Shown here piece after piece: positions 1-64,000 of a stretch of 64,000 nt of DNA. Below the pieces are notes generated by a model. It did no database searches, had not been told where the DNA came from, and saw only the letters and a program-made list of their open reading frames with translations. The DNA comes from an uncultured bacterium (GTDB lineage: Bacteria > SAR324 > NAC60-12): positions 41,060-105,059 of the forward strand of contig CAXGMD010000002.1 in assembly GCA_964010765.1 (NCBI GenBank), in the 5' to 3' direction. Every line of letters begins with the position of its first letter. The stretch's first letter is position 1. Both the position numbers and the translations under genes were made by a program.

Positions 1-185
1 GTTTTCTAGGTATGCCTGGTCCCGATGCGATTGAGGCATTCGCTAAGCAAAACATTCCTCTGGGCCATTATGGAGATCCAGAAGATGTGTCAGCATTGGT
101 TGCTTACTTGGCATCACCACACGGGAAATTCATCACTGGCCAGGCAATCAACGTTGATGGTGGTATGGTCAAAGCATTGATTTAA
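1..185 (+). CDS. Short-chain dehydrogenase/reductase, 3' end only (truncated by window edge)
   Basis: Hand translation of frame 3 gives ...[43 protein letters not shown], a typical SDR C-terminus (TG..I.VDGG); stop TAA at 183-185. Confidence 0.85.
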
Positions 186-249
186 TTTCTGAATTTTTTA
201 AGAAAATAAATATTCAGGGTGCATCCCACACAAATAATGGAGGAATCTG

Positions 250-1254
250 ATGAAAAAGTTGTTGAATGATCCATACAAGTACGTTGATGAAATGTTGGTC
301 GGAATGTGTGCGGCTCACCCTGAAATTTACAGACAGACTGGCGAAGGTGGACGGGTCATTACCCGAGCTGGGTCTCAAAGACCAGGTAAGGTTGGTATAG
401 TCTCAGGGGGTGGTTCAGGACACTTGCCTGTGTTTACAGGCTATGTGGGCCATGGGCTTTTAGATGCTTGTGCGATTGGAGATGTATTCGCATCTCCGTC
501 GGTCGAGCAGATGGCTGAAGCGATGAAAGTTGCTCATGCGGGTGCGGGAGTGTTGCGCCTCTACGGAAATTATGGGGGAGATGTGATGAACTTCGATATG
601 GCTGGAGAGCAACTGGAGATGGAGGAAGATATCCAATCGACCACTGTTCTCCTGGCAGATGATGTTTCCTCTGCTCCACCTGAGGAAGCGGAGAAACGTC
701 GAGGTGTTGCAGGAATGGTCTACGCTTTCAAAATCGCAGGAGCTGCGGCTGAACAAATGCGATCGCTAGAGGAAGTGACCCGAATTGCCCAAGACACCGC
801 AGATTCCTGCCGTAGTGTAGGGGCTGCATTGACTCCTTGCACAATCCCACAAGCTGGTAAAGCAACCTTTGAGATTGCCGAGGATGAAATGGAAATGGGA
901 ATGGGTATTCATGGGGAACCTGGAGTATGGAGAGGCAAGCTCAAATCGGCAGATGAAATTGCTCTTGAGATGGTTGATCGCTTGATTGCGGATCGGGCGA
1001 TTAGTTCAGGTGATCGGCTCTCAGTAATGGTTAATAGTCTCGGTGCCACACCTCCTGAAGAACTCTACATCCTCTATCGAATTGTAAAAAAGCGGATTGA
1101 AGATTTGGGAGCCACAATAGTGATGCCACTTGTCGGGCGCTACGCAACTTCAATGGAAATGGCAGGCGTCTCTATGACATTTTGTTTCTTAAATCAGGAA
1201 AGAGAGGCATTACTTCAGGCACCTGCGCGTTGTGCTTTTTGGCAGGTAGGATGA
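250..1254 (+). CDS. dhaK: Dihydroxyacetone kinase family, DhaK subunit (substrate uncertain)
   Basis: GGGSGH, NYGGDVMNF, RRGVAG and GMGIHGEPG Dak1 motifs; GGAGG RBS upstream. Confidence 0.9.
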   Translation: MKKLLNDPYKYVDEMLVGMCAAHPEIYRQTGEGGRVITRAGSQRPGKVGIVSGGGSGHLPVFTGYVGHGLLDACAIGDVFASPSVEQMAEAMKVAHAGAGVLRLYGNYGGDVMNFDMAGEQLEMEEDIQSTTVLLADDVSSAPPEEAEKRRGVAGMVYAFKIAGAAAEQMRSLEEVTRIAQDTADSCRSVGAALTPCTIPQAGKATFEIAEDEMEMGMGIHGEPGVWRGKLKSADEIALEMVDRLIADRAISSGDRLSVMVNSLGATPPEELYILYRIVKKRIEDLGATIVMPLVGRYATSMEMAGVSMTFCFLNQEREALLQAPARCAFWQVG

Positions 1255-1850
1255 TGAAAGTTTCGTGGTTGCAGGACCAACTACCCCGGTTGGCTGAACA
1301 CCTAGAATCAAGTGCAGAGGAACTGAACGGCCTAGATGCCCAACTTGGGGATGGTGACCTCGGGGTGACAATGGTTCGCGGGGGTCGGCAGCTTCTGGAG
1401 ATTCGGGAAGAACTTCCTGATGATTGGGGAACGGCGCTGCTAAAGTGTGCCCAAGCCTTTACCAAAACCAGTGGCTCCAGTTACGGGACCATCCTGGCTA
1501 CAGGTTTGATGGCGATGGCCAAGCAGAAGAAGGGGCAGGCAGAATTGGATGCTACTGAGTGGGCTGGTCTACTCAAATTGGCACTGGAGGCAATGCAACA
1601 ACGTGGCAAAGCAGAGTTGGGTCAGAAGACCGTCTTGGACCCACTCTCAGCAGCGCAGATGAAATTAGAAAGTGCTCCTGAAGCAAGTCTCACTGATCTG
1701 ATCGAGGTGGTGCAGCAAACGATAGATGACTTCAGGGATAAGCCCTGCCAAATTGGCAGAGCTCGCATTTTTCAGGACAAGTCAATTGGCTTGGATGATC
1801 CTGGAATGGTTGCATTCAAAAGGCTTCTTGAGGGTCTCGATTCCAATTAG
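1251..1850 (+). CDS. dhaL: Dihydroxyacetone kinase family, DhaL subunit
   Basis: LD..LGDGDLG, G.KTVLD and GRA...DPG Dak2 motifs; start placed at ATG 1251, overlapping the dhaK stop (ATGA). Confidence 0.9.
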   Translation: MMKVSWLQDQLPRLAEHLESSAEELNGLDAQLGDGDLGVTMVRGGRQLLEIREELPDDWGTALLKCAQAFTKTSGSSYGTILATGLMAMAKQKKGQAELDATEWAGLLKLALEAMQQRGKAELGQKTVLDPLSAAQMKLESAPEASLTDLIEVVQQTIDDFRDKPCQIGRARIFQDKSIGLDDPGMVAFKRLLEGLDSN

Positions 1851-1929
1851 TAGACTAGATCCTAAAGGTAATTCCTCCTAAGGAATGTCTCCACCCTCAA
1901 TTTTAGATAAAATCGTTGAAGATAAATAC

Positions 1930-2270
1930 TGTGGGTAAGATCCTCTCGGTCGTTCAAATCACACTGATGAGTTGGCCCGCAAATATACGACGCCAATCCT
2001 CAAGGATGAACGGATAACGGATTCTGGCCAACCAACAGGGGAATCTTTAAGACCTTTGAAACGGCAAGATCTCTTGTCGATGGTGGCCTGCGAAAAATTG
2101 AAATTGGCTGATCCTGATTTTACCGGGAAGAAACACTACAATATGCGGTTACCTTGGGCAGAAGCATATCCAAGGCTGTTTACGGTGAACTGAACTCACA
2201 GCAGGCTTTGGATGAGGCTGCTGAAGAATGTGCCAAGATTTACAGAAACTTGGAATAGATAACCAAAAGT
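1930..2270 (+). pseudogene. Eroded 3' remnant of a family-1 extracellular solute-binding protein gene
   Basis: Frame from 2118 reads LQYAVTLGRSISKAVYGELNSQQALDEAAEECAKI and continues KLGIDNQK after a frameshift, resembling sugar SBP C-termini; no intact start; 5' boundary approximate. Confidence 0.55.
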
Positions 2271-2391
2271 AACACAACGAGAACTTCCTTCCTTACTTAA
2301 GAAAACTGGTTACAAGATCTAAGACTTCTCCTGTCATTGCCCTGATGGTTAATGATACTTTCTACTCTCCTTCGTCTGCTTCCGCCTTAAT

Positions 2392-3423
2392 ATGATTTCT
2401 GAAAATAGCCGTCACTTATATCTGCAACTCCTGCGGGTTAGAACTTTTGAAGACCGAGTGGGTGAATTATTTCTTCAGGGGGGAAGCGCTGGAACCATGC
2501 TTCATTTGTCCATTGGAGAGGAAGCTCCAGCAGTTGGAGTTGCTGAAGCGATGCAGCCCAAGGATAGTTTTACAACCCATCATCGTGGTCATGGAATTTT
2601 TCTCGCTCGAGGTGCGGACCCGAAAAGAATGCTCGCTGAAATAGCTGGAAAAGAAGCCGGTTACTGTCGAGGGAAGGGTGGTTCCATGCACATTGCGGAT
2701 CGAAAATTAGGTCATCTTGGGGCAAATGCGATCGTGGGTGGAGGGATTCCTCATGTCGTTGGTGCTGGATTGAGTTACCAACTTCTAAAAATTCCTGCGG
2801 TTTCCATCGCTTTCTTTGGTGATGGAGCCATGCAGCAGGGAAATTTATACGAAAGTATGAATCTGGCCGCGCTTTGGAAACTTCCAGTCCTCTTTGTTTG
2901 TATCAACAATCAATATGGAATGGGGACTAGACTCGACCAGGCTAGTGCATCCCTTGAGTTTGTAAAGCGTGCCGAGTCTTTTGGGTTAGTTGGCAAAGAG
3001 GTGTCAGGACTTGATGTGGAAGAAGTAAAAAAAGAGGCAGTGGATATTTTAGAGTTGGCGCGTGCAGGGAAACCATCTTTCATGAAAATTGACTGCTATC
3101 GCTTCCATGGGCATGCGAGGAAAGACAAGAGTCCCTATCGAGATCAGAATGAGGAAGAGGAAGGTCGAAAAAAAGATCCCATAAAATTTCAGGCAGATCG
3201 ATTAATAGAACAAGGAGTCTCCGCCTCGGAGATGGATAGTTTGCACAAAAAGGTTGCTGATGAAATGGATGAAGCTTTGATTTTCGCCTTGGAAACTCAG
3301 GAACCTTTGTTGAATTCAATGTTCGAAGATGTCTATGCCCCTAATTTGACGCATCCAGAATCTGTCGGGTCAAGGATTGATCGTGCACTGTACTCTGATA
3401 TCCTTGAGGGGGACTATCGATGA
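2392..3423 (+). CDS. TPP-dependent dehydrogenase E1 alpha subunit (AcoA/PdhA-like), copy 1
   Basis: HHRGHG, GKGGSMH, GDGA...NN TPP motif, YRFHGH. Confidence 0.9.
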   Translation: MISENSRHLYLQLLRVRTFEDRVGELFLQGGSAGTMLHLSIGEEAPAVGVAEAMQPKDSFTTHHRGHGIFLARGADPKRMLAEIAGKEAGYCRGKGGSMHIADRKLGHLGANAIVGGGIPHVVGAGLSYQLLKIPAVSIAFFGDGAMQQGNLYESMNLAALWKLPVLFVCINNQYGMGTRLDQASASLEFVKRAESFGLVGKEVSGLDVEEVKKEAVDILELARAGKPSFMKIDCYRFHGHARKDKSPYRDQNEEEEGRKKDPIKFQADRLIEQGVSASEMDSLHKKVADEMDEALIFALETQEPLLNSMFEDVYAPNLTHPESVGSRIDRALYSDILEGDYR

Positions 3424-4397
3424 AAGAGATGACCTATCGGGATGCCCTGCGTTTGGGCCTTCAGGAATCAATGCAGTCTGATCCAACTATCGTAATCTTG
3501 GGAGAGGAGGTTGGGAGATACGGGGGCGCATATGGGGTTACCAAGGGGCTTCTTCAAGAATTTGGGGAAGACTGGGTAAGAGATACTCCAATCTCAGAAG
3601 AAATATTAGTGGGAGCGGCGGTTGGAGCAGCAATGACTGGTTTGCGACCTGTTGCAGAGTTGATGTACGTCGATTTTATCACACTGGCGATGGATCAATT
3701 GGTGAACCAGGCTGCCAAGATCCGCTATATGTTTGGTGGGCAAATCAGTGTTCCGATGATGTTGCGAAGCCAAGGTGGTACAGGTAGATCTGCAGCAGCT
3801 CAACATTCACAAAGTCTGGAAGCCTGGGTGATGCATACTCCAGGATTGCACTTGGCAATGCCAGCTGATGCGACAGACGCCTACGTCTTGATCAAACATG
3901 CACTGACACTTGCTGATCCAGTAGTATTTCTGGAGCACAAAGGTTTGTACGCCCAAAGCTTTCCCTTTAATCCTGAATCCGCTCCCCCTTGGGGCAGGGC
4001 TAAGATCAGTCGGTCAGGCAATGATTGTTCAATTATTTGTTACTCCAGAATGGTTCAGCGCTCTCTGGAGGCGGCGGCCCAACTAGCTGAGTTGGGGGTG
4101 GAGGTGGAAGTTGTTGACCTGAGGACCTTGCATCCTCTGGATATGGAAACAGTAACAAAATCTGTCCGAAAGACAGGGCGGGCTCTTGTGGTCACGGAGG
4201 ACTGCCTGACAGCCGGTGTAAGCGCCGAGTTGTCAGCCAGAATCACGGAAGAAAACTTTGAGTACCTGGAAGAACCCGTCCTGCGAATGGCTGGAGAGGA
4301 TATTCCCATCCCTGTATCTCCTGCTTTGGAAGCTGTATCGGTGCCCACCAATGAAAGCATCAGACAAAGTATTCTCAAATTGATGCGAAAAAAATGA
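3420..4397 (+). CDS. TPP-dependent dehydrogenase E1 beta subunit (AcoB/PdhB-like), copy 1
   Basis: GEEVG..GG, DTPISE, GLRPVAE, AAQHSQS; ATGA overlap with alpha. Confidence 0.9.
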   Translation: MKEMTYRDALRLGLQESMQSDPTIVILGEEVGRYGGAYGVTKGLLQEFGEDWVRDTPISEEILVGAAVGAAMTGLRPVAELMYVDFITLAMDQLVNQAAKIRYMFGGQISVPMMLRSQGGTGRSAAAQHSQSLEAWVMHTPGLHLAMPADATDAYVLIKHALTLADPVVFLEHKGLYAQSFPFNPESAPPWGRAKISRSGNDCSIICYSRMVQRSLEAAAQLAELGVEVEVVDLRTLHPLDMETVTKSVRKTGRALVVTEDCLTAGVSAELSARITEENFEYLEEPVLRMAGEDIPIPVSPALEAVSVPTNESIRQSILKLMRKK

Positions 4398-5692
4398 GTA
4401 CTGAACTAAGACTTCCTCGGCTTGGAGAGACAATGGAGGAGGGGATTGTTGTCACTTGGAACCTTTCGGAGGGTGAGAGTTTTGAGCGGGGGGATACCCT
4501 GCTGGAGGTGGAAACTGATAAAATGGTTGCCGAAGTTCCAGCTCTGGAGTCTGGAACCCTGCTGGAAATTTTGGTCGAAGAGCAGGCAAAAGTAAAAGTT
4601 GGAGATATCCTCGCGCTAATTGATCCCTCAGAAAAAAGTCCCAGAAAAACTGAAATCCCAATCAAGACGGAACAGTCTGCCTCAAAAAACAACCCGGAAT
4701 CTCCCCCTCTTTCATACGATCCCTCGCAATCCTTGGCACATGATGAAAAAGTTCTGGACCTGATCCGCGCAATTCCCGGTGCAAGAAGACTAGCCAAACG
4801 TGATGGCATCGATTTAAAGACAATCATTGGAACTGGGCCAGCTGGTAGAATTGAGAGATTTGATGTTGTTAAAGTTTTTCAAAATGAACCAGCGGTAGCT
4901 TCCCCCAAAAAATCTTTGGGGCCACAAATGGGACCTGGTGGAATTCGTTTTCTGAGACGAGGAAAACAAAGCGGTACTCCTGTCGTACTATTGCATGGCT
5001 TTGCATCGGATCTTCATTCGTGGAGGCTAATCCATGGTCCTTTGTCACGTCATCGAGATGTTATTGCCTTGGAACTTCCTGGGCATGGTGAGTCTGGAGG
5101 TTGGCAAAGGAGTGGGGGTGTGCAGGCCTTAGCTCAACATCTTGAGCAGGTCATTATAGAACTTGAACTAGGGACAGTCGATCTTGTTGGTCACTCCCTT
5201 GGAGGAGCGATTGCTGTTTGTTTGGCTTCTCAGCAAACCAACATGGTTCGTCGGCTGACGCTGTTGGCTCCAGTCGGATTCGGCACTGAAATAAATTTGT
5301 CTGCTGTCGAGCAATTTACAGAAGAACTTTCAGTGTCAGAAATCGAGCTTGCTCTGTCTCGTCTTTTTTATGATTTACGATGGGTTAGTAAGGATTTGAT
5401 TGAAGCCACCAAGAAAAATTTTGGTAGCTCAAGCCGGAGAGTTCAGGCGAGGAATCTTTTAAAGAGTATCTTCCCATCGGGAAGTCAGGAATGGGATGGC
5501 CAGAGTTTATTGAGCAAATTGAATCAGCCAGTTCGCATAATATGGGGGGAAGAAGATTTGATCCTCCCCGTCAGACACCTCAATGGATTGCCAGGTTGGG
5601 TTGCCCAACACCGACTTTCAAAGGTGGGACATGTGCCTCAAATTGAAGCTGCACCGCTACTGTTGAGAATTTTACAGGCTGACCCGGCTTAA
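4394..5692 (+). CDS. AcoC-like E2: lipoyl domain + peripheral subunit-binding domain + alpha/beta hydrolase, copy 1
   Basis: ETDK lipoyl motif; ARRLAK..GIDL..I.GTGP.GRI..DV; LHGF, GHSLGG, WG..D, GH.P triad. Confidence 0.88.
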   Translation: MSTELRLPRLGETMEEGIVVTWNLSEGESFERGDTLLEVETDKMVAEVPALESGTLLEILVEEQAKVKVGDILALIDPSEKSPRKTEIPIKTEQSASKNNPESPPLSYDPSQSLAHDEKVLDLIRAIPGARRLAKRDGIDLKTIIGTGPAGRIERFDVVKVFQNEPAVASPKKSLGPQMGPGGIRFLRRGKQSGTPVVLLHGFASDLHSWRLIHGPLSRHRDVIALELPGHGESGGWQRSGGVQALAQHLEQVIIELELGTVDLVGHSLGGAIAVCLASQQTNMVRRLTLLAPVGFGTEINLSAVEQFTEELSVSEIELALSRLFYDLRWVSKDLIEATKKNFGSSSRRVQARNLLKSIFPSGSQEWDGQSLLSKLNQPVRIIWGEEDLILPVRHLNGLPGWVAQHRLSKVGHVPQIEAAPLLLRILQADPA

Positions 5693-5725
5693 AATTTTTT
5701 CGATTCTGACAAATCAGGGGAACAC

Positions 5726-7225
5726 ATGCAGAAAAGATATGTCATTGGGGTAGACGGCGGAACTGAGTCGCTTCGTGCCGGAGTCTTCGATCTCTTGGGG
5801 AATCCACTTGCCTTCGCATCAGTGACTTATCCGACTGACTTTCCAGTTCCCGGTTGGGCAGAACAAAATCCAGAAGATTGGTGGAATGCTCTCGGGGGGG
5901 CTGTTCGCCAAGCGGTGATCGATGCCAAAGTGGGCAAGCAGGAAATCTTAGGTCTTTGTCTGGATACGACTTGTTGCAGTGTTGTGGTCCTGGATGGTGC
6001 TGGAAATCCACTGAGACCCGCCTTGATCTGGATGGACATGCGTTCTGCTCCGCAGACAGAGCAAGTCTTGGCAACGGAGGATCCCGCGCTACAAGTCAAC
6101 AGTAATGGAAATGGGCCAGTCAGTGCTGAGTGGATGATTCCAAAGTCATTATGGATTCACCAAAATGAACCTGAAATTTTCCGGAATGCAGAGACTATCT
6201 GTGAGTTCCAAGATTACTTAAATCTTCACCTGACAGGCAAGCGAGTTGCCAGCATCAACAATGTCTCAGTACGATGGCACTATGGGCCTGGCTGGGGTGG
6301 CTGGCCGACTAGCATGGTTGAAAATTTAGGGATGCCGGAGTTGTTGACAAAATGGCCAGAAACAGTTCTCAGATTGGGCGAAGAAATTGGAAGCTTGACA
6401 TCAAGTGCCGCCTCTCATTTGGATCTCCAAGAAGGTTTGCCTGTTCTGCAAGGTGGTGCTGATGCTTTTATTGGGATGATTGGTCTGGGTGTAGTGGATC
6501 CGGGAAGTCTTGCATTTATTACAGGTTCTTCTCATCTCCACCTAGGGTTGAGTTCTCAGGCTTTCCACGGTCAGGGAATTTGGGGAACCTATGCTGATGC
6601 AGTAGTCCCTGGACTGCATGTGGTGGAGGGTGGTCAAACCTCAACAGGTTCTGTAGTCAGCTGGATTCGTAGAACTTTAGGCAACCCATCCTACGAAGAA
6701 TTGAATGAAGAGGCAGCTCAATTGGAACCTGGATCAGAAGGAGTTATTACTCAGGAACATTTTCAGGGAAACCGAACTCCTCACACGGATCCTCTTTCAC
6801 GGGGCGTCATTAGTGGGCTAACGTTAAAACATGAACGCGGCCATCTATTTCGAGCCACCCTAGAGGGGATTGCTTTTGGAACTGAATTGATCCTTGAAAC
6901 AATGAGGAATAATGGTTTCGCAGCGGAAACCGTTGTCTTGGCGGGAGGAGCTACTAGATCGAATCTGTGGCTACAAATTCATGCGGATGTTTCCAATTTA
7001 CCCTTGACTCTGACTAAGGTTCCAGACGCTCCGGCACTAGGCTCAGCGATCTTGGCAGCAGTTGGTTCAGGAGCTTTTAGTGATATTGGCAGTGCGGCTC
7101 GGAAAATGGTGCAGATTGATAGGGTGATCGAACCGAACTCAGAAACTCATGGTCTTTATCAGCCTTTTTATCATAGTTACCGAGAGCACTATCTAGCCAT
7201 GAAAAACGCTCGATCTGGTTTGTGA
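5726..7225 (+). CDS. FGGY-family carbohydrate kinase (ribulokinase-like)
   Basis: IGVDGGTES, GWAEQ, WMD.R, GGAD, GNRTP, WLQIHADV motifs. Confidence 0.9.
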   Translation: MQKRYVIGVDGGTESLRAGVFDLLGNPLAFASVTYPTDFPVPGWAEQNPEDWWNALGGAVRQAVIDAKVGKQEILGLCLDTTCCSVVVLDGAGNPLRPALIWMDMRSAPQTEQVLATEDPALQVNSNGNGPVSAEWMIPKSLWIHQNEPEIFRNAETICEFQDYLNLHLTGKRVASINNVSVRWHYGPGWGGWPTSMVENLGMPELLTKWPETVLRLGEEIGSLTSSAASHLDLQEGLPVLQGGADAFIGMIGLGVVDPGSLAFITGSSHLHLGLSSQAFHGQGIWGTYADAVVPGLHVVEGGQTSTGSVVSWIRRTLGNPSYEELNEEAAQLEPGSEGVITQEHFQGNRTPHTDPLSRGVISGLTLKHERGHLFRATLEGIAFGTELILETMRNNGFAAETVVLAGGATRSNLWLQIHADVSNLPLTLTKVPDAPALGSAILAAVGSGAFSDIGSAARKMVQIDRVIEPNSETHGLYQPFYHSYREHYLAMKNARSGL

Positions 7226-7236
7226 GCACCAAAGCC

Positions 7237-9186
7237 CTAGTTCATATTTTCAGTCCACTGATGACTGAGGCGTTTTACAGAAATCCCTGCTTTTTTCATG
7301 TGACGATAAATTGTTTTTCGATCACATCCCATACGTTTGGAGACTGCTGAGATATTCCAATTCATTTCCTCCAGCAAATCGTAGAGTGAGATTGATTCAG
7401 GATCCTGTTCTGCAGATGTTTTAAAGGTTATTGATGGATCCGATTTGCTTTTTCCTCCAAATTGAATTTCCTCTGGCAAGTCACTCAAATTGATGTGACC
7501 TTCCCCAAGAAGTTTTGCCAATTCAAGAATGTTTTCAAGCTGCCGAATATTCCCAGGCCACCCATACTGGAGCAACACTTCTTCGGCTTCTCTAGAGATG
7601 GTGGTCACTGATTCTTTCTGTCCTTTGTGTTGTTTTGCCAGAATTCGATTGATCAACCATTTGAGATCCTCACGTTCTCTAAGTGCGGGCATCGTGAAAG
7701 TAATGCCTGCTACACGGTAGTATAAATCTTCTCTGAATTCACCGGCTTCTACCAACTCACGCAAGTTGCGGTGGGAAGCACAAATCACCCGAATATGAAT
7801 ATGCTTCGTCTTTGATGAACCAATACGCATCAACTCCTTTTCAGCAAGTACTCTGAGCAACCTGGCCTGCAGATTCAGAGGCATATCCCCAATTTCATCC
7901 AAGAAAAGAATTCCACCATTCGCCTGTTCGATGAGGCCGATTTTCCCTTTTGCTCTGGCTCCGGTGAAGGCACCATTTTCGTAACCAAATAGCTCACTTT
8001 CAATTAAGTTTTCAGGAATGGCTGCACAGTTAATCGCAATGAATGGACCTGGGACTCTGCGCATTCCATGGATGTATTTTGCAAGAAATTCCTTGCCTGT
8101 TCCGGTTTCACCTTGGAGTAGGATATTAACCTCTGCTTCAACCAGTTTGTCGAGCTTGTGCGCGATGCTCTCCATCTTTTTATCACCCCCATGGAGTACC
8201 CCATAAGCTTTGTAAGGTGTATCTCCAAGAGTGTTTCTGACTGGTTGTCTAGTTTGTGTTGCACTGATGAAGTAGGTTTCTCCGTTGTGCATGCGTACCA
8301 ATCGTTTATGGACAGGAGTGTTCCGATTCATTAACGGTAGCTCTTCCATCCGCAATTCAAAGTAGTCGGACAACAGTTCATTCAGAACTTCATTTCCTTG
8401 ATGAATCCCCTTTTTTGGATTCAGCAGAGCCAGGGCTTTGCTCGTCATTCCATTGATCCTTCCACTCGAATTCAGCGAAATTGCGTAATCTGGAGCAATC
8501 TCCAGGAAGACGGATGACTTGCTGAATGTAACGAGCCACTCCGATTTGTAGTTATTGATTAAGGCCGCCATTTCAATTCTTGAGGCCCAGATACTCACTA
8601 ACTGTTGGGCAAATGATTGCGAGTTTTTTGATCTGGGAGCTTGGAGAGCTGAGACGTCAAGTACAGCCGCCAAATTACCAAAAGGATCATAGATTGGAGC
8701 TGCTGTGCAGGTGAGTGAGATATGGGAGGCATGGAAATGATCTGTTTTGTGAACTGTGATCGGTTTTCCAGTGTAGATACAGGCACCGATGCCATTAGTC
8801 CCTACCTTTTCCTCTAACCATTCTGCTCCTAAATAAAGACCTGCTTTGCGAAAAGCTGATTCCTTATCAGGATCACAAAGGTAATCCAAAGTGACTCCCT
8901 GAGAATTAGTCAGTAACACCACATAATTATACCCAACAATTTCCTGGTATAGAGTTTCGAGGCCGAATCTGGCTGTTCTCAATAAATCTTCAGCTTCATC
9001 AACATGTTCACGAAGATTTTCTTCTGGGAGAATGTAGGCAGATCTTCTTTCAAACGGATTTAGCTCATGGACTTGGATGCATCTGCGCCAAGAATCAATA
9101 ATTTCTTGGTCTCGATCCCCTTGGTGGGTCTCATTAATGACACTTTGGATCTCCTCAACGTGTAACACGTCTTGACTCTGATTCAT
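7237..9186 (-). CDS. acoR: AcoR-type sigma54-dependent activator (GAF + AAA+ + HTH)
   Basis: SWRRC and GTNGIG GAF region, GETGTGKE, ESELFGY..GAFTGA, FLDEIGDM, FREDLYYR, C-terminal HTH; start moved to ATG 9186, which has a GGAGG RBS. Confidence 0.9.
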   Translation of the reverse strand: MNQSQDVLHVEEIQSVINETHQGDRDQEIIDSWRRCIQVHELNPFERRSAYILPEENLREHVDEAEDLLRTARFGLETLYQEIVGYNYVVLLTNSQGVTLDYLCDPDKESAFRKAGLYLGAEWLEEKVGTNGIGACIYTGKPITVHKTDHFHASHISLTCTAAPIYDPFGNLAAVLDVSALQAPRSKNSQSFAQQLVSIWASRIEMAALINNYKSEWLVTFSKSSVFLEIAPDYAISLNSSGRINGMTSKALALLNPKKGIHQGNEVLNELLSDYFELRMEELPLMNRNTPVHKRLVRMHNGETYFISATQTRQPVRNTLGDTPYKAYGVLHGGDKKMESIAHKLDKLVEAEVNILLQGETGTGKEFLAKYIHGMRRVPGPFIAINCAAIPENLIESELFGYENGAFTGARAKGKIGLIEQANGGILFLDEIGDMPLNLQARLLRVLAEKELMRIGSSKTKHIHIRVICASHRNLRELVEAGEFREDLYYRVAGITFTMPALREREDLKWLINRILAKQHKGQKESVTTISREAEEVLLQYGWPGNIRQLENILELAKLLGEGHINLSDLPEEIQFGGKSKSDPSITFKTSAEQDPESISLYDLLEEMNWNISAVSKRMGCDRKTIYRHMKKAGISVKRLSHQWTENMN

Positions 9187-9345
9187 TTTTCCTCCCCTAA
9201 TTGCCAAAAAAACCAGATCTAATCCCCTGAATCTTCAGGCTGGCTGGATAAGCGTAACCTAGATTTAAAAATTAAATTCTTAAATTAATCCTTTTGAAAA
9301 AAAATTATGTTTGGTTATTTGATTAAGCGAAGCACTAACAGAATT

Positions 9346-9381
9346 CAAATGTTTTATCAAATGTTTTATCAAATGTTTGCT
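9346..9381. repeat. 12-bp tandem repeat x3 (CAAATGTTTTAT, CAAATGTTTTAT, CAAATGTTTGCT) containing an IHF-consensus match
   Basis: Read directly; TATCAAATGTTTG at 9367-9379 fits WATCAANNNNTTR. Confidence 0.6.
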
Positions 9382-9680
9382 CAGGAAATTTAAATTTTGA
9401 ACATGTCAATTAAATGAAGAAATTTTAACTCAATTTTTGTATCAAAATGTTTTCCAAAATTAAAATTTTAGCATGAATATAAACGAATATCTCATTATGA
9501 GTAACTCAATCGTCGTGATGATCTAAGAACAATTGAGCTAAGCAAAAGTTTGGTCTAGTTCCCGAGATCTCGTTCATTAGAATGGGACAAATACCCCAAA
9601 CGCCCCAAAGTAAATTCTGTCTTGCCCCACTTTTTTAAATCAGAAAATGCATAAGTCGCTGAAATGAAGTATGAATTTAA

Positions 9681-9697
9681 TTGGCACAGAATCTGTC
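9681..9697 (+). promoter_or_regulatory. Candidate sigma54 (-24/-12) promoter of acoABC
   Basis: TTGGCAC-AGAAT-CTGT: perfect -24 box, variant -12 (GT for GC); about 75 bp upstream of acoA and divergent from acoR. Confidence 0.6.
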
Positions 9698-9769
9698 TCT
9701 TTTCAACATGACAACAAGTCATTTTTCATATCTTTGCCTCACTTAACATTCAGATTTAGGGAGTAGCAC

Positions 9770-10741
9770 ATGAGCCTGAGTGAATCCAAATTATTGCAAG
9801 CGTACCGCAAGATGCGTCAGATCCGCGATTTTGAGGATCGAGTCCATGAGGAGTTTGCCACTGGGATTATTCCTGGGTTTGTCCATCTTTACGCTGGTGA
9901 GGAAGCCTCTGCAGTTGGCTTCTGCATGCACCTCAATGACGAAGACCGCATTGCCAGCACTCATAGAGGCCATGGTCACTGCATCGCCAAGGGGGTAGAG
10001 ATCAACGGGATGATGTCGGAGATCTTCGGTCGCCGCAATGGCACCTGTGCCGGCAAAGGTGGTTCGATGCATATCGCAGACTTGGAAAAGGGGATGATGG
10101 GGGCCAATGGGATCGTCGGTGCGGGGCCTCCCTTGATCTGTGGAGCGGGCCTAGCAGCCAAGTTCCGCAAGAACGGTGGGGTGGCGATCGCCTTTGTAGG
10201 CGATGGAGGCTCCAACCAGGGAACGACGATGGAGTCATTGAATCTGGCTTCTGTCTGGAATCTGCCCTGTATCTTTGTGGCTGAGAACAACGGCTATGCA
10301 GAGGCGACGTCGAGTAAATGGTCGGTTTCCTGTGAGAACATTGCCGACCGTGCGGCAGCCTTTGGGATGCCGGGGGTGGTTGTGGATGGGCATGATTTCT
10401 TTGCGGTCTATGAGGTAGCTGGCGAAGCGATCAAACGCGCCCGTGAAGGAGGAGGCCCAACATTAGTGGAGTGCAAGATCAACCGCTACTACGGTCACTT
10501 TGAAGGAGATGCCCAGACGTACCGAACGATTGATGAGGTAAAAAATATCAAGGAGAACAAGGACTGCCTGATGCTCTTTGCCAAGCGGGTGACCGAGCAG
10601 GGTTTGTTGACCCAGGCGCAGTTGGACGCCATTGACAAGGAGGTTGCCGCAGAGATTGAAGCTTCAGTCGTTCATGCGAAGTCTTCAGCGAAGCCGACAG
10701 AGGTAGACCTGCTGACAGACGTATATGTCAGTTATCCTTGA
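9770..10741 (+). CDS. acoA: Acetoin dehydrogenase E1 alpha subunit
   Basis: IPGFVHLYAGEEA, STHRGHGH, GDGGSNQG...ENNGY, RYYGHFEGDAQTYR typical of AcoA; adjacent acoR. Confidence 0.92.
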   Translation: MSLSESKLLQAYRKMRQIRDFEDRVHEEFATGIIPGFVHLYAGEEASAVGFCMHLNDEDRIASTHRGHGHCIAKGVEINGMMSEIFGRRNGTCAGKGGSMHIADLEKGMMGANGIVGAGPPLICGAGLAAKFRKNGGVAIAFVGDGGSNQGTTMESLNLASVWNLPCIFVAENNGYAEATSSKWSVSCENIADRAAAFGMPGVVVDGHDFFAVYEVAGEAIKRAREGGGPTLVECKINRYYGHFEGDAQTYRTIDEVKNIKENKDCLMLFAKRVTEQGLLTQAQLDAIDKEVAAEIEASVVHAKSSAKPTEVDLLTDVYVSYP

Positions 10742-10772
10742 TTGACTCACCCACAAACCAGAGGAGTTAGAG

Positions 10773-11774
10773 ATGGCCAGAATGATTACATTCAAGCAAT
10801 CCATCAATGAGGCCTTGGCCCAGGAGATGGCTCGCGATGAGACAGTGATTGCAATGGGGGAAGATATTGTTGGAGGTATGGGGGGCGATGGAGAGATGGA
10901 CGCCTGGGGTGGAGTGTTTGGCTTCACGAAGGGTCTTCATGGCCAGTTTGGAGACCGCGTGATGGACACGCCAATTACGGAGTCAGCCTTCATTGGTGCA
11001 GCCGCGGGGGCAGCAGCCTGTGGGATGCGTCCGGTGGCGGAGTTGATGTTCATCGACTTCATGGGGGTTTGTTTTGACCAGATCTTCAACCAGGCGGCGA
11101 AGTTCAAGTACATGTTTGGGGGCAAAGCAGAAACACCGATGGTGGTTCGGACGATGATTGGGGGAGGTCTTCGTGCAGCTTCCCAACATTCGCAGTGTCT
11201 GTATCCGATCTTTACCCACATTCCTGGTTTGAAGGTGGTGATACCTTCAAATCCATATGATGCGAAGGGTTTGTTGATCCAGGCGATCCGGGACAATGAT
11301 CCGGTGATTTTCTGTGAGCACAAGTCGTTGCACCAGTTGGAGGGAGATGTTCCTGAGACACCGTATGCGATCCCGTTCAACGAAGCGAATGTGGTACGAG
11401 AGGGAGGGGATGTGACAATCGTGGCGATTGGCTTCATGGTGCACCGAGCCATGGAAGCAGCGACAGCATTGGCGAAGGAGGGGATTCAGTGTGAGGTAAT
11501 TGATCCACGGACGACTTCGCCGTTGGATTTGGAGACGATCATTGAGAGTGTGGAGAACACGGGTCGCTTGGTGGTGGTGGATGAGTCGAATCCGCGCTGC
11601 AGCATGGCTGCAGACATCAGTGCGCAGGTGACGGAACAGGCCTTTGGTTCATTGAAGGGTCCGGTGAGGATGGTGACGGCACCGCATTGTCCACCGCCAT
11701 TTTCGGATGTGTTGGAGGATCTCTACATGCCAAGTGCAGAGAAAATCGCTGAGGCTGTCAGGTCTCTAAAATAA
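10773..11774 (+). CDS. acoB: Acetoin dehydrogenase E1 beta subunit
   Basis: GEDIVGG.G...DAWGGV, DQIFNQAAKF.YMFGG, QHSQ.LY..FTHIPGLKVV. Confidence 0.92.
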   Translation: MARMITFKQSINEALAQEMARDETVIAMGEDIVGGMGGDGEMDAWGGVFGFTKGLHGQFGDRVMDTPITESAFIGAAAGAAACGMRPVAELMFIDFMGVCFDQIFNQAAKFKYMFGGKAETPMVVRTMIGGGLRAASQHSQCLYPIFTHIPGLKVVIPSNPYDAKGLLIQAIRDNDPVIFCEHKSLHQLEGDVPETPYAIPFNEANVVREGGDVTIVAIGFMVHRAMEAATALAKEGIQCEVIDPRTTSPLDLETIIESVENTGRLVVVDESNPRCSMAADISAQVTEQAFGSLKGPVRMVTAPHCPPPFSDVLEDLYMPSAEKIAEAVRSLK

Positions 11775-11798
11775 TCACTAATTGTCTGATGCGAAAAT

Positions 11799-11831
11799 GC
11801 TGGGAGACTTTGCTTGAGTATGTCTCCCAGC
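11799..11831. other. Intercistronic stem-loop between acoB and acoC
   Basis: GCTGGGAGAC...GTCTCCCAGC perfect 10-bp arms; no U-tract on +. Confidence 0.6.
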
Positions 11832-11945
11832 CGAGTTCATACAAGATTAAATTTAGACAAAGACAAAGACGCCCAAAGCCTTATTGACACAAGAGATTTC
11901 TGCCCAAAAAAATGATAATTTTATTTGAAGAGTGAGGTACCAAAA

Positions 11946-13040
11946 ATGGGAGAGTTGATCAAAGTTACAATGCCAAAGTGGGGCCTCTCGATGAAAGAGG
12001 GAACTGTAAGTGATTGGATAGTTGAAGAAGGAGATGAAATAGAGAAAGGACAGGAGATTGTAGAAATAGAAACAGACAAAATAGCGAATGTTCTGGAATC
12101 CCCAGGAAGCGGTATCCTCCAAAAAATTGTAGCTCACTCTGGCGAGGTACTCCCCGTTGCGGCTTTGATAGGTGTGATTACAGATGGTGCTGTAAGTGAT
12201 GATGAAATAAGTGCCTTTATCGAGCAAGAAAATGCCGCAGCGGCAGCGGCAGCAGTTGATGAAGCTCCAGACCCCTTGACTATCAGCAAGGTATTTGAGT
12301 GGGAAGGTTTGAACATACGATACATTGACAGTGAGGATGGAGAAGATCCTTTGATCTGTCTGCATGGCTTTGGGGGAGACAAGAACAACTGGCAGTTCAA
12401 CCTGGCGGCCTTAGCTCCCAACAGACGCGTGTTGGCTCCGGACTTTCCAAGTCATGGAGACTCGACAGTCAGTACCGAGCACTCTTCACCGCTAGCCTAT
12501 GCCAAGATGGTTTCAGCGATGATCGATCAGTTGGAGTTGGGGCAAGTGGACCTGGTGGGTCATTCGATGGGAGGGCTAGTGGCCTTGCTGGTGGCCCGGG
12601 AGAGCCCGGCGAAGGTAGGAGCGTTGACCTTGTTGGCGCCAGCAGGGATTGGTACAGAGATCAATGCGGGGTATGTCGATGGCTTTGCCAGGGCCAATAG
12701 CCGTAATGAGTTGAAGGCCTTGGCCGTCCAGTTGTTTGCTGATAAGGAGATGGTGACCAGACAGATGGTAGCAGACCTGCTAAAGTACAAGCGTCTCGAT
12801 GGAGTGGGAGAAGCGCTGGTGCAGTTGGCGGGGACACTTCACAGTGGGGGCAAGCAGAGCGAGGACCTCAGCAGTGTAGCTCAGAGTCTTCCGACAAAGA
12901 TCTTCTGGGGTAAGGCCGATGAGATCCTAGCTGTGAGCAATTGTGCTCAGTTGAGTGGAGTGGACGTTGAGCAGTTGGAGTGTGGACACCAACCTCATAT
13001 TGAAGCCGCTGATGTCGTTAATAAACATCTAGGTGGCTAA
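11946..13040 (+). CDS. acoC: AcoC E2: lipoyl domain + alpha/beta hydrolase (no subunit-binding domain)
   Basis: MPKWGLSM.EG, IETDKIAN, Ala-rich linker, LHGFGGD.NNW, GHSMGG, GH.P..E; start placed at ATG 11946 after GAGG. Confidence 0.9.
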   Translation: MGELIKVTMPKWGLSMKEGTVSDWIVEEGDEIEKGQEIVEIETDKIANVLESPGSGILQKIVAHSGEVLPVAALIGVITDGAVSDDEISAFIEQENAAAAAAAVDEAPDPLTISKVFEWEGLNIRYIDSEDGEDPLICLHGFGGDKNNWQFNLAALAPNRRVLAPDFPSHGDSTVSTEHSSPLAYAKMVSAMIDQLELGQVDLVGHSMGGLVALLVARESPAKVGALTLLAPAGIGTEINAGYVDGFARANSRNELKALAVQLFADKEMVTRQMVADLLKYKRLDGVGEALVQLAGTLHSGGKQSEDLSSVAQSLPTKIFWGKADEILAVSNCAQLSGVDVEQLECGHQPHIEAADVVNKHLGG

Positions 13041-13262
13041 TTCTAAAAACTTTTTCAATTGCAGATTTCTATCAAAACAAAACTCCAAATTTGGATTTTG
13101 AGATTTGGTAGAGAACTACATCCGTGGGGAGTTCCACTTCCAACGGCTAAAATAGTTGGGTTGATTGAAATTATTTGAATTCGATGAGCCCCGCTTAACC
13201 GTGAGTTGCTCTTCTTATTTGAGGAACAAATCACAAAAAACAACCATCCTTAGGGAGGTATA

Positions 13263-14795
13263 ATGTTTTACGTACCGAAGAACGCGATCCATAAAAAGGT
13301 TAGCCGACGTGATTTTCTGAAAATGGGCGGTGGTGCTGCAACAGCCTTGGGAGCAGGATCAATCGCACTTGGGCTGAGCTCTGTGATCAACAGAAGACCT
13401 GTGTATGCACAGTCTTCCGATGCTGCAAAATGGAAGCAATATGAGGGTTCTAAGCTTGTCTTCATGAGTGAGAACACCCCTCCATCCTTTGCTATCCGCG
13501 ATAACCTGAAGACATTTTATGACCTGACAGGGATCGAAGTCGAAATCTTGACAGATCACTTGCCAACTGTGCAACAAAAAGTTGGGATTGACCTAAGGGG
13601 TGGTAACTCTGATTTCCACTTGAACTACATTCAGGATAAACCAATTGGGTCTCCATTTGCGGACTACTATGAAGATTTGAATAAATACACCGGCGACAAC
13701 ACTCTACCTCAAGATCCTGAGGGTATGGGTGAAGACGTATGGTTTGAAAACTTTCAGAAGGCTTGTGGAGTCTTTTACGAAGCAGGTCGCATTGTTGCCT
13801 TCCCATACGACTGTGCTGTCGCCTGCTCTTTTTATCGTAAAGATCTCTTCGAAAAACTCAGTAAGGATTTCGAAAGTGAGTACGGTTACCGAATGGAGTT
13901 TACCGCGGACACGACATGGAAGCACGTTTATGAGTATGCAGCCTTCTTCAAGAAAGTTCGCGAAGGGGGCAATTCTGAGATACCCTATGGATATGCTCAA
14001 CATCAGGGTAACTTTGCTTGGACAACTCAGCTAGACATACAGCGAATGCTCTTTTCGCATGGTCGTTGGACAGAGTTCGATGTCGATGACACCTTGGGCT
14101 CAAAAGATCCAGGTAAAACTAAGTGGGGTGATGCTCAGTCTGTAGCAGTGATGACAAAATTCAAGGAACAAGCTGATGTGAGCCATCCGGACAACTTGGC
14201 TAACGGTACTCTTGAATTAAATACAGTATATCAAGCAGGCCAGATTGCTATGCAGGTTCAGTATCATGAATTTGCTGCTTCTTGTGAAGATCCAAATACT
14301 TCAAAAGCTGCTGATGGAAAAACTGGTTATGCACCATGTCCAAAGGGTGAACCCAGCTGGATCGTAGGTGGTGGGCAAGCTGTTAATGGCACCAACTGTG
14401 GTATCGGTGGTATCGGTATTAATGGCAATGCTACAGAAGATCAAAAGCGTGCGGCTTATATTTTTTCAATCTGGGCAACTTCGAAGAACATACAGTACGA
14501 TGTTCTCCGTGGTTTGGGAGGCACTCCAACACGTAAGTCAGTTTTGGAAATTCCTGAAGTGAAAAACGCCCGAAAACGGCCAACAAATATGCCTAATGCA
14601 TTGACCTTCGATGCTGTTTACGATCACGGCATACGAGACCCACACTTTGTGCTTGGTCCAAAGATCCCTGAGGTGAACGAGTATCATAAAATCCTAGCCA
14701 CAGAAGTACAGCGCTGTGTAGCTGGAGAACTATCCCCCGAAGAAGCTTGTGAAGCAATTCGTGAGCAGACCGACGAAGCCAACGGATATTTCTAA
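13263..14795 (+). CDS. Carbohydrate ABC transporter solute-binding protein with Tat signal
   Basis: SRRDFLK twin-arginine motif and VYA cleavage site; family-1 SBP features; followed by CUT1 permeases. Confidence 0.85.
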   Translation: MFYVPKNAIHKKVSRRDFLKMGGGAATALGAGSIALGLSSVINRRPVYAQSSDAAKWKQYEGSKLVFMSENTPPSFAIRDNLKTFYDLTGIEVEILTDHLPTVQQKVGIDLRGGNSDFHLNYIQDKPIGSPFADYYEDLNKYTGDNTLPQDPEGMGEDVWFENFQKACGVFYEAGRIVAFPYDCAVACSFYRKDLFEKLSKDFESEYGYRMEFTADTTWKHVYEYAAFFKKVREGGNSEIPYGYAQHQGNFAWTTQLDIQRMLFSHGRWTEFDVDDTLGSKDPGKTKWGDAQSVAVMTKFKEQADVSHPDNLANGTLELNTVYQAGQIAMQVQYHEFAASCEDPNTSKAADGKTGYAPCPKGEPSWIVGGGQAVNGTNCGIGGIGINGNATEDQKRAAYIFSIWATSKNIQYDVLRGLGGTPTRKSVLEIPEVKNARKRPTNMPNALTFDAVYDHGIRDPHFVLGPKIPEVNEYHKILATEVQRCVAGELSPEEACEAIREQTDEANGYF

Positions 14796-14806
14796 ACTTG
14801 ACAAAC

Positions 14807-14833
14807 TCCCGGTTGGTCAACAACCAACCGGGA
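14807..14833 (+). other. Stem-loop after SBP gene (mRNA stabiliser or attenuator)
   Basis: TCCCGGTTGGT-CAACA-ACCAACCGGGA perfect 11-bp stem. Confidence 0.65.
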
Positions 14834-14854
14834 ACCTTGTAGACATTGAAATCG

Positions 14855-15871
14855 ATGCAAACAACTCTTACGAATGGCATTGCAGACGGACAGCTTACAA
14901 ATGCTGCAAAACTCGCTAATGTTTCTGAAGATCAATTTCGGATGTCAAATGGTGTCCGAGTAATTGATTATCAGCCTACCAGTCGCCACGCAGCTCCCTC
15001 AAACAGGTACTATCTCTGGTTAATTCTACCAGCAGTGATCGTTCTTGCTTGCATCACACTTTATCCGTTTTTCTGGTTGATTTGGATGAGCTTCCACAAA
15101 GTGGATGTTTTGAAAGGTGATGTTTGGAATAACTTCGCTAATTGGCGAAGACTTTTGGGAGATCGAAGTTTTGGAAATGGTTGGTTACTACTTCTGAAAT
15201 ACAGTGCGATGTGTATGCTCATGGAAGTGGGATTGGGAGTGTTGCTTGCGGTGATTTTAAACCGTTCAAAGTATGAAAAAGTTCTGGTAACGCTATTCCT
15301 TATGCCAATGATGATGGCGCCTGTGGTAGCGGGCTTGGTCTGGTACTATCTCTACAATTCAACCTTTGGTTGGTACCACTGGTTGATGCAAAGTGCTGGA
15401 ATACTTGGGGAAAAATCGATCCTTGGAGATACTGGTACAGCTATGTGGGGAATCGTCCTGGTGGATGTGTGGCAGTGGACGCCCCTAATTATTCTCATTA
15501 CACTGGCCGGGATGAAAAGAGTTCCAAGAGATCAACTCGAAGCAAGTATGGTGGATGGAGCTGGCGAATGGCGCAATTTCTTCCAGATAACTCTGCCGAA
15601 TCTATATCCATTTTTGTTGATCGCGATTTTACTCCGCTTTATGGACAACTTCCGCTTCATCGATGCGATTTTAGTATTGACAGGTGGTGGTCCTGCTAAC
15701 TCAACAAAGATTCTTCCAACCTACTTATTTGATGTGTCTTTCCAGTTTTTCAAATTAGGTCGGGGCGCGGCAATCGCACTGACTCTACTATTTGTCACAA
15801 TTATACTCGGATTGATTCTCGTGAAGGTGTTCGAGAGTCCTGCGGGCAAAGTAAATCGGGAAGGATCTTAA
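14855..15871 (+). CDS. Carbohydrate ABC transporter permease (MalF/UgpA-like)
   Basis: Multiple TM segments, DVWQWTP, EAS.VDGA EAA loop, TGGGP; start uncertain. Confidence 0.88.
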   Translation: MQTTLTNGIADGQLTNAAKLANVSEDQFRMSNGVRVIDYQPTSRHAAPSNRYYLWLILPAVIVLACITLYPFFWLIWMSFHKVDVLKGDVWNNFANWRRLLGDRSFGNGWLLLLKYSAMCMLMEVGLGVLLAVILNRSKYEKVLVTLFLMPMMMAPVVAGLVWYYLYNSTFGWYHWLMQSAGILGEKSILGDTGTAMWGIVLVDVWQWTPLIILITLAGMKRVPRDQLEASMVDGAGEWRNFFQITLPNLYPFLLIAILLRFMDNFRFIDAILVLTGGGPANSTKILPTYLFDVSFQFFKLGRGAAIALTLLFVTIILGLILVKVFESPAGKVNREGS

Positions 15872-15875
15872 TAAG

Positions 15876-16754
15876 ATGGCATCATCTGACATTGTCCAAT
15901 ATAAGACACCAGCTAGGAAAGCTGTTGATATTCTTGTCGGGGTCTTTCTAACAATATACCTCATCTGGACGCTACTGACGTTTGTGATGATGTTTGTTTC
16001 ATCTTTCAAAGATCTGTTGGAGGCTTTCAAACTTCCAGAAATTGGAGATTGGTTGGGTGTCACTTTGTTTTTTGATTTCACTCCTACATTTCGCCATTAC
16101 GAAAATCTTTTTTTAGATAAGAATTTTGGCAAATATATGATGAATAGTATCATTTCCGCAGGGGGCTCCGCGCTTATCTCCGTAGTGTTAGGTTCAATGT
16201 GCGCTTATGCCCTCTCAAGGACTGAATTTCGCGGTAAGAAGGATCTGCTGTTCTGGATTATTTCCACCAGAATGGCGCCGGTTGTAGCGGTAATGGTTCC
16301 ACTCTATGCGATCTTCAGGAACTTCGAATTAGTTGGGACTTTGCCAGGGCTGATTCTGGCTTATACGACCTTTAACCTTCCGTTTGCGATTTGGATTTTA
16401 AAAGGCTTCTTTGACAACGTGCCCTACTCTATTGAAGAGGCACAGATGTGCGATGGTGCAAATCGATTTGAAGCTTTTGTGTCAATTTTACCGCTTGTTG
16501 CCCCTGGAATTGGAGCCTTCTTAATACTATGTGTCCTTTTTGGTTGGAACGATTTTTTGTTTGCCTCCATAATCGGATCGGGAGGTGCTAAGACTCTTCC
16601 AGTAGCAACAGTTGAGCTTGTTCAACCACAGAATATCCAATGGGGAAAAATAATGGCAGCTGGTGTTGTAACAACCGTTCCAATGATGTTTCTTGGGTTG
16701 CTGGTACGTCGTTATCTTGTAACTGGCCTGACCATGGGCGCTGTCCGCGAATAA
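15876..16754 (+). CDS. Carbohydrate ABC transporter permease (MalG/UgpE-like)
   Basis: NLPFAIW, IEEAQMCDGA EAA loop, WNDFLFA, GLTMGAV. Confidence 0.9.
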   Translation: MASSDIVQYKTPARKAVDILVGVFLTIYLIWTLLTFVMMFVSSFKDLLEAFKLPEIGDWLGVTLFFDFTPTFRHYENLFLDKNFGKYMMNSIISAGGSALISVVLGSMCAYALSRTEFRGKKDLLFWIISTRMAPVVAVMVPLYAIFRNFELVGTLPGLILAYTTFNLPFAIWILKGFFDNVPYSIEEAQMCDGANRFEAFVSILPLVAPGIGAFLILCVLFGWNDFLFASIIGSGGAKTLPVATVELVQPQNIQWGKIMAAGVVTTVPMMFLGLLVRRYLVTGLTMGAVRE

Positions 16755-16774
16755 TCTTCAACTAATCTGAAAAC

Positions 16775-17866
16775 ATGGCATCTGTTTCAATCAAAAATGT
16801 CTGGAAATACTACGGGGAAACTGCCGCAGTCAAAGACCTTAATCTTGAAGTCTTAAATGGAGAATTCCTATGCGTATTGGGTCCATCGGGATGTGGTAAA
16901 TCCTCTAGTTTAAGAATGCTGGCGGGGTTAGAACATATTTCTTCAGGTGATATTCATTTTGGTGATCGTCGAGTGAATGATTTACCACCTAAGGAGCGGG
17001 ATATTGCAATGGTTTTTGAAAACTATGCGCTCTATCCGCACAAGACTGTTTTCGACAACATAGGAAACGCCCTCAAACTGCGCAAAGTTGATCCAAACAC
17101 AATTCAGCAGAAAGTTGAAAGAGCTGCTGAAATGCTGGAAATCAAGCATCTGCTTCAAAGAAAACCAATGGAGCTTTCAGGTGGCCAGAAGCAAAGAGTG
17201 GCGATTGGGCGTGCGATCGTGCGGGAACCGGAGTTGTTTCTATTTGATGAGCCCATTGCTCACCTGGATGCCAAGCTCAGAGCTCACATGCGAGGAGAAC
17301 TGAAGATTCTTCAGAGAAAACTCGGGACTACGATGGTCTATGTGACTCATGATCAGATGGAAGCTCTTTCGATGGCGGATCGTGTTGCGGTCATGCACGA
17401 GGGAGTTTTGCAGCAATACGGAACACCCCAAGAGATTTATCACAAACCGGTGAATGCTTGGGTTGCTGGTTTTGTAGGCGAACCACCCATGAATTTTCTA
17501 GACTGTGAGCTAGTCCAAGAGAATGACGCTATTCAGTTGAAACATTCTACCTTCTCAGTGTCTCTTCTTCCTGAACAAGCGAGTATCATCAACAGCGCAA
17601 AGCTTGAACGCAAAGTTCAGCTAGCGATTCGTCCGGACGAGATTCACATCAACGGAAAGCAATCAGCTGAGTCAATCAAAGCTGAGGTGAAGATCACAGA
17701 GCCTCTTGGAGGAGATATGCTGGTTGATACCACAGTTGGTAAGGAAAAAGTCTTGGTCAAAACGAAACCAGATTTTACTGCTTCGATGGGAGAGGATTGT
17801 TTCCTTAGCTTCGACAAACAGCGCTGGCATGTCTTTTCAAGTGAGACAGGATTAGCTTTCTTTTAG
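16775..17866 (+). CDS. Carbohydrate ABC transporter ATP-binding protein (MalK-like)
   Basis: GPSGCGKS, LSGGQKQR, FDEP, YVTHDQ, C-terminal TOBE region. Confidence 0.92.
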   Translation: MASVSIKNVWKYYGETAAVKDLNLEVLNGEFLCVLGPSGCGKSSSLRMLAGLEHISSGDIHFGDRRVNDLPPKERDIAMVFENYALYPHKTVFDNIGNALKLRKVDPNTIQQKVERAAEMLEIKHLLQRKPMELSGGQKQRVAIGRAIVREPELFLFDEPIAHLDAKLRAHMRGELKILQRKLGTTMVYVTHDQMEALSMADRVAVMHEGVLQQYGTPQEIYHKPVNAWVAGFVGEPPMNFLDCELVQENDAIQLKHSTFSVSLLPEQASIINSAKLERKVQLAIRPDEIHINGKQSAESIKAEVKITEPLGGDMLVDTTVGKEKVLVKTKPDFTASMGEDCFLSFDKQRWHVFSSETGLAFF

Positions 17867-18008
17867 GGCCAGTCATCAATTAAGCCAAATGACAGCCACT
17901 ATCTACTAGATATCCCCTAGAAAACAGGGCTCGTCTATAGAAATAGATGTCAATCTCTTGGTATTGTTTCAACTTAGCAAAGAAGTTCTTAATTAGGTTT
18001 TGTAGGGT

Positions 18009-18047
18009 GTCGCAACTCAAAATCTTCTCTGAGTTGCGACTTTTTTT
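18009..18047 (+). terminator. Rho-independent terminator
   Basis: GTCGCAACTCA...TGAGTTGCGAC 11-bp stem followed by T7. Confidence 0.8.
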
Positions 18048-18224
18048 ACTCTTCCAGAAGGAGTCGTCAAATATCAGTGGTTTGAACCTCCAATAAACAT
18101 CTCCACCGTTAACTTAACAGCTTGGGATTTTGCTCACCTACAAGCTCAGTTCAGTCTCGAACGGCAACATCACCTGCACTTGCTTCAATCTGCCCAGCTG
18201 CCTCATCCGGAACCGGAATAGTCA

Positions 18225-19025
18225 TTATCTATTACCATGTTTTCCAGATTCCCATCTCTTTTCTAGCTTCTCACTGATCTTCATTCGTTGTTCTGGGGTC
18301 AGTATCGTATGGAGGCTAGTGAAACCTTGAGCCAATAATGGCAGCTTGGATTTCACTTCAGACCATCTTACATCAAGCAAGGCTTCAATATCCTGTACAT
18401 TCACTGAGTCCTGCTGCATCTGTTCGTAAATCTCCTCTCTAATTTCTTTATGCTGCTGCTTAATTTCCGCTGCTTTACTGCGTAAAGTGTTGATTAGATT
18501 GCTTATCTCTCTTTCTTGGAGATCATCAAGGTCTAGTGCGATGGACATCCCGAATACGATACGAGATGTATTTGAAGATTGCAGACGCTCAAAATGATTG
18601 GATTCCAAACCTTTGGACATTCGCTCTTTTACCTTAGTGCGTTGTTCAGGAGTCAGCATCTTATGAAATTCAGTGAATTTTTGTGCTAACGCTGGCAACT
18701 TGGCATGAACAGAAGCCCATTTGGCTTCAAGCAGAGCAGTTAGATCCTCCGCATTTACTTCGTCTTGCTGCATCTGAGCAAGCATCTCTTCTCGCAGTTG
18801 CACCCGAATTTCCTTGAGTAACTCCAATTCAGGGCGAGCGTTATCAACAACCCTGGCCATTTCACGCGCCTGCGCATCATTGAGATCAAGTGTGCTGGAT
18901 GTTTCTGAAACAATATCGGATGTGCTCCTTGAATCTGGCTGGCCACAACCCACCAAAAGGGTTGCTGATGTAACCGCAATTAGCAAAGACTGCCTAATTG
19001 TTTTGAAAGTTTTGCATGCTGACAT
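18225..19025 (-). CDS. Lipoprotein with two tandem Spy/CpxP (LTXXQ) domains
   Basis: Lipobox LLVGC; two homologous helical halves, each with LDL.D.Q and ending LTPEQR. Confidence 0.8.
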   Translation of the reverse strand: MSACKTFKTIRQSLLIAVTSATLLVGCGQPDSRSTSDIVSETSSTLDLNDAQAREMARVVDNARPELELLKEIRVQLREEMLAQMQQDEVNAEDLTALLEAKWASVHAKLPALAQKFTEFHKMLTPEQRTKVKERMSKGLESNHFERLQSSNTSRIVFGMSIALDLDDLQEREISNLINTLRSKAAEIKQQHKEIREEIYEQMQQDSVNVQDIEALLDVRWSEVKSKLPLLAQGFTSLHTILTPEQRMKISEKLEKRWESGKHGNR

Positions 19026-19133
19026 TGCGCTTCTCCTAAAGTAGCGTGATTTAATTTCCCATAGGTTCTATCAGTAGAACCTCTCGGGGCGATGAACTGA
19101 GGATTAGTATAGAAGATAAATCTTTCACCAACC

Positions 19134-19169
19134 TTTCCTTAACCTTACAAAATAGTAAGGTTAAGGAAA
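19134..19169. promoter_or_regulatory. Palindromic operator resembling a Cop/Cus box
   Basis: TTTCCTTAACCTTAC-AAAATA-GTAAGGTTAAGGAAA perfect 15-bp arms, between the divergent Spy-like gene and response regulator. Confidence 0.65.
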
Positions 19170-19234
19170 AGGCTTCCAGATTGGATTAGCCGAGCTAAAC
19201 TCATTCAGTATTTTCATTATTGGGAGAGGCTTCA

Positions 19235-19906
19235 ATGAAACTACTTTTGCTTGAGGACGACCCCAAAGTCGCTGATTTCATCTCAAAAGGCCTAAGAGAA
19301 GCTGGGTTTGTTGTCGAGCATACTGCGCAGGGTGAGATTGCTCTGAGCTTAGCTCAATCGGAAATGTATGATGTGGCAGTACTAGATGTTATGGTTCCGG
19401 GCTTGAGTGGGCTTTCCGTAGTTCAGACACTGCGAGAGCAGAAAAATCCAATTCCTGTTCTTATTCTCAGTGCCAAGCACACATTGAAAGATCGGGTGAG
19501 TGGAATTGAGTTGGGAGCGGACGATTACTTGACCAAGCCTTTTTCCTTCACAGAATTGCTTGTCCGCGTACAAGCTCTGATCCGACGTAACTCCTTAAAT
19601 GTGGAACCAACTACCCTCCAATATGCAGACTTGGAGATGAATCTGCTAAGCCGGGAAGTGATCCGCTCCAAGCATCTTCTCCAATTACAGCCACGCGAAT
19701 TCAGCTTGCTAGAATACTTTCTCAGGTATCCAGGTCGAGTACTGTCCAAAACATTTATTTTAGAGCATGTCTGGGATTATGATTTTGATCCTCAGACAAA
19801 TGTAGTTGATGTGCTGATTTCACGTTTGCGCAGCAAGGTAGACAGAGACTTTGACACCAAACTGATCCATACACTTCGAGGCGTGGGATATGTACTTAAG
19901 CTTTGA
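19235..19906 (+). CDS. OmpR-family response regulator (CusR/CopR-like)
   Basis: LLEDD, LDVMVP, GADDYLTKPF, VWDYDFDP.TNVVDV, IHTLRGVGY. Confidence 0.92.
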   Translation: MKLLLLEDDPKVADFISKGLREAGFVVEHTAQGEIALSLAQSEMYDVAVLDVMVPGLSGLSVVQTLREQKNPIPVLILSAKHTLKDRVSGIELGADDYLTKPFSFTELLVRVQALIRRNSLNVEPTTLQYADLEMNLLSREVIRSKHLLQLQPREFSLLEYFLRYPGRVLSKTFILEHVWDYDFDPQTNVVDVLISRLRSKVDRDFDTKLIHTLRGVGYVLKL

Positions 19907-21344
19907 ACGCTTGAGGCCCCGGAGTTTTCAGGCGCGGATGACTATCTTTGGTATTCTACTTTTCTTTTTCTCAGCCTTGTTAGTAGTTGGGTTCTCTGGA
20001 TTTTTTCTTCACAGAGAGTTTGAGTCTAGACTTCAGCAAAGCATTCTCGGGCAACTGGAGCGCTATTCGAATCTACATCTACAGTCTAAAGCTTTGCTTT
20101 TGTTGACCCTGCAACAGGAGCACGATCAGAATCGAATGCGTGGCACTTGGCTCCACTGGCAAGAAGATCAAGGAGTCCTATGGGAAACCATCCCGGCAAA
20201 CTGGGAACAAGATCCCACAAGAATGAGGTTCCTTCTGCAAACTCACTTGGTCTCTGGTGATGAATGGAGTCGAATGCCTTCCAGGCATCTTGAGCTGTCG
20301 AGCAAAAGCCCACCTGAGGATTATCATAACCTAGATCTTGAAGAGGAAATTCTGATTACTGCACGTGTTCTTTCAGATGGCTCGGTGTTGGCCATCGGAG
20401 AGTCACATGCCTTCACACAACTTCAGATAAAACTATTCAGACGCAGAGTTTTTAGGATTCTTCTGGCTGTGGGGATTGTCAGTATATTGGTGGGCTGGTT
20501 TTTTACACGAAAAGCTCTGCGACCCATCCAAGATCTGGTGGAAACAACTGAAACGATAGCTGCAGGAAGCTTAGACGCACGTGTCCCAGAGCCCAACACT
20601 TCAGGTGAACTGGCTAAACTTACGCGGCTCTACAATGAGATGTTGGAACGTATTGAACACCTGGTTACGACCATGAACGAGTCACTTGATAATGTAGCTC
20701 ATGATCTGAGAACTCCCCTAATGCGTTTGCGTAACTCGATAGAGATGGCGATCACCAACGAGACCGCATCGGTAGAAGAACTCAGGGATACTTTACTGGA
20801 TGTTGCTGAAGAAGCAGAGCAGATCCAATTACTGTTGACTGCATTGATGAATCAGGCTGAAGCTGTAGCTGGAACCATGCGTCTGCGTAAGGAACTGATA
20901 GACATAAATGTATTGACGCAGGGGGCTTGTGAGCTCTATGAGATGCTCGCTGAAGAAAAGCAAATTAAACTGCGAAAGAATTTTGCAGAAATCCCTGTGT
21001 TTCTTGAAGCAGATCCAGTTAGGTTGCGTCAGGCTCTTGGAAACCTTCTTGACAATGCGATTAAATTTACTCCTGAAGGAGGACACATAACCGTGAGCAT
21101 CCTCTCTGAGTCCAACGTGGTAAATATAGAAATCAAGGACACTGGAGTCGGTATCTCTGAGAGTGAGCAGCTCAGAATCTTTGAGAGGCTCTACCGTGGA
21201 GATCAAAGCAGAGGTTCAAAAGGGATGGGTCTTGGTCTCAGTCTTGTGAAGGGTATAATTCAAGCCCATAGAGCTGATATTCAAGTCATCAGCTCCCCTA
21301 ATCAAGGAAGCACCTTTCGGATTGAATTTTTACGTCCAACATAA
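19890..21344 (+). CDS. Sensor histidine kinase (HAMP-HisKA-HATPase)
   Basis: Two TM segments, HAMP, AHDLRTPL, NLLDNAIKF, DTGVGI, GLGLSLV. Confidence 0.92.
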   Translation: MYLSFERLRPRSFQARMTIFGILLFFFSALLVVGFSGFFLHREFESRLQQSILGQLERYSNLHLQSKALLLLTLQQEHDQNRMRGTWLHWQEDQGVLWETIPANWEQDPTRMRFLLQTHLVSGDEWSRMPSRHLELSSKSPPEDYHNLDLEEEILITARVLSDGSVLAIGESHAFTQLQIKLFRRRVFRILLAVGIVSILVGWFFTRKALRPIQDLVETTETIAAGSLDARVPEPNTSGELAKLTRLYNEMLERIEHLVTTMNESLDNVAHDLRTPLMRLRNSIEMAITNETASVEELRDTLLDVAEEAEQIQLLLTALMNQAEAVAGTMRLRKELIDINVLTQGACELYEMLAEEKQIKLRKNFAEIPVFLEADPVRLRQALGNLLDNAIKFTPEGGHITVSILSESNVVNIEIKDTGVGISESEQLRIFERLYRGDQSRGSKGMGLGLSLVKGIIQAHRADIQVISSPNQGSTFRIEFLRPT

Positions 21345-21579
21345 AAAATTATGAATTTTCAGACAGGTCTTAAATTTAGTATTTATACTACTAGGTAAAT
21401 TCAGTCCTTTCTCTCAAAATTCATAGATCCGAACTTTTCAAGTAATTGGTGAAGAAAAATGGTACCTTCCCAAAAGATGGGGGTTTTATTTCTTGGTACA
21501 TTTGCTGGGTAGGAAGCGCTTTAGGATTTCCAAAGGGTACTGTGGATTTTAATGTGGTGTCGCAAGAGCACTAATCTAG

Positions 21580-21611
21580 CGGGTGTTTGAACAGTCTTTG
21601 ATCGAACACCC
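21580..21611. terminator. Stem-loop between convergent genes, possible terminator
   Basis: GGGTGTTTGA...TCGAACACCC near-perfect arms just downstream of the transhydrogenase stop. Confidence 0.4.
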
Positions 21612-21625
21612 TAGCCCATCTAAAA

Positions 21626-22906
21626 TTACCAGTGCTTCATATTGCCCAAGAACAGATCTTTCAACTCTCCAGGGCCAGCAGGAATAGGAGCTAGCTTTGT
21701 TACCCTGTGCTGAGGCAATGTTCCTTCCACCAAGGCGGGCACATCTTCGGGACCGTAGCCGACCGCATTAAGCCCATTTGGTAAGCCTGCTTTCTTCATC
21801 AAGTCAATCACAGCACTTGCCAAAACCTCTCCAGCATCATCCGGTGTAGCCCCACGAACATCGGTTCCCATCAACTCTGCACAGCGCAGGTGATTTTCTG
21901 GGTCTGCATTTCCTGTCCATCGAAACACAGCCGGGGCATTCAGGATCACAGACATTCCATGAGGTACGGTGGGATGATCGGGTGGGTAATCCGGAGGAAC
22001 ATATTCCTTGACCATACCACTGACTGGATAAGACATTCCGTGAGGCAGGTGTACACCCGCATTCCCGAAACCAATTCCAGCATAGGTTGCACCCAACAGA
22101 ATGGCTCCTCGGGCTTCGTCATCTTCAGGATCATCCAAAACACGCTGTAGATTTTGCGAAATCAATTTTAAGCATTCTGAAGCCCAGATTCGACTGATCG
22201 GGTTAGATCCTTGGTAGGCGGGTCGCATTCCAGGAGAATCTGGTGCGGGTCGTTGGTGATATGGCAAGGCAGTCAATGATTCAAGGGCGTGGCTGACTTG
22301 GTCAAGAGCAGTGCAGGCGGTCACCATTTTTGGAAGGCTCCGGGTGTTATCCGGATCAATGATCCCCATCAGAGGACGAAGCGATCGATGGGCGATTCCA
22401 GTCTTGGCTTCCATCGAAAGGAGATCAAAGATTGTGACCCCAGTTGTTTCGCTACCGGTTCCTGCTGTTGTTGGAATACATATCATGGGCTTGATTGGCC
22501 CTGGTACTGGTAGCCCTTTACCAATGGGAGGATTGACGTAGTCCAGGAAATCTTTTGGTGGGTGAGTCGCATATAGATTTGCTGCTTTCACTGTGTCCAT
22601 ACTGGAGCCTCCGCCCACACCTAAATAGCCATCAAAATTCCCATTCTTGGCAAAATCAATAGCCTCGCGGAAAGAAACATCGGTTGGTTCCACGGAAACC
22701 CCTGAATAGATTTCGTATTCCAGTCCAACGTCCTTAAGCGAAGCTTCAACGACCTCCATTGTAGCAAGCTTGGCTACGCGAGCATCAGTACAGATCATCA
22801 ATCGCTTGACGCCCATACTCCTGAAGTCACTTCCAATCTCTTTGGTGACACCTTTTCCAAACTTGATGCTGGAGGTGTCCATAGTGAATGCAGTTTCCAA
22901 CTTCAT
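21626..22906 (-). CDS. Hydroxyacid-oxoacid transhydrogenase (ADHFE1/HOT-like, Fe-ADH family)
   Basis: GGGSSMD, DYVNPPIGKG, PTTAGTGSETTG, RPAYQGSNPIS, GNAGVHLPHGMSYP. Confidence 0.9.
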   Translation of the reverse strand: MKLETAFTMDTSSIKFGKGVTKEIGSDFRSMGVKRLMICTDARVAKLATMEVVEASLKDVGLEYEIYSGVSVEPTDVSFREAIDFAKNGNFDGYLGVGGGSSMDTVKAANLYATHPPKDFLDYVNPPIGKGLPVPGPIKPMICIPTTAGTGSETTGVTIFDLLSMEAKTGIAHRSLRPLMGIIDPDNTRSLPKMVTACTALDQVSHALESLTALPYHQRPAPDSPGMRPAYQGSNPISRIWASECLKLISQNLQRVLDDPEDDEARGAILLGATYAGIGFGNAGVHLPHGMSYPVSGMVKEYVPPDYPPDHPTVPHGMSVILNAPAVFRWTGNADPENHLRCAELMGTDVRGATPDDAGEVLASAVIDLMKKAGLPNGLNAVGYGPEDVPALVEGTLPQHRVTKLAPIPAGPGELKDLFLGNMKHW

Positions 22907-23336
22907 TCTCAGCTCCCTTATAAAAGTTGATTATTAACATAATATTTCTGCGAATTATCAGGAACCTACAGACAATCAGCAAGCGCTATACTTTATTCGC
23001 CAATTTTGCATCCACAGAAGATTTATCTACTCACCTTGAAACTCTCTGGATTTTTCAGACACTTTTGAAAGTGAGGCTGAATATTAATAGAATTATCAAA
23101 ATACCTCCCCTGATCTTGAATCAGAAATCGAATCCATCCCTTGTCATCAATATGAGGTTACTTCTTAAGCCAGTGAGATCCTCACAGAAACCAAAATTGA
23201 TGATGTTTTAAAAGTATCCCAGGGAAAGAAAAACTTACGGAATCTAATTGAGAAGATTGACCTTCTCTAAAACGGCGAGTATGCAATTGGATCTGGTGAC
23301 CAAGACGACTTTACAAACGTGATTTATCGGAGAAGG

Positions 23337-24104
23337 ATGTATCGAAAAAATTTGTTACGACAAAAACTTCAAGCTGGTGAAGAACTGATCGGAACCTGGC
23401 ATGAAATCCCAGATCCGGTAGTGACGGAGATCCTAAGTCTGAGTGGACTCGATTTCGTGCTTGTCGATAATGAGCACGGGCCGGGTGATGTGTTGACGGT
23501 GGCAAATCAGCTCAGGGCTGCAAATGGCTCAGACACTACGTTGGTCGTTCGTATTCCCTGGAATGATCATGTGATGATCAAAAAACTGTTGGATATTGGA
23601 GTCGAGTCGATCATGGTTCCAATGGTTGAAAACGCTGAGGAAGCAGAAGCAGTAGTATCCGCTGTCCGCTATCCACCAAGAGGAATACGCGGAATTGCTC
23701 ACACGGACGCAAGAGCGAGCGAGTATGGCTTCAAGGCAGATGAGTACTTGGAGACAGCTTCTGACAATACCTTTGTCATTTGCCAAGTGGAAAGTGCGAA
23801 GGCGGCAAATAACATTGATGAAATCGTGGCTGTCGATGGACTGGATATGATTTTCATTGGACCGTTTGATCTCTCAGCCAGTTTGGGAACCCCAGCCAAA
23901 TTTGAGAATCCAGAGCACCAGCGTTTAATGAAAAAAACCGTTGATGCCACGAAGGCTGCGGGAAAATATTTGGGAGTCACTCCCTATGGAACAAACTCCA
24001 TGGCAGATTTGTATTCACAAGGTTTTGATCTGGTCGTGAGTCTCGCTGATGTTGGAATGATTCGGGATGCTGCACGAACACTTGCAGACCAAAAACCTAA
24101 ATAA
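23337..24104 (+). CDS. HpcH/HpaI class II pyruvate aldolase family protein
   Basis: DNEHGP, VVRIP, RYPPRGIRG, QVES, FIGPFDLS; start placed at ATG 23337 with GGAG RBS. Confidence 0.88.
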   Translation: MYRKNLLRQKLQAGEELIGTWHEIPDPVVTEILSLSGLDFVLVDNEHGPGDVLTVANQLRAANGSDTTLVVRIPWNDHVMIKKLLDIGVESIMVPMVENAEEAEAVVSAVRYPPRGIRGIAHTDARASEYGFKADEYLETASDNTFVICQVESAKAANNIDEIVAVDGLDMIFIGPFDLSASLGTPAKFENPEHQRLMKKTVDATKAAGKYLGVTPYGTNSMADLYSQGFDLVVSLADVGMIRDAARTLADQKPK

Positions 24105-24119
24105 TTGCTCGGATAAAGC

Positions 24120-24887
24120 ATGTCAGGACGATTAACTGATGAACACATTCTGATTACAGGAGGTAGTCGCGGGATAGGGGCTGCGATTGTCGAAAAATGC
24201 CTCCTGGAAGGGGCTAACGTATCATTTATAGATCTCGAGGGGGAGGAAGGGGAAAATCTCCTGACAAAATTAAATCAAGATAGCAAGTTACTGTTTGTTA
24301 GGGGGAACGTCTGCTCTGCTGAGGATTTGAAGAGCTGGAGTGATGCTTCCCGAAAAAAGTTTGGTTCAATTACTGGGTTGGTCAACAATGCTGGCCGAAA
24401 CTCCTATGCAGACCCAGTGACCATGACAGAGCAACAGTGGGAAGATGTTTTCGATGTTGATTTGAAAGCGGCCTGGCTTGCTGCTCGGGAAGCTTTACCA
24501 GATATGATTGCAAACAAAAGAGGGTCAATCGTAAATATCGCATCAGTACATGCCAATATGACCTACCCTAGTATGTTTCCCTATGCAGCTGCAAAGTCGG
24601 GATTGGTCGGCCTAACTCGTTCGATGGCATTGGAGGTTGGTCCACATCAGATCAGAGTTAATGCCCTATCACCTGGTTATACTGAGACATTTCTGGTGAA
24701 AGAGTTTTTTGAAAGGAATGATCCTGCACTTCGACAGAAGGTTCTCGACGTTCACCCGATGAATCGGATGGCAAAGCCTGCAGAAATTGCCAATTGCGTT
24801 GCTTTCCTGCTTTCGACTGAGGCATCCTTTGTTACAGGTGCAAACTGGATAGCAGATGGCGGCTTAACCTCTAGATTTGCTGGATGA
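24120..24887 (+). CDS. SDR oxidoreductase (possible sugar dehydrogenase)
   Basis: TGGSRGIG, NNAG, YAAAK, DGG. Confidence 0.9.
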   Translation: MSGRLTDEHILITGGSRGIGAAIVEKCLLEGANVSFIDLEGEEGENLLTKLNQDSKLLFVRGNVCSAEDLKSWSDASRKKFGSITGLVNNAGRNSYADPVTMTEQQWEDVFDVDLKAAWLAAREALPDMIANKRGSIVNIASVHANMTYPSMFPYAAAKSGLVGLTRSMALEVGPHQIRVNALSPGYTETFLVKEFFERNDPALRQKVLDVHPMNRMAKPAEIANCVAFLLSTEASFVTGANWIADGGLTSRFAG

Positions 24888-24891
24888 CTGA

Positions 24892-26073
24892 ATGCGAATT
24901 GAATCTGTTGATTTCTTTTACTTGTCAATGCCTCAGGTAACGACTGAAGCAGATGGAAGCCAGGATGCTTTATTGGTGAGAATTGCTGCTGGTGGTTTGG
25001 TGGGTTATGGAGAATGTGAAGCAGCTCCATTACCTTCCATTGCTGCTTTAGTTTGCCCATTATCCCATGGATCCTGCCAACCAGTTCAGGATTCCGTGCT
25101 TGGGCAAAACATAAACAATCCCTCGGATATTCAGCGAATAAGTCAGCTCGTTGCTTATCAAAGTATGGATTTGCTCCAGGCTGCCCATACTTTCTCAGGG
25201 ATCGAGATGGCGCTATGGGATCTTCTAGGTAAGTCCACAGATGCACCAGTCTGGAAACTGCTCGGTTATCAGGAAAGTTTTGCTAAAACTCCCTATTTTT
25301 CGGTCCTTTTTGGGGATGATCCGGCTATCACTTTTGAACGTGCGAAAGAAGCTCGTCAAAAAGGCTTTCAAGCAGCAAAATTCGGTTGGGGCCCAATTGG
25401 ATTGGGATCGGCTTCAGAAGATCGTGAACATTTTCAAGCAGCCAGAGAAGGCCTTGGTAATGATGGACTTTTGCTCGTTGATACCGGTCAGATCTTTGGG
25501 GAAGATGTTGAGAAAGCTTCCCAAAGAATCGGGGCAATGGAGGAGGCGAATGTTCTGTGGTTTGAAGAACCTTTTCACGCTCATGCCCTAGAAGAGTATG
25601 GGGAACTTGTGAAGCGAAGTGGTAAAATTAAACTCGCCGGTGGGGAAGGTGCACATCATCCTTCGATGGCTAAGCATCTGATTGATTTTGGAAAAGTTGG
25701 TTATGTTCAAATCGACTGTGGTCGCATAGGGGGTATTGGACCAGCCAAACTAGTAGCTGATCATGCTGTGGCCAAGGGTGTCACCTACGTAAACCACACC
25801 TTCACCTCTCACCTTGCCTTAAGTGCTTCCCTTCAGCCTTATGCGGGGTTAAAAGCTCATGAAATTTGTGAGTACCCTGGCCAACCAAAATCTCTTGCAC
25901 TGGACATTACCAAATCTCATTTGGCACTGGATCAAAATGGTCAAATCAAGGCACCTGAAGCTCCGGGTTTAGGGATGGAAATCAATCTTGAAGCCCTGAA
26001 TTCCTATTTGGTGGATGTTTCGATTGAAGTGAATGGTCAAAATTTATATAAAACACCACAATTCGAAATTTAA
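24892..26073 (+). CDS. Mandelate racemase/enolase-superfamily enzyme (possible acid-sugar dehydratase)
   Basis: G..GYGE, SGIEMALWDL.GK, K.G, VD, WFEEP, GGE, P.APGLG. Confidence 0.88.
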   Translation: MRIESVDFFYLSMPQVTTEADGSQDALLVRIAAGGLVGYGECEAAPLPSIAALVCPLSHGSCQPVQDSVLGQNINNPSDIQRISQLVAYQSMDLLQAAHTFSGIEMALWDLLGKSTDAPVWKLLGYQESFAKTPYFSVLFGDDPAITFERAKEARQKGFQAAKFGWGPIGLGSASEDREHFQAAREGLGNDGLLLVDTGQIFGEDVEKASQRIGAMEEANVLWFEEPFHAHALEEYGELVKRSGKIKLAGGEGAHHPSMAKHLIDFGKVGYVQIDCGRIGGIGPAKLVADHAVAKGVTYVNHTFTSHLALSASLQPYAGLKAHEICEYPGQPKSLALDITKSHLALDQNGQIKAPEAPGLGMEINLEALNSYLVDVSIEVNGQNLYKTPQFEI

Positions 26074-26148
26074 TATATCAAGGTGACTGTTTGCTTTTAG
26101 AATAAATATTTTTTTGGTTTGACTCTGAAAAGATCACTCGAAGGTTCA

Positions 26149-27003
26149 ATGGAAAAAGATCAAATAGATCAGTTCTGGAAGGAGGGCTATGTCGTTGTTG
26201 AATCAGTAGTACCAAGGGAATTGATCGAAGAAGCTAACATTGTTCTGAAGCAACTTATAGAAGCTGCCTGCAAAGTTACTTCGAGTAATTCCATCTATGA
26301 TTTGAGCGATCAACATACCGAACACGTTCCTAGTGTGAGACGTATCAAGGACCCTCACCTAGTCCATCCAGTTTATGATCAAATAATGCGCTCAGAAGCT
26401 GTTCTCGATTGTGTCAGGGCCTTGTTAGGGCCTGATTTGCGGATGGAGCATAGTAAGCTGAACATCAAGCAAGCTAAAGGCGGGGAAGCGGTGGAATGGC
26501 ATCAAGATTGGGCTTTTTACCCTCATTCGAATGATGACATTCTTGAAGTGGGAGTACTTCTGGAGGACTGCGACGAGGAAAATGGACCTCTATTGATGAT
26601 TCCCGAATCTCATAGGGGACCGATTGAAAATCATCATCATCCAGAGGGATTTTTCTGCGGGGCAATTGATATCGAAAACGCTACTTTTGATGCAAAGAAA
26701 GCGGTTTCATTGACTGCCAAAGCTGGAGCGATCACGATGCACCACGTTCGGATGGTGCACGGGTCTAGATCAAACCAATCAGAAAGGAACCGTCCAATCC
26801 TTCTCATCGGCTATAGCGCTGCGGATGCTTGGCCTCTGAGAGGAATTAGCACCATTGAAGAGTTTGAAGGTAGGATGATTTGTGGAAAAACTCACCTTCC
26901 TCGCTTGGAAAAAGTACCAGTTCGAATGCCCTACCCCCCAGCCCCTGATCAGGGATCCATTTTTGAAAACCAGCGCTTCGTAGCAGGGAAGTCCTTCCAA
27001 TAA
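26149..27003 (+). CDS. Phytanoyl-CoA dioxygenase (PhyH) family Fe(II)/2-oxoglutarate dioxygenase
   Basis: KLNIK, WHQD (HxD), ENGPL..IP.SH, H.RMVHGS..N.S...R. Confidence 0.88.
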   Translation: MEKDQIDQFWKEGYVVVESVVPRELIEEANIVLKQLIEAACKVTSSNSIYDLSDQHTEHVPSVRRIKDPHLVHPVYDQIMRSEAVLDCVRALLGPDLRMEHSKLNIKQAKGGEAVEWHQDWAFYPHSNDDILEVGVLLEDCDEENGPLLMIPESHRGPIENHHHPEGFFCGAIDIENATFDAKKAVSLTAKAGAITMHHVRMVHGSRSNQSERNRPILLIGYSAADAWPLRGISTIEEFEGRMICGKTHLPRLEKVPVRMPYPPAPDQGSIFENQRFVAGKSFQ

Positions 27004-27103
27004 CTCACTTAAAAATCCAATTAATCTAAGTTTTGGAACTCACTGCTTGTCAAAAGGTTAATTAAGTTGAAACAGAACCTTTGAAAAACCATTAACCCTT
27101 TGT

Positions 27104-28078
27104 CTAACAAGAATCTTGAAAAGTACTCTCAATTAATTTTTGAACGGACAGAGCATCTGCAAAATTAGCCAACCTCTTCTGCCCATCATCGAGTTGGAGT
27201 GCGACTTGATCTAGTTGCCCTGTGTACGCTCGGATGGGTTGACTCATTACAGTGTCAAGCAGCGGTTTCCAGCCGTCTGGGTTTTCAAGATAAAGTTGGT
27301 ACCAGTTGTCAAAAACCAAGCATCCCTCTGATCCCAGAATTCGGTAACGAACGATATCTTGGCGAAAGCCTCCAACCCCAGCGTTAACTGTTATTGGACC
27401 AACTGAGGACTCCCATTTTCCCATGAATATATTTTCTGAATGGCCAGATTCGGGATATTCTAAAATCTGAGGGGCCCCTAGCTTGAGCTCGCCAAAGATT
27501 TCACGACTCAAGTAAGCATAGTGAGATCCGACTTCCCTCAGCATCCCCCCTTGTTCTTGTTTACCCAGCCAGGTTGCATGGGCTTGCCAAGCACGAGGCC
27601 ATTTCGCAAATTTCATAATGAATTCTGCGCCGAGTAATTCTCCGATGGAGCCCGAAGCTAATTTTTCTCTGGCTACTTGCATTGAGGGAGCCCCTGAGAA
27701 AACAAAATTCACTCCTTGAAAAACGTCATGCTTTTCTATAGTTGGGACTAGATCCTCACTTTCCGAGATACTGATACCGAGCGGTTTTTCACACAGAATG
27801 TTCCAGTTGTTAGACAAGCCACTATGAACAGCCTGAGCATGGAATTTTGGTGGGGTAGAAACATAGAGAAGGTCGATTCCCTTCGTCTCCAAGAGAGTTG
27901 AAATATCTTTTGTAAGCTTGAAAGATCCTACAGGACGTTCAAAGTTATGGAGTGAATCTGTTCGAACATCAAATCCAACAACAGGCTCGAATCTTGGGTG
28001 ATCCATCATATGGGTCAACATTCTTTTGCCAACCGCTCCAAGGCCAATGATCGCTGTTCGATAAATTTCTTTTGTCAT
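27104..28078 (-). CDS. Gfo/Idh/MocA family oxidoreductase
   Basis: GLGAVG, STPP..H, CEKPL, GG.L.E.GSH. Confidence 0.85.
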   Translation of the reverse strand: MTKEIYRTAIIGLGAVGKRMLTHMMDHPRFEPVVGFDVRTDSLHNFERPVGSFKLTKDISTLLETKGIDLLYVSTPPKFHAQAVHSGLSNNWNILCEKPLGISISESEDLVPTIEKHDVFQGVNFVFSGAPSMQVAREKLASGSIGELLGAEFIMKFAKWPRAWQAHATWLGKQEQGGMLREVGSHYAYLSREIFGELKLGAPQILEYPESGHSENIFMGKWESSVGPITVNAGVGGFRQDIVRYRILGSEGCLVFDNWYQLYLENPDGWKPLLDTVMSQPIRAYTGQLDQVALQLDDGQKRLANFADALSVQKLIESTFQDSC

Positions 28079-28140
28079 GATTACAATGCCTTCAATCAGT
28101 AAGTCTGAAAATTAAAACCGAAAAAATCAAAAGGTTCCCG

Positions 28141-29142
28141 ATGCAAGTTCCAAAAGTTATGAATCATATTTCCATCCGAGAACCTGGAGATCCAGATGTT
28201 TTGGTTTCTGATACCGGGCAAGTCCCAGAGATTAGGGATCGTGAGGTTTTGATAAAAGTTGCAGCTGCAGGCATCAATCGACCGGATGTAATGCAAAGGC
28301 AGGGAAATTACAATCCACCTCCAGGTGCCTCACAAATTCCTGGACTTGAAGTGGCTGGAGAAGTGGTTGCTGTTGCTTCTGGGGTCACTGAGTATAAAGT
28401 TGGGGATAGAGTATGCGCCTTAGTTTCAGGAGGAGGATATGCAGAATACTGCAATGCGCCAGTTCCTCAGGTTTTGCCGATTCCAGTAGGATTATCAATC
28501 GTTGAAGCTGCAGGAGTTCCTGAAAATTATTTTACCGTTTGGACCAACGTCTTTGAGAGAGGAGGACTTCAGTCGGGAGAAACAATCTTGATCCACGGCG
28601 GTTCCAGCGGTATTGGGACAACCGCTATTCAGTTGGCTCATCTTCATGGAGCAAATGTTATCACCACAGCAGGCAACGCAGAGAAATGCCGAGCCTGCTT
28701 GGATTTAGGGGCCAAACATGCCATCAACTATAGAGAACAAGATTTTGTTGATCAGGTCAGAGAAATCACTTCCGGCAAAGGAGTCGAACTAATTTTAGAC
28801 ATGGTCGGCGGTGATTACATCCAAAAGAATATTTCTTGTCTGGCATTAGAGGGGCGCTTGGTTCAGATCGCATTCCTGAAGCCATCAGTTAATGAAATCA
28901 ACCTTGCCCCAATGATGATCAATCGACTCACTATTACCGGTTCAACACTAAGGCCAAGGACCGTTCAGCAAAAAGGGGCGATTGCTGATGAACTTCGAAA
29001 GAACGTCTGGCCTCTTTTCATGGAGGACAAACTAAAGGTGCTGGTTCACAAGACTTTCCCACTGAGCAAAGCTAACGAGGCCCATCGTCTGATGGAAGAG
29101 AGCACGCACATTGGAAAAATCATCTTAGATCTTTCCATCTAA
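28141..29142 (+). CDS. NAD(P)H-quinone oxidoreductase (PIG3/zeta-crystallin family)
   Basis: AAGINRPD..QR.G, PGLEVAG, HGGSSGIGT, GSTLR.R, HIGKI. Confidence 0.92.
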   Translation: MQVPKVMNHISIREPGDPDVLVSDTGQVPEIRDREVLIKVAAAGINRPDVMQRQGNYNPPPGASQIPGLEVAGEVVAVASGVTEYKVGDRVCALVSGGGYAEYCNAPVPQVLPIPVGLSIVEAAGVPENYFTVWTNVFERGGLQSGETILIHGGSSGIGTTAIQLAHLHGANVITTAGNAEKCRACLDLGAKHAINYREQDFVDQVREITSGKGVELILDMVGGDYIQKNISCLALEGRLVQIAFLKPSVNEINLAPMMINRLTITGSTLRPRTVQQKGAIADELRKNVWPLFMEDKLKVLVHKTFPLSKANEAHRLMEESTHIGKIILDLSI

Positions 29143-29169
29143 TGTTTGCACTTGGCGGATCAGGAAAGT

Positions 29170-29874
29170 TTACAGACCGAGGTAGGCTTTCTTGACCTCT
29201 GGATTGACCATGAGCTCCGGACCTGTCCCGTTGATGGTAACATTTCCGTTCTCCATTACCCAGGCGTAGTCAGAGATTGAGAGAGATTTCTGGACGTTTT
29301 GCTCGACTAGCAGAACTGTGGTGCCTAATTTTTTAACCTCTGCAATCAAATCGAAAATCTGTTGAACGATGATGGGAGCTAAACCCAGAGAAGGCTCGTC
29401 GAGCATCAAGATTTTCGGTCGACTCATCAATCCCCGACTGATCGCAACCATCTGTTGTTCTCCGCCACTTAAGGTGCCTGCGTATTGATCAAGCCTCTCA
29501 CGGACTCGTGGAAATAGCTCTAAAACCATCTCCATGTTTTGATCAGCTTGTTTTGCTGCGGTGGGGTTAAATGCGCCCAAGAGAAGGTTTTCTTCGACTG
29601 TCAGAGATGGAAAAAGGCGGCGTCCCTCGGGCACCATGACGATTCCCATTTCCACTCGCTCGAATGGCTTCAGTTTCTGAATAGGGCTGTTCCTAAAAAG
29701 AATTTCCCCAGTCCAAGTTTTGTTCAAACCAGCGATTGTGCGAATTGTCGTTGTCTTGCCCACCCCATTGGAACCGATAATGGTGGTGATAGAGCCCTCA
29801 TCCAACTTAAGTGAGAGACCCTTGACGATTTCTATATCTTCATAACCTGAGGTGACTTGTCGTAGTTCGAGCAT
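29170..29874 (-). CDS. Branched-chain amino acid-type ABC transporter ATP-binding protein (LivF-like)
   Basis: GSNGVGKTT, VPEGRRLF, LSGGEQQM, DEPSLGL, AYLG. Confidence 0.92.
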   Translation of the reverse strand: MLELRQVTSGYEDIEIVKGLSLKLDEGSITTIIGSNGVGKTTTIRTIAGLNKTWTGEILFRNSPIQKLKPFERVEMGIVMVPEGRRLFPSLTVEENLLLGAFNPTAAKQADQNMEMVLELFPRVRERLDQYAGTLSGGEQQMVAISRGLMSRPKILMLDEPSLGLAPIIVQQIFDLIAEVKKLGTTVLLVEQNVQKSLSISDYAWVMENGNVTINGTGPELMVNPEVKKAYLGL

Positions 29875-29882
29875 TGATACTT

Positions 29883-30626
29883 TCAGCTTATGACAGACTG
29901 TGCGTTAAAATCACTGCCTAAGTAGGCTTCCATAACCGCGGGGTTAACTGAGATCTCCTGCGGATTGCCTGAAGCTATGTTTTCACCATTATTGATGACG
30001 ACGATGTGATCACACAGAGACATGATCACAGCCATCACATGTTCGACGATGACGATGGTGATGCCTGCATCCCTGACTTTTCCCAGTACCGCAATCATCT
30101 TTTGCATTTCGGTCGGCGTCAAACCAGCCAGGACCTCGTCCAACAACAAGAGCTCAGGTTTTGTCGCAAGAGCCTTGGCAACTTCTACTCTTTTTCGGCC
30201 AGCGACAGGTAGAGCACCTGCCGACATTTTTGCCTGATCGGAGAATTCAACCAATTCCAGGACATCCAGGGCTATTTCTTTAGCTCGCTGGGTGCTTCCG
30301 GTTTTGTTGAAAGCACCAATCATCACGTTTTCAAGAACAGTCAATTCAGGGAATGGTTTCACAATCTGAAAAGTTCTGGTCATGCCAAGCTTACAAATAT
30401 TGGATGGCCTCATTCCATTGATTCTATGACCATTGAAAACAATTTCACCCTCATCCGGTTGCATAAATCCTGACAATAGATTGAAAAATGTGGTCTTGCC
30501 TGCGCCATTGGGTCCAATCAACCCGGTGATTCGACCTTTTTCAATGCTCATTTCCGCTTTGTTGACCGCAACAAGCCCCCCAAATCGTTTCGTTACGTTT
30601 TTGGCTTCCAGAAGAGATTTTGTCAT
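29883..30626 (-). CDS. Branched-chain amino acid-type ABC transporter ATP-binding protein (LivG-like)
   Basis: FGGLVAV, GPNGAGKTT, RTFQ, LLDE, VEH; start placed at ATG 30626 overlapping the upstream stop. Confidence 0.92.
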   Translation of the reverse strand: MTKSLLEAKNVTKRFGGLVAVNKAEMSIEKGRITGLIGPNGAGKTTFFNLLSGFMQPDEGEIVFNGHRINGMRPSNICKLGMTRTFQIVKPFPELTVLENVMIGAFNKTGSTQRAKEIALDVLELVEFSDQAKMSAGALPVAGRKRVEVAKALATKPELLLLDEVLAGLTPTEMQKMIAVLGKVRDAGITIVIVEHVMAVIMSLCDHIVVINNGENIASGNPQEISVNPAVMEAYLGSDFNAQSVIS

Positions 30627-31735
30627 GATGAGCCTTCTCGTTTCATTCCGATTTTGTGAAAGGCTGGTAAAACGCCTCTTGGAAGGACCAGACACACTAA
30701 AATCAAGATGACCCCATATAATAGAATCGCCAAGCCACCACCACCACCACTTGATAGATATTCTAGATAGCGGATGAATTTCTCTCCCGAGGGGATTTCT
30801 TCATTGATCAGTGCAACTAGAGAAGCTCCAGCACCTCCACCTTCAAAAACTATCCTGGACATTTCACCAATCGGTACTAGTAAGAAAGTTCCGATAATTG
30901 GCCCCATGACAAGTCCGCTTCCTCCAATGACAGCGAATAAAATAATTTCAATGGATAGTGCGATCTTGATCACATCATCTGGAACAATGTATTGGGTGTA
31001 TTGAGCATAGAAGGTTCCACCAAGTGCTGTCATTGCTGCCGATAAGGCAACTGCATGCATCTTGTTGTGCATCGAGTGGATTCCCAGGGCCTCTGCAGCT
31101 TCTTCTGATTCTCGAATAGCCCGGAGGTAGTACCCAAATTTGCTCGAAGAAACGATAGCGCAGATGATTATTCCAAAGACCATTAATCCAAGAGCGATGT
31201 AGTAATAAGGCTCTTTTTCAAGGAACTGATATTCCCAGAAAGTGTATTCACTTGACAGCGGAATTAAGAGTCCCAGTGGACCACCAGTGAAATCGAAGTA
31301 AAGAAAAAGAAGTCGAAGAATTTCTGCGAAGGCGATCGTCACCAAAGCGAAGAATGGCCCTTTTAAGCCATATTTGAAGCTTATAAAACCGAGGCCATAT
31401 CCTACAATGGCAGCGATGACAGCTCCCGCAATCATCCCGATCCAGGGAGATACTCCGGTATGAACATAAATCAGCGAGGATGTGTAGGCTCCAATACCGA
31501 AAAAAGCCGCATGACCCAGGGACAATTGGCCTGCAAAGCCCCCAAGAATATTCCAACTGCTGCTGAGATAAGCAAACATGAAAATCAAGATGCCTACGTG
31601 CAGCAACGCAGATCCAGAGAGGCCATCCGGCATGACTGCCACAACAAAATCACTCTCAGCATAAAGTGGCAGACTAAGTAAAAAAAGAAGGGTGAGACCA
31701 TAGATGTAATGGCTGATTTTGATCTGCGGAATCAT
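30623..31735 (-). CDS. Branched-chain amino acid-type ABC transporter permease (LivM-like)
   Basis: GFAGQLSLGHAAFFGIGAY, AIRESEEAAEALGI. Confidence 0.9.
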   Translation of the reverse strand: MIPQIKISHYIYGLTLLFLLSLPLYAESDFVVAVMPDGLSGSALLHVGILIFMFAYLSSSWNILGGFAGQLSLGHAAFFGIGAYTSSLIYVHTGVSPWIGMIAGAVIAAIVGYGLGFISFKYGLKGPFFALVTIAFAEILRLLFLYFDFTGGPLGLLIPLSSEYTFWEYQFLEKEPYYYIALGLMVFGIIICAIVSSSKFGYYLRAIRESEEAAEALGIHSMHNKMHAVALSAAMTALGGTFYAQYTQYIVPDDVIKIALSIEIILFAVIGGSGLVMGPIIGTFLLVPIGEMSRIVFEGGGAGASLVALINEEIPSGEKFIRYLEYLSSGGGGGLAILLYGVILILVCLVLPRGVLPAFHKIGMKREGSS

Positions 31736-31746
31736 TTAGGGCCCCT

Positions 31747-32619
31747 TTAGGTCAGTTTTGTTCCAAAAAGCCCTGTGGGCCGAAACAGCAGAATCAGAGT
31801 GAAAATCGTAAAGGTTGCAACCTGCTTCAAGGCAGCCTCTGGCATCAAGATTTCCCCAAACGATTCAACAACTCCGATGATGAATCCACCAATTAGAGCC
31901 CCTTTCAGATTGCCCAGACCTCCGAGCACAACCACCACAAAAGCTGTAAGGGTGAAAGAAAGCCCGACAGTGGGAGAGATATAGAAAAAAGGAGTCATCA
32001 TGGCCCCTGCCAGACAAACACAGACTGTCGAAATCCCAAGGGCAATTTTGTAGATTCGATCAATGTCAATTCCTACCGCTAAAGCACCATCTCCATCTTC
32101 TGCGCAGGCTCGAATGGCTCGACCTGTTCGAGTCTTCATCAGAAATTGGTAAAGGCCAATCACAACAACAACGGCAAGAGCAGTAGCAGCAAGTCTAGTC
32201 AAACTTATGCGAGCCCCAAAAAACTCGACCGTGTTGGAGCCATAAGCAACTTGAACTGTTTGGAAATCTGGACTGAAGAAAAAGACAGCAATGTTTTGAA
32301 GGCAAAGTGAGATGCCAACTGTTACCAAGATTTTGATGGTTTCAGGGGCGTAGAGGACAGGGCGGATTAAGAATTTTTGGATAATCCAGCCTAAACCAAA
32401 GAAAATGGGTAAACCCAAAATTGCTGCCAAGTAAGGATCTATCCCGAGCAATGTGTAACAGAAAAAGGCGAAATACATCCCAACGATCAGGAAGTCTCCG
32501 TGTGCGAAATTTTTAATTTTCATTACTCCGAAGGTGAGTGTCAGCCCAACCGAGATGAGCGAGAAGACACCTCCAATCAGAATTCCGCTAATCAAAGCCT
32601 GCAAATAAACTGTGGCCAT
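31747..32619 (-). CDS. Branched-chain amino acid-type ABC transporter permease (LivH-like)
   Basis: GLTLTFGV..I.NFAHG, TGRAIRA, VVVLGGLG, RP.GLFG. Confidence 0.9.
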   Translation of the reverse strand: MATVYLQALISGILIGGVFSLISVGLTLTFGVMKIKNFAHGDFLIVGMYFAFFCYTLLGIDPYLAAILGLPIFFGLGWIIQKFLIRPVLYAPETIKILVTVGISLCLQNIAVFFFSPDFQTVQVAYGSNTVEFFGARISLTRLAATALAVVVVIGLYQFLMKTRTGRAIRACAEDGDGALAVGIDIDRIYKIALGISTVCVCLAGAMMTPFFYISPTVGLSFTLTAFVVVVLGGLGNLKGALIGGFIIGVVESFGEILMPEAALKQVATFTIFTLILLFRPTGLFGTKLT

Positions 32620-32694
32620 AAATCACTTTAGACCCTTAAAGGGCTGAATTGCCATTTCTTTTTGACAGTTGGACGAAGCGTCTGATTTCATTTA

Positions 32695-32731
32695 AACCCC
32701 CTCTAGATTTCAACTGATTCTAGGGGGGGTT
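32695..32731 (-). other. Stem-loop between SBP and permease genes
   Basis: AACCCCCCCTAGA...TCTAGAGGGGGTT near-perfect arms on the minus strand. Confidence 0.55.
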
Positions 32732-32845
32732 GATAAATTGTTTGAGGCAAAAGCTTTTGAGCCAGGCTTCTTAAGTGAGAGGAGAGCTTAGCCCAACAAA
32801 CTCAGGAAAGTGAAATTGTCAGGCAAACCCCTGCATGATTTCAAT

Positions 32846-34069
32846 TTAACGAGTACTCCAGGCTGGTACGGGCCATTCCAGTGCAGCTGAGGCTGATTCG
32901 AAAGGCCAGACAGTCTTATGCTGCCCATCGATAATTTGCATGATGATCAACTGGGCCTCTGGAGATTGACCTGTCTGGTCGAAGCGAACGCAGTCATAAG
33001 GTAGGATATTCTGGTCACCACAAAGTTTTGTCTCCGCAAGTGCATCTCGCAACTTTTTGCGATCAGTGGAACCGGCTCTTTCAAGGGCATCAGCAAGCAC
33101 ATAAGTTGACATGTAGGTTTCAGCAGCATGCCCATTCATATCAACACCAAATTTCTCCTTGAAGCGCTTTGATATTTCGGGGACACCTTTCTTCTTGACG
33201 TCTGTTGCCCACTCACCAACAGTGAAGGTGTAGTCAGCATCTTTACCAAGTGTAGAAATATAAGCTGGATCAATGTGACCAGCGGATGTTCCAACAATTG
33301 GAGCGTCGATTCCAAGTTCTTTCATTGTTTTGGTGATCAGCACGGCATCAGAAAGATAAGAGACCAGCAACACAGCATCAGGGTTCATCTGCTTGATCTT
33401 AGCCATCGTCGCAGTCATATCTGCGCTATCTTTAGGATAAGCAATTCGATCAAGGACTTTGATCCCAAATTGTTCTGCAGCTGCAACCTGACCATCACCT
33501 GTCGACTTCCCGAAGAGAGTGTCTTCATGCAGCAAAACCACCGACTTGACGGGTTTACCAACTTTCTCACTGGCTTCTTTGACAAAACGAATCTGATCAC
33601 GGGCATACCAGGATGCTTGAGGAGAAACCTTGAAGAGATATTTGAAACCACGACTAGTAATCGAATCTGCAATAGCTACAGGATCAATAAAAGGCACTCT
33701 AAGTTTCTCTGAAACCTGAGTGACTGGGAAGGTTACTCCAGATTGATAGGCGCCCATGATCGCGACCACACCTTTTCTCTCAAGTTTCTGCAGCTCAGTA
33801 ATGCCGATTTCTGGCTTGCCCTGAGTATCCCCATCAATCATTTCAAGCTTGGCTCCCCCCAGTGACTTGATTCCACCATTTGCGTTGATCTCCTCAACCG
33901 CAAACTCATGGCCTCTACGGTTATTCACTCCAATTGGAGCTACTGAACCGCTCAGAGGTAACAGAATTCCGACTTTAATATTGTCAGCGGCAATTACATT
34001 GTAGGCGGTGATCTGAGACAGTATTGCAGCTAGACCAAGCGCTTTGAAGATCGTTCTTCTGAAAATCAT
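32846..34069 (-). CDS. LivK-like ABC transporter substrate-binding protein
   Basis: Signal peptide, IKVG..LPLSG, EINANGGI...GA; start placed at ATG 34069 (GGAG RBS). Confidence 0.88.
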   Translation of the reverse strand: MIFRRTIFKALGLAAILSQITAYNVIAADNIKVGILLPLSGSVAPIGVNNRRGHEFAVEEINANGGIKSLGGAKLEMIDGDTQGKPEIGITELQKLERKGVVAIMGAYQSGVTFPVTQVSEKLRVPFIDPVAIADSITSRGFKYLFKVSPQASWYARDQIRFVKEASEKVGKPVKSVVLLHEDTLFGKSTGDGQVAAAEQFGIKVLDRIAYPKDSADMTATMAKIKQMNPDAVLLVSYLSDAVLITKTMKELGIDAPIVGTSAGHIDPAYISTLGKDADYTFTVGEWATDVKKKGVPEISKRFKEKFGVDMNGHAAETYMSTYVLADALERAGSTDRKKLRDALAETKLCGDQNILPYDCVRFDQTGQSPEAQLIIMQIIDGQHKTVWPFESASAALEWPVPAWSTR

Positions 34070-34307
34070 AAGATTCTCCCAGGATAGTTGGCAATAACCT
34101 TTGCGGTGAAGAATTCCACAAAGGTCGAACAGTGTATTCATACTAATTGGTAATGGCAACCATTGTGTTTCACTCTTCACTTGAAGATCAAGAATTTATG
34201 GAGTTGAAACCCAAATAATCATTTCGGATGATTCCTTTGAAAGACATAGCTGGCTAATTGGAATGAGCATCTCAACTAGTAAGCGACGTCGGTAGTTTTC
34301 ACCGACC

Positions 34308-34394
34308 TGATGAACAGAATTAATTAGATGAGATGACCTAAGCGAAAATGGTGCTTGTGTAAATTTAGCTTAATCTTGATGAACAGAGTTAATT
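34308..34394. repeat. Two 18-bp direct repeats (TGATGAACAGARTTAATT) in a divergent promoter region
   Basis: Copies at 34308-34325 and 34377-34394, 17/18 identical. Confidence 0.6.
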
Positions 34395-34437
34395 TTGGCT
34401 CATTGGCTACAACAAAATTCCAGAGGAAATTGATTCA

Positions 34438-35334
34438 ATGAATACTGAATTTTCAGGTATTTGGCCCATCCTTTACTCCTTCTTTGGAGAAGATGGAAAC
34501 TTGGATCGGGCTGCGATGAGATGTCAGGTTCAAGCCTGCTTAACTCAAAATATTCAAGGCTTAGCGGTTCTTGGCCTAGCAACGGAGGTCCATAAATTGA
34601 CCTCTGATGAGCAATTGAAAATTCTAAAATGGGCTGTTGAAGATTTGCAGGGAAAACTTCCTTTGGCTGTCACGGTTTCAGGTCCAGATGCTTCCGCACA
34701 ATTGCAATTTGCCAAAAAAGCCTCTTACCTTGGTGCGAGTTGGTTGATCCTTCAGCCACCGTCTCGTCGTCCCCTTAGTGAAGAGGAATGTTTTGATCAT
34801 TTCTCCGAGGTGATGAATTCAATTCAACTGCCGATCGCCATTCAAAATGCTCCGGAGTATCTAGGGGTTGGCTTGAGCATTCCGAAAATCATTGACTTAA
34901 ACCAACGTCATTCTCATTTTAAACTTTTGAAAGGTGAGGGTTCTGCTGTTGAGGTTGAGCAACTTGTAAAGGCGCTGAAAAGCAAAATGCAGGTTTTTAA
35001 TGGCAGAGGAGGAATTGAACTAGTGGATTCATTGCGTGCTGGCTGCGCTGGTTTAATTCCGGCGCCAGAGTTGGTAGATCGCCAGGTTCAAATCTATCAG
35101 TTTTGGAGGGATGGGCTAACAGAAGAAGCAGAGGCATTCCAAAAGGAAATCCTGCCGATGATCGTCTTCAACATGCAAACAATTCAGCATCTACTCTGTT
35201 ATGGCAAACGGCTCTGGGCGGCGAGATTGGGACTGACCGTATTTGATCGGGCTCCTTTTCAAGCACCTAGTGAATTCGGTTTGCAAAGAATAGCTGCATT
35301 TGCAAAGGACCTAGGCCCTCTCCCCACTCGCTAG
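34438..35334 (+). CDS. DapA/NanA-family aldolase or dehydratase
   Basis: GLATE, LQPP, IQNAP, Schiff-base Lys in LKGEG. Confidence 0.85.
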   Translation: MNTEFSGIWPILYSFFGEDGNLDRAAMRCQVQACLTQNIQGLAVLGLATEVHKLTSDEQLKILKWAVEDLQGKLPLAVTVSGPDASAQLQFAKKASYLGASWLILQPPSRRPLSEEECFDHFSEVMNSIQLPIAIQNAPEYLGVGLSIPKIIDLNQRHSHFKLLKGEGSAVEVEQLVKALKSKMQVFNGRGGIELVDSLRAGCAGLIPAPELVDRQVQIYQFWRDGLTEEAEAFQKEILPMIVFNMQTIQHLLCYGKRLWAARLGLTVFDRAPFQAPSEFGLQRIAAFAKDLGPLPTR

Positions 35335-35348
35335 CGATCTGATGAACT

Positions 35349-36362
35349 TCAGGTTTTTTCTATTGGTTTGCTTCGAATTTGAGTGACCGTTTCTAGCTGA
35401 GCACGCTTACAAGAGGCAGGGGGAAGATTTCGGCTGATCAATTCTAAGTCTTCAAGGACAAGCTTGCCGATCTGTTGGAGGGCAGAAGTCAAAGCACCAG
35501 CGCGGTGTGCAGAGAGGAGCATGTTTTTGGTTTGACGAATTGGGTCTTCCAATGGAACGGGTTCTTCAGGAAATACATCGGTTGCCACTCGAATTCTTCC
35601 TGAGTTGGCAAATGTTTGTAGGTCATCAAAGTCAGCGATTGCAGCCCTACTCAATAGGATGAGTATCGCTCCAGGTTGCATCCATTCCAGTCGCTCTGCA
35701 TTCAAGAGTTTTGAATTTTCAGTTGTTATCGTGGCCGTGACAAAAACAAATCTACTCTCTCTGAGAAGCTGCTCCAATCCGACAGGTTGAAGTCCATTCC
35801 TCTCTAAAAACCCATCAGGTAACCAGGGATCGTGAGCTAAGATTTGATTCTGAAACCCCTGCAATACTCCTTTAACAGCCCGTCCCAAATCCCCATACCC
35901 AAGAATCCCAACAGTTGCTCCTGTCAGCAACTCTGCATCCTGATTTCCCTCCAAACCGTATTTCTCCAACCCATTTTGAAAATCAGCGTGTGCCTGGTGA
36001 ACATTTCTTGCCAAAGATAAAGCCATGGCTAGTCCAATTTCCGCAACTGCAAGCGCAAAGACAGAGCTCGGAGTCAAAACTGGAATCGATCTGGAAGCAC
36101 AATATGCATAGTCCACATTCGGTAAGAAATTCGTTTCAACATTAAAGATGGCCTTCAGCTTTGTTGCTGCAGCAAGACGTGATGAATCGAGTGCTTGTTG
36201 GCTGATGATCACATCCATCTGAGGCAGCCATTCCGCATACTGAGAATCGGCCTGCATGGGATCAATTTCAAAAATTTCGTGTTCTGCAAAAAATTTTCTT
36301 TGGTCTTCCTCCCTGAAGATTTCGTTTGCAGTGCGAGGCCAAGGATCAAATAAGATCTTCAT
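35349..36362 (-). CDS. D-isomer-specific 2-hydroxyacid dehydrogenase
   Basis: GILGYGDLG, HDPW, SRA, DVFPEEP, SAHRAG; start placed at ATG 36362. Confidence 0.88.
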   Translation of the reverse strand: MKILFDPWPRTANEIFREEDQRKFFAEHEIFEIDPMQADSQYAEWLPQMDVIISQQALDSSRLAAATKLKAIFNVETNFLPNVDYAYCASRSIPVLTPSSVFALAVAEIGLAMALSLARNVHQAHADFQNGLEKYGLEGNQDAELLTGATVGILGYGDLGRAVKGVLQGFQNQILAHDPWLPDGFLERNGLQPVGLEQLLRESRFVFVTATITTENSKLLNAERLEWMQPGAILILLSRAAIADFDDLQTFANSGRIRVATDVFPEEPVPLEDPIRQTKNMLLSAHRAGALTSALQQIGKLVLEDLELISRNLPPASCKRAQLETVTQIRSKPIEKT

Positions 36363-36596
36363 TCTATATCCTTTGTTTATTTTTAATGATTTATGTGGAT
36401 TCAGTACTTTAATCTCCGCTGATCCGAGATAGTTTTTTCTCAATTGAATCTCAGTGGAGTGAGACTAAATTATCAGGTATTGATTGTTACCTAAGATTGT
36501 AGTCAACTCTCCAACCGGTTCTTCAGATCTGAGGAATAAATCGGCTATCATGAAATTTCTCAGAGACAATTATCAACCCTGCCTTGGGAGCAGAAG

Positions 36597-37559
36597 ATGA
36601 TCAAACGATTTGCAATAGCGATGGCTTTTGGAAGCCTACTCTCAATGCCAGTTCAGGCGGAAACCTATGGTGTCCTGATGAAGACACTCTCTAATCCGTT
36701 CTGGGGTGCAATGGAATTGGGTGTCCGAGAGGGGGCAAAAGAAGCAGGGGTCGAATATTACCTTCAGGCTGTTGAGAGTGACCAGGCCGCAGAGCCTCAA
36801 TTGAATGTCTGCAACACGATGCTGGAACGGAAACCCGATGCAATGATTACAGCAGCGATCAACTCCACTATTCTATTGCCTTGCTTGAAGCGAGCAAATG
36901 ATATGGGCATTCCTGTAGTCGATCTTGATGGAAATCTTGATCATAAAATCGCTGCAGATGCAGGAGTAGATATTTCTTTTTCGATTGGATCTGACAACGT
37001 CGCTGCAGGCGCACAAGGCGCAGAATATTTAGTCAATAAGCTGGGCAAGAATGCTAAGGGGCCAGTTTTGGTCATCGAGGGACTTTCAGGGAACATCACT
37101 GGTCAAAAAAGAGCTCGTGGCTTTTCAGATCGCTTGGCTCAGTTAGCTCCAGGTCTCAAAGTAGTCGCATCACTTCCGGGTGATTGGGATCGAGGCAAGG
37201 CTGCCAACATCACAAATGACACTCTGACTGCCAATCCGGGTCTTGTAGCGATCTTTGCCGCAAATGATGGGATGGCACTCGGTGCAATCGAGACTGTATA
37301 TGCTGCTGGCAAGCAGAGCCAGGTGACGGTTATTGGAGTTGATGGAAATTCTGATGCGGTCAAATCAATCAAATCAGGACGTTTGAATGCTTCTGTTGCC
37401 CAGTTACCTTACTTGGTCGGTAAGCAAGCTGTTGAAAAAGTTGCTGCGATGAGGAAGGGAACTAAAGTTGATCAAGACTGGATTTATGTTCCTACCATGG
37501 TTTTGACAAAGGATATCATAGACAAAGGTACAGAGCCGATGCTCAAGTACGTTAAGTAA
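36597..37559 (+). CDS. Monosaccharide ABC transporter binding protein (AlsB/RbsB-like)
   Basis: Signal peptide; MKTLSNPFW resembles the D-allose-binding protein N-terminus; DWDR, ANDGMALGA, GVDG. Confidence 0.88.
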   Translation: MIKRFAIAMAFGSLLSMPVQAETYGVLMKTLSNPFWGAMELGVREGAKEAGVEYYLQAVESDQAAEPQLNVCNTMLERKPDAMITAAINSTILLPCLKRANDMGIPVVDLDGNLDHKIAADAGVDISFSIGSDNVAAGAQGAEYLVNKLGKNAKGPVLVIEGLSGNITGQKRARGFSDRLAQLAPGLKVVASLPGDWDRGKAANITNDTLTANPGLVAIFAANDGMALGAIETVYAAGKQSQVTVIGVDGNSDAVKSIKSGRLNASVAQLPYLVGKQAVEKVAAMRKGTKVDQDWIYVPTMVLTKDIIDKGTEPMLKYVK

Positions 37560-37571
37560 TCTATCCTATGA

Positions 37572-37592
37572 GCGGGCCGAAAGGCCCGTTTT
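37572..37592 (+). terminator. GNRA hairpin after SBP gene (weak terminator or stabiliser)
   Basis: GCGGGCC-GAAA-GGCCCGT followed by TTT. Confidence 0.6.
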
Positions 37593-37617
37593 CTCAGAAT
37601 TTTCTTAGGAACTTGGT

Positions 37618-38553
37618 TTGCTCTCCCGATTGCACATCCGTCTAGAATCTCTCATCGTCCTAGTGGTGCTTTCTGCAGGAATGGCACTGCTTTCTCCAGT
37701 TTTTCTCTCCGTTAACAATCTATTCAATATCATCTTAGCCACAGCAACCTTTGGGGTGCTTGCAATCGGTGCTACGTTTGTGATCAGCTCTGCAGGGTTG
37801 GACCTTTCGCTAGGGTCCGTTTTGGGGCTTTCTTCGGTTGTGGGAGCGGCATTGGTGGTAACTCTGGAATGGCCCTGGTATTTCGCCATCCTTGGGTCGT
37901 TAATAGCTGGAACATTGGCTGGAGCCGTTAATGGGGTCATCGTGACCAGAGGAATGGTCCCTGCCTTTATTGTGACTCTTGGGATGTTGGGGATTGCACG
38001 GGGTCTCGCTTTAATTATTTCAGGAGGGAGAGGGATTTACGGTTTGCCAAATGAAATCCTTTTTCTTGGACAAGCAAGACCACTTGGAGTTCCTACACCA
38101 GTTTTTATCCTGGCATTGGTTGCAGTAATCTCTCACTACATTCTTGCACATACCCGATTTGGCCACCACACCCTCGCGCTAGGTGACAATGAAGCTGCCG
38201 CTAAGGCTACAGGAATTGACATCAATCGACAAAGGATGTTGCTTTACATGCTTTCTGGTTTGATGGCAGGGATTGCTGGATTGATTTTTACAGCTCGTGT
38301 CAATACTGGGGATCCTACAGCCGGCCTCAACTATGAGTTGCTGGCGATCACCGCAGCAATCATTGGAGGAACAAATCTATTTGGGGGAAGAGGTTCAATT
38401 TTGGGAACTATGATCGGTGCCTTGATCATGGGTGTTCTCCAAAACGGTCTGAATTTGCTCGCTGTCCAAGCCTACTACCAGCAAATGGCAATCGGCATGG
38501 TACTGATTGCTGCAGTATGGCTTGATCAAGTCCGTGATAGAAAGAGGTCCTGA
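37618..38553 (+). CDS. Monosaccharide ABC transporter permease (RbsC-like)
   Basis: GLDLSLGS, VPAFIVTLG, GDNEAAA, IGGTNLFGGRG; start uncertain. Confidence 0.9.
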   Translation: MLSRLHIRLESLIVLVVLSAGMALLSPVFLSVNNLFNIILATATFGVLAIGATFVISSAGLDLSLGSVLGLSSVVGAALVVTLEWPWYFAILGSLIAGTLAGAVNGVIVTRGMVPAFIVTLGMLGIARGLALIISGGRGIYGLPNEILFLGQARPLGVPTPVFILALVAVISHYILAHTRFGHHTLALGDNEAAAKATGIDINRQRMLLYMLSGLMAGIAGLIFTARVNTGDPTAGLNYELLAITAAIIGGTNLFGGRGSILGTMIGALIMGVLQNGLNLLAVQAYYQQMAIGMVLIAAVWLDQVRDRKRS

Positions 38554-39296
38554 TGGCATTGTTAAGTTTGAAAGGACTGAAGAAATCTTTCGGATCCATT
38601 GAGGTTTTAAGAGGAATTGACCTAGAGATCAACCCATCGGAAGTTATTGGTCTGGTTGGTGATAATGGCGCAGGAAAGTCTACGTTGATGAAGTCCATCA
38701 CAGGGGTTTATTCCCTTGATGAAGGAATGATTGGTTTTCAAAATCAGGATGTCACAACGCTTCCTCCCGGTGAAAGAAGGGCTCGTGGTATTGAGATGAT
38801 TTATCAAGACCTGGCGCTTGCTCCTCAACAAGATATAGCGAACAACATATTTCTGGGCAGAGAACCTACTAAACGTCTCTGGGGTTTTCTTCCGGGTTTT
38901 GTAGATAAAGAAAAAATTGATGCGGAAGCCCTCAAGATGATTGATCGGCTGGGTGCTCGAATCCCCTCAATCCATGTCCCAGTTGGGCGATTGTCGGGAG
39001 GCCAGCAGCAAACCGTAGCAATTGCGAGGGCTCTGACATTTGATCCGAAGTTGGTCATTATGGATGAGCCCACAGCAGCTCTCGCTGTTCGTGAGGTGGA
39101 AGGAGTTCTGAAGCTCATTGAGCAAATGAGAGATGCTGGAATAGCTGTGATCTTAATCAGCCATCGTCTGAATGACATCTTTGCAGCGTGCCAGCGGATT
39201 GTAGTTCTGAGAAGAGGGAGTGTGATTGCGGATCTTCAAAGGGAAGCCACTGATATGAATGAGGTGGTATCCTATATTGTGGGTGCTCACGGATAA
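38553..39296 (+). CDS. Monosaccharide ABC transporter ATP-binding protein (single NBD)
   Basis: GDNGAGKST, YQDLAL, LSGGQQQ, MDEPTAAL, ISH. Confidence 0.92.
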   Translation: MALLSLKGLKKSFGSIEVLRGIDLEINPSEVIGLVGDNGAGKSTLMKSITGVYSLDEGMIGFQNQDVTTLPPGERRARGIEMIYQDLALAPQQDIANNIFLGREPTKRLWGFLPGFVDKEKIDAEALKMIDRLGARIPSIHVPVGRLSGGQQQTVAIARALTFDPKLVIMDEPTAALAVREVEGVLKLIEQMRDAGIAVILISHRLNDIFAACQRIVVLRRGSVIADLQREATDMNEVVSYIVGAHG

Positions 39297-39311
39297 CAGA
39301 AAAGGATCTAA

Positions 39312-40166
39312 ATGGCGAAGTTGGGAATACATGCATTCTGCTTCACACCAGGATGGGAAGCGAAACAAGCTGACAAGGTGCTGCCATCGCTTAAGGAATT
39401 GGGAATCAGCGTTGTTGAGTTGCCACTTTTGCGGCCAGCTGAATTTGATTCGAAGGGAACTAGGCAAGCCTTCGAAAAGCACGGTATGGGTGTCACTTGC
39501 TCTCTAGGTCTCCCTCATCACCTGGACCCGACTAAAGACTTGAAAGCCTGTACAGATTTTTTAGACCATGCTCTCCAGGTTGCAGCTGAAGCGGGTTCAA
39601 AAATTCTCTCTGGAGTGACTTTCGGTTCGATTGGAAAAACTTCAGGTGCCTCCAGAACTGATGCTGAGTACGATGCCATGTGCATGATGCTCTCACATGC
39701 TGCCAGTACTGCAAAATCCTTGGATTTAAGATTGGGGTTGGAACCTTGTAACCGCTATGAAACCCACCTGTTAAATACTGGCAAGCAAACGATGCAAGCG
39801 CTTGCTAGAATTGGAGCCGAGAACACTTTTGTTCATCTGGACACATACCATATGAACATTGAAGAAGTGAGTATGTCTCAGGGTTGTCAAGACTGTGGAA
39901 GCAGACTGGAGTATATTCATCTTTCGGAGTCAAATCGTGGTGTGCCAGGACGAGGCTGCTTAAACTGGGAAGACACCTTTTTGGGTCTGAAAGCAGTAGA
40001 TTTTCAGGGGACGATGACCTTGGAGAGCTTCATTTATGTTGATGATGACATCGCAGGAGGTCTAGCTCTTTGGCGTCCAGTTGCTGATCAACCTGAAGAT
40101 ATTTTGAAAGTGGGTATCCCCTTCCTTATCCAGAAAGCCAAGGAGGCTGGTCTCAATCTAGAGTAG
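39312..40166 (+). CDS. Ketose 3-epimerase family (D-psicose/D-tagatose/L-ribulose 3-epimerase-like)
   Basis: LEPCNRYE, HLDTYHMNIEE, IHLSESNRG.PG.G and ESF metal-binding motifs. Confidence 0.85.
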   Translation: MAKLGIHAFCFTPGWEAKQADKVLPSLKELGISVVELPLLRPAEFDSKGTRQAFEKHGMGVTCSLGLPHHLDPTKDLKACTDFLDHALQVAAEAGSKILSGVTFGSIGKTSGASRTDAEYDAMCMMLSHAASTAKSLDLRLGLEPCNRYETHLLNTGKQTMQALARIGAENTFVHLDTYHMNIEEVSMSQGCQDCGSRLEYIHLSESNRGVPGRGCLNWEDTFLGLKAVDFQGTMTLESFIYVDDDIAGGLALWRPVADQPEDILKVGIPFLIQKAKEAGLNLE

Positions 40167-40346
40167 TTTTTTTCATCATGCCTTTGGCCCAATTTCTTTG
40201 GGTCTGTTCCTTCTCTAGATCCCCTTGCAATCCCGAAATAATACTAATTCTCCTCAGCAACTTACCTCACATCATTTGCACAGCCTGTGCTTGTGGAGTA
40301 TTGGAGCAGCAACGGTTAATTCTCCAAAACTGGCCAGGAAGGCAGC

Positions 40347-41138
40347 ATGCAAGCGGTGGCTTTTCAAAATCAAAAGGGTGGTGTCGGCAAATCGACCTTG
40401 AGCCTTTTGGTTGCAGAGCAATTGGCACAAATTGGTAGGGAAGTCATTTTTTTGGACAATGACCCTCAGGGAAATTCCACCCAATGGTTCTTGAATCGGC
40501 TCACGGATGCAGATTACCCTCTGATCCTCGAAGAACTCCAAACGAAGAATCTTTACAATCTTCTTCAAGAGCGCATCTCACCACAAAATGCGCTGTTGGA
40601 ATTGCCTGAAACCTCTCTAAAACTGTTAGCCGCAACACCGAATTACGAACAAGCCAAGACGGCTTTCCGCGATCAACCTGGCCATGAAAACTTGTTCAGG
40701 ATGTTGCTGCGAGAGCTCAGGACGGAGTACCTGGTTTGTGATACGCCTGGAGAGTTGTCACTGCTAACAAATTGGAGTTTGTCCATTTGTGATGTGATCG
40801 TAATTCCGGTGCAAACTGAGATGTTTGCCGTAGAGACCCTACCCATCCAGCTAGAGCGAATACGAACATCTCGCAAATATCTGAACCCTGAACTTAAGAA
40901 GGTTTATCTGCTTCCAAACCTTTTTGATACCCGTCTGAAATCTTGCCACTACGCTCTTGAATATCTTGTTGATCATTATCGCAATATGTTGATTTTTCAT
41001 GACGACCACCAGCCACTTTGGATCCCAAAACGCGCTGAGGTGATGGGATTTATTGATAGTCATGAGCCGGTTCGTAGTGCTGAATTGAAGAATCGTCTGC
41101 AGGTTTTGGTGCAGGCCCTATTTCCGGAGTTTACATGA
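40347..41138 (+). CDS. ParA/Soj family ATPase
   Basis: NQKGGVGKST deviant Walker A, DNDPQGN, CDTP, IPVQ.E.FA. Confidence 0.9.
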   Translation: MQAVAFQNQKGGVGKSTLSLLVAEQLAQIGREVIFLDNDPQGNSTQWFLNRLTDADYPLILEELQTKNLYNLLQERISPQNALLELPETSLKLLAATPNYEQAKTAFRDQPGHENLFRMLLRELRTEYLVCDTPGELSLLTNWSLSICDVIVIPVQTEMFAVETLPIQLERIRTSRKYLNPELKKVYLLPNLFDTRLKSCHYALEYLVDHYRNMLIFHDDHQPLWIPKRAEVMGFIDSHEPVRSAELKNRLQVLVQALFPEFT

Positions 41139-41872
41139 CTACTCGCTCACAATATCAGCGCAATGCTTCCAGGCGCAGCCAACATCAAATGAGCTCAGAC
41201 AATGACGGTCAAGAAGTCCTTCAGTTTAATCCTCTAAGGAGATTGGAATTTGAAACGATTGAATTGGTCAGAAGTATTGAGGCTCGTGAACATCGGATGC
41301 AACAGGATAAGAGGCAGGTGCTCTTAAATATTTACAAAATTTATACAGAGCACTTCAGCGAATTGGAGGAGAAGCACCAAAGGGATTTAGCGCTTTATAT
41401 TGAAGAGGTTATACAAGTCCAGGATCGGAAAACGGCCCTCAGCGATGCAAAGATCATCGAAATGATCCAAACTCATGGTTCAGCGGGCTTGCTGGAAATG
41501 GATGTCCGTGGGATGCTTTATTCTCTCCGTCGGATTGCCTATTTGAAAGATCCCGCAGATCCACTCAGAGCCCATCAAAAGCAGCAGGAACTCTTGGACC
41601 AACTGGACAGTATTTCTCGGGAAGAATTAGAACTCTCTCTAAGAATCTTCAGAGAACAAACAAAATTGAGAAACCACGGCTCCCAACAAAAAAGTTCTGA
41701 GAAATCTTGGCAACAAAAAATCGACCGAAAAAATGGTCGTATCGTTTTATCCCAGATCCCAGCAAAGCGTTTAGACAAACTGAATCGCCTTCTTCTTCAG
41801 ATGGATGATGAAATTTTGGATGAAATGCTCGGCATGATAGAAAGAAATCATCCCAAGCGTGTTTTGAACTGA
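41135..41872 (+). CDS. Hypothetical helical protein coupled to ParA
   Basis: 245-aa ORF, ATGA overlap with the parA stop; no recognisable ParB motif. Confidence 0.75.
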   Translation: MTTRSQYQRNASRRSQHQMSSDNDGQEVLQFNPLRRLEFETIELVRSIEAREHRMQQDKRQVLLNIYKIYTEHFSELEEKHQRDLALYIEEVIQVQDRKTALSDAKIIEMIQTHGSAGLLEMDVRGMLYSLRRIAYLKDPADPLRAHQKQQELLDQLDSISREELELSLRIFREQTKLRNHGSQQKSSEKSWQQKIDRKNGRIVLSQIPAKRLDKLNRLLLQMDDEILDEMLGMIERNHPKRVLN

Positions 41873-41886
41873 AACGAGAAAATCAG

Positions 41887-42741
41887 ATGACCCTCCAACT
41901 TGACTCACTTATTGAATCCGCTGACTTGGCTAATCACTTAGGTAATCTAAATTTGAAAATTATTGACGGTAGTTGGCATCTTCCAAAAGCGAACAGAGAC
42001 GGTTGGCAAGAGTTTGAAAAAGAGCACATTCCCGGGGCAGTGTTTCTTGATTTGGATGAATTTTCTGATCAGGATAGTGAATTGCCCCATACCCTTCCTT
42101 CCGAAGAATATTTTTCTAGCAAGGTAGGTGAACTGGGCATTGATAATGAGAGTTGGGTCGTGGTCTATGATTCTACCGGATTGTTTTCTGCAGCTCGAAT
42201 TTGGTGGATGTTCAGAACCTTTGGTCATCACAAGGTTTCCCTGCTCAATGGGGGTCTCCCAAAGTGGAAATCAGAAGGGCGAGAATTGGCCAGGGGTTCG
42301 CAAAAAGTTGATCCTGTAAAATTCGATGCTGTTTTAGAACCAGGACTTGTCGTTGACTGGGAAGCTACAAAGCTGACGTCTCAGAATGAGGCGGCAGTAA
42401 TTCTTGATGCCCGTCCAGCAGAGAGATTTGCTGGTGAAGTTCAAGAACCCAGACCAGGGCTAAGAAGTGGACATATTCCTCATTCGAAAAATCTGCCATT
42501 TATGGATTTGCTGGAGGGTCCTTACCGAATGATGATTTCAGAGGATAATTTAAAAGAGCTTTTTCAAAGATCTGAAATTCTTCAAAACAATGAGATTGTC
42601 TGTTCCTGTGGTTCAGGAGTCACCGCTTGTATCTTGGCTTTGGGATTACATCTAACAGGTCATGATAATGTCAAAATTTACGATGGTTCCTGGACCGAAT
42701 GGGGTGCAAGAGAAGATCTCCCGATTGAAACAGGAAACTGA
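41887..42741 (+). CDS. sseA: 3-mercaptopyruvate sulfurtransferase
   Basis: Two rhodanese domains; HIPGA, active loop CGSGVTA, YDGSWTEW. Confidence 0.92.
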   Translation: MTLQLDSLIESADLANHLGNLNLKIIDGSWHLPKANRDGWQEFEKEHIPGAVFLDLDEFSDQDSELPHTLPSEEYFSSKVGELGIDNESWVVVYDSTGLFSAARIWWMFRTFGHHKVSLLNGGLPKWKSEGRELARGSQKVDPVKFDAVLEPGLVVDWEATKLTSQNEAAVILDARPAERFAGEVQEPRPGLRSGHIPHSKNLPFMDLLEGPYRMMISEDNLKELFQRSEILQNNEIVCSCGSGVTACILALGLHLTGHDNVKIYDGSWTEWGAREDLPIETGN

Positions 42742-42744
42742 GAT

Positions 42745-45700
42745 TCAAATAATCAGAGAAATTCTTGGTAAGCGGTAAATGCGTTTTTCCTCACGAGCTA
42801 CAATTGCTTCAGCCACCCATTCTATCTGCTGACCTACCTCCGTCTTCTCCAGAACTTCTACGAGTACGGTTAGCTCATTCGTTCCCGGCCGCACTTCTCC
42901 TCTGAATTCCCACTTCCATTCTGAATCTAAAGGCCATTCTACTTTTTCAGAAATGGATCGATGAGGTGTCCCTTCGGCCAATGCTCTCAAGGCTTGCAGT
43001 GCAGCTTCAATCCCTAAGGATCCTGGCATGACTGGATCGTCGTGAAAGTGGCAGGGATAATACCAATCTTGGTTGTCAACAAATCTGCGCCCAACCACTC
43101 TTCCTAGTCCTCTTTCACCCCCCTCAGGATCAAGTTGGACTTGATGAAGTAAATACAGATGGCCTAGTTGAGGGCAATCCAACCAGGGTAGTTCGGGTGA
43201 AGCTTGCCAATCTGGGTCTGGATATCTTTGACGCTGTCGTTCGAGCGCCCACTCTGGAAAATAGCCAAACAGGGCAACTCCCTCCAGAAAGGGATGATCT
43301 GGGGAGAGATCAGTACTCATTTGGTATGTGAAATGTTCGATGACCTGCCCATCAAAGCGCGTCATTCGGTCAAGTTGAACATTTGTCAGAATCTTTCGGT
43401 CTCTCAGTTCTGGGCGTTCCAATAGCTTTGCGTGCCCCTCAACTAATCTGAAGTGAAGATCATCATCTGGAAATTCAAAAATGCTTCCCATCCAAGCTCC
43501 CAAGAAACCACAGGGCTGGAGAGCGATTTCCAAGAGGACGCTTGCTGGTAAGGGCGCGATGCTGGTCCTATCTGAGAAATACCAGTCCATTTCGTTCACA
43601 TCGTATTCGGCAATCAAACTTGCTGGCTTAGAAAAATTCCTTGGTTCTCCTGATACTTCCAAAACTCTGGTAAGTAGCTTGAGGTCTAAGCAGGGATTTC
43701 GCTGAACAAAGGGTCTCGCATCAAAGGGGGCGTAATGCTCTCCAAAACACTTGGCGACTGAGCCATCAGCAAAATTCTGAATGGCTACCTCATCGAAAGC
43801 AGGTTTGGCCTTAGTGTCTGAAACTGTGCCGATTGAAAAATTAATCTCGTCTGATTTCTTCTCAACTAAACGCACCCCAACATCTCTAAAGTCCACAACA
43901 ATGCGATCTTCAACAAGTACATCAATGTTGGCGATCATGTAGGGTTCTGGATGCAAGCCAATTTCTTTGACTTCAAGTCGATAGGTCATCAAAGAATCTG
44001 AGGGAATAACTTGGCCCCGACATCGAACAATTTGGGGAAGGTTGAGGATCGGTTCAAAGCTGGCGTCTTCAGTAAGAGTCTGCAGTCCTAGGTAAAGCAT
44101 GTAGAATTGCAGCAATTGAACGCAGCCTTCTGCGATCAGCGAGCCAGCCATCACAGGATCCTTGTAAAAGTGGCAAGTGAAGTACCAGTCGTCCGGACGA
44201 AGTTGCTTCTCTGATTCCACAATTCCCAATCCCCAAGCGCCACCTTTGGAATCCATCTTCAGAATGCGATCATTCATCAGTAGTTGTTCAGGTGCCATCC
44301 TCAGAGAAGAATTTTTTTGGTTCTGATCATACTCTTCACCAAAGCATCTTGATGGATTACCTTGAACCAAGTGCAATAAGTCCACTCGCTCAAAAGCTGT
44401 CTGATTACATTTAAGTAGTGGAGAGAAATTAGTCGACTGAATCTGTTGGCGGGCCTCGATTTCTTTCTCGGTATGAATCACTCCCTTGCCCTGATCAAGC
44501 TCCTCTTTAGTAAAGAATCCTGCACAACCTCCATCCATTTTGAGTACCATCTGATCATCAACGAAGCACTCGTAATGGAAGAAAAACAGGAGGCTTTCGC
44601 CATGTCTGGCGAAGGAGTCGATGTGAATTTCATACCTTAGTGTTTGACCACCCCTAGGGAGGGCCGCCATGAATGTCATGGTGCAATCGAGCAGGCGATA
44701 GACCCGGTTTCCCCTATTTTGGAAATCAATGCCTAGATAGCTGATCAACATTAGGTCACACTGACCAGACTCAATCGCTACAGCCCAAGGGATGCGCTCA
44801 TCGGTAGCAAACCAAGCCTGTTTGGGGATGTCATATTCAGTTGTGATGCGGCAGGGTTTGAATTGGTGGGGCTCTGCTTCCAGTTCTGTGACTCTTGTAA
44901 CAAGCAGATAGGGATCTAAAGGCAACCGAACACAGCGTTCATAGCTGTCAATGATAGCGTAGTCCTGGCCAAAAACTTCAGCAATTCGTCCTCCAGCAAA
45001 CTCAAGTAAGTCTTGATGATCAAAAACTACTTTTTTCCCGGTGTGGTCAGTTTTAAAAGTATTCCCTGTGATTGTCCCCAAGGTTTTAGGTGCAGAACTT
45101 CGCTTAGCTTCCTTGCCAATGCTTAGAAATTCTGGTGAAGGAATGTCTTCTTGAATTGGCGAGATTTGGGTTAATTCAACTGGACGGTTTGATTGTAGAA
45201 GATTTTGAACCATTCCTCTAAAAGCAGTTTCTCTCAAGCTGAGGAAAGTTCGGTGTGCCTGATGGTGGCTTTGTGGGGTGTATAAATGAAAGCCGGAGGG
45301 TAAAGTCGGCTTTGATGAAATTTCTGGGGTGGCTGGTTTGTGTCCGACCCGACGCAACCAATTTTTCAATGCAGGTTCTTGCTGAAGCAAGTGCTTGAAC
45401 TTGTCAGGAATTCTCTCAGAACCCAGAATAACCTTTCGTATAAGTTGTTGATCTGAAATGGATTTTATCCCTGATAAGGGATTTCTTTGGAGATTGTTTG
45501 CTTGACTCAGAAGACCGCCAATCAATCTCAGCATTCCATTTGCTGCCCCACAATGTCCAAATAATTCCTGAACTCGCTCACTTTCTAATTCAAGTACATC
45601 GAGGGCCTGATAGATTTTATTAGAATTTCTGGAATCTAGGTTTTGAAGAACTATGGCTCCTCCGCCTTCCCCCAAAATGCTATCTTCTTTTGCAGAAAGC

Positions 45701-47751
45701 ATCCTTTCCAAATTTGCCTGAAGGTCCACAGCTACCAAAACAAGACCATCGAGATCCTCTTCGACAAAAAGCCATTTAGCGATTTGAAGGCATTTCTCAA
45801 TAGAATCTGCACCCATGGAAACAGTAAAAGCAGGCCCATGAAAATCATGAAGTGCCGCTATTCTGGAAGCCATCAAGTTGCCTATGGTACTTGTAAAGCT
45901 GTTTACGGTTTCGGGTTGAGGCCACGTCTGACGTATGATTTCAATTAATTGGGCTAATTGATTTTGTGAGTTTTCATCATGAATTAATTCACCAAAGGCC
46001 TGACGTAATTGAGCTTCCAACTGAAGTCTTCCTCGGAACTGGTGAATTTCAGCGTCAGTGTCCATGGCGATCAAAACCGCCACTTTACTGCCGTATTCCA
46101 ATCCTGCGTCCTGAATCGCTTTTTCAGCCAATTGAATCGCCAAAAGCTGCTGAGGAATGAGTTGTTCTTTTTCATGGGGAGGCAGTTTCAGTTCTCTTAA
46201 ATCAATATCAAATGATTCCAAGAATGCAGCTTTATGGACGGAAGAAGTCTCCATTCCTCGCCACCTTCTGGGAGGCAAGGGTCTAAACTGGGTTTCACGC
46301 TGCTTTAATGCCTCAGCCATTTTAATACGATTCGAACAACCCCCAAAACACGCTTCAAATCCAGTTATATACAAAGGTAGTTTTTGACCTTGAATCGATT
46401 CTTCAGAAGGTTCCTGAATCTGATCCTGTAGAATCAGGTGAGCATTTGTTCCCCCAAAACCAAAGGAATTGATTGCTCCAATGCGAGGAATTTCTGATTT
46501 GAGCCAGGGAGAGGGTGATCTTACGATTTTTCCTTCAGGTAGTTGTGGGTTTTCAATGCGGATCGAGGCAGGAATTGATTGGGTCTCAAAAGCACCCAGG
46601 ATTTTACCAACGCTGCTCATTCCAGCTGCAGTGAGCATGTGCCCAACATTGGATTTAACGGAGCCCAACAGAGGAAAATTTTCACCGAAGAAATCTGAGA
46701 TTGACTCTGCTTCAATGCGATCCCCCAAAGGGGTGCCTGTGGCATGGCATTCAAGATAGTTGACTTCACCTGGATTTAGCACGGCCTCCTCATAGGCTCG
46801 CTCATAGGCTCTTTTTTGGCCAACGGGGTTAGGGCTTAGCACAAATTTACCTTTACCATCATTGGACCATCCGCTCCCTCGAATCACACCTAAGATGGGT
46901 GGCGTCTGATTCTTTGCATCTTCAAATCTGCGAAGTAAGACCATCCCCACCCCTTCACTCGCATAAAGACCCTGGGAGTTTTTATCGAGTGGAGCGCTTG
47001 TCTCATTGTTCTGTGGATATGCTTGTAGCAGTGAGAACCCTGAGTGTATGAAAAAAGGATCAGCGGCGCTTACAGCTCCAGCAAGAACCCAGTCTACTTC
47101 CCCACTCCGCAGAGCCATGCATCCTAGCCGAATGGCATATAATGAAGAAGCACAAGCTGCATCAATTGAAAACGTGCATTCTCCAAGGCCAAGTTCTCTT
47201 TTCAGAAACTGAGCAGGACCACTGGCTGTTGAAAGATGTTGAATCGCTTCTCTTGAGCTTGATTTGGAAATTTCAGGCAATTCAAAATTTTCAGTTCCAC
47301 AAGCTTCGCGCAGTTCTCTTTCCCAAAACTCACGATAGAAATCCATCACAGTTTGATTGGATGATCTCGAGGGAAACGAGAGATTTCCGAGGATGAGGCC
47401 TCCGCGAGGGTGTTTGGCTTTTTCTACTTCGATACCTCCTTGAAAAAGAGCCTGTCTAGCAACTTGCAAGGGCCAACGATAAGACGGATCAAGATTTCTC
47501 CAATCCTCCTCTGTCCAGTCTACTGGTTTGACGACCTTTCGTTCATCAATATACCCCCCTTGTCGACAATAGAGTCTGTGGGGTGTCCCTCTCGTGGATG
47601 AGAAAAACTGCTGAGTTGGTAGAGAGAAATCTTCGTCAGTTGCTGTCCTCCACGATGGTCGTTCTTCATTGAGAAAATTAGCAAAAGACTCCAGTGAATT
47701 TCCATCAGGAAATAGGCACGCAAATCCAGTAATAGCAATTGGAGAGGTCAT
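42745..47751 (-). CDS. pfaC: PfaC-like PUFA-synthase subunit: KS - reduced CLF - FabA-type DH and pseudo-DH domains
   Basis: KS triad DAACASS / ECHATGT / VGHMLTAAG; second KS-like region without the Cys; WYFTCHF..DPVMAGSL and WYYPCHFHDDPVMPGSLG DH motifs. Confidence 0.85.
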   Translation of the reverse strand: MTSPIAITGFACLFPDGNSLESFANFLNEERPSWRTATDEDFSLPTQQFFSSTRGTPHRLYCRQGGYIDERKVVKPVDWTEEDWRNLDPSYRWPLQVARQALFQGGIEVEKAKHPRGGLILGNLSFPSRSSNQTVMDFYREFWERELREACGTENFELPEISKSSSREAIQHLSTASGPAQFLKRELGLGECTFSIDAACASSLYAIRLGCMALRSGEVDWVLAGAVSAADPFFIHSGFSLLQAYPQNNETSAPLDKNSQGLYASEGVGMVLLRRFEDAKNQTPPILGVIRGSGWSNDGKGKFVLSPNPVGQKRAYERAYEEAVLNPGEVNYLECHATGTPLGDRIEAESISDFFGENFPLLGSVKSNVGHMLTAAGMSSVGKILGAFETQSIPASIRIENPQLPEGKIVRSPSPWLKSEIPRIGAINSFGFGGTNAHLILQDQIQEPSEESIQGQKLPLYITGFEACFGGCSNRIKMAEALKQRETQFRPLPPRRWRGMETSSVHKAAFLESFDIDLRELKLPPHEKEQLIPQQLLAIQLAEKAIQDAGLEYGSKVAVLIAMDTDAEIHQFRGRLQLEAQLRQAFGELIHDENSQNQLAQLIEIIRQTWPQPETVNSFTSTIGNLMASRIAALHDFHGPAFTVSMGADSIEKCLQIAKWLFVEEDLDGLVLVAVDLQANLERMLSAKEDSILGEGGGAIVLQNLDSRNSNKIYQALDVLELESERVQELFGHCGAANGMLRLIGGLLSQANNLQRNPLSGIKSISDQQLIRKVILGSERIPDKFKHLLQQEPALKNWLRRVGHKPATPEISSKPTLPSGFHLYTPQSHHQAHRTFLSLRETAFRGMVQNLLQSNRPVELTQISPIQEDIPSPEFLSIGKEAKRSSAPKTLGTITGNTFKTDHTGKKVVFDHQDLLEFAGGRIAEVFGQDYAIIDSYERCVRLPLDPYLLVTRVTELEAEPHQFKPCRITTEYDIPKQAWFATDERIPWAVAIESGQCDLMLISYLGIDFQNRGNRVYRLLDCTMTFMAALPRGGQTLRYEIHIDSFARHGESLLFFFHYECFVDDQMVLKMDGGCAGFFTKEELDQGKGVIHTEKEIEARQQIQSTNFSPLLKCNQTAFERVDLLHLVQGNPSRCFGEEYDQNQKNSSLRMAPEQLLMNDRILKMDSKGGAWGLGIVESEKQLRPDDWYFTCHFYKDPVMAGSLIAEGCVQLLQFYMLYLGLQTLTEDASFEPILNLPQIVRCRGQVIPSDSLMTYRLEVKEIGLHPEPYMIANIDVLVEDRIVVDFRDVGVRLVEKKSDEINFSIGTVSDTKAKPAFDEVAIQNFADGSVAKCFGEHYAPFDARPFVQRNPCLDLKLLTRVLEVSGEPRNFSKPASLIAEYDVNEMDWYFSDRTSIAPLPASVLLEIALQPCGFLGAWMGSIFEFPDDDLHFRLVEGHAKLLERPELRDRKILTNVQLDRMTRFDGQVIEHFTYQMSTDLSPDHPFLEGVALFGYFPEWALERQRQRYPDPDWQASPELPWLDCPQLGHLYLLHQVQLDPEGGERGLGRVVGRRFVDNQDWYYPCHFHDDPVMPGSLGIEAALQALRALAEGTPHRSISEKVEWPLDSEWKWEFRGEVRPGTNELTVLVEVLEKTEVGQQIEWVAEAIVAREEKRIYRLPRISLII

Positions 47752-47791
47752 GAGATGATTTGAATTTAAGCCCGAGGAATGGTTGGCAAAT

Positions 47792-48172
47792 TTATTTGTT
47801 TTTTGGGATTCGCCAATGAGCGATTAGCCCGGCAATTAAGGTAAAGGTGAGTAAATAATGGACAGTTACAGGGAGTTTAAGTTCATTGCCCCAAAGAAGT
47901 AGAACCAGGCCGCTAATTACTAGACCGATTCCAGAGATCAGTTGTAAGGATCCAGATAGCAATGTCCACGAAAACTTTGTAAGTCTGCTTCGATGTGTAT
48001 TGAGATGATCAATGGCATACATGGGGAAAATCACAATGAAGAAGAAACCAACCCAGATATGCAATAGTGAGATAAAGAGATCTTCTTCATCAATAGGAAG
48101 GCTATCCTGCCAAGTCAAAATCAGACCCGTCACGATTAAGAAGCAGGCACTTGCAATAACAAGTCGTCTCAT
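47792..48172 (-). CDS. Small 4-TM membrane protein with intramembrane histidines (cytochrome-b-like)
   Basis: Four hydrophobic segments; H38, H56, H105, H119; ATGA overlap with the upstream KR-DH frame. Confidence 0.7.
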   Translation of the reverse strand: MRRLVIASACFLIVTGLILTWQDSLPIDEEDLFISLLHIWVGFFFIVIFPMYAIDHLNTHRSRLTKFSWTLLSGSLQLISGIGLVISGLVLLLWGNELKLPVTVHYLLTFTLIAGLIAHWRIPKNK

Positions 48173-50586
48173 CCCTTCGATTTGTTCTGAAACAAAGGTT
48201 TCAATTTTTCACTGAAGGTTACCGCAACTCCTTCAAGACGAAGCACACAATTGTTCGATTCATCCAAGAAGACCAAATTGGCAAGCAGTTGAGAGGTTCC
48301 TGACAGTTTTTCGTCCTCAATCTTGATCTTGTATTTAGAACTTCGGAGAGGAGCGAGAAATGAACCGCTTTCAATCGACAACGGTAGGCTTGGTAAGTTC
48401 GTCATTTCACGACCTTTGACTAGCATCGCTTGAAGTCCTGCATCCATCAAAAGTGGAGCAAATTGATTCCCAACCCAATTCTTGATTTTCTCAATAGGAA
48501 CTGGAGGCAGATTCACCTCAAAAGAACTAATCTCGTTCTTTGACAAAGTTGAGAGGACTTTGAAGTAGTTTTCATGAAAAAGAGTGCCATTTTCATACGC
48601 ATCAAATTTTGATGGCTCACAAGGAAGGGCAACAATTTGACGGGTTGGTTTAGGCGCAGAAGCAGCTAAGAAAACCTCTACTTGATAGTGTTGTTTAGTG
48701 AGTGATTTCTTCTTCTGTAAGCTTTGTAAAGCAACACTGATTTGAATCGTTCCATCAGATTCGCTTGTAAAACTGCCCTTGATGGTAAAAGAATGTGAGA
48801 TCTGTTCATCAAATCGGAGTCCCTGAAGAACTTTAAAGTTTTGAAATTTTTGGACTTTGTAGCCTTGATAGTGATCCTCTGACGCTCTGAGAAGCAAAGC
48901 CAGTGCGTAGGTCGCTGGCAGAACAGGAACGCCTCCTATTGAGTGATTTGTGAAAAGAGTGTTGTCTTCGAGTTTGAGGAAAATCGACTCTTCCCAATTT
49001 TCTGCGGAAATGGGTAAATCTTTTCCCCGAATATCGTTACCAACGACAAAAATTGGTGAAGGAAATTGATCATTGCTTAATGCTGTTTCTGCAAAGAGCT
49101 TAGCTCCTTCTCCCCTCGGGATTACTTGAACCCCTCTCTGCTGAAAAAGTTTTTTCAAATTCTCATCCACCATTCCCCCATCCCAAGGACCCCAATTGTA
49201 ACTGACCACCTTGATGGTCGGATGCTTTCTGATTAGATCCCAAGCTATTTGATTGATCGCTTCATTGGCAATTGCGTAATCCGACTGTCCTGGATTTCCG
49301 AAAAATCCTGCTCCTGAAGAAAACAACAAGACATGGCTAAGTTTTGAAGGATCTAGCACTTTCCAAAGATTACGGAATCCGTTGATCTTTGTGCCGTAAA
49401 CTAGCTCAAAATCCTGAATCGACTTTTGCTCGAGTTTCCGGTCCGCAAGAACCCCAGCTCCATGAATCAGACCAGTGATCTCTCCATGTTGTTGGATGAT
49501 TGGCTTAATCGTATCTCCCAATGCACTATGATTGGAGATGTCTGCTTGAACATAAACAGGAGTTGCCCCCAATTCCTTGAGTTTTTGGATGGTAAAGTTG
49601 ATCTCTCGGCTTGCTTGAACCTGCTTGATCAAATGATTAACTAACTTGGGGGTTGCCTTCTCTCCTTTAGTTTTGAATTCATTCAGGACAGCTTCTTTTA
49701 AATCTTTGTCAGGGACTTCGGAAGCCCAGGCTGGCTCCTCTTCAAGTACAGTCCTTCCCAGTAAAATGAAAGTGTCTGGACTTAGTTTGGCAAGCGCGAG
49801 TAGGCAATCTGAGGTAACTCCTTTGGCACCGCCACTAACAAGCCAAACTCTGGATGAAAGAGGTAGTTCCTGTTGAGATAGTTGCGGGATATGAAGAACT
49901 CTTTCGTATTCCCATCTCTGGAGATTTTGATCCCAACCCACCTGATTACGGCTCAGATTTGGGTCATTCCATTCCAGCCATAACAATTCAGCAAACTTTG
50001 TTGATTCAAAATCTTTATGTAAATCAATAAAGCGCCCATGAGTAGCGACCCATTCAGCCTGAACGGTTTTTGCCAAAGCAGAAAGGCTTTGAGCAACTTG
50101 AAACGATCCATTCTCAAAGGAACCAAGATTTCCAGATCCTTGAGTTACATATAATACAGGGCCTTCTGTGGCTAACCTACTCTTTATGGCACCAGAAAAA
50201 ATCAAAGCATGTTGAAGCCAGATATCACCATCATAATCCAGTTCTTCTTTAGATCCAATCATCCTGGGATGTAACCAGATAACACCTTTGAAAAGCTGGT
50301 TACCTTCAAGAATGCTGTTGAGTTCTTCTTTTAGACTCATTGCATCTTCATGTTGATTCCAATCAATTTGCTTCATAGAAAGAGAATCAATCTTAAAGCC
50401 CTTTGATTCCCATAGTTTTTTGATTGCACTTAGATGGTCAGCATCATTTTCTACCACTAAGACAGAACCGACTTGTCTGGAGATTTGATGTGGAGGAGGT
50501 ATCGGAGTGAGGACTGCCCAACCAAGTTCGAGTTGGGTGTCTTCAGAATTCAGAAGTTTTTTTTTGGAGGATCCGCGGAAAAGGTC
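48169..50586 (-). CDS. pfaA: PfaA C-terminal part (ketoreductase + PKS-type dehydratase); probably reached by -1 frameshift from the upstream ORF
   Basis: VSGGAKGVT, HGAGVLAD, FFGNPGQSDYAIANE, WGPWDGGMV; HSIGGVPVLP and DAGLQ; frame is stop-free from 50586, across the A9 run; no SD before GTG 50457. Confidence 0.85.
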   Translation of the reverse strand, partial: DLFRGSSKKKLLNSEDTQLELGWAVLTPIPPPHQISRQVGSVLVVENDADHLSAIKKLWESKGFKIDSLSMKQIDWNQHEDAMSLKEELNSILEGNQLFKGVIWLHPRMIGSKEELDYDGDIWLQHALIFSGAIKSRLATEGPVLYVTQGSGNLGSFENGSFQVAQSLSALAKTVQAEWVATHGRFIDLHKDFESTKFAELLWLEWNDPNLSRNQVGWDQNLQRWEYERVLHIPQLSQQELPLSSRVWLVSGGAKGVTSDCLLALAKLSPDTFILLGRTVLEEEPAWASEVPDKDLKEAVLNEFKTKGEKATPKLVNHLIKQVQASREINFTIQKLKELGATPVYVQADISNHSALGDTIKPIIQQHGEITGLIHGAGVLADRKLEQKSIQDFELVYGTKINGFRNLWKVLDPSKLSHVLLFSSGAGFFGNPGQSDYAIANEAINQIAWDLIRKHPTIKVVSYNWGPWDGGMVDENLKKLFQQRGVQVIPRGEGAKLFAETALSNDQFPSPIFVVGNDIRGKDLPISAENWEESIFLKLEDNTLFTNHSIGGVPVLPATYALALLLRASEDHYQGYKVQKFQNFKVLQGLRFDEQISHSFTIKGSFTSESDGTIQISVALQSLQKKKSLTKQHYQVEVFLAASAPKPTRQIVALPCEPSKFDAYENGTLFHENYFKVLSTLSKNEISSFEVNLPPVPIEKIKNWVGNQFAPLLMDAGLQAMLVKGREMTNLPSLPLSIESGSFLAPLRSSKYKIKIEDEKLSGTSQLLANLVFLDESNNCVLRLEGVAVTFSEKLKPLFQNKSKG

Positions 50587-53500
50587 TCAAGAATTTCACC
50601 AAGTGTTCTACGATCAGATAATTCATCGGCTTGGACTTGCAGATCTGGAAGGTTTTCTTGCAGAGCACCGAGGATTTCGACTCTTTTGATGGAATCAATG
50701 CCGAGGTCAGCCTCGAGATCCATGTTCAATTCCAGCATATCATTTGGATAACCAGTCTTCTCTGCGACAATATTCAGGAGAATATCTTGAATGTTGGAGG
50801 TTGAATTTTCTGAATCAGATGAGCTTTCGTTATCTGAGAGGGAAGGATTCGGCTTGGTTTCTTCGGGTTGAAGAATAGTTAAAATCTGTCCCAAAGTTCT
50901 TTGCTCGGCTAGTTCATCAGCTTGGACTTGCAGATCTAGAAGTTTTTCTTGGAGTGCGCCAAGGATTTCAACTCTTTTGATGGAGTCAATGCCAAGGTCA
51001 GCTTCTAAGTCCATATCTAGTTCCAACATTTCTGTCGGATAGCCAGTTTTTTCTGCAACGATTTCAAGGAGTACAAGATGAACTGAGCTTGTGGCACTGG
51101 TTGTTTGGGAGGCAGATCTGGTGGATGTTTCAGAGTGTGAGACCCTGACTTCAGGTGCAGTCTGAGGTGCCGATATTGTGGTGTTTGATACGGGTAGAGA
51201 TGGTCTTATGTTTAGTGCTGGTGCGGGAATGAACTCTGTTGGGGTGGCAAATTTCGGTATCACCTCTGACTTAACTGGAGTTTCTGGTGAAACACTACTT
51301 AATGAAGTCATTCTCGGCATTTGGCTAACATTACCTTCAGCAGTAAGGCCCCATTGCAAGGCGATTTGTGTTTGTTCGCTCTGTCCCTTTAGATATTGTT
51401 CGTGAATCTTAAGCGTTTCCTGTTGGTGGTGATGGAACCATTGTAGATTTTGTTGAACGCCTGTGGGCAAATCAGTCAACTTACCTTCAGAATCATGGCT
51501 AAACTGTTGAAGTACTTGCCAAAAAGCTCGAGCGTATTCCATCTGTTGGGCTAGATACTGTTGGTGCGTTCTGAGTACCTCTTGTTGATGCCGGTAGAAG
51601 TCCTGGATGGGATGGTAGTTAGACGTGTCTTGATCTTTATTATTCACTGGATTGTTCGTCAATGTTTGTGGGGTTGGAGGGGGACTCGTTTTTTCGCTGG
51701 TCTTTAAGTTGGGCTTTGCCCCTTCTAACGAATCATTGGGTTCGTGTGCAGAGGTTCTTTTCAAACTTTGGATTTCGCAATCATTCCCAATGAACTTTGC
51801 AAATTCTGACTGGGTTGCCTCACTAACATAGTTGCCCCCATGTAATCGGACATTCGCTTTGGAGGGACTGGTCACAAAGGACTGATATTCCCGTTGATGA
51901 GGATCTAAATTTGAGAGTGATAAGCCCAAAACCTGGAGTTGAACATAGGCTTCCCGAAACTGGCGTGAACTCTCTTCTTTTGGATTTGGATTTAATGCAA
52001 TTGCATAAATCTCTTTGCCTTGGAGGATGTTCTCTGTGAGTTTTGTTAGCACATTCTTGGGTCCGAATTCGATAAATACACGAGCTCCTGCTTCGTATAA
52101 GTTTTCAATTTGTTGTTTGAATCGAACGGACTCCAAAATGTGCGCTTGCAGCATTTCTTTGATTTTAACCGGTTCTGTAGGATAGGCCTTTGCCGTTTGA
52201 TTTGAGAATACTGGAACCCTGGCTCTATTGAATTTGCAGCTTTGGATGGCTTCTGAAAAAGGTTTTTGGGCATGATCCACTAGAGGAGTGTGAAACGCTG
52301 CAGAAACGGGGAGTGAGACAACCGAAAACCGCTTTGATTTAAAGAATGCAAAAGCTTTTTCGATCTGATTTTTGGGTCCAGCGACCACAACTTGCTTGTT
52401 CGAATTGAAATTGGCGACTTTCAAATCTGGAAAGTCTTCCAAGAGTTCCTCAACTGTATCTATCTTGCCCATCACCGCCATCATGGTTCCAGCGTCAAAA
52501 TCTGGATCATCTGGCGCAGCCATAGCTTTACCTCGTGCTACAGCCAATCTGTGATAGTCATTGTCGTTGATTACTCCGGCTGCCCAGAGAGCACTTAATT
52601 CACCGAAGCTGTGCCCAGAGGTGAAATCCACTTGTAACCCTCTTGCTTGCAGCAACCGGAACATTCCTCCACTCAGAGCACCAATCGCAGGTTGAGCATT
52701 CTCAGTTTTTTGGAGATGTAGGTTCTGAGTCTCTTCTTCATTTTCCTCAAAACTTGAGATGGCAAAGACGAGTTTCGAAAGTGGATCTCTCTCATTTTCT
52801 ACAAAGATCTGATCCATTTCTTGAAGGTCAGATTGGATTTCGGGGAATTCAAGGAAAAGCTCTCGACCCATTTGCAGATATTGGGACCCTTGCCCACAAA
52901 ACAAAGCTGTAACTTTTCCCTCACAATCCAACCCTGACTGCCGATAGAAAAGACCAGACTTTTGGCTCCATTCAAGGTTTTCAGGTTCTTTTTCCCAAGT
53001 AATTAGGGCTTCTTGTAAGGCTTGGATCGATTCTTTAGGGGAGTCTGATACAAATCCTAATCGGGCATGATCCTTAGCTGGTGGCGTTGCCTGGTTACCC
53101 TTTTCTAAGAGATCCTTTTGGCCTATCTGTGGTGTTGAAGAGAGTTGATTTAATAGGGTATTACACAGTTCTTGGAGTTCTGCCGGATTCTCTGCGGAAA
53201 GCAGAACAGGCTGTGGAGCTCGATTCAACCTGTAAGCGGTCAATTCAGTTTTATGCTCTTCCAAAATAAAATGAAAATTACTTCCACCAAAACCGAAAGC
53301 GCTGACACCTGCCCTCCTTGGCTCTGGCCCCCTGATCCAAGGTCTTGATTGCTTGCAGAAATAGAAGGGAGTTTCGCTTAATCTCAGATCTGGATGGGGA
53401 GTTTCCAGTTGATTGAGGGGGGGAAGAATTTTGTGATGAAGTGAAAGCGCAATTTTTATAAACCCTGCTACACCAGCTGCAGCCTTTGTATGACCAATTT

Positions 53501-54659
53501 GGGCCTTGACCGTACCCAAGGCAATCTGGTTTCTCTGCTCTGAAGCGTAAGCAGTCCTGAGTCCAGAAAACTCTGTAATATCACCTGCCTTAGTCCCTGT
53601 TCCGTGTGCTTCTATCAGTCCAATTTCTGAATTATTTTCTATATTGGCATCAGACTGAGCCCTTTGGATAGCTAAAACCTGACCCTCTTCCCTGGGAGCA
53701 TAGATGCTTTTAAACCTTCCATCACTTGAGGAACCAACACCAATAATTTTAGCATAGATACGATCACCATCGCGTACTGCGTCTTCCAAGCGCTTCAAAA
53801 CAACCAAGCCTAACCCTTCACCGATCATTATGCCTTCCGAATTTTTATCAAAAGGCTGGACCTGATCACGTTTAGTGAAGGCGGGTGTTTTACTGAAACA
53901 CATATACATAAAGGGGGAGTTATCTGTGTCAACTCCACCAGTCAGCATTACATCACATCGTCCTTCCCTGAGTTCGGAAATGGCCATCTTCATCGCAGCC
54001 AAGGAACTTCCACAAGCAGCGTCTACAACACAATTAGTGCCTCCAAGATTAAGCCGATTGGCTACTCTTCCAGCAATCACATTCCCAAGGAGTCCTGGAA
54101 ATGAATTCTCCTCCCACCTGACGTAGGCAGACTTAAATCGTTTAACTAGTTCTTCAGAGGTGTCTTGTTCAAGACCCGCACTAGAAAGAACTGATCTCCA
54201 GATAGGTTCTTGTAGCCGAGAAGTCAAAGAACCCATCAACTTCTGTCCGCCACAAACTCCAAGAATGATTCCAGTTTGAGATAATATTCGTGATTCTTCT
54301 TCCCCAATCCCAGCATCTATCAGAGCTGTTTTTGCTAAGATCAGGGTTAATAGCTGTGATGAGTCAGTGACTTCAAGAATGTTTGGAGGAAGACCAAAAT
54401 CCAACGGATTGAAATCAAGTTCTGGAACAAATCCGCCCTTCTTACAGTAGATTTTGTCTGGTTTGCTTGGATCAGGATCGTAGTAATCTTCAAGATTCCA
54501 TCGATTCGAAGGAACCTCCTCAAGGAAATCATTACCTGAGAGAATGTTGTTCCAATAACTCTGGAGATCTTTTGCACCAGGGAATAGCGCGGAAAGTCCA
54601 ACAACTGCAATCGGGGAGTCAGCCAAGCGATGGGATTTACTAGAACTCTTGAGGGACAT
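50550..54659 (-). CDS. pfaA: PfaA N-terminal part: KS - malonyl AT - 2x ACP
   Basis: DAACGSS, EAHGTGT, IGHTKAAAG; GQGSQY, GHSFGE, SAAFHT; two KTGYP..ML...DLEADLGIDSIKRVEIL ACPs. Confidence 0.9.
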   Translation of the reverse strand: MSLKSSSKSHRLADSPIAVVGLSALFPGAKDLQSYWNNILSGNDFLEEVPSNRWNLEDYYDPDPSKPDKIYCKKGGFVPELDFNPLDFGLPPNILEVTDSSQLLTLILAKTALIDAGIGEEESRILSQTGIILGVCGGQKLMGSLTSRLQEPIWRSVLSSAGLEQDTSEELVKRFKSAYVRWEENSFPGLLGNVIAGRVANRLNLGGTNCVVDAACGSSLAAMKMAISELREGRCDVMLTGGVDTDNSPFMYMCFSKTPAFTKRDQVQPFDKNSEGIMIGEGLGLVVLKRLEDAVRDGDRIYAKIIGVGSSSDGRFKSIYAPREEGQVLAIQRAQSDANIENNSEIGLIEAHGTGTKAGDITEFSGLRTAYASEQRNQIALGTVKAQIGHTKAAAGVAGFIKIALSLHHKILPPLNQLETPHPDLRLSETPFYFCKQSRPWIRGPEPRRAGVSAFGFGGSNFHFILEEHKTELTAYRLNRAPQPVLLSAENPAELQELCNTLLNQLSSTPQIGQKDLLEKGNQATPPAKDHARLGFVSDSPKESIQALQEALITWEKEPENLEWSQKSGLFYRQSGLDCEGKVTALFCGQGSQYLQMGRELFLEFPEIQSDLQEMDQIFVENERDPLSKLVFAISSFEENEEETQNLHLQKTENAQPAIGALSGGMFRLLQARGLQVDFTSGHSFGELSALWAAGVINDNDYHRLAVARGKAMAAPDDPDFDAGTMMAVMGKIDTVEELLEDFPDLKVANFNSNKQVVVAGPKNQIEKAFAFFKSKRFSVVSLPVSAAFHTPLVDHAQKPFSEAIQSCKFNRARVPVFSNQTAKAYPTEPVKIKEMLQAHILESVRFKQQIENLYEAGARVFIEFGPKNVLTKLTENILQGKEIYAIALNPNPKEESSRQFREAYVQLQVLGLSLSNLDPHQREYQSFVTSPSKANVRLHGGNYVSEATQSEFAKFIGNDCEIQSLKRTSAHEPNDSLEGAKPNLKTSEKTSPPPTPQTLTNNPVNNKDQDTSNYHPIQDFYRHQQEVLRTHQQYLAQQMEYARAFWQVLQQFSHDSEGKLTDLPTGVQQNLQWFHHHQQETLKIHEQYLKGQSEQTQIALQWGLTAEGNVSQMPRMTSLSSVSPETPVKSEVIPKFATPTEFIPAPALNIRPSLPVSNTTISAPQTAPEVRVSHSETSTRSASQTTSATSSVHLVLLEIVAEKTGYPTEMLELDMDLEADLGIDSIKRVEILGALQEKLLDLQVQADELAEQRTLGQILTILQPEETKPNPSLSDNESSSDSENSTSNIQDILLNIVAEKTGYPNDMLELNMDLEADLGIDSIKRVEILGALQENLPDLQVQADELSDRRTLGEILETFSADPPKKNF
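50557..50565 (-). other. A9 slippery run at the pfaA frame junction
   Basis: Minus strand CCA AAA AAA AAC TTC TGA; the -1 frame continues into KR-DH. Confidence 0.7.
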
Positions 54660-54685
54660 TAAAAAAACTCAATTCTGGCGTTCAT
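54659..54685 (-). CDS. Candidate 8-aa leader ORF MNARIEFF, stop overlapping the pfaA start
   Basis: Minus strand CAGGAGG-AAA-ATG AAC GCC AGA ATT GAG TTT TTT TAA TG. Confidence 0.4.
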   Translation of the reverse strand: MNARIEFF

Positions 54686-54855
54686 TTTCCTCCTGGAAAT
54701 GCCTGGAATATGGCGAGAAGAATGCCAAGGTTTGCAAATAAGATTCCCTAAGCTTCTCTAAATATGATTCTGAAACAGGCAGACTTATCAATTCGAATCT
54801 AAAAAATTAATCATAAGCCAATTCAGAATAAAAGACTTGGTAACGGATTAACGCT

Positions 54856-54889
54856 TTAATTAATAATTCTAATTAATTAATAATTCTAA
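54856..54889. repeat. Perfect 17-bp tandem duplication TTAATTAATAATTCTAA x2
   Basis: Read directly in the pfaA / response-regulator divergent intergenic region. Confidence 0.75.
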
Positions 54890-55019
54890 ATCAAAAATCA
54901 GGTTTGATTGTGTGGTACTTTGAGAAGTATGTTGCACGTTTACTTAAAAGTTTATATGTAAAATGTATGTAAATTTCTGGTGAAATTAACCACAAACAAT
55001 CCTGAAGGGTATAAAAGAC

Positions 55020-55865
55020 ATGCCAACCGCAAGAATTCTCTATCTCGAAGACGATATTGGCGTCGCATCTCCAACGAAAGCTGTACTTGAGCAGAAAGGT
55101 TACACTGTCATCCACGTTGAAGAGGGAATGGATGCCTTGACAAGGCTGCTAACGGAACATTTTGATGGAGCAATTTGTGATCTAACCCTGCCAGACGTTG
55201 ATGGTTTGAAAGTAATTGAGAGTATCCGATCCAAGAATGCTCGGCTACCAATAATTATTTTGAGTGCAAGGAGTGACACTGAAGAAAAATTAGAAGGACT
55301 ACTTTCAGGGGGTAATGACTACCTGACAAAACCTTTTGCAATCGAAGAACTGCTGACTAGATTAAAAAATATTCTGATGCATCGTCCTCTGCCAACTCAA
55401 GAGGAAGTGCAAGCTTATGGTCTACTGCAAGTATCAGATCTGATCATTGATCCAGTTCGTCAGCAGGTTCGCAGGGCAGGAAATTATGTAGAACTGCGCA
55501 GCAAGGAGTATGAGTTGTTGCATTACATGGTTTTGAATCCCAATCGCATCCTAACGAAAGAGGAACTCCTTAGAGAAATTTGGAATTATCCATATGATCC
55601 ATCGACCCGAATAGTTGATAACTTGGTTGCCAGATTAAGAAAAAAAATGGATCAGGGTTATGATATTCGCCTCATCTATACACGTTGGGGTAAGGGATAT
55701 TATTTCAAAAACCCAGATGCTGACATTTCTAAGATGAGTGTTCCAGAACCACTACAAGTGGCTGAAGTTCCAGAACCGATTGTGAAACCAGAACCGAAAC
55801 CCGAGCCAACTCCTCAATACGGCCCGCTGACGATTCCCCCACCAAGCGCCTACCTTAAAGACTGA
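55020..55865 (+). CDS. Orphan OmpR-family response regulator with Pro-rich C-terminal tail
   Basis: LEDD, CDLTLP, DYLTKPF, winged helix IYTRWGKGY, then VPEP...KPEPKPEP tail. Confidence 0.88.
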   Translation: MPTARILYLEDDIGVASPTKAVLEQKGYTVIHVEEGMDALTRLLTEHFDGAICDLTLPDVDGLKVIESIRSKNARLPIIILSARSDTEEKLEGLLSGGNDYLTKPFAIEELLTRLKNILMHRPLPTQEEVQAYGLLQVSDLIIDPVRQQVRRAGNYVELRSKEYELLHYMVLNPNRILTKEELLREIWNYPYDPSTRIVDNLVARLRKKMDQGYDIRLIYTRWGKGYYFKNPDADISKMSVPEPLQVAEVPEPIVKPEPKPEPTPQYGPLTIPPPSAYLKD

Positions 55866-55878
55866 CGATCCTTTTGAG

Positions 55879-55910
55879 TTGGGGCGGAGCAAACATTTGC
55901 TTAGCCCCAA
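55879..55910 (+). terminator. Probable terminator hairpin
   Basis: TTGGGGC..AGCAAA...TTTGCT..GCCCCAA just after the stop. Confidence 0.55.
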
Positions 55911-56054
55911 AATTTATCATCCAGAGAAATTATTCGGATCATTTCGTTCGTTCTTTAAAAACAAATTATTATGTTTTATAAATCATTAAACTTACTTAAA
56001 TTAAAATAAGTAATATCTTCAGGAAAATACTTATTCCAATTCTATCTATTTCCT

Positions 56055-57039
56055 ATGACCCGTCAGCATTTCCAGCACCCGAACGCAAGCAACAGAATCA
56101 TTGTCCGTGCAAAGATTTTGAACAAAGGCACTCCAATGATAGCCTTAACGCGTAACATCTCTGATCTTGAGGGGATTCTTAGCGCAATTGATGTCGTTAG
56201 ACCTGCAAATGATGGAATCATTAGAGACTTCAATATTGACACCGAGGGGGTAGAACACATTCAGGCAATTCTTCAGATGATGCAATCTCAACCAGGAGAA
56301 GAATACATTAGTCACTCTGATCAGACATTCTTAATTCACCTTGGGGGTAAGATCGAAATTCAGAATCGTGCACCGATGAGGATATAAGTTGGTGATGACT
56401 GGAATAGGTGCAGCGGGTACAGCATGCGCAAAAATGATTGCGCAATTGGGTGTTAAGAACATTGTGGGTTGTGATATTGATGGAGCAGTCGTCCCTGGGG
56501 AGCAATTTGAGCATTCTGGAAAGCAATGGTTTGCAGATAACACCAATCCAAACTCCGAAAGTGGAAGTGTACATGATGTGATCAAAGGAGCAGACGTTTT
56601 CCTCGGAGTCTCAGCTCCAAACGTCATAAACTCATCTGACGTTCAGGCAATGGGGAAAGATCCAATAGTCTTTGCCATGGCTAATCCAGATCCAGAGATA
56701 ATGCCTGAAGAAGCAGAACCTTTCGCAAAAATTGTGGCGACAGGAAGAAGTGATTATCCAAATCAAATAAATAATGTACTTTGCTTCCCAGGCTTATTTA
56801 AAGGTGCTTTCAGCTGTTTAGCCAGAACAATCAAAGAAGAAATGAAACTAGCAGCTGCAAAGGCTATCGCAGCAAGTGTTCCAGAAGAATTTCTTCAAGT
56901 TGACTACATCATACCTACCATTTTCGATTCTTCAGTTACTCAGAATGTGGCGAGGTCAGTCAGAGACGCTGCCATTGCAAGTGGAGTGGCTCGGAGAGAA
57001 CTTGTTATAGAAATGAATCAAGACGCTCCAGGCGAATAA
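56055..57039 (+). pseudogene. ACT-domain malic enzyme with a large internal deletion
   Basis: 5' part ends ...SDQTFLIHLGGKIEI; junction near 56375-56390 jumps out of frame to GIGAAG...FLGVS...FAMANPDPEI...ATGRSDYPNQINNVLCFPG; the catalytic N-domain (YTPGV, EGK, NLED, DDQHGT) is absent. Confidence 0.85.
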
Positions 57040-57068
57040 AATCAGCTAACTCTATTTAAAGAATTATT

Positions 57069-58084
57069 ATGTTTTACTATTTAAAAAATTTATTAATAAT
57101 ACTATTACTAGTAAATATCGTCACTAACATCACTGCCCAACAAAGTACAAAAGACATAAAGTGGATTGACGGAGATGACTTTGGAAAGTCTGCTCAAATT
57201 CCCTATTGGTTTAAAGAAAGCTTTCTAGAAATTGAACTGGATATTGAGGAAGCATTAGAAGCAGAAAGACTTTTGATGCTCTACTTCCATCAAGAGGGAT
57301 GTCCCTACTGTAAAGCGACAATAGAGAAAAATTTTTCAGATCCAACAACCAAAGATTTTATTCAAGAAAACTTTGACGTTGTTGAAATAAATATTCGCGG
57401 TTCTCGATCAATTACGCTGCCAAATGGTGATATTGTTGACGAAAGAGCTTTTTCCAAACTAATGAAGATCCAATACACACCTACCATCTTAATTTTAGAT
57501 GATAGTGGATTAAATGAACCGCTTGAAAGAATGAATGGTTTTAGACCACTCCCTATCTTTCAAGAGACGTTATTAGTTGTTAGTGGGAAGGACGAGGAAC
57601 TAGGTTTTACATTAGAAAGTGAACCTAATCTTGTGAAAGAAAATTATTTTAGTGAAAACTATAATCTTTCAACCTTCACAGGCCAAAAACCAATAGCTAT
57701 TTTCATCGAGAAGAAAGATTGTTCCATTTGCCAGCAGATGCACAGAGAAGTTTTGCCAGTAAAGAAAACTACAAAGCTTTGAGTGACTGGCATGTGATCC
57801 AAATTGATGTGGATGAAGCAGATCAAGAAATCATCCTTCCCGATGGAACCTCCCAAAACATTGGGGATTTCATAGAAGGCCGGGAAATAGATTTCTTCCC
57901 AACAGTTATATTATACGGTCTTGGAGAAACTGAAGAAACTTTCAGGATGGATAGTTATCTTACTAACTACGGCGTCAAATCTACCCTACAGTATATTGGG
58001 TCAGGAGATTACAAGTCTCAACCAGAACTTCAAAGATGGTCTGATGAGACCAGAGCAGCTAGAAGAGCCGCTCGAGGAGGTTGA
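57069..58084 (+). pseudogene. SoxW-like tandem thioredoxin-fold protein with a -1 frameshift (or sequence error) at about 57751
   Basis: Signal peptide, P.WFKESFL, CPYC, YTPT, second CSIC; one extra T in GTTTTG fuses to ...FASKENY...FFPT...FRMDSYL. Confidence 0.75.
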
Positions 58085-58085
58085 T

Positions 58086-58331
58086 TCATTTTTGGTAATT
58101 CGTTTTCCATTCCTCATAGGTCATTCCGTAGACATGTTCCCTAGCTGCTTCATAATCTAAAGCAATGCCTTTAGAATCTGCAGCAGCTACCATCCATTTT
58201 GATAAGCAATTCCTGCAAAACCCTGCCAAGTTCATCATATCAATATTTTGTACTTCAGTCCTATTTCGTAGGTGATCAATCAGAGTTCGAAAAGCTGCTG
58301 ATTCTAATTCGATTTTGGTTTGTTCATCCAT
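58086..58331 (-). CDS. DUF1244 family protein
   Basis: ELE.AAFR.L..HL..R.EVQNIDMMNLAGFCRNCLSKW...VYGM.Y.EWK. Confidence 0.85.
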   Translation of the reverse strand: MDEQTKIELESAAFRTLIDHLRNRTEVQNIDMMNLAGFCRNCLSKWMVAAADSKGIALDYEAAREHVYGMTYEEWKTNYQK

Positions 58332-58341
58332 TGCTTTCCTT

Positions 58342-59259
58342 TTAGGTTAATTGTGTGTTGATTAAATGAGGTCGACCGCGGAGAAATTCTTCTCCAGACA
58401 TAATATTTTTGCCTTCGGGCTTTATTTTTTTTACCTTAACAGAACCATCTCTGCAGCCGATAATAAAATCTTCTTGAATGATCCCTTCTCTTGATTGACG
58501 ACTACTGAATTCTAACTCTATAAAATTAATTCTTTTCCCATCTGAAACATAAGAATAAATACCTGGCCAGGGATCATAAGCTCTTAGTTTTCTGCTGATT
58601 AATTCAGGAGTCTCTTCAGTCCAGTTTACTTTACCCATTTCCTTTTTAATCAAACCACAAAAGGTGGCTTTAGAATCATCTTGTTCAATAGGTTTTTTAT
58701 TGGCTAGAATTTGTTCAATCGATTCTAGAAGCAACACCTTACTATTAACAGAAAGCTTTTCTCCAAGTGTTCTCGAAGTGTCTGATTCAAGAATCTGAAT
58801 AGGTTTAGATTCTGAAAGTATTGGACCGGCATCTAATTTCATCACCATCTTTTGAATGGAGATCCCAGTAGTTAAATCGCCAGCTAAGATGGAAGCTTGA
58901 ACCGGGCTCGCTCCTCTAAATTTGGGTAAAAAAGAGAAGTGAATATTAAAACTACCAAAACTTGGGAGGTCTAACAAATTCTGGGGCAGTATCTGGCCGT
59001 AGGCACATACGATGATGATATCGGGATTTTTCTGCTTGATTTGATTAAGTACATCCAAATCCCTGATTTTATTTGGTGAGAAAACTGATAAATTCTTTTC
59101 AAGGGCGAAAGATTTAACAGCACAGGGAGTAAGGACTTTTTTACGACCTGTAAATCGATCTGGTTGAGTAACCACCATCGATACTTGGAACCCCTTTGAA
59201 ACAAGGCCTTCTAGCGGAGGAATCGCCCAATCTGGAGTTCCAAAGTAAATAACGTTCAT
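58342..59259 (-). CDS. fmt: Methionyl-tRNA formyltransferase
   Basis: FGTPD, VTQPDR, AYGQILP, NIH.S.LP..RGASP, LDAG, PWPG. Confidence 0.93.
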   Translation of the reverse strand: MNVIYFGTPDWAIPPLEGLVSKGFQVSMVVTQPDRFTGRKKVLTPCAVKSFALEKNLSVFSPNKIRDLDVLNQIKQKNPDIIIVCAYGQILPQNLLDLPSFGSFNIHFSFLPKFRGASPVQASILAGDLTTGISIQKMVMKLDAGPILSESKPIQILESDTSRTLGEKLSVNSKVLLLESIEQILANKKPIEQDDSKATFCGLIKKEMGKVNWTEETPELISRKLRAYDPWPGIYSYVSDGKRINFIELEFSSRQSREGIIQEDFIIGCRDGSVKVKKIKPEGKNIMSGEEFLRGRPHLINTQLT

Positions 59260-60758
59260 TCTGACTCAGATAAATTCTCTAAGAAATCAATGAGAAGTCT
59301 TACCCCAGACCCACTTGCACTATTTGCTGGATGATAATCAATTCCCTTTACCCCCCATGCAGTTCCTGCAATATCTAGATGTACCCAGGGGACATCATTA
59401 ACGAATTCTTGAAGAAAAACTCCAGCAGTAACAGTACCTGCTTCACCTGGGGGACCAATATTTTGAAGATCCGCATGCTTTCCTTTGATCAACTCACCGT
59501 ATTCAGGATAACTGGGTAACTGCCAAACACGATCACCAGTTCTTTCACCAGCTTCTATAATAGATTCGCAAAGTTTTTGATCGTTTGTGATGGCTCCGAT
59601 ACTTAAATGCCCAAGTGCAACAATACAAGCTCCGGTCAAAGTTGCCAAATCGATCATACAATCTGGCTTGTAATGATCTGCAGTATAACTGAGAGCATCA
59701 CCAAGTACCAGCCGACCCTCTGCATCGGTATTTAAAATCTCAACGGTCTTACCGTTATATGCTTTAACGATATCCCCTGGTTTTTGAGCTTTTCCGTCGG
59801 GCATATTTTCTGCTGCAGCCAACACACCGATCACATTGATGGGTAATTCTAATTCAACAATGGCTTTCATTGTTCCAAGGACAGCTCCTGCACCACACAT
59901 ATCGAATTTCATCTCTTCCATCCCCTTACCAGGCTTAAGAGAAATTCCACCAGTGTCGAACGTAATACCTTTACCAACTAAAGCAACAGTATGCTTAGCT
60001 TTTACAGGGAAATACTCTAGAAAGACCATACGACCAGGAACTTCAGATCCTTTGGAAACCCCAAGAAACATTTCCATTCCAAGTTCTGACATTTTCTGTT
60101 CATCAAAAAAACTGAAATTTAGTTTTCCATCCGAAGCTTCGGCTAAATCTTGTGCAACTTGCCTAAGATCATCGGGAGTCAGATCATTGGGAGCTGTATT
60201 ACCAAGATCTCTTGTGAAATTGGTTCCTCGCGCAATGCTGACACCTCTCTCTATGGAATCTTGTGAAGAAGTTTGAAAAGGATCGAAGATGGTTACGTTC
60301 ATTTGTGAAGAACGTAAATCATCCGAATCACTCGTTTTATATTTTTTAAATTGATAGCTTCCCAAAGAAAGAGCTTCCGCAACCAATTTCCCAGATTCAA
60401 AGCTTTCAGGTAAATTTTTCGATATGAGTACAGTGAGCGAATCAATTTTAGTATCCATTACACTACGAATAGCTTTGGCACAAATTCTTCGAAGTTTTTC
60501 TGGAGTCAAATCTTTTATTTCACCCAGTCCACTCATGTGAACCATTCTTGGTTTACTGGAGGGAACCGCAAAAGTTTTTTGCACGTTATAATTCCCAAGA
60601 AATAATTCGCTACTAATCCCTAGTTCAATAGAACCAGAGATTTCTTCGGATAAGTCATGTTGACGTGCGAAATTTCCTAGATCATCAGATGATACAAAAA
60701 TCATTAGTCCATCTGTCTCAATATTTCCAGCGGATCGATAATCGAAGTTCAATGGCAT
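59256..60758 (-). CDS. pepA: Leucyl aminopeptidase (M17)
   Basis: VGKGITFDTGG, MKFDMCGA, NTDAEGRL, DLATLTGA, HLDIAGT. Confidence 0.95.
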   Translation of the reverse strand: MPLNFDYRSAGNIETDGLMIFVSSDDLGNFARQHDLSEEISGSIELGISSELFLGNYNVQKTFAVPSSKPRMVHMSGLGEIKDLTPEKLRRICAKAIRSVMDTKIDSLTVLISKNLPESFESGKLVAEALSLGSYQFKKYKTSDSDDLRSSQMNVTIFDPFQTSSQDSIERGVSIARGTNFTRDLGNTAPNDLTPDDLRQVAQDLAEASDGKLNFSFFDEQKMSELGMEMFLGVSKGSEVPGRMVFLEYFPVKAKHTVALVGKGITFDTGGISLKPGKGMEEMKFDMCGAGAVLGTMKAIVELELPINVIGVLAAAENMPDGKAQKPGDIVKAYNGKTVEILNTDAEGRLVLGDALSYTADHYKPDCMIDLATLTGACIVALGHLSIGAITNDQKLCESIIEAGERTGDRVWQLPSYPEYGELIKGKHADLQNIGPPGEAGTVTAGVFLQEFVNDVPWVHLDIAGTAWGVKGIDYHPANSASGSGVRLLIDFLENLSESE

Positions 60759-61093
60759 AAAAATCCTAGTTTAAGTTTTGAATCTCAATAGTATGAAGGT
60801 TCATGAATTCAAATCAAGTCACAGACTGAGCTTTGTCTTCATCGACAATAATTCTTCTGTATAATAATGACTGTTTCTTTCAATTTTCTGACTAACTCTT
60901 TTAGATGCTCAAATCTTTTAAGAAGAAGGGTTTTGAAATTGACGACCAATTCATCAAAAATCAAATAAAATCCCCCCAGAAGGAGATTTGAGAATCCATT
61001 AGTTTTTTCAGAATTAATAAATTTATAGTTTATTAGACAAAATAAGGGTCACAAGCTGATAATTTTATTTAAAAACCAGATAATATATAAGTT

Positions 61094-61130
61094 CGATAAT
61101 GTCAGATATAGAACATATCTGACATTATCG
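61094..61130. repeat. Perfect 16-bp inverted repeat with 5-nt spacer
   Basis: CGATAATGTCAGATAT-AGAAC-ATATCTGACATTATCG. Confidence 0.8.
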
Positions 61131-61205
61131 TAAAATATTTTTAAAATTACTAAAGAATATCAGATACTTAATAATTTGGGATAACCAACATTATCTTTTC
61201 TTAAC

Positions 61206-61898
61206 TCAGGATGCTGATTTGCATTTTGGAGAGTAGACTGTTCTAAGTCTTTCACGGGTTAAAAGATCGATTTGTTTATCTGTTCCAACAATTTGCATAT
61301 ATTCTACGATTCGATCCAATTCCATCTGTAAATTCATCACCCGTTGAAGATCTTCCTCTTCTCTCAGTGTTATTCTGCAAAGTTCAGATTCCAATTCTAT
61401 AATTCTGGGATTCCAGAAACGACTAAAATCGGAATCAGCCGTGATATATTCATACTGGTTATTTTGTTTCAACAAAATCAACTTACCATCTCTTAGTGGG
61501 AACAACTGTTCATTTGCACTATACAATTGATAAGTACTATCAGGTCTCAACATCAGAGTAAGACCATTTGGCATCAAAATCGATTCCCCTTCAAAATACC
61601 CATAACTCTGATCACTTTGGAGCATCAGTATTCTTCCATCTTGTAGTCTGATGTTTCTTTGACCAGTTTCAGTAAATTCATAGGTACCATCGATCTTTAG
61701 TTGTACCCTTCTACCATCTTCAAGATCGAATTCCTCTTCCCGGTTCTGAAACTGAAAAGTTCGATTTTCCTGATTAAGAATTAAGTAGGCACCTTCGTCG
61801 AGGGTTAGTGCATCAGCTGATTTTGACAAAAAGCCGAATAGCAGAGGTATGCTTAGCAAAAATCTGCTACAGTATTTCAAAATTTTCTGTGATTTCAT
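61206..61898 (-). CDS. Hypothetical secreted protein with four beta-hairpin-like repeats
   Basis: Signal peptide ending SADA; repeats L.DG+...L..D.TY.(F/Y). Confidence 0.7.
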   Translation of the reverse strand: MKSQKILKYCSRFLLSIPLLFGFLSKSADALTLDEGAYLILNQENRTFQFQNREEEFDLEDGRRVQLKIDGTYEFTETGQRNIRLQDGRILMLQSDQSYGYFEGESILMPNGLTLMLRPDSTYQLYSANEQLFPLRDGKLILLKQNNQYEYITADSDFSRFWNPRIIELESELCRITLREEEDLQRVMNLQMELDRIVEYMQIVGTDKQIDLLTRERLRTVYSPKCKSAS

Positions 61899-61938
61899 TA
61901 TATGATCTCAAATTTCTTAATAATTTCGGTGGATTAGT

Positions 61939-62607
61939 ATGAGTCAAAATTCTAATTTTCAAATTGTTGCAGATCTCAATGATCAACAATTGATTGCTTA
62001 TACTTCTAAGCAGTTGATCGCCGTTGATACAGAATTGCACGGCTTAAAGATGAATCGAGATAATATTTGCCTTATTCAACTAGGAGATGATGCAAGGAAT
62101 GTTACTCTGATCAGACCAAATCTTGAAAGACCGCCAAAAAATCTAAAAATACTTCTTGAAGATCCTTCCGTTCGGAAGCTCTTCCATTTTGCGTTGACTG
62201 ATGTAGCTTTCTTTGCAACATCCATTGGAATTGTTGTTGAAAATTTCCGATGTACTAAAGTAATGAGCAAAATTGTCCGAACATATACAGACAGCCATGG
62301 ATTAAAAAATCTATGTGAGGAGCTGCTAGGGATTGAACTCTCTAAACAACAGCAGCAAACAAATTGGGCTTCACCAGATCTTACACAGAAACAACTAGAA
62401 TATGCAGCTAGTGATGTTTACTACCTAATTGAGATCTATTATCAATTGGAAAAAATGATGACCTATCGTCCACCGCTGCCTTCAGGGAAGAGCATCGATG
62501 AAATCAATGAGATAGCTCAGAAAATCTTACCAGGGTTGGTTCAGATTCTTATCCATGGTTATGGTGATCGTGATCAAGGTTGGGAGACTAGTTTGTTTGC
62601 TCATTAA
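61939..62607 (+). CDS. DEDDy 3'-5' exonuclease (short RNase D / nanoRNase NrnC-like)
   Basis: AVDTE, CLIQL, FHFA.TD, CTK..SK..RTYTD.HGL, SKQQQ..NW, YAASDV. Confidence 0.85.
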   Translation: MSQNSNFQIVADLNDQQLIAYTSKQLIAVDTELHGLKMNRDNICLIQLGDDARNVTLIRPNLERPPKNLKILLEDPSVRKLFHFALTDVAFFATSIGIVVENFRCTKVMSKIVRTYTDSHGLKNLCEELLGIELSKQQQQTNWASPDLTQKQLEYAASDVYYLIEIYYQLEKMMTYRPPLPSGKSIDEINEIAQKILPGLVQILIHGYGDRDQGWETSLFAH

Positions 62608-63515
62608 CGATTTCTAGTATGGGACTCAGAAAACTTCCTCTTGAGCTCTTCGTAATCAGAATCAATTAATGATTGGAATCTATGAATCTTCTTTAAGTTT
62701 CTTAGTTTTTGAACCGATCGAATATCAGCACCATTATTTTGGAATTGTTGAGTAGCAATCTCTCTGAGCTTTTTTAAATCTAAGCCAATTGGCTTCAGTT
62801 GTTTCCTGATAATTATTCTAAGCTGATTAAGGTTAATTTGTTTATTATGATTATTTAACCAGAAACTTTCTCTTTCATCTAATTTGGGTAAATGATTCTT
62901 GTATTGTTCTAACCTGTCATTATTTATTCCTAAGTGAGGAACCTCTTTAATTTCTGAGTACATTTTAATTTCTAAGAGATCATTTTCATTTAAATTTACT
63001 TCCTGAATACGTGCTAATTGACTTGTTTTCCAAACTGTCGAATAAGCCAATTCAAGTAAAATTCTATCTCTTAGCTCAAAAGGATCTCCTGAACACGGTG
63101 AATTAATAAGGCTATTTATTTTGTCAGGCGAGGCATCATTTCTCTTGATGAATTCATTATTGTTCAGTAGATCACGAAATTTATAGTTTTGCAGGGGGTT
63201 CTTGTCAGTAAGACTTCCTGTATTCAAGAAACGGAAGAATGATCGGAGTGATTTCTCATAGGAAGCATACGTCGCATCCTTCCAGTTTCGCTTTTTGGAA
63301 TAATTTTCAAGGAATATTTGTACGATTCGTCCTGAAAGATCATTCAAGGTCCAATTATTTCTAAGATACAGCTTCTCAGAATTATTCATGACATATGTAA
63401 TAAACTGTTCTGCTATTGTCTTATAAAGCTGACATGTTTCATACGTTAGCCTTTTTTCATGTTGCAGATACCACTGATATTCCAGCTGGATTTGCTCTAA
63501 TTTTTCAACATTCAT
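62604..63515 (-). CDS. XerC/XerD-like tyrosine recombinase homologue lacking most catalytic residues
   Basis: SLRSFFRFL...NP, LRDRILLELAYST, NGADIRSVQKL and C-terminal H.R match the Xer layout; active-site positions substituted. Confidence 0.8.
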   Translation of the reverse strand: MNVEKLEQIQLEYQWYLQHEKRLTYETCQLYKTIAEQFITYVMNNSEKLYLRNNWTLNDLSGRIVQIFLENYSKKRNWKDATYASYEKSLRSFFRFLNTGSLTDKNPLQNYKFRDLLNNNEFIKRNDASPDKINSLINSPCSGDPFELRDRILLELAYSTVWKTSQLARIQEVNLNENDLLEIKMYSEIKEVPHLGINNDRLEQYKNHLPKLDERESFWLNNHNKQINLNQLRIIIRKQLKPIGLDLKKLREIATQQFQNNGADIRSVQKLRNLKKIHRFQSLIDSDYEELKRKFSESHTRNR

Positions 63516-63518
63516 TAA

Positions 63519-63866
<348 letters not shown>

Positions 63867-64000
63867 ATTCTTTACTCCTTTTGATTTTCATTTGATTACA
63901 TGAACAGAAACTTAATAAAGATTGTTCATGTAATCATTTTTAATATATTAATAAAACATAATAATATGTTTTAAAAATTTTTGTTTTAATTAGCACATAA

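Follow-up and report, generated by a model that had tools for sequence, protein, structure and literature searches.

The window, a stretch of 64,000 nucleotides from an uncultured SAR324 bacterium, carries on its minus strand a pfaA gene that is split between two reading frames. The pfaA 5′ ORF (50550..54659; 1369 aa, C-terminus ..PPKKNF*) encodes KS-MAT-ACP-ACP; Pfam detects KS, AT, and 2 PP-binding domains in it, and it matches the PfaA model TIGR02813 with 1544 bits over model positions 2-1381 (curated cut-off 1010). The −1 frame (48169..50586), entered at an A run, contains the structural KR subdomain, the catalytic KR, and the DH, and matches the same model with 387 bits (positions 1811-2581) and the Pfam KR family. 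Joined, the two frames have the PfaA domain order KS-MAT-ACPn-KR-DH, and the active-site motifs are intact in KS, AT, ACP, KR (Tyr), and DH (His/Asp). A pfaC-like subunit gene adjoins pfaA on the same strand (42745..47751), with two KS-type stretches and FabA-like DH domains and no family match for an AT domain with Pfam or NCBIfam. The interval between them holds a hydrophobic 126-aa ORF without family match (47792..48172, minus strand), and a pfaD scoring above cut-off lies on contig C4 of the same genome.

At the junction, frame 0 ends CCT CCA AAA AAA AAC TTC TGA, in which the A9 run (50557..50565, minus strand) includes two in-phase heptamers, A_AAA_AAA and A_AAA_AAC, and is followed two codons later by the TGA (50550..50552) that terminates the predicted short product. 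An earlier note on this DNA had placed the split at this run, just after the last ACP, with an A_AAA_AAC heptamer and KR-DH in a −1 frame open from 50586; all of this was confirmed on the minus strand, the frame being open from 50586 to 48169. Its claim that one extra A gives a single 2163-aa PfaA also holds, as the 5′ ORF plus the −1 frame with one base added makes 2163 codons by arithmetic. The −1 frame reads ..KKKLLNSEDTQLELGWAVLTPIPPP.., and the predicted junction peptide of the fused PfaA is ..DPPKKKLLNSEDTQ...

The −1 frame is protein-coding directly from the A run. An AlphaFold model of its product (pLDDT 89) gives a structural match to KR didomains (Z 34-35) that begins at model residue 4-6, and model residues 6-518 align with erythromycin KR1 (2fr0) from residue 1448. 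The first β-strand of the didomain (E11-19; 50500..50526, minus strand; block pLDDT 92) lies 5′ of the only nearby start codon, a GTG (50455..50457, minus strand) that had been called as the start of the second ORF. This GTG falls inside strand E31-36 and is probably not a real start. These observations bear on the possibility that KR-DH is a separate gene, translated from its own start and acting in trans, with the A run merely encoding a lysine-rich tail. Two genes are the published reading of Type D pfa clusters (PMC4882568), stand-alone KS-AT-ACP genes without a run exist (L048, L052), and separately cloned AmPfaA and AmPfaB from Aureispira gave a small but detectable product (PMC5067506), which suggests weak activity of the halves in trans. 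However, neither a start codon nor a Shine-Dalgarno (SD) sequence is conserved across 40 split loci, whose stop is overlapped by a CTG, CTA, TTA, ATA, or GTA codon. Of 5 congeners, 3 have GTC in place of the GTG (G002, G008, and G004), and a protein begun at the GTG would lack a strand of the fold. The GTG, to which the earlier note had assigned no SD, has a weak one (anti-SD pairing is poor, −2.9 kcal/mol), and the homologues show no conserved KR-DH ribosome-binding site of the kind that the note had named as counter-evidence. Nor do lysine tails need nine A's, since among 596 comparable xKKx stretches in long ORFs of this genome only 16 use a run of at least 9. We therefore consider two genes very improbable and reject termination-reinitiation or an own KR-DH start, the start not being conserved. 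An internal start at a Met in the AT-ACP linker was likewise rejected, strong SD sequences being not enriched there (21% of 57 vs 16% of 209 control ATGs).

The A9 run was recovered in contigs from all 4 public sequencing runs, from 4 studies, without an indel at the run; one of these, X1, is possibly the source sample, and runs X20-X23 were unused, with almost none of the searched words present. Across 50557-50565, where the earlier note had asked for accurate short reads, these accurate contigs show A9 and not A10. The note had regarded sequencing error as a real alternative because of apparent homopolymer shortfalls at 54661 and 57751. The first shows no indel in any run examined and matches G005, and the second is a real polymorphic allele, an extra C behind 57750 being present in X4, X14, and G005 and absent in X1 and X8. 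Across its 3.86 Mb the genome contains 39 A/T runs of at least 9, and the one in pfaA alone lies at a frame break. The assembly is in 266 contigs and congener G002 carries a nonsense codon in the last ACP, as an assembly error or a recent pseudogene might lead one to expect, yet the −1 frame remains open and gathers synonymous changes across congeners, and the same split recurs throughout SAR324. A run of at least 9 A's stands at the same spot in many unrelated bacteria, which argues that the break is not a sequencing error. With A9 in every run and a conserved frame break, sequencing error was excluded, and we regard any explanation by error or recent pseudogenization as extremely unlikely.

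Conservation of the poly-A run together with a frame break, which the earlier note had proposed to examine in homologues, is borne out within SAR324 and in other phyla. The junction could be read in 49 SAR324 genomes: 40 show the −1 split at A9-A11, 7 are in frame with A10-A12, and 2 have no run, so that a run of A9-A12 is kept in 47. Within the genus the run has become longer by substitution with its phase unchanged (A11 in G005, A10 in G004). The same signal was found in Bacteroidota, Gammaproteobacteria, and cyanobacteria. We compared 189 non-redundant loci, in which in-frame genes have runs of at most 7 (79 loci) or of 9-12 (52 loci) and none of 8, while 46 of 55 genes split in −1 have runs of 9-11. 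These 55 belong to 58 split loci, the other three (L174, L219, and L252) needing +1. The floor of nine A's applies whichever of the three codon phases the run occupies. All 46 split loci with runs of at least 9 reach a frame-0 stop no more than 13 codons later, 23 of them two codons on; 39 of the 46 have 2-4 A's upstream beyond what a ribosomal heptamer needs (27 begin at a synonymous third base), and 7 have just one spare A. In 79% of the 52 in-frame genes with a run, a stop in the −1 frame comes no later than 4 codons on, vs 23% of 1456 control positions, and the short form therefore looks selected in these genes too. The run is dispensable elsewhere, as 2 SAR324 genomes and 79 other loci are without it. 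Because the 189 loci are related, the in-frame group being mostly one cyanobacterial clade, these counts overstate independence. A quick-method, unrooted tree of one domain, covering 149 of the 189 loci and with long branches, shows 16 switches between the recoded and the plain state and 6 between the split and the in-frame state, repeated gain and loss not being separable. The Bacteroidota genome sample gave 3 matches in 301, two of these loci (L146 and L147) were dropped as they missed the ACP pattern, and the gammaproteobacterial genome G723 was left out of scoring. A Persicobacter plasmid locus, the one examined of 7 plasmid records, is continuous.

Programmed recoding at A9 is thus supported, the run being A9 and not A10 and homologues conserving the break without a KR-DH start or ribosome-binding site; the gene most likely relies on programmed slippage to yield both a short and a full-length enzyme. 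Alternatively, as the earlier note had considered, subpopulations could toggle by replication slippage between an 'off' state with A9 and an 'on' state with A10. Frame-linked variation in run length is indeed seen in some cyanobacterial loci: the domain that follows is identical in L239 (A9, split) and L246 (A10, in frame), the run in L252 is A8, and G017 resembles an 'on' allele. Against such phase variation, one state was found in all 4 runs, although contigs hide rare variants; all 40 split genomes would have to have been sampled in the 'off' state with KR-DH nonetheless intact; and in the close protein cluster 8/8 listed members reaching the junction end ..PPKKN[S/F], with no fused close relative among the best 120 matches (up to 2396 aa). 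We judge phase variation very unlikely here.

A ribosome programmed to shift by −1 on A_AAA_AAA or A_AAA_AAC, aided by the near stop, would yield the same two proteins from an unaltered mRNA, either alone or atop slippage. The in-phase X_XXY_YYZ heptamers are present, although any A9 run holds one, and nearly all split loci need −1. Ten split loci have runs shorter than 9, several with classic −1 anatomy, which indicates that the ribosome is capable of recoding at this junction. GC-rich relatives keep only C_CCA_AAA or A_AAA_AAA and a long stem-loop about 7 nt on (z −1.0 in L254, −2.8 in L264, −2.6 in L278, and −3.8 in L286), the in-frame cyanobacterial runs end A_AAA_AAG with GGAGG upstream, and the downstream fold reaches z < −2 in 9 of 38 split loci. 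At this locus, in contrast, there is neither a stimulatory SD nor a stimulatory stem-loop. The upstream internal SD is weak (−3.3 kcal/mol; 4 of 38 split loci reach −6). Stimulatory stem-loops or pseudoknots usually lie 5-9 nt downstream of −1 sites, and the 6-bp hairpin CCCAAC/GTTGGG (50517..50537, minus strand) to which the earlier note drew attention lies 18 nt past the heptamer. The hairpin exists, but its role as a stimulator did not stand: when folded without pseudoknots it is no more stable than shuffled sequences (z 0.21 and −0.89), and no compensatory change was seen in its 6 pairs over 4 genomes, so it is without evidence of function. Moreover, 6-7 A's would suffice for a heptamer. 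All 40 split SAR324 genomes nevertheless keep at least 9, even though A7 is far commoner than A9 in the ORFs of this genome (328 vs 15 runs). The loci L174, L219, and L252 need +1, which is impossible by a −1 shift and favors slippage. We accordingly regard a ribosomal shift as the main rival to slippage at this gene, but as unlikely.

Run length points to transcriptional slippage over a ribosomal shift: a run of at least 9 A's sits at the frame transition and is conserved across taxa, runs of 9 A/T slip efficiently (PMC5009743), and slippage at tssM occurs in both polarities (PMC4256274). We infer slippage itself and the existence of both proteins, and consider it probable that RNA polymerase, by adding one A, yields full PfaA beside KS-MAT-ACP2. 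One pfaA gene would then be decoded into two nested proteins. On A9, the uniform 9-bp RNA:DNA hybrid would realign and add one A in a minority of transcripts, perhaps about 15-50% if tssM and Thermus dnaX are a guide; unslipped mRNA would give the 1369-aa KS-MAT-ACP2 and mRNA with one more A the 2163-aa KS-MAT-ACP2-KR-DH. More speculatively, the short form, acting in trans or as part of mixed dimers, might provide each reducing module with additional loading, condensing, and carrier domains. It might thereby set the ACP:KR ratio and, as the earlier note suggested, tune reductive capacity. The sole RNA contig across the junction (X14) has the unslipped length; since contigs drop minority variants, and the RNA library may contain DNA, it argues only against a slipped majority.

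The closest parallel is dnaX (tau/gamma), likewise one gene with a short and a long product cut at a domain boundary by a poly-A signal. Slippage occurs at 9 A's in Thermus thermophilus and a −1 shift at A_AAA_AAG in Escherichia coli, so that polymerase or ribosome is used by lineage and either form can be the default (PMC5009743, PMC3711429); GeneTack lists two-ORF dnaX genes with A7-A10. Unlike dnaX, pfaA encodes a lipid megasynthase, the cut parts condensing and carrier from reducing domains, and the recoding is predicted from sequence. In tssM1 of Citrobacter rodentium (A11), as in pfaA, the run lies just 5′ of a premature stop and the slip restores the C-terminal domain, whereas in tssM3 of Yersinia pseudotuberculosis the same slip truncates an in-frame gene, with both forms and their ratio being important (PMC4256274). 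The tssM sites are known in two species, while the pfaA signal extends across four or more phyla and approaches fixation in two SAR324 families.

Canonical PfaA (TIGR02813; Shewanella type A) has the same domain order in a continuous ORF without a run (e.g., P0230). In Type D pfa clusters (Aureispira marina, Psychroflexus torquis) the KR region is annotated apart from pfaA (PMC4882568), a separation seen here too. At the protein level, the C-terminus of A. marina PfaA (..KKKILS) resembles those of the split proteins studied here, and the related Bacteroidota loci L053, L209, and L211 have A10-A11 with a −1 break. Type D differs in having AT fused to pfaC, in contrast to the pfaC of this window, which has no AT match. 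The same junction separates hglE_A and hglF, which are separate genes in Anabaena PCC 7120 and one ORF in Calothrix 6303 (PMC11804610). Cyanobacterial loci of that kind, putatively hglE/hglF by phylum and layout, keep A10, and in most of them the long form is the default, unlike this pfaA. In the parts of the literature covered by a non-exhaustive search, Aureispira pfaA/pfaB and hglE/hglF are treated as two genes, and no mention of recoding was found.

Together, these comparisons raise a wider reading, which we put forward tentatively and with slightly less than even confidence: that the post-ACP recoding site may be a widespread, unrecognized control point of PUFA-synthase-like enzymes, with the short KS-MAT-ACPn as a working subunit whose ratio is set by recoding. 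The default frame would have flipped several times, slippage on A9-A12 would have been swapped for a ribosomal shift (heptamer plus stem-loop) in GC-rich hosts, and Type D pfaA/pfaB (arachidonic-acid synthase) and hglE_A/hglF would be mis-annotated single genes. Such mis-annotation would explain the very low yield of separately cloned Aureispira genes. The Aureispira second half was cloned from a start 3′ of a conserved strand, and the position of this start may bear on the poor performance of the arachidonic-acid synthase in E. coli. Purposeful recoding is rare in cellular genes, and the published cases that we found include no megasynthase for fatty acids or polyketides. If the wider reading is true, hundreds of database PfaA entries would be half proteins, with 'pfaB/KR' or 'hglF' partners bearing false starts, a new question would be posed for heterocyst glycolipid synthesis, and pfaA would provide a second dnaX-like case of one junction decoded by polymerase or ribosome according to lineage.

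The first pfaA ORF (1369 aa; 54659-50550, minus strand) terminates in CCT CCA AAA AAA AAC TTC TGA, and the −1 frame remains open between 50586 and 48169 (minus strand). It encodes KS-AT-ACP-ACP and covers positions 2-1381 of the PfaA model TIGR02813; the second ORF encodes KR and DH and covers 1811-2581, and both halves carry catalytic motifs. These data confirm the frame break that the earlier note had placed at an A9 run just after the last ACP, as well as its 2163-aa PfaA upon gain of one A, since a single added base gives a computed 2163 codons. The next gene is pfaC-like, for which a family search returned no AT match, and pfaD lies on a different contig. A 126-aa hydrophobic ORF of no family (47792-48172, minus strand) occupies the place of pfaB and overlaps the pfaA stop. 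At the other end, a strong SD and ATG precede an 8-codon ORF, MNARIEFF (54659-54695, minus strand), whose TAA overlaps the pfaA ATG behind a T7 run; its start is GTG in the congener G005 and lost in the congener G002, four sequencing runs have no indel there, and translational coupling with pfaA is possible. A 17-base stretch 5′ of pfaA (54856) is missing from the public runs X4 and X8; a short direct repeat lies at this place in the window.

Contigs from 4 public runs of 4 studies (three DNA libraries and one RNA library, X14; X1 is possibly the source sample) bridged the run without a gap, and all 4 retained A9, not A10, which answers the check by accurate reads proposed beforehand. Sequencing error had been considered a real alternative given apparent homopolymer shortfalls at 54661 and 57751; this caveat fell away, as no indel was found at 54661 and 57750 is a polymorphic one-base allele that X4, X14, and G005 carry and X1 and X8 lack. 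The deletion at 57750 breaks a thioredoxin-like gene (57069-58084, plus strand) in X1, X8, and the window, the gene being intact in X4, X14, and G005. The malic-enzyme gene (56055-57039, plus strand) lacks its 5′ catalytic part, and in X4 and X14 contigs end loosely at 56379-56385, a sign that other strains may carry extra sequence there. Of the genome's 39 A/T runs of at least 9, none but the pfaA run coincides with a frame break, and comparable lysine stretches use a run of at least 9 in 16 of 596 cases.

The organism belongs to SAR324, judging by the names of close protein matches, and homologues in the SAR324 phylum conserve the run and the break, as the earlier note had asked to check. 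The ACP query matched in 52 of 88 genomes searched, and the junction was readable in 49 (48 of the 52, four stopping at contig edges, plus the congener G004): a −1 split at A9-A11 was found in 40, an in-frame gene with A10-A12 at the equivalent place in 7, and a plain gene in 2. The upstream frame is hidden in G020 (N gap) and G004 (contig start), with the same motif and stop in both. A KKxx terminus was present in 108/109 protein matches ending soon after the last ACP, many being near-duplicates, and a Bacteroidota query gave KK within the last 18 residues in 88/92 such matches (background 1.6% per 7 residues), including Aureispira marina PfaA. In G002, the last ACP contains a nonsense TAA (L003, ~1978) where relatives have GAA.

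We then compared 189 of 286 collected loci, leaving out duplicates and loci without the ACP pattern, ending too early, or with N (3); the post-ACP domain required of each was recognized by a profile built from continuous genes only. The longest run in the in-frame genes was at most 7 in 79 and 9-12 in 52, with 8 in none. The 55 genes split in the −1 frame, found also in Gammaproteobacteria, Bacteroidota, and cyanobacteria, have A9-A11 in 46, A8 in one, A7 in five, and A4 in three; three further genes need +1 (A8, A10, A11). A quick downstream-domain tree (149/189 rows) mixed the states, with 16 recoded/plain and 6 split/in-frame changes, gain and loss being inseparable because it is unrooted with long branches. 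Cyanobacterial hglE-like genes (L119-L142 and many of L228-L279) retain an in-frame GGT GAA AAA AAA AAG, closely preceded by GGAGG and followed 2-4 codons later by a −1-frame stop; the frame is broken in L239 (A9) and L252 (A8). Continuous full-length PfaA proteins with KKK or KKN right behind the last ACP (P0154, P0159, P0172, P0176, P0229) are candidates for in-frame runs, and Flammeovirga kamogawensis is among those keeping this motif.

The KR-DH half lacks a separate start. In 40 split loci, the downstream frame has its earliest ATG, GTG, or TTG at scattered positions, mostly inside the already begun domain and without an SD, in agreement with the lack of an SD noted earlier for the KR-DH GTG and leaving no conserved independent RBS in homologues. 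This GTG (50457) is GTC in 3/5 congeners, among which the 32 codons 5′ of it stay open, their 27 variable columns falling at third positions in 14 cases and first positions in 10. The −1 frame was modeled with AlphaFold from the run onward (pLDDT 89). The model shows a confident strand spanning residues 11-19, with GTG 50457 falling midway through the following strand, and its match to solved KR didomains begins at residue 4-6 (Z 34-35, rmsd ~3, ~430 residues).

Programmed recoding by one route or another is very probable from sequence comparison, and this part of the earlier reading stands on the conserved break and the missing start; its stimulatory hairpin does not, as no credible stem-loop or internal SD was found at the window locus. 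Efficient polymerase slippage is supported by runs of 9 A or T (PMC5009743), and slippage at the A9 run, which would yield the full-length protein, is the reading we favor as reasonably likely, because the minimum of 9 applies whatever the codon phase, 39/46 loci carry 2-4 A's beyond the need of a ribosomal heptamer, the run begins at a synonymous third base in 27 of them, and the window locus lacks a credible stem-loop or SD. No slipped transcript was seen; the single RNA contig has the unslipped length, which speaks only against a slipped majority. Also against slippage, every A9 contains a heptamer, and several GC-rich short-run loci display textbook −1 anatomy (a C_CCA_AAA or A_AAA_AAA site, a nearby stop, and, ~7 nt on, a long stem-loop). 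The ribosome may therefore act at the window locus too, which we consider less likely than slippage. Such split pfaA-like loci with A4-A8, an in-phase heptamer, a close stop, and stem-loops (L111, L156, L157, L254, L264, L270, L278, L282, L286) are probably a −1 ribosomal frameshift version of the junction, and lineages may differ in mechanism, as with dnaX.

A further frame break lies in the AT-ACP linker of the congeners G002 and G008 and of the distant G001, always at GAG-AGG just 3′ of an SD-like GGAGG (L003:844-870; L004 ~844-870 of the reversed locus, minus strand; L019:846-867; homologous to window ~51700). The in-frame arrangement seen in G000, G003, and G005 is restored by loss of two bases or by a +2 hop from GAG to GAG. 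Proteins P0004-P0008 terminate at this break, one cluster having 119 members. We regard it as a candidate second recoding site.

Of the 52 in-frame genes that keep the run, mostly one cyanobacterial clade, 79% have a −1-frame stop no more than 4 codons past it, compared to 23% of 1456 control positions; both layouts would thus yield a short and a long protein, suggesting that the short form is wanted. Since PUFA yield rises with ACP number (PMC5067506), the short form could plausibly supply extra KS-MAT-ACP units per reducing module.

The closest systems in the texts consulted are dnaX and tssM (PMC3711429, PMC5009743, PMC4256274). Type D clusters are reviewed as having the KR region apart from pfaA (PMC4882568); with AmpfaA (4671 bp) and AmpfaB each cloned on its own plasmid, total PUFA reached 0.0024 units versus 0.22 with Shewanella PfaA (PMC5067506). 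The start peptide of the AmpfaB primer from that study aligns just past the first conserved strand, and we infer that the A. marina junction is tied to the same recoding. Anabaena PCC 7120 has two distinct heterocyst glycolipid genes, hglE_A and hglF, which form a single ORF in Calothrix 6303 (PMC11804610, in whose accessible text neither "frameshift" nor "slippage" occurs), and a 2025 preprint likewise takes the cyanobacterial split as separate genes. PUFA-synthase recoding was not found in the literature searched, subscription papers (including Ujihara 2014) and some supplements being outside reach. Together, these comparisons support a conserved and wide-ranging programmed frame change within subunit A of the PUFA synthase, a probable further case of an established type of recoding that conflicts with the current two-gene annotation.
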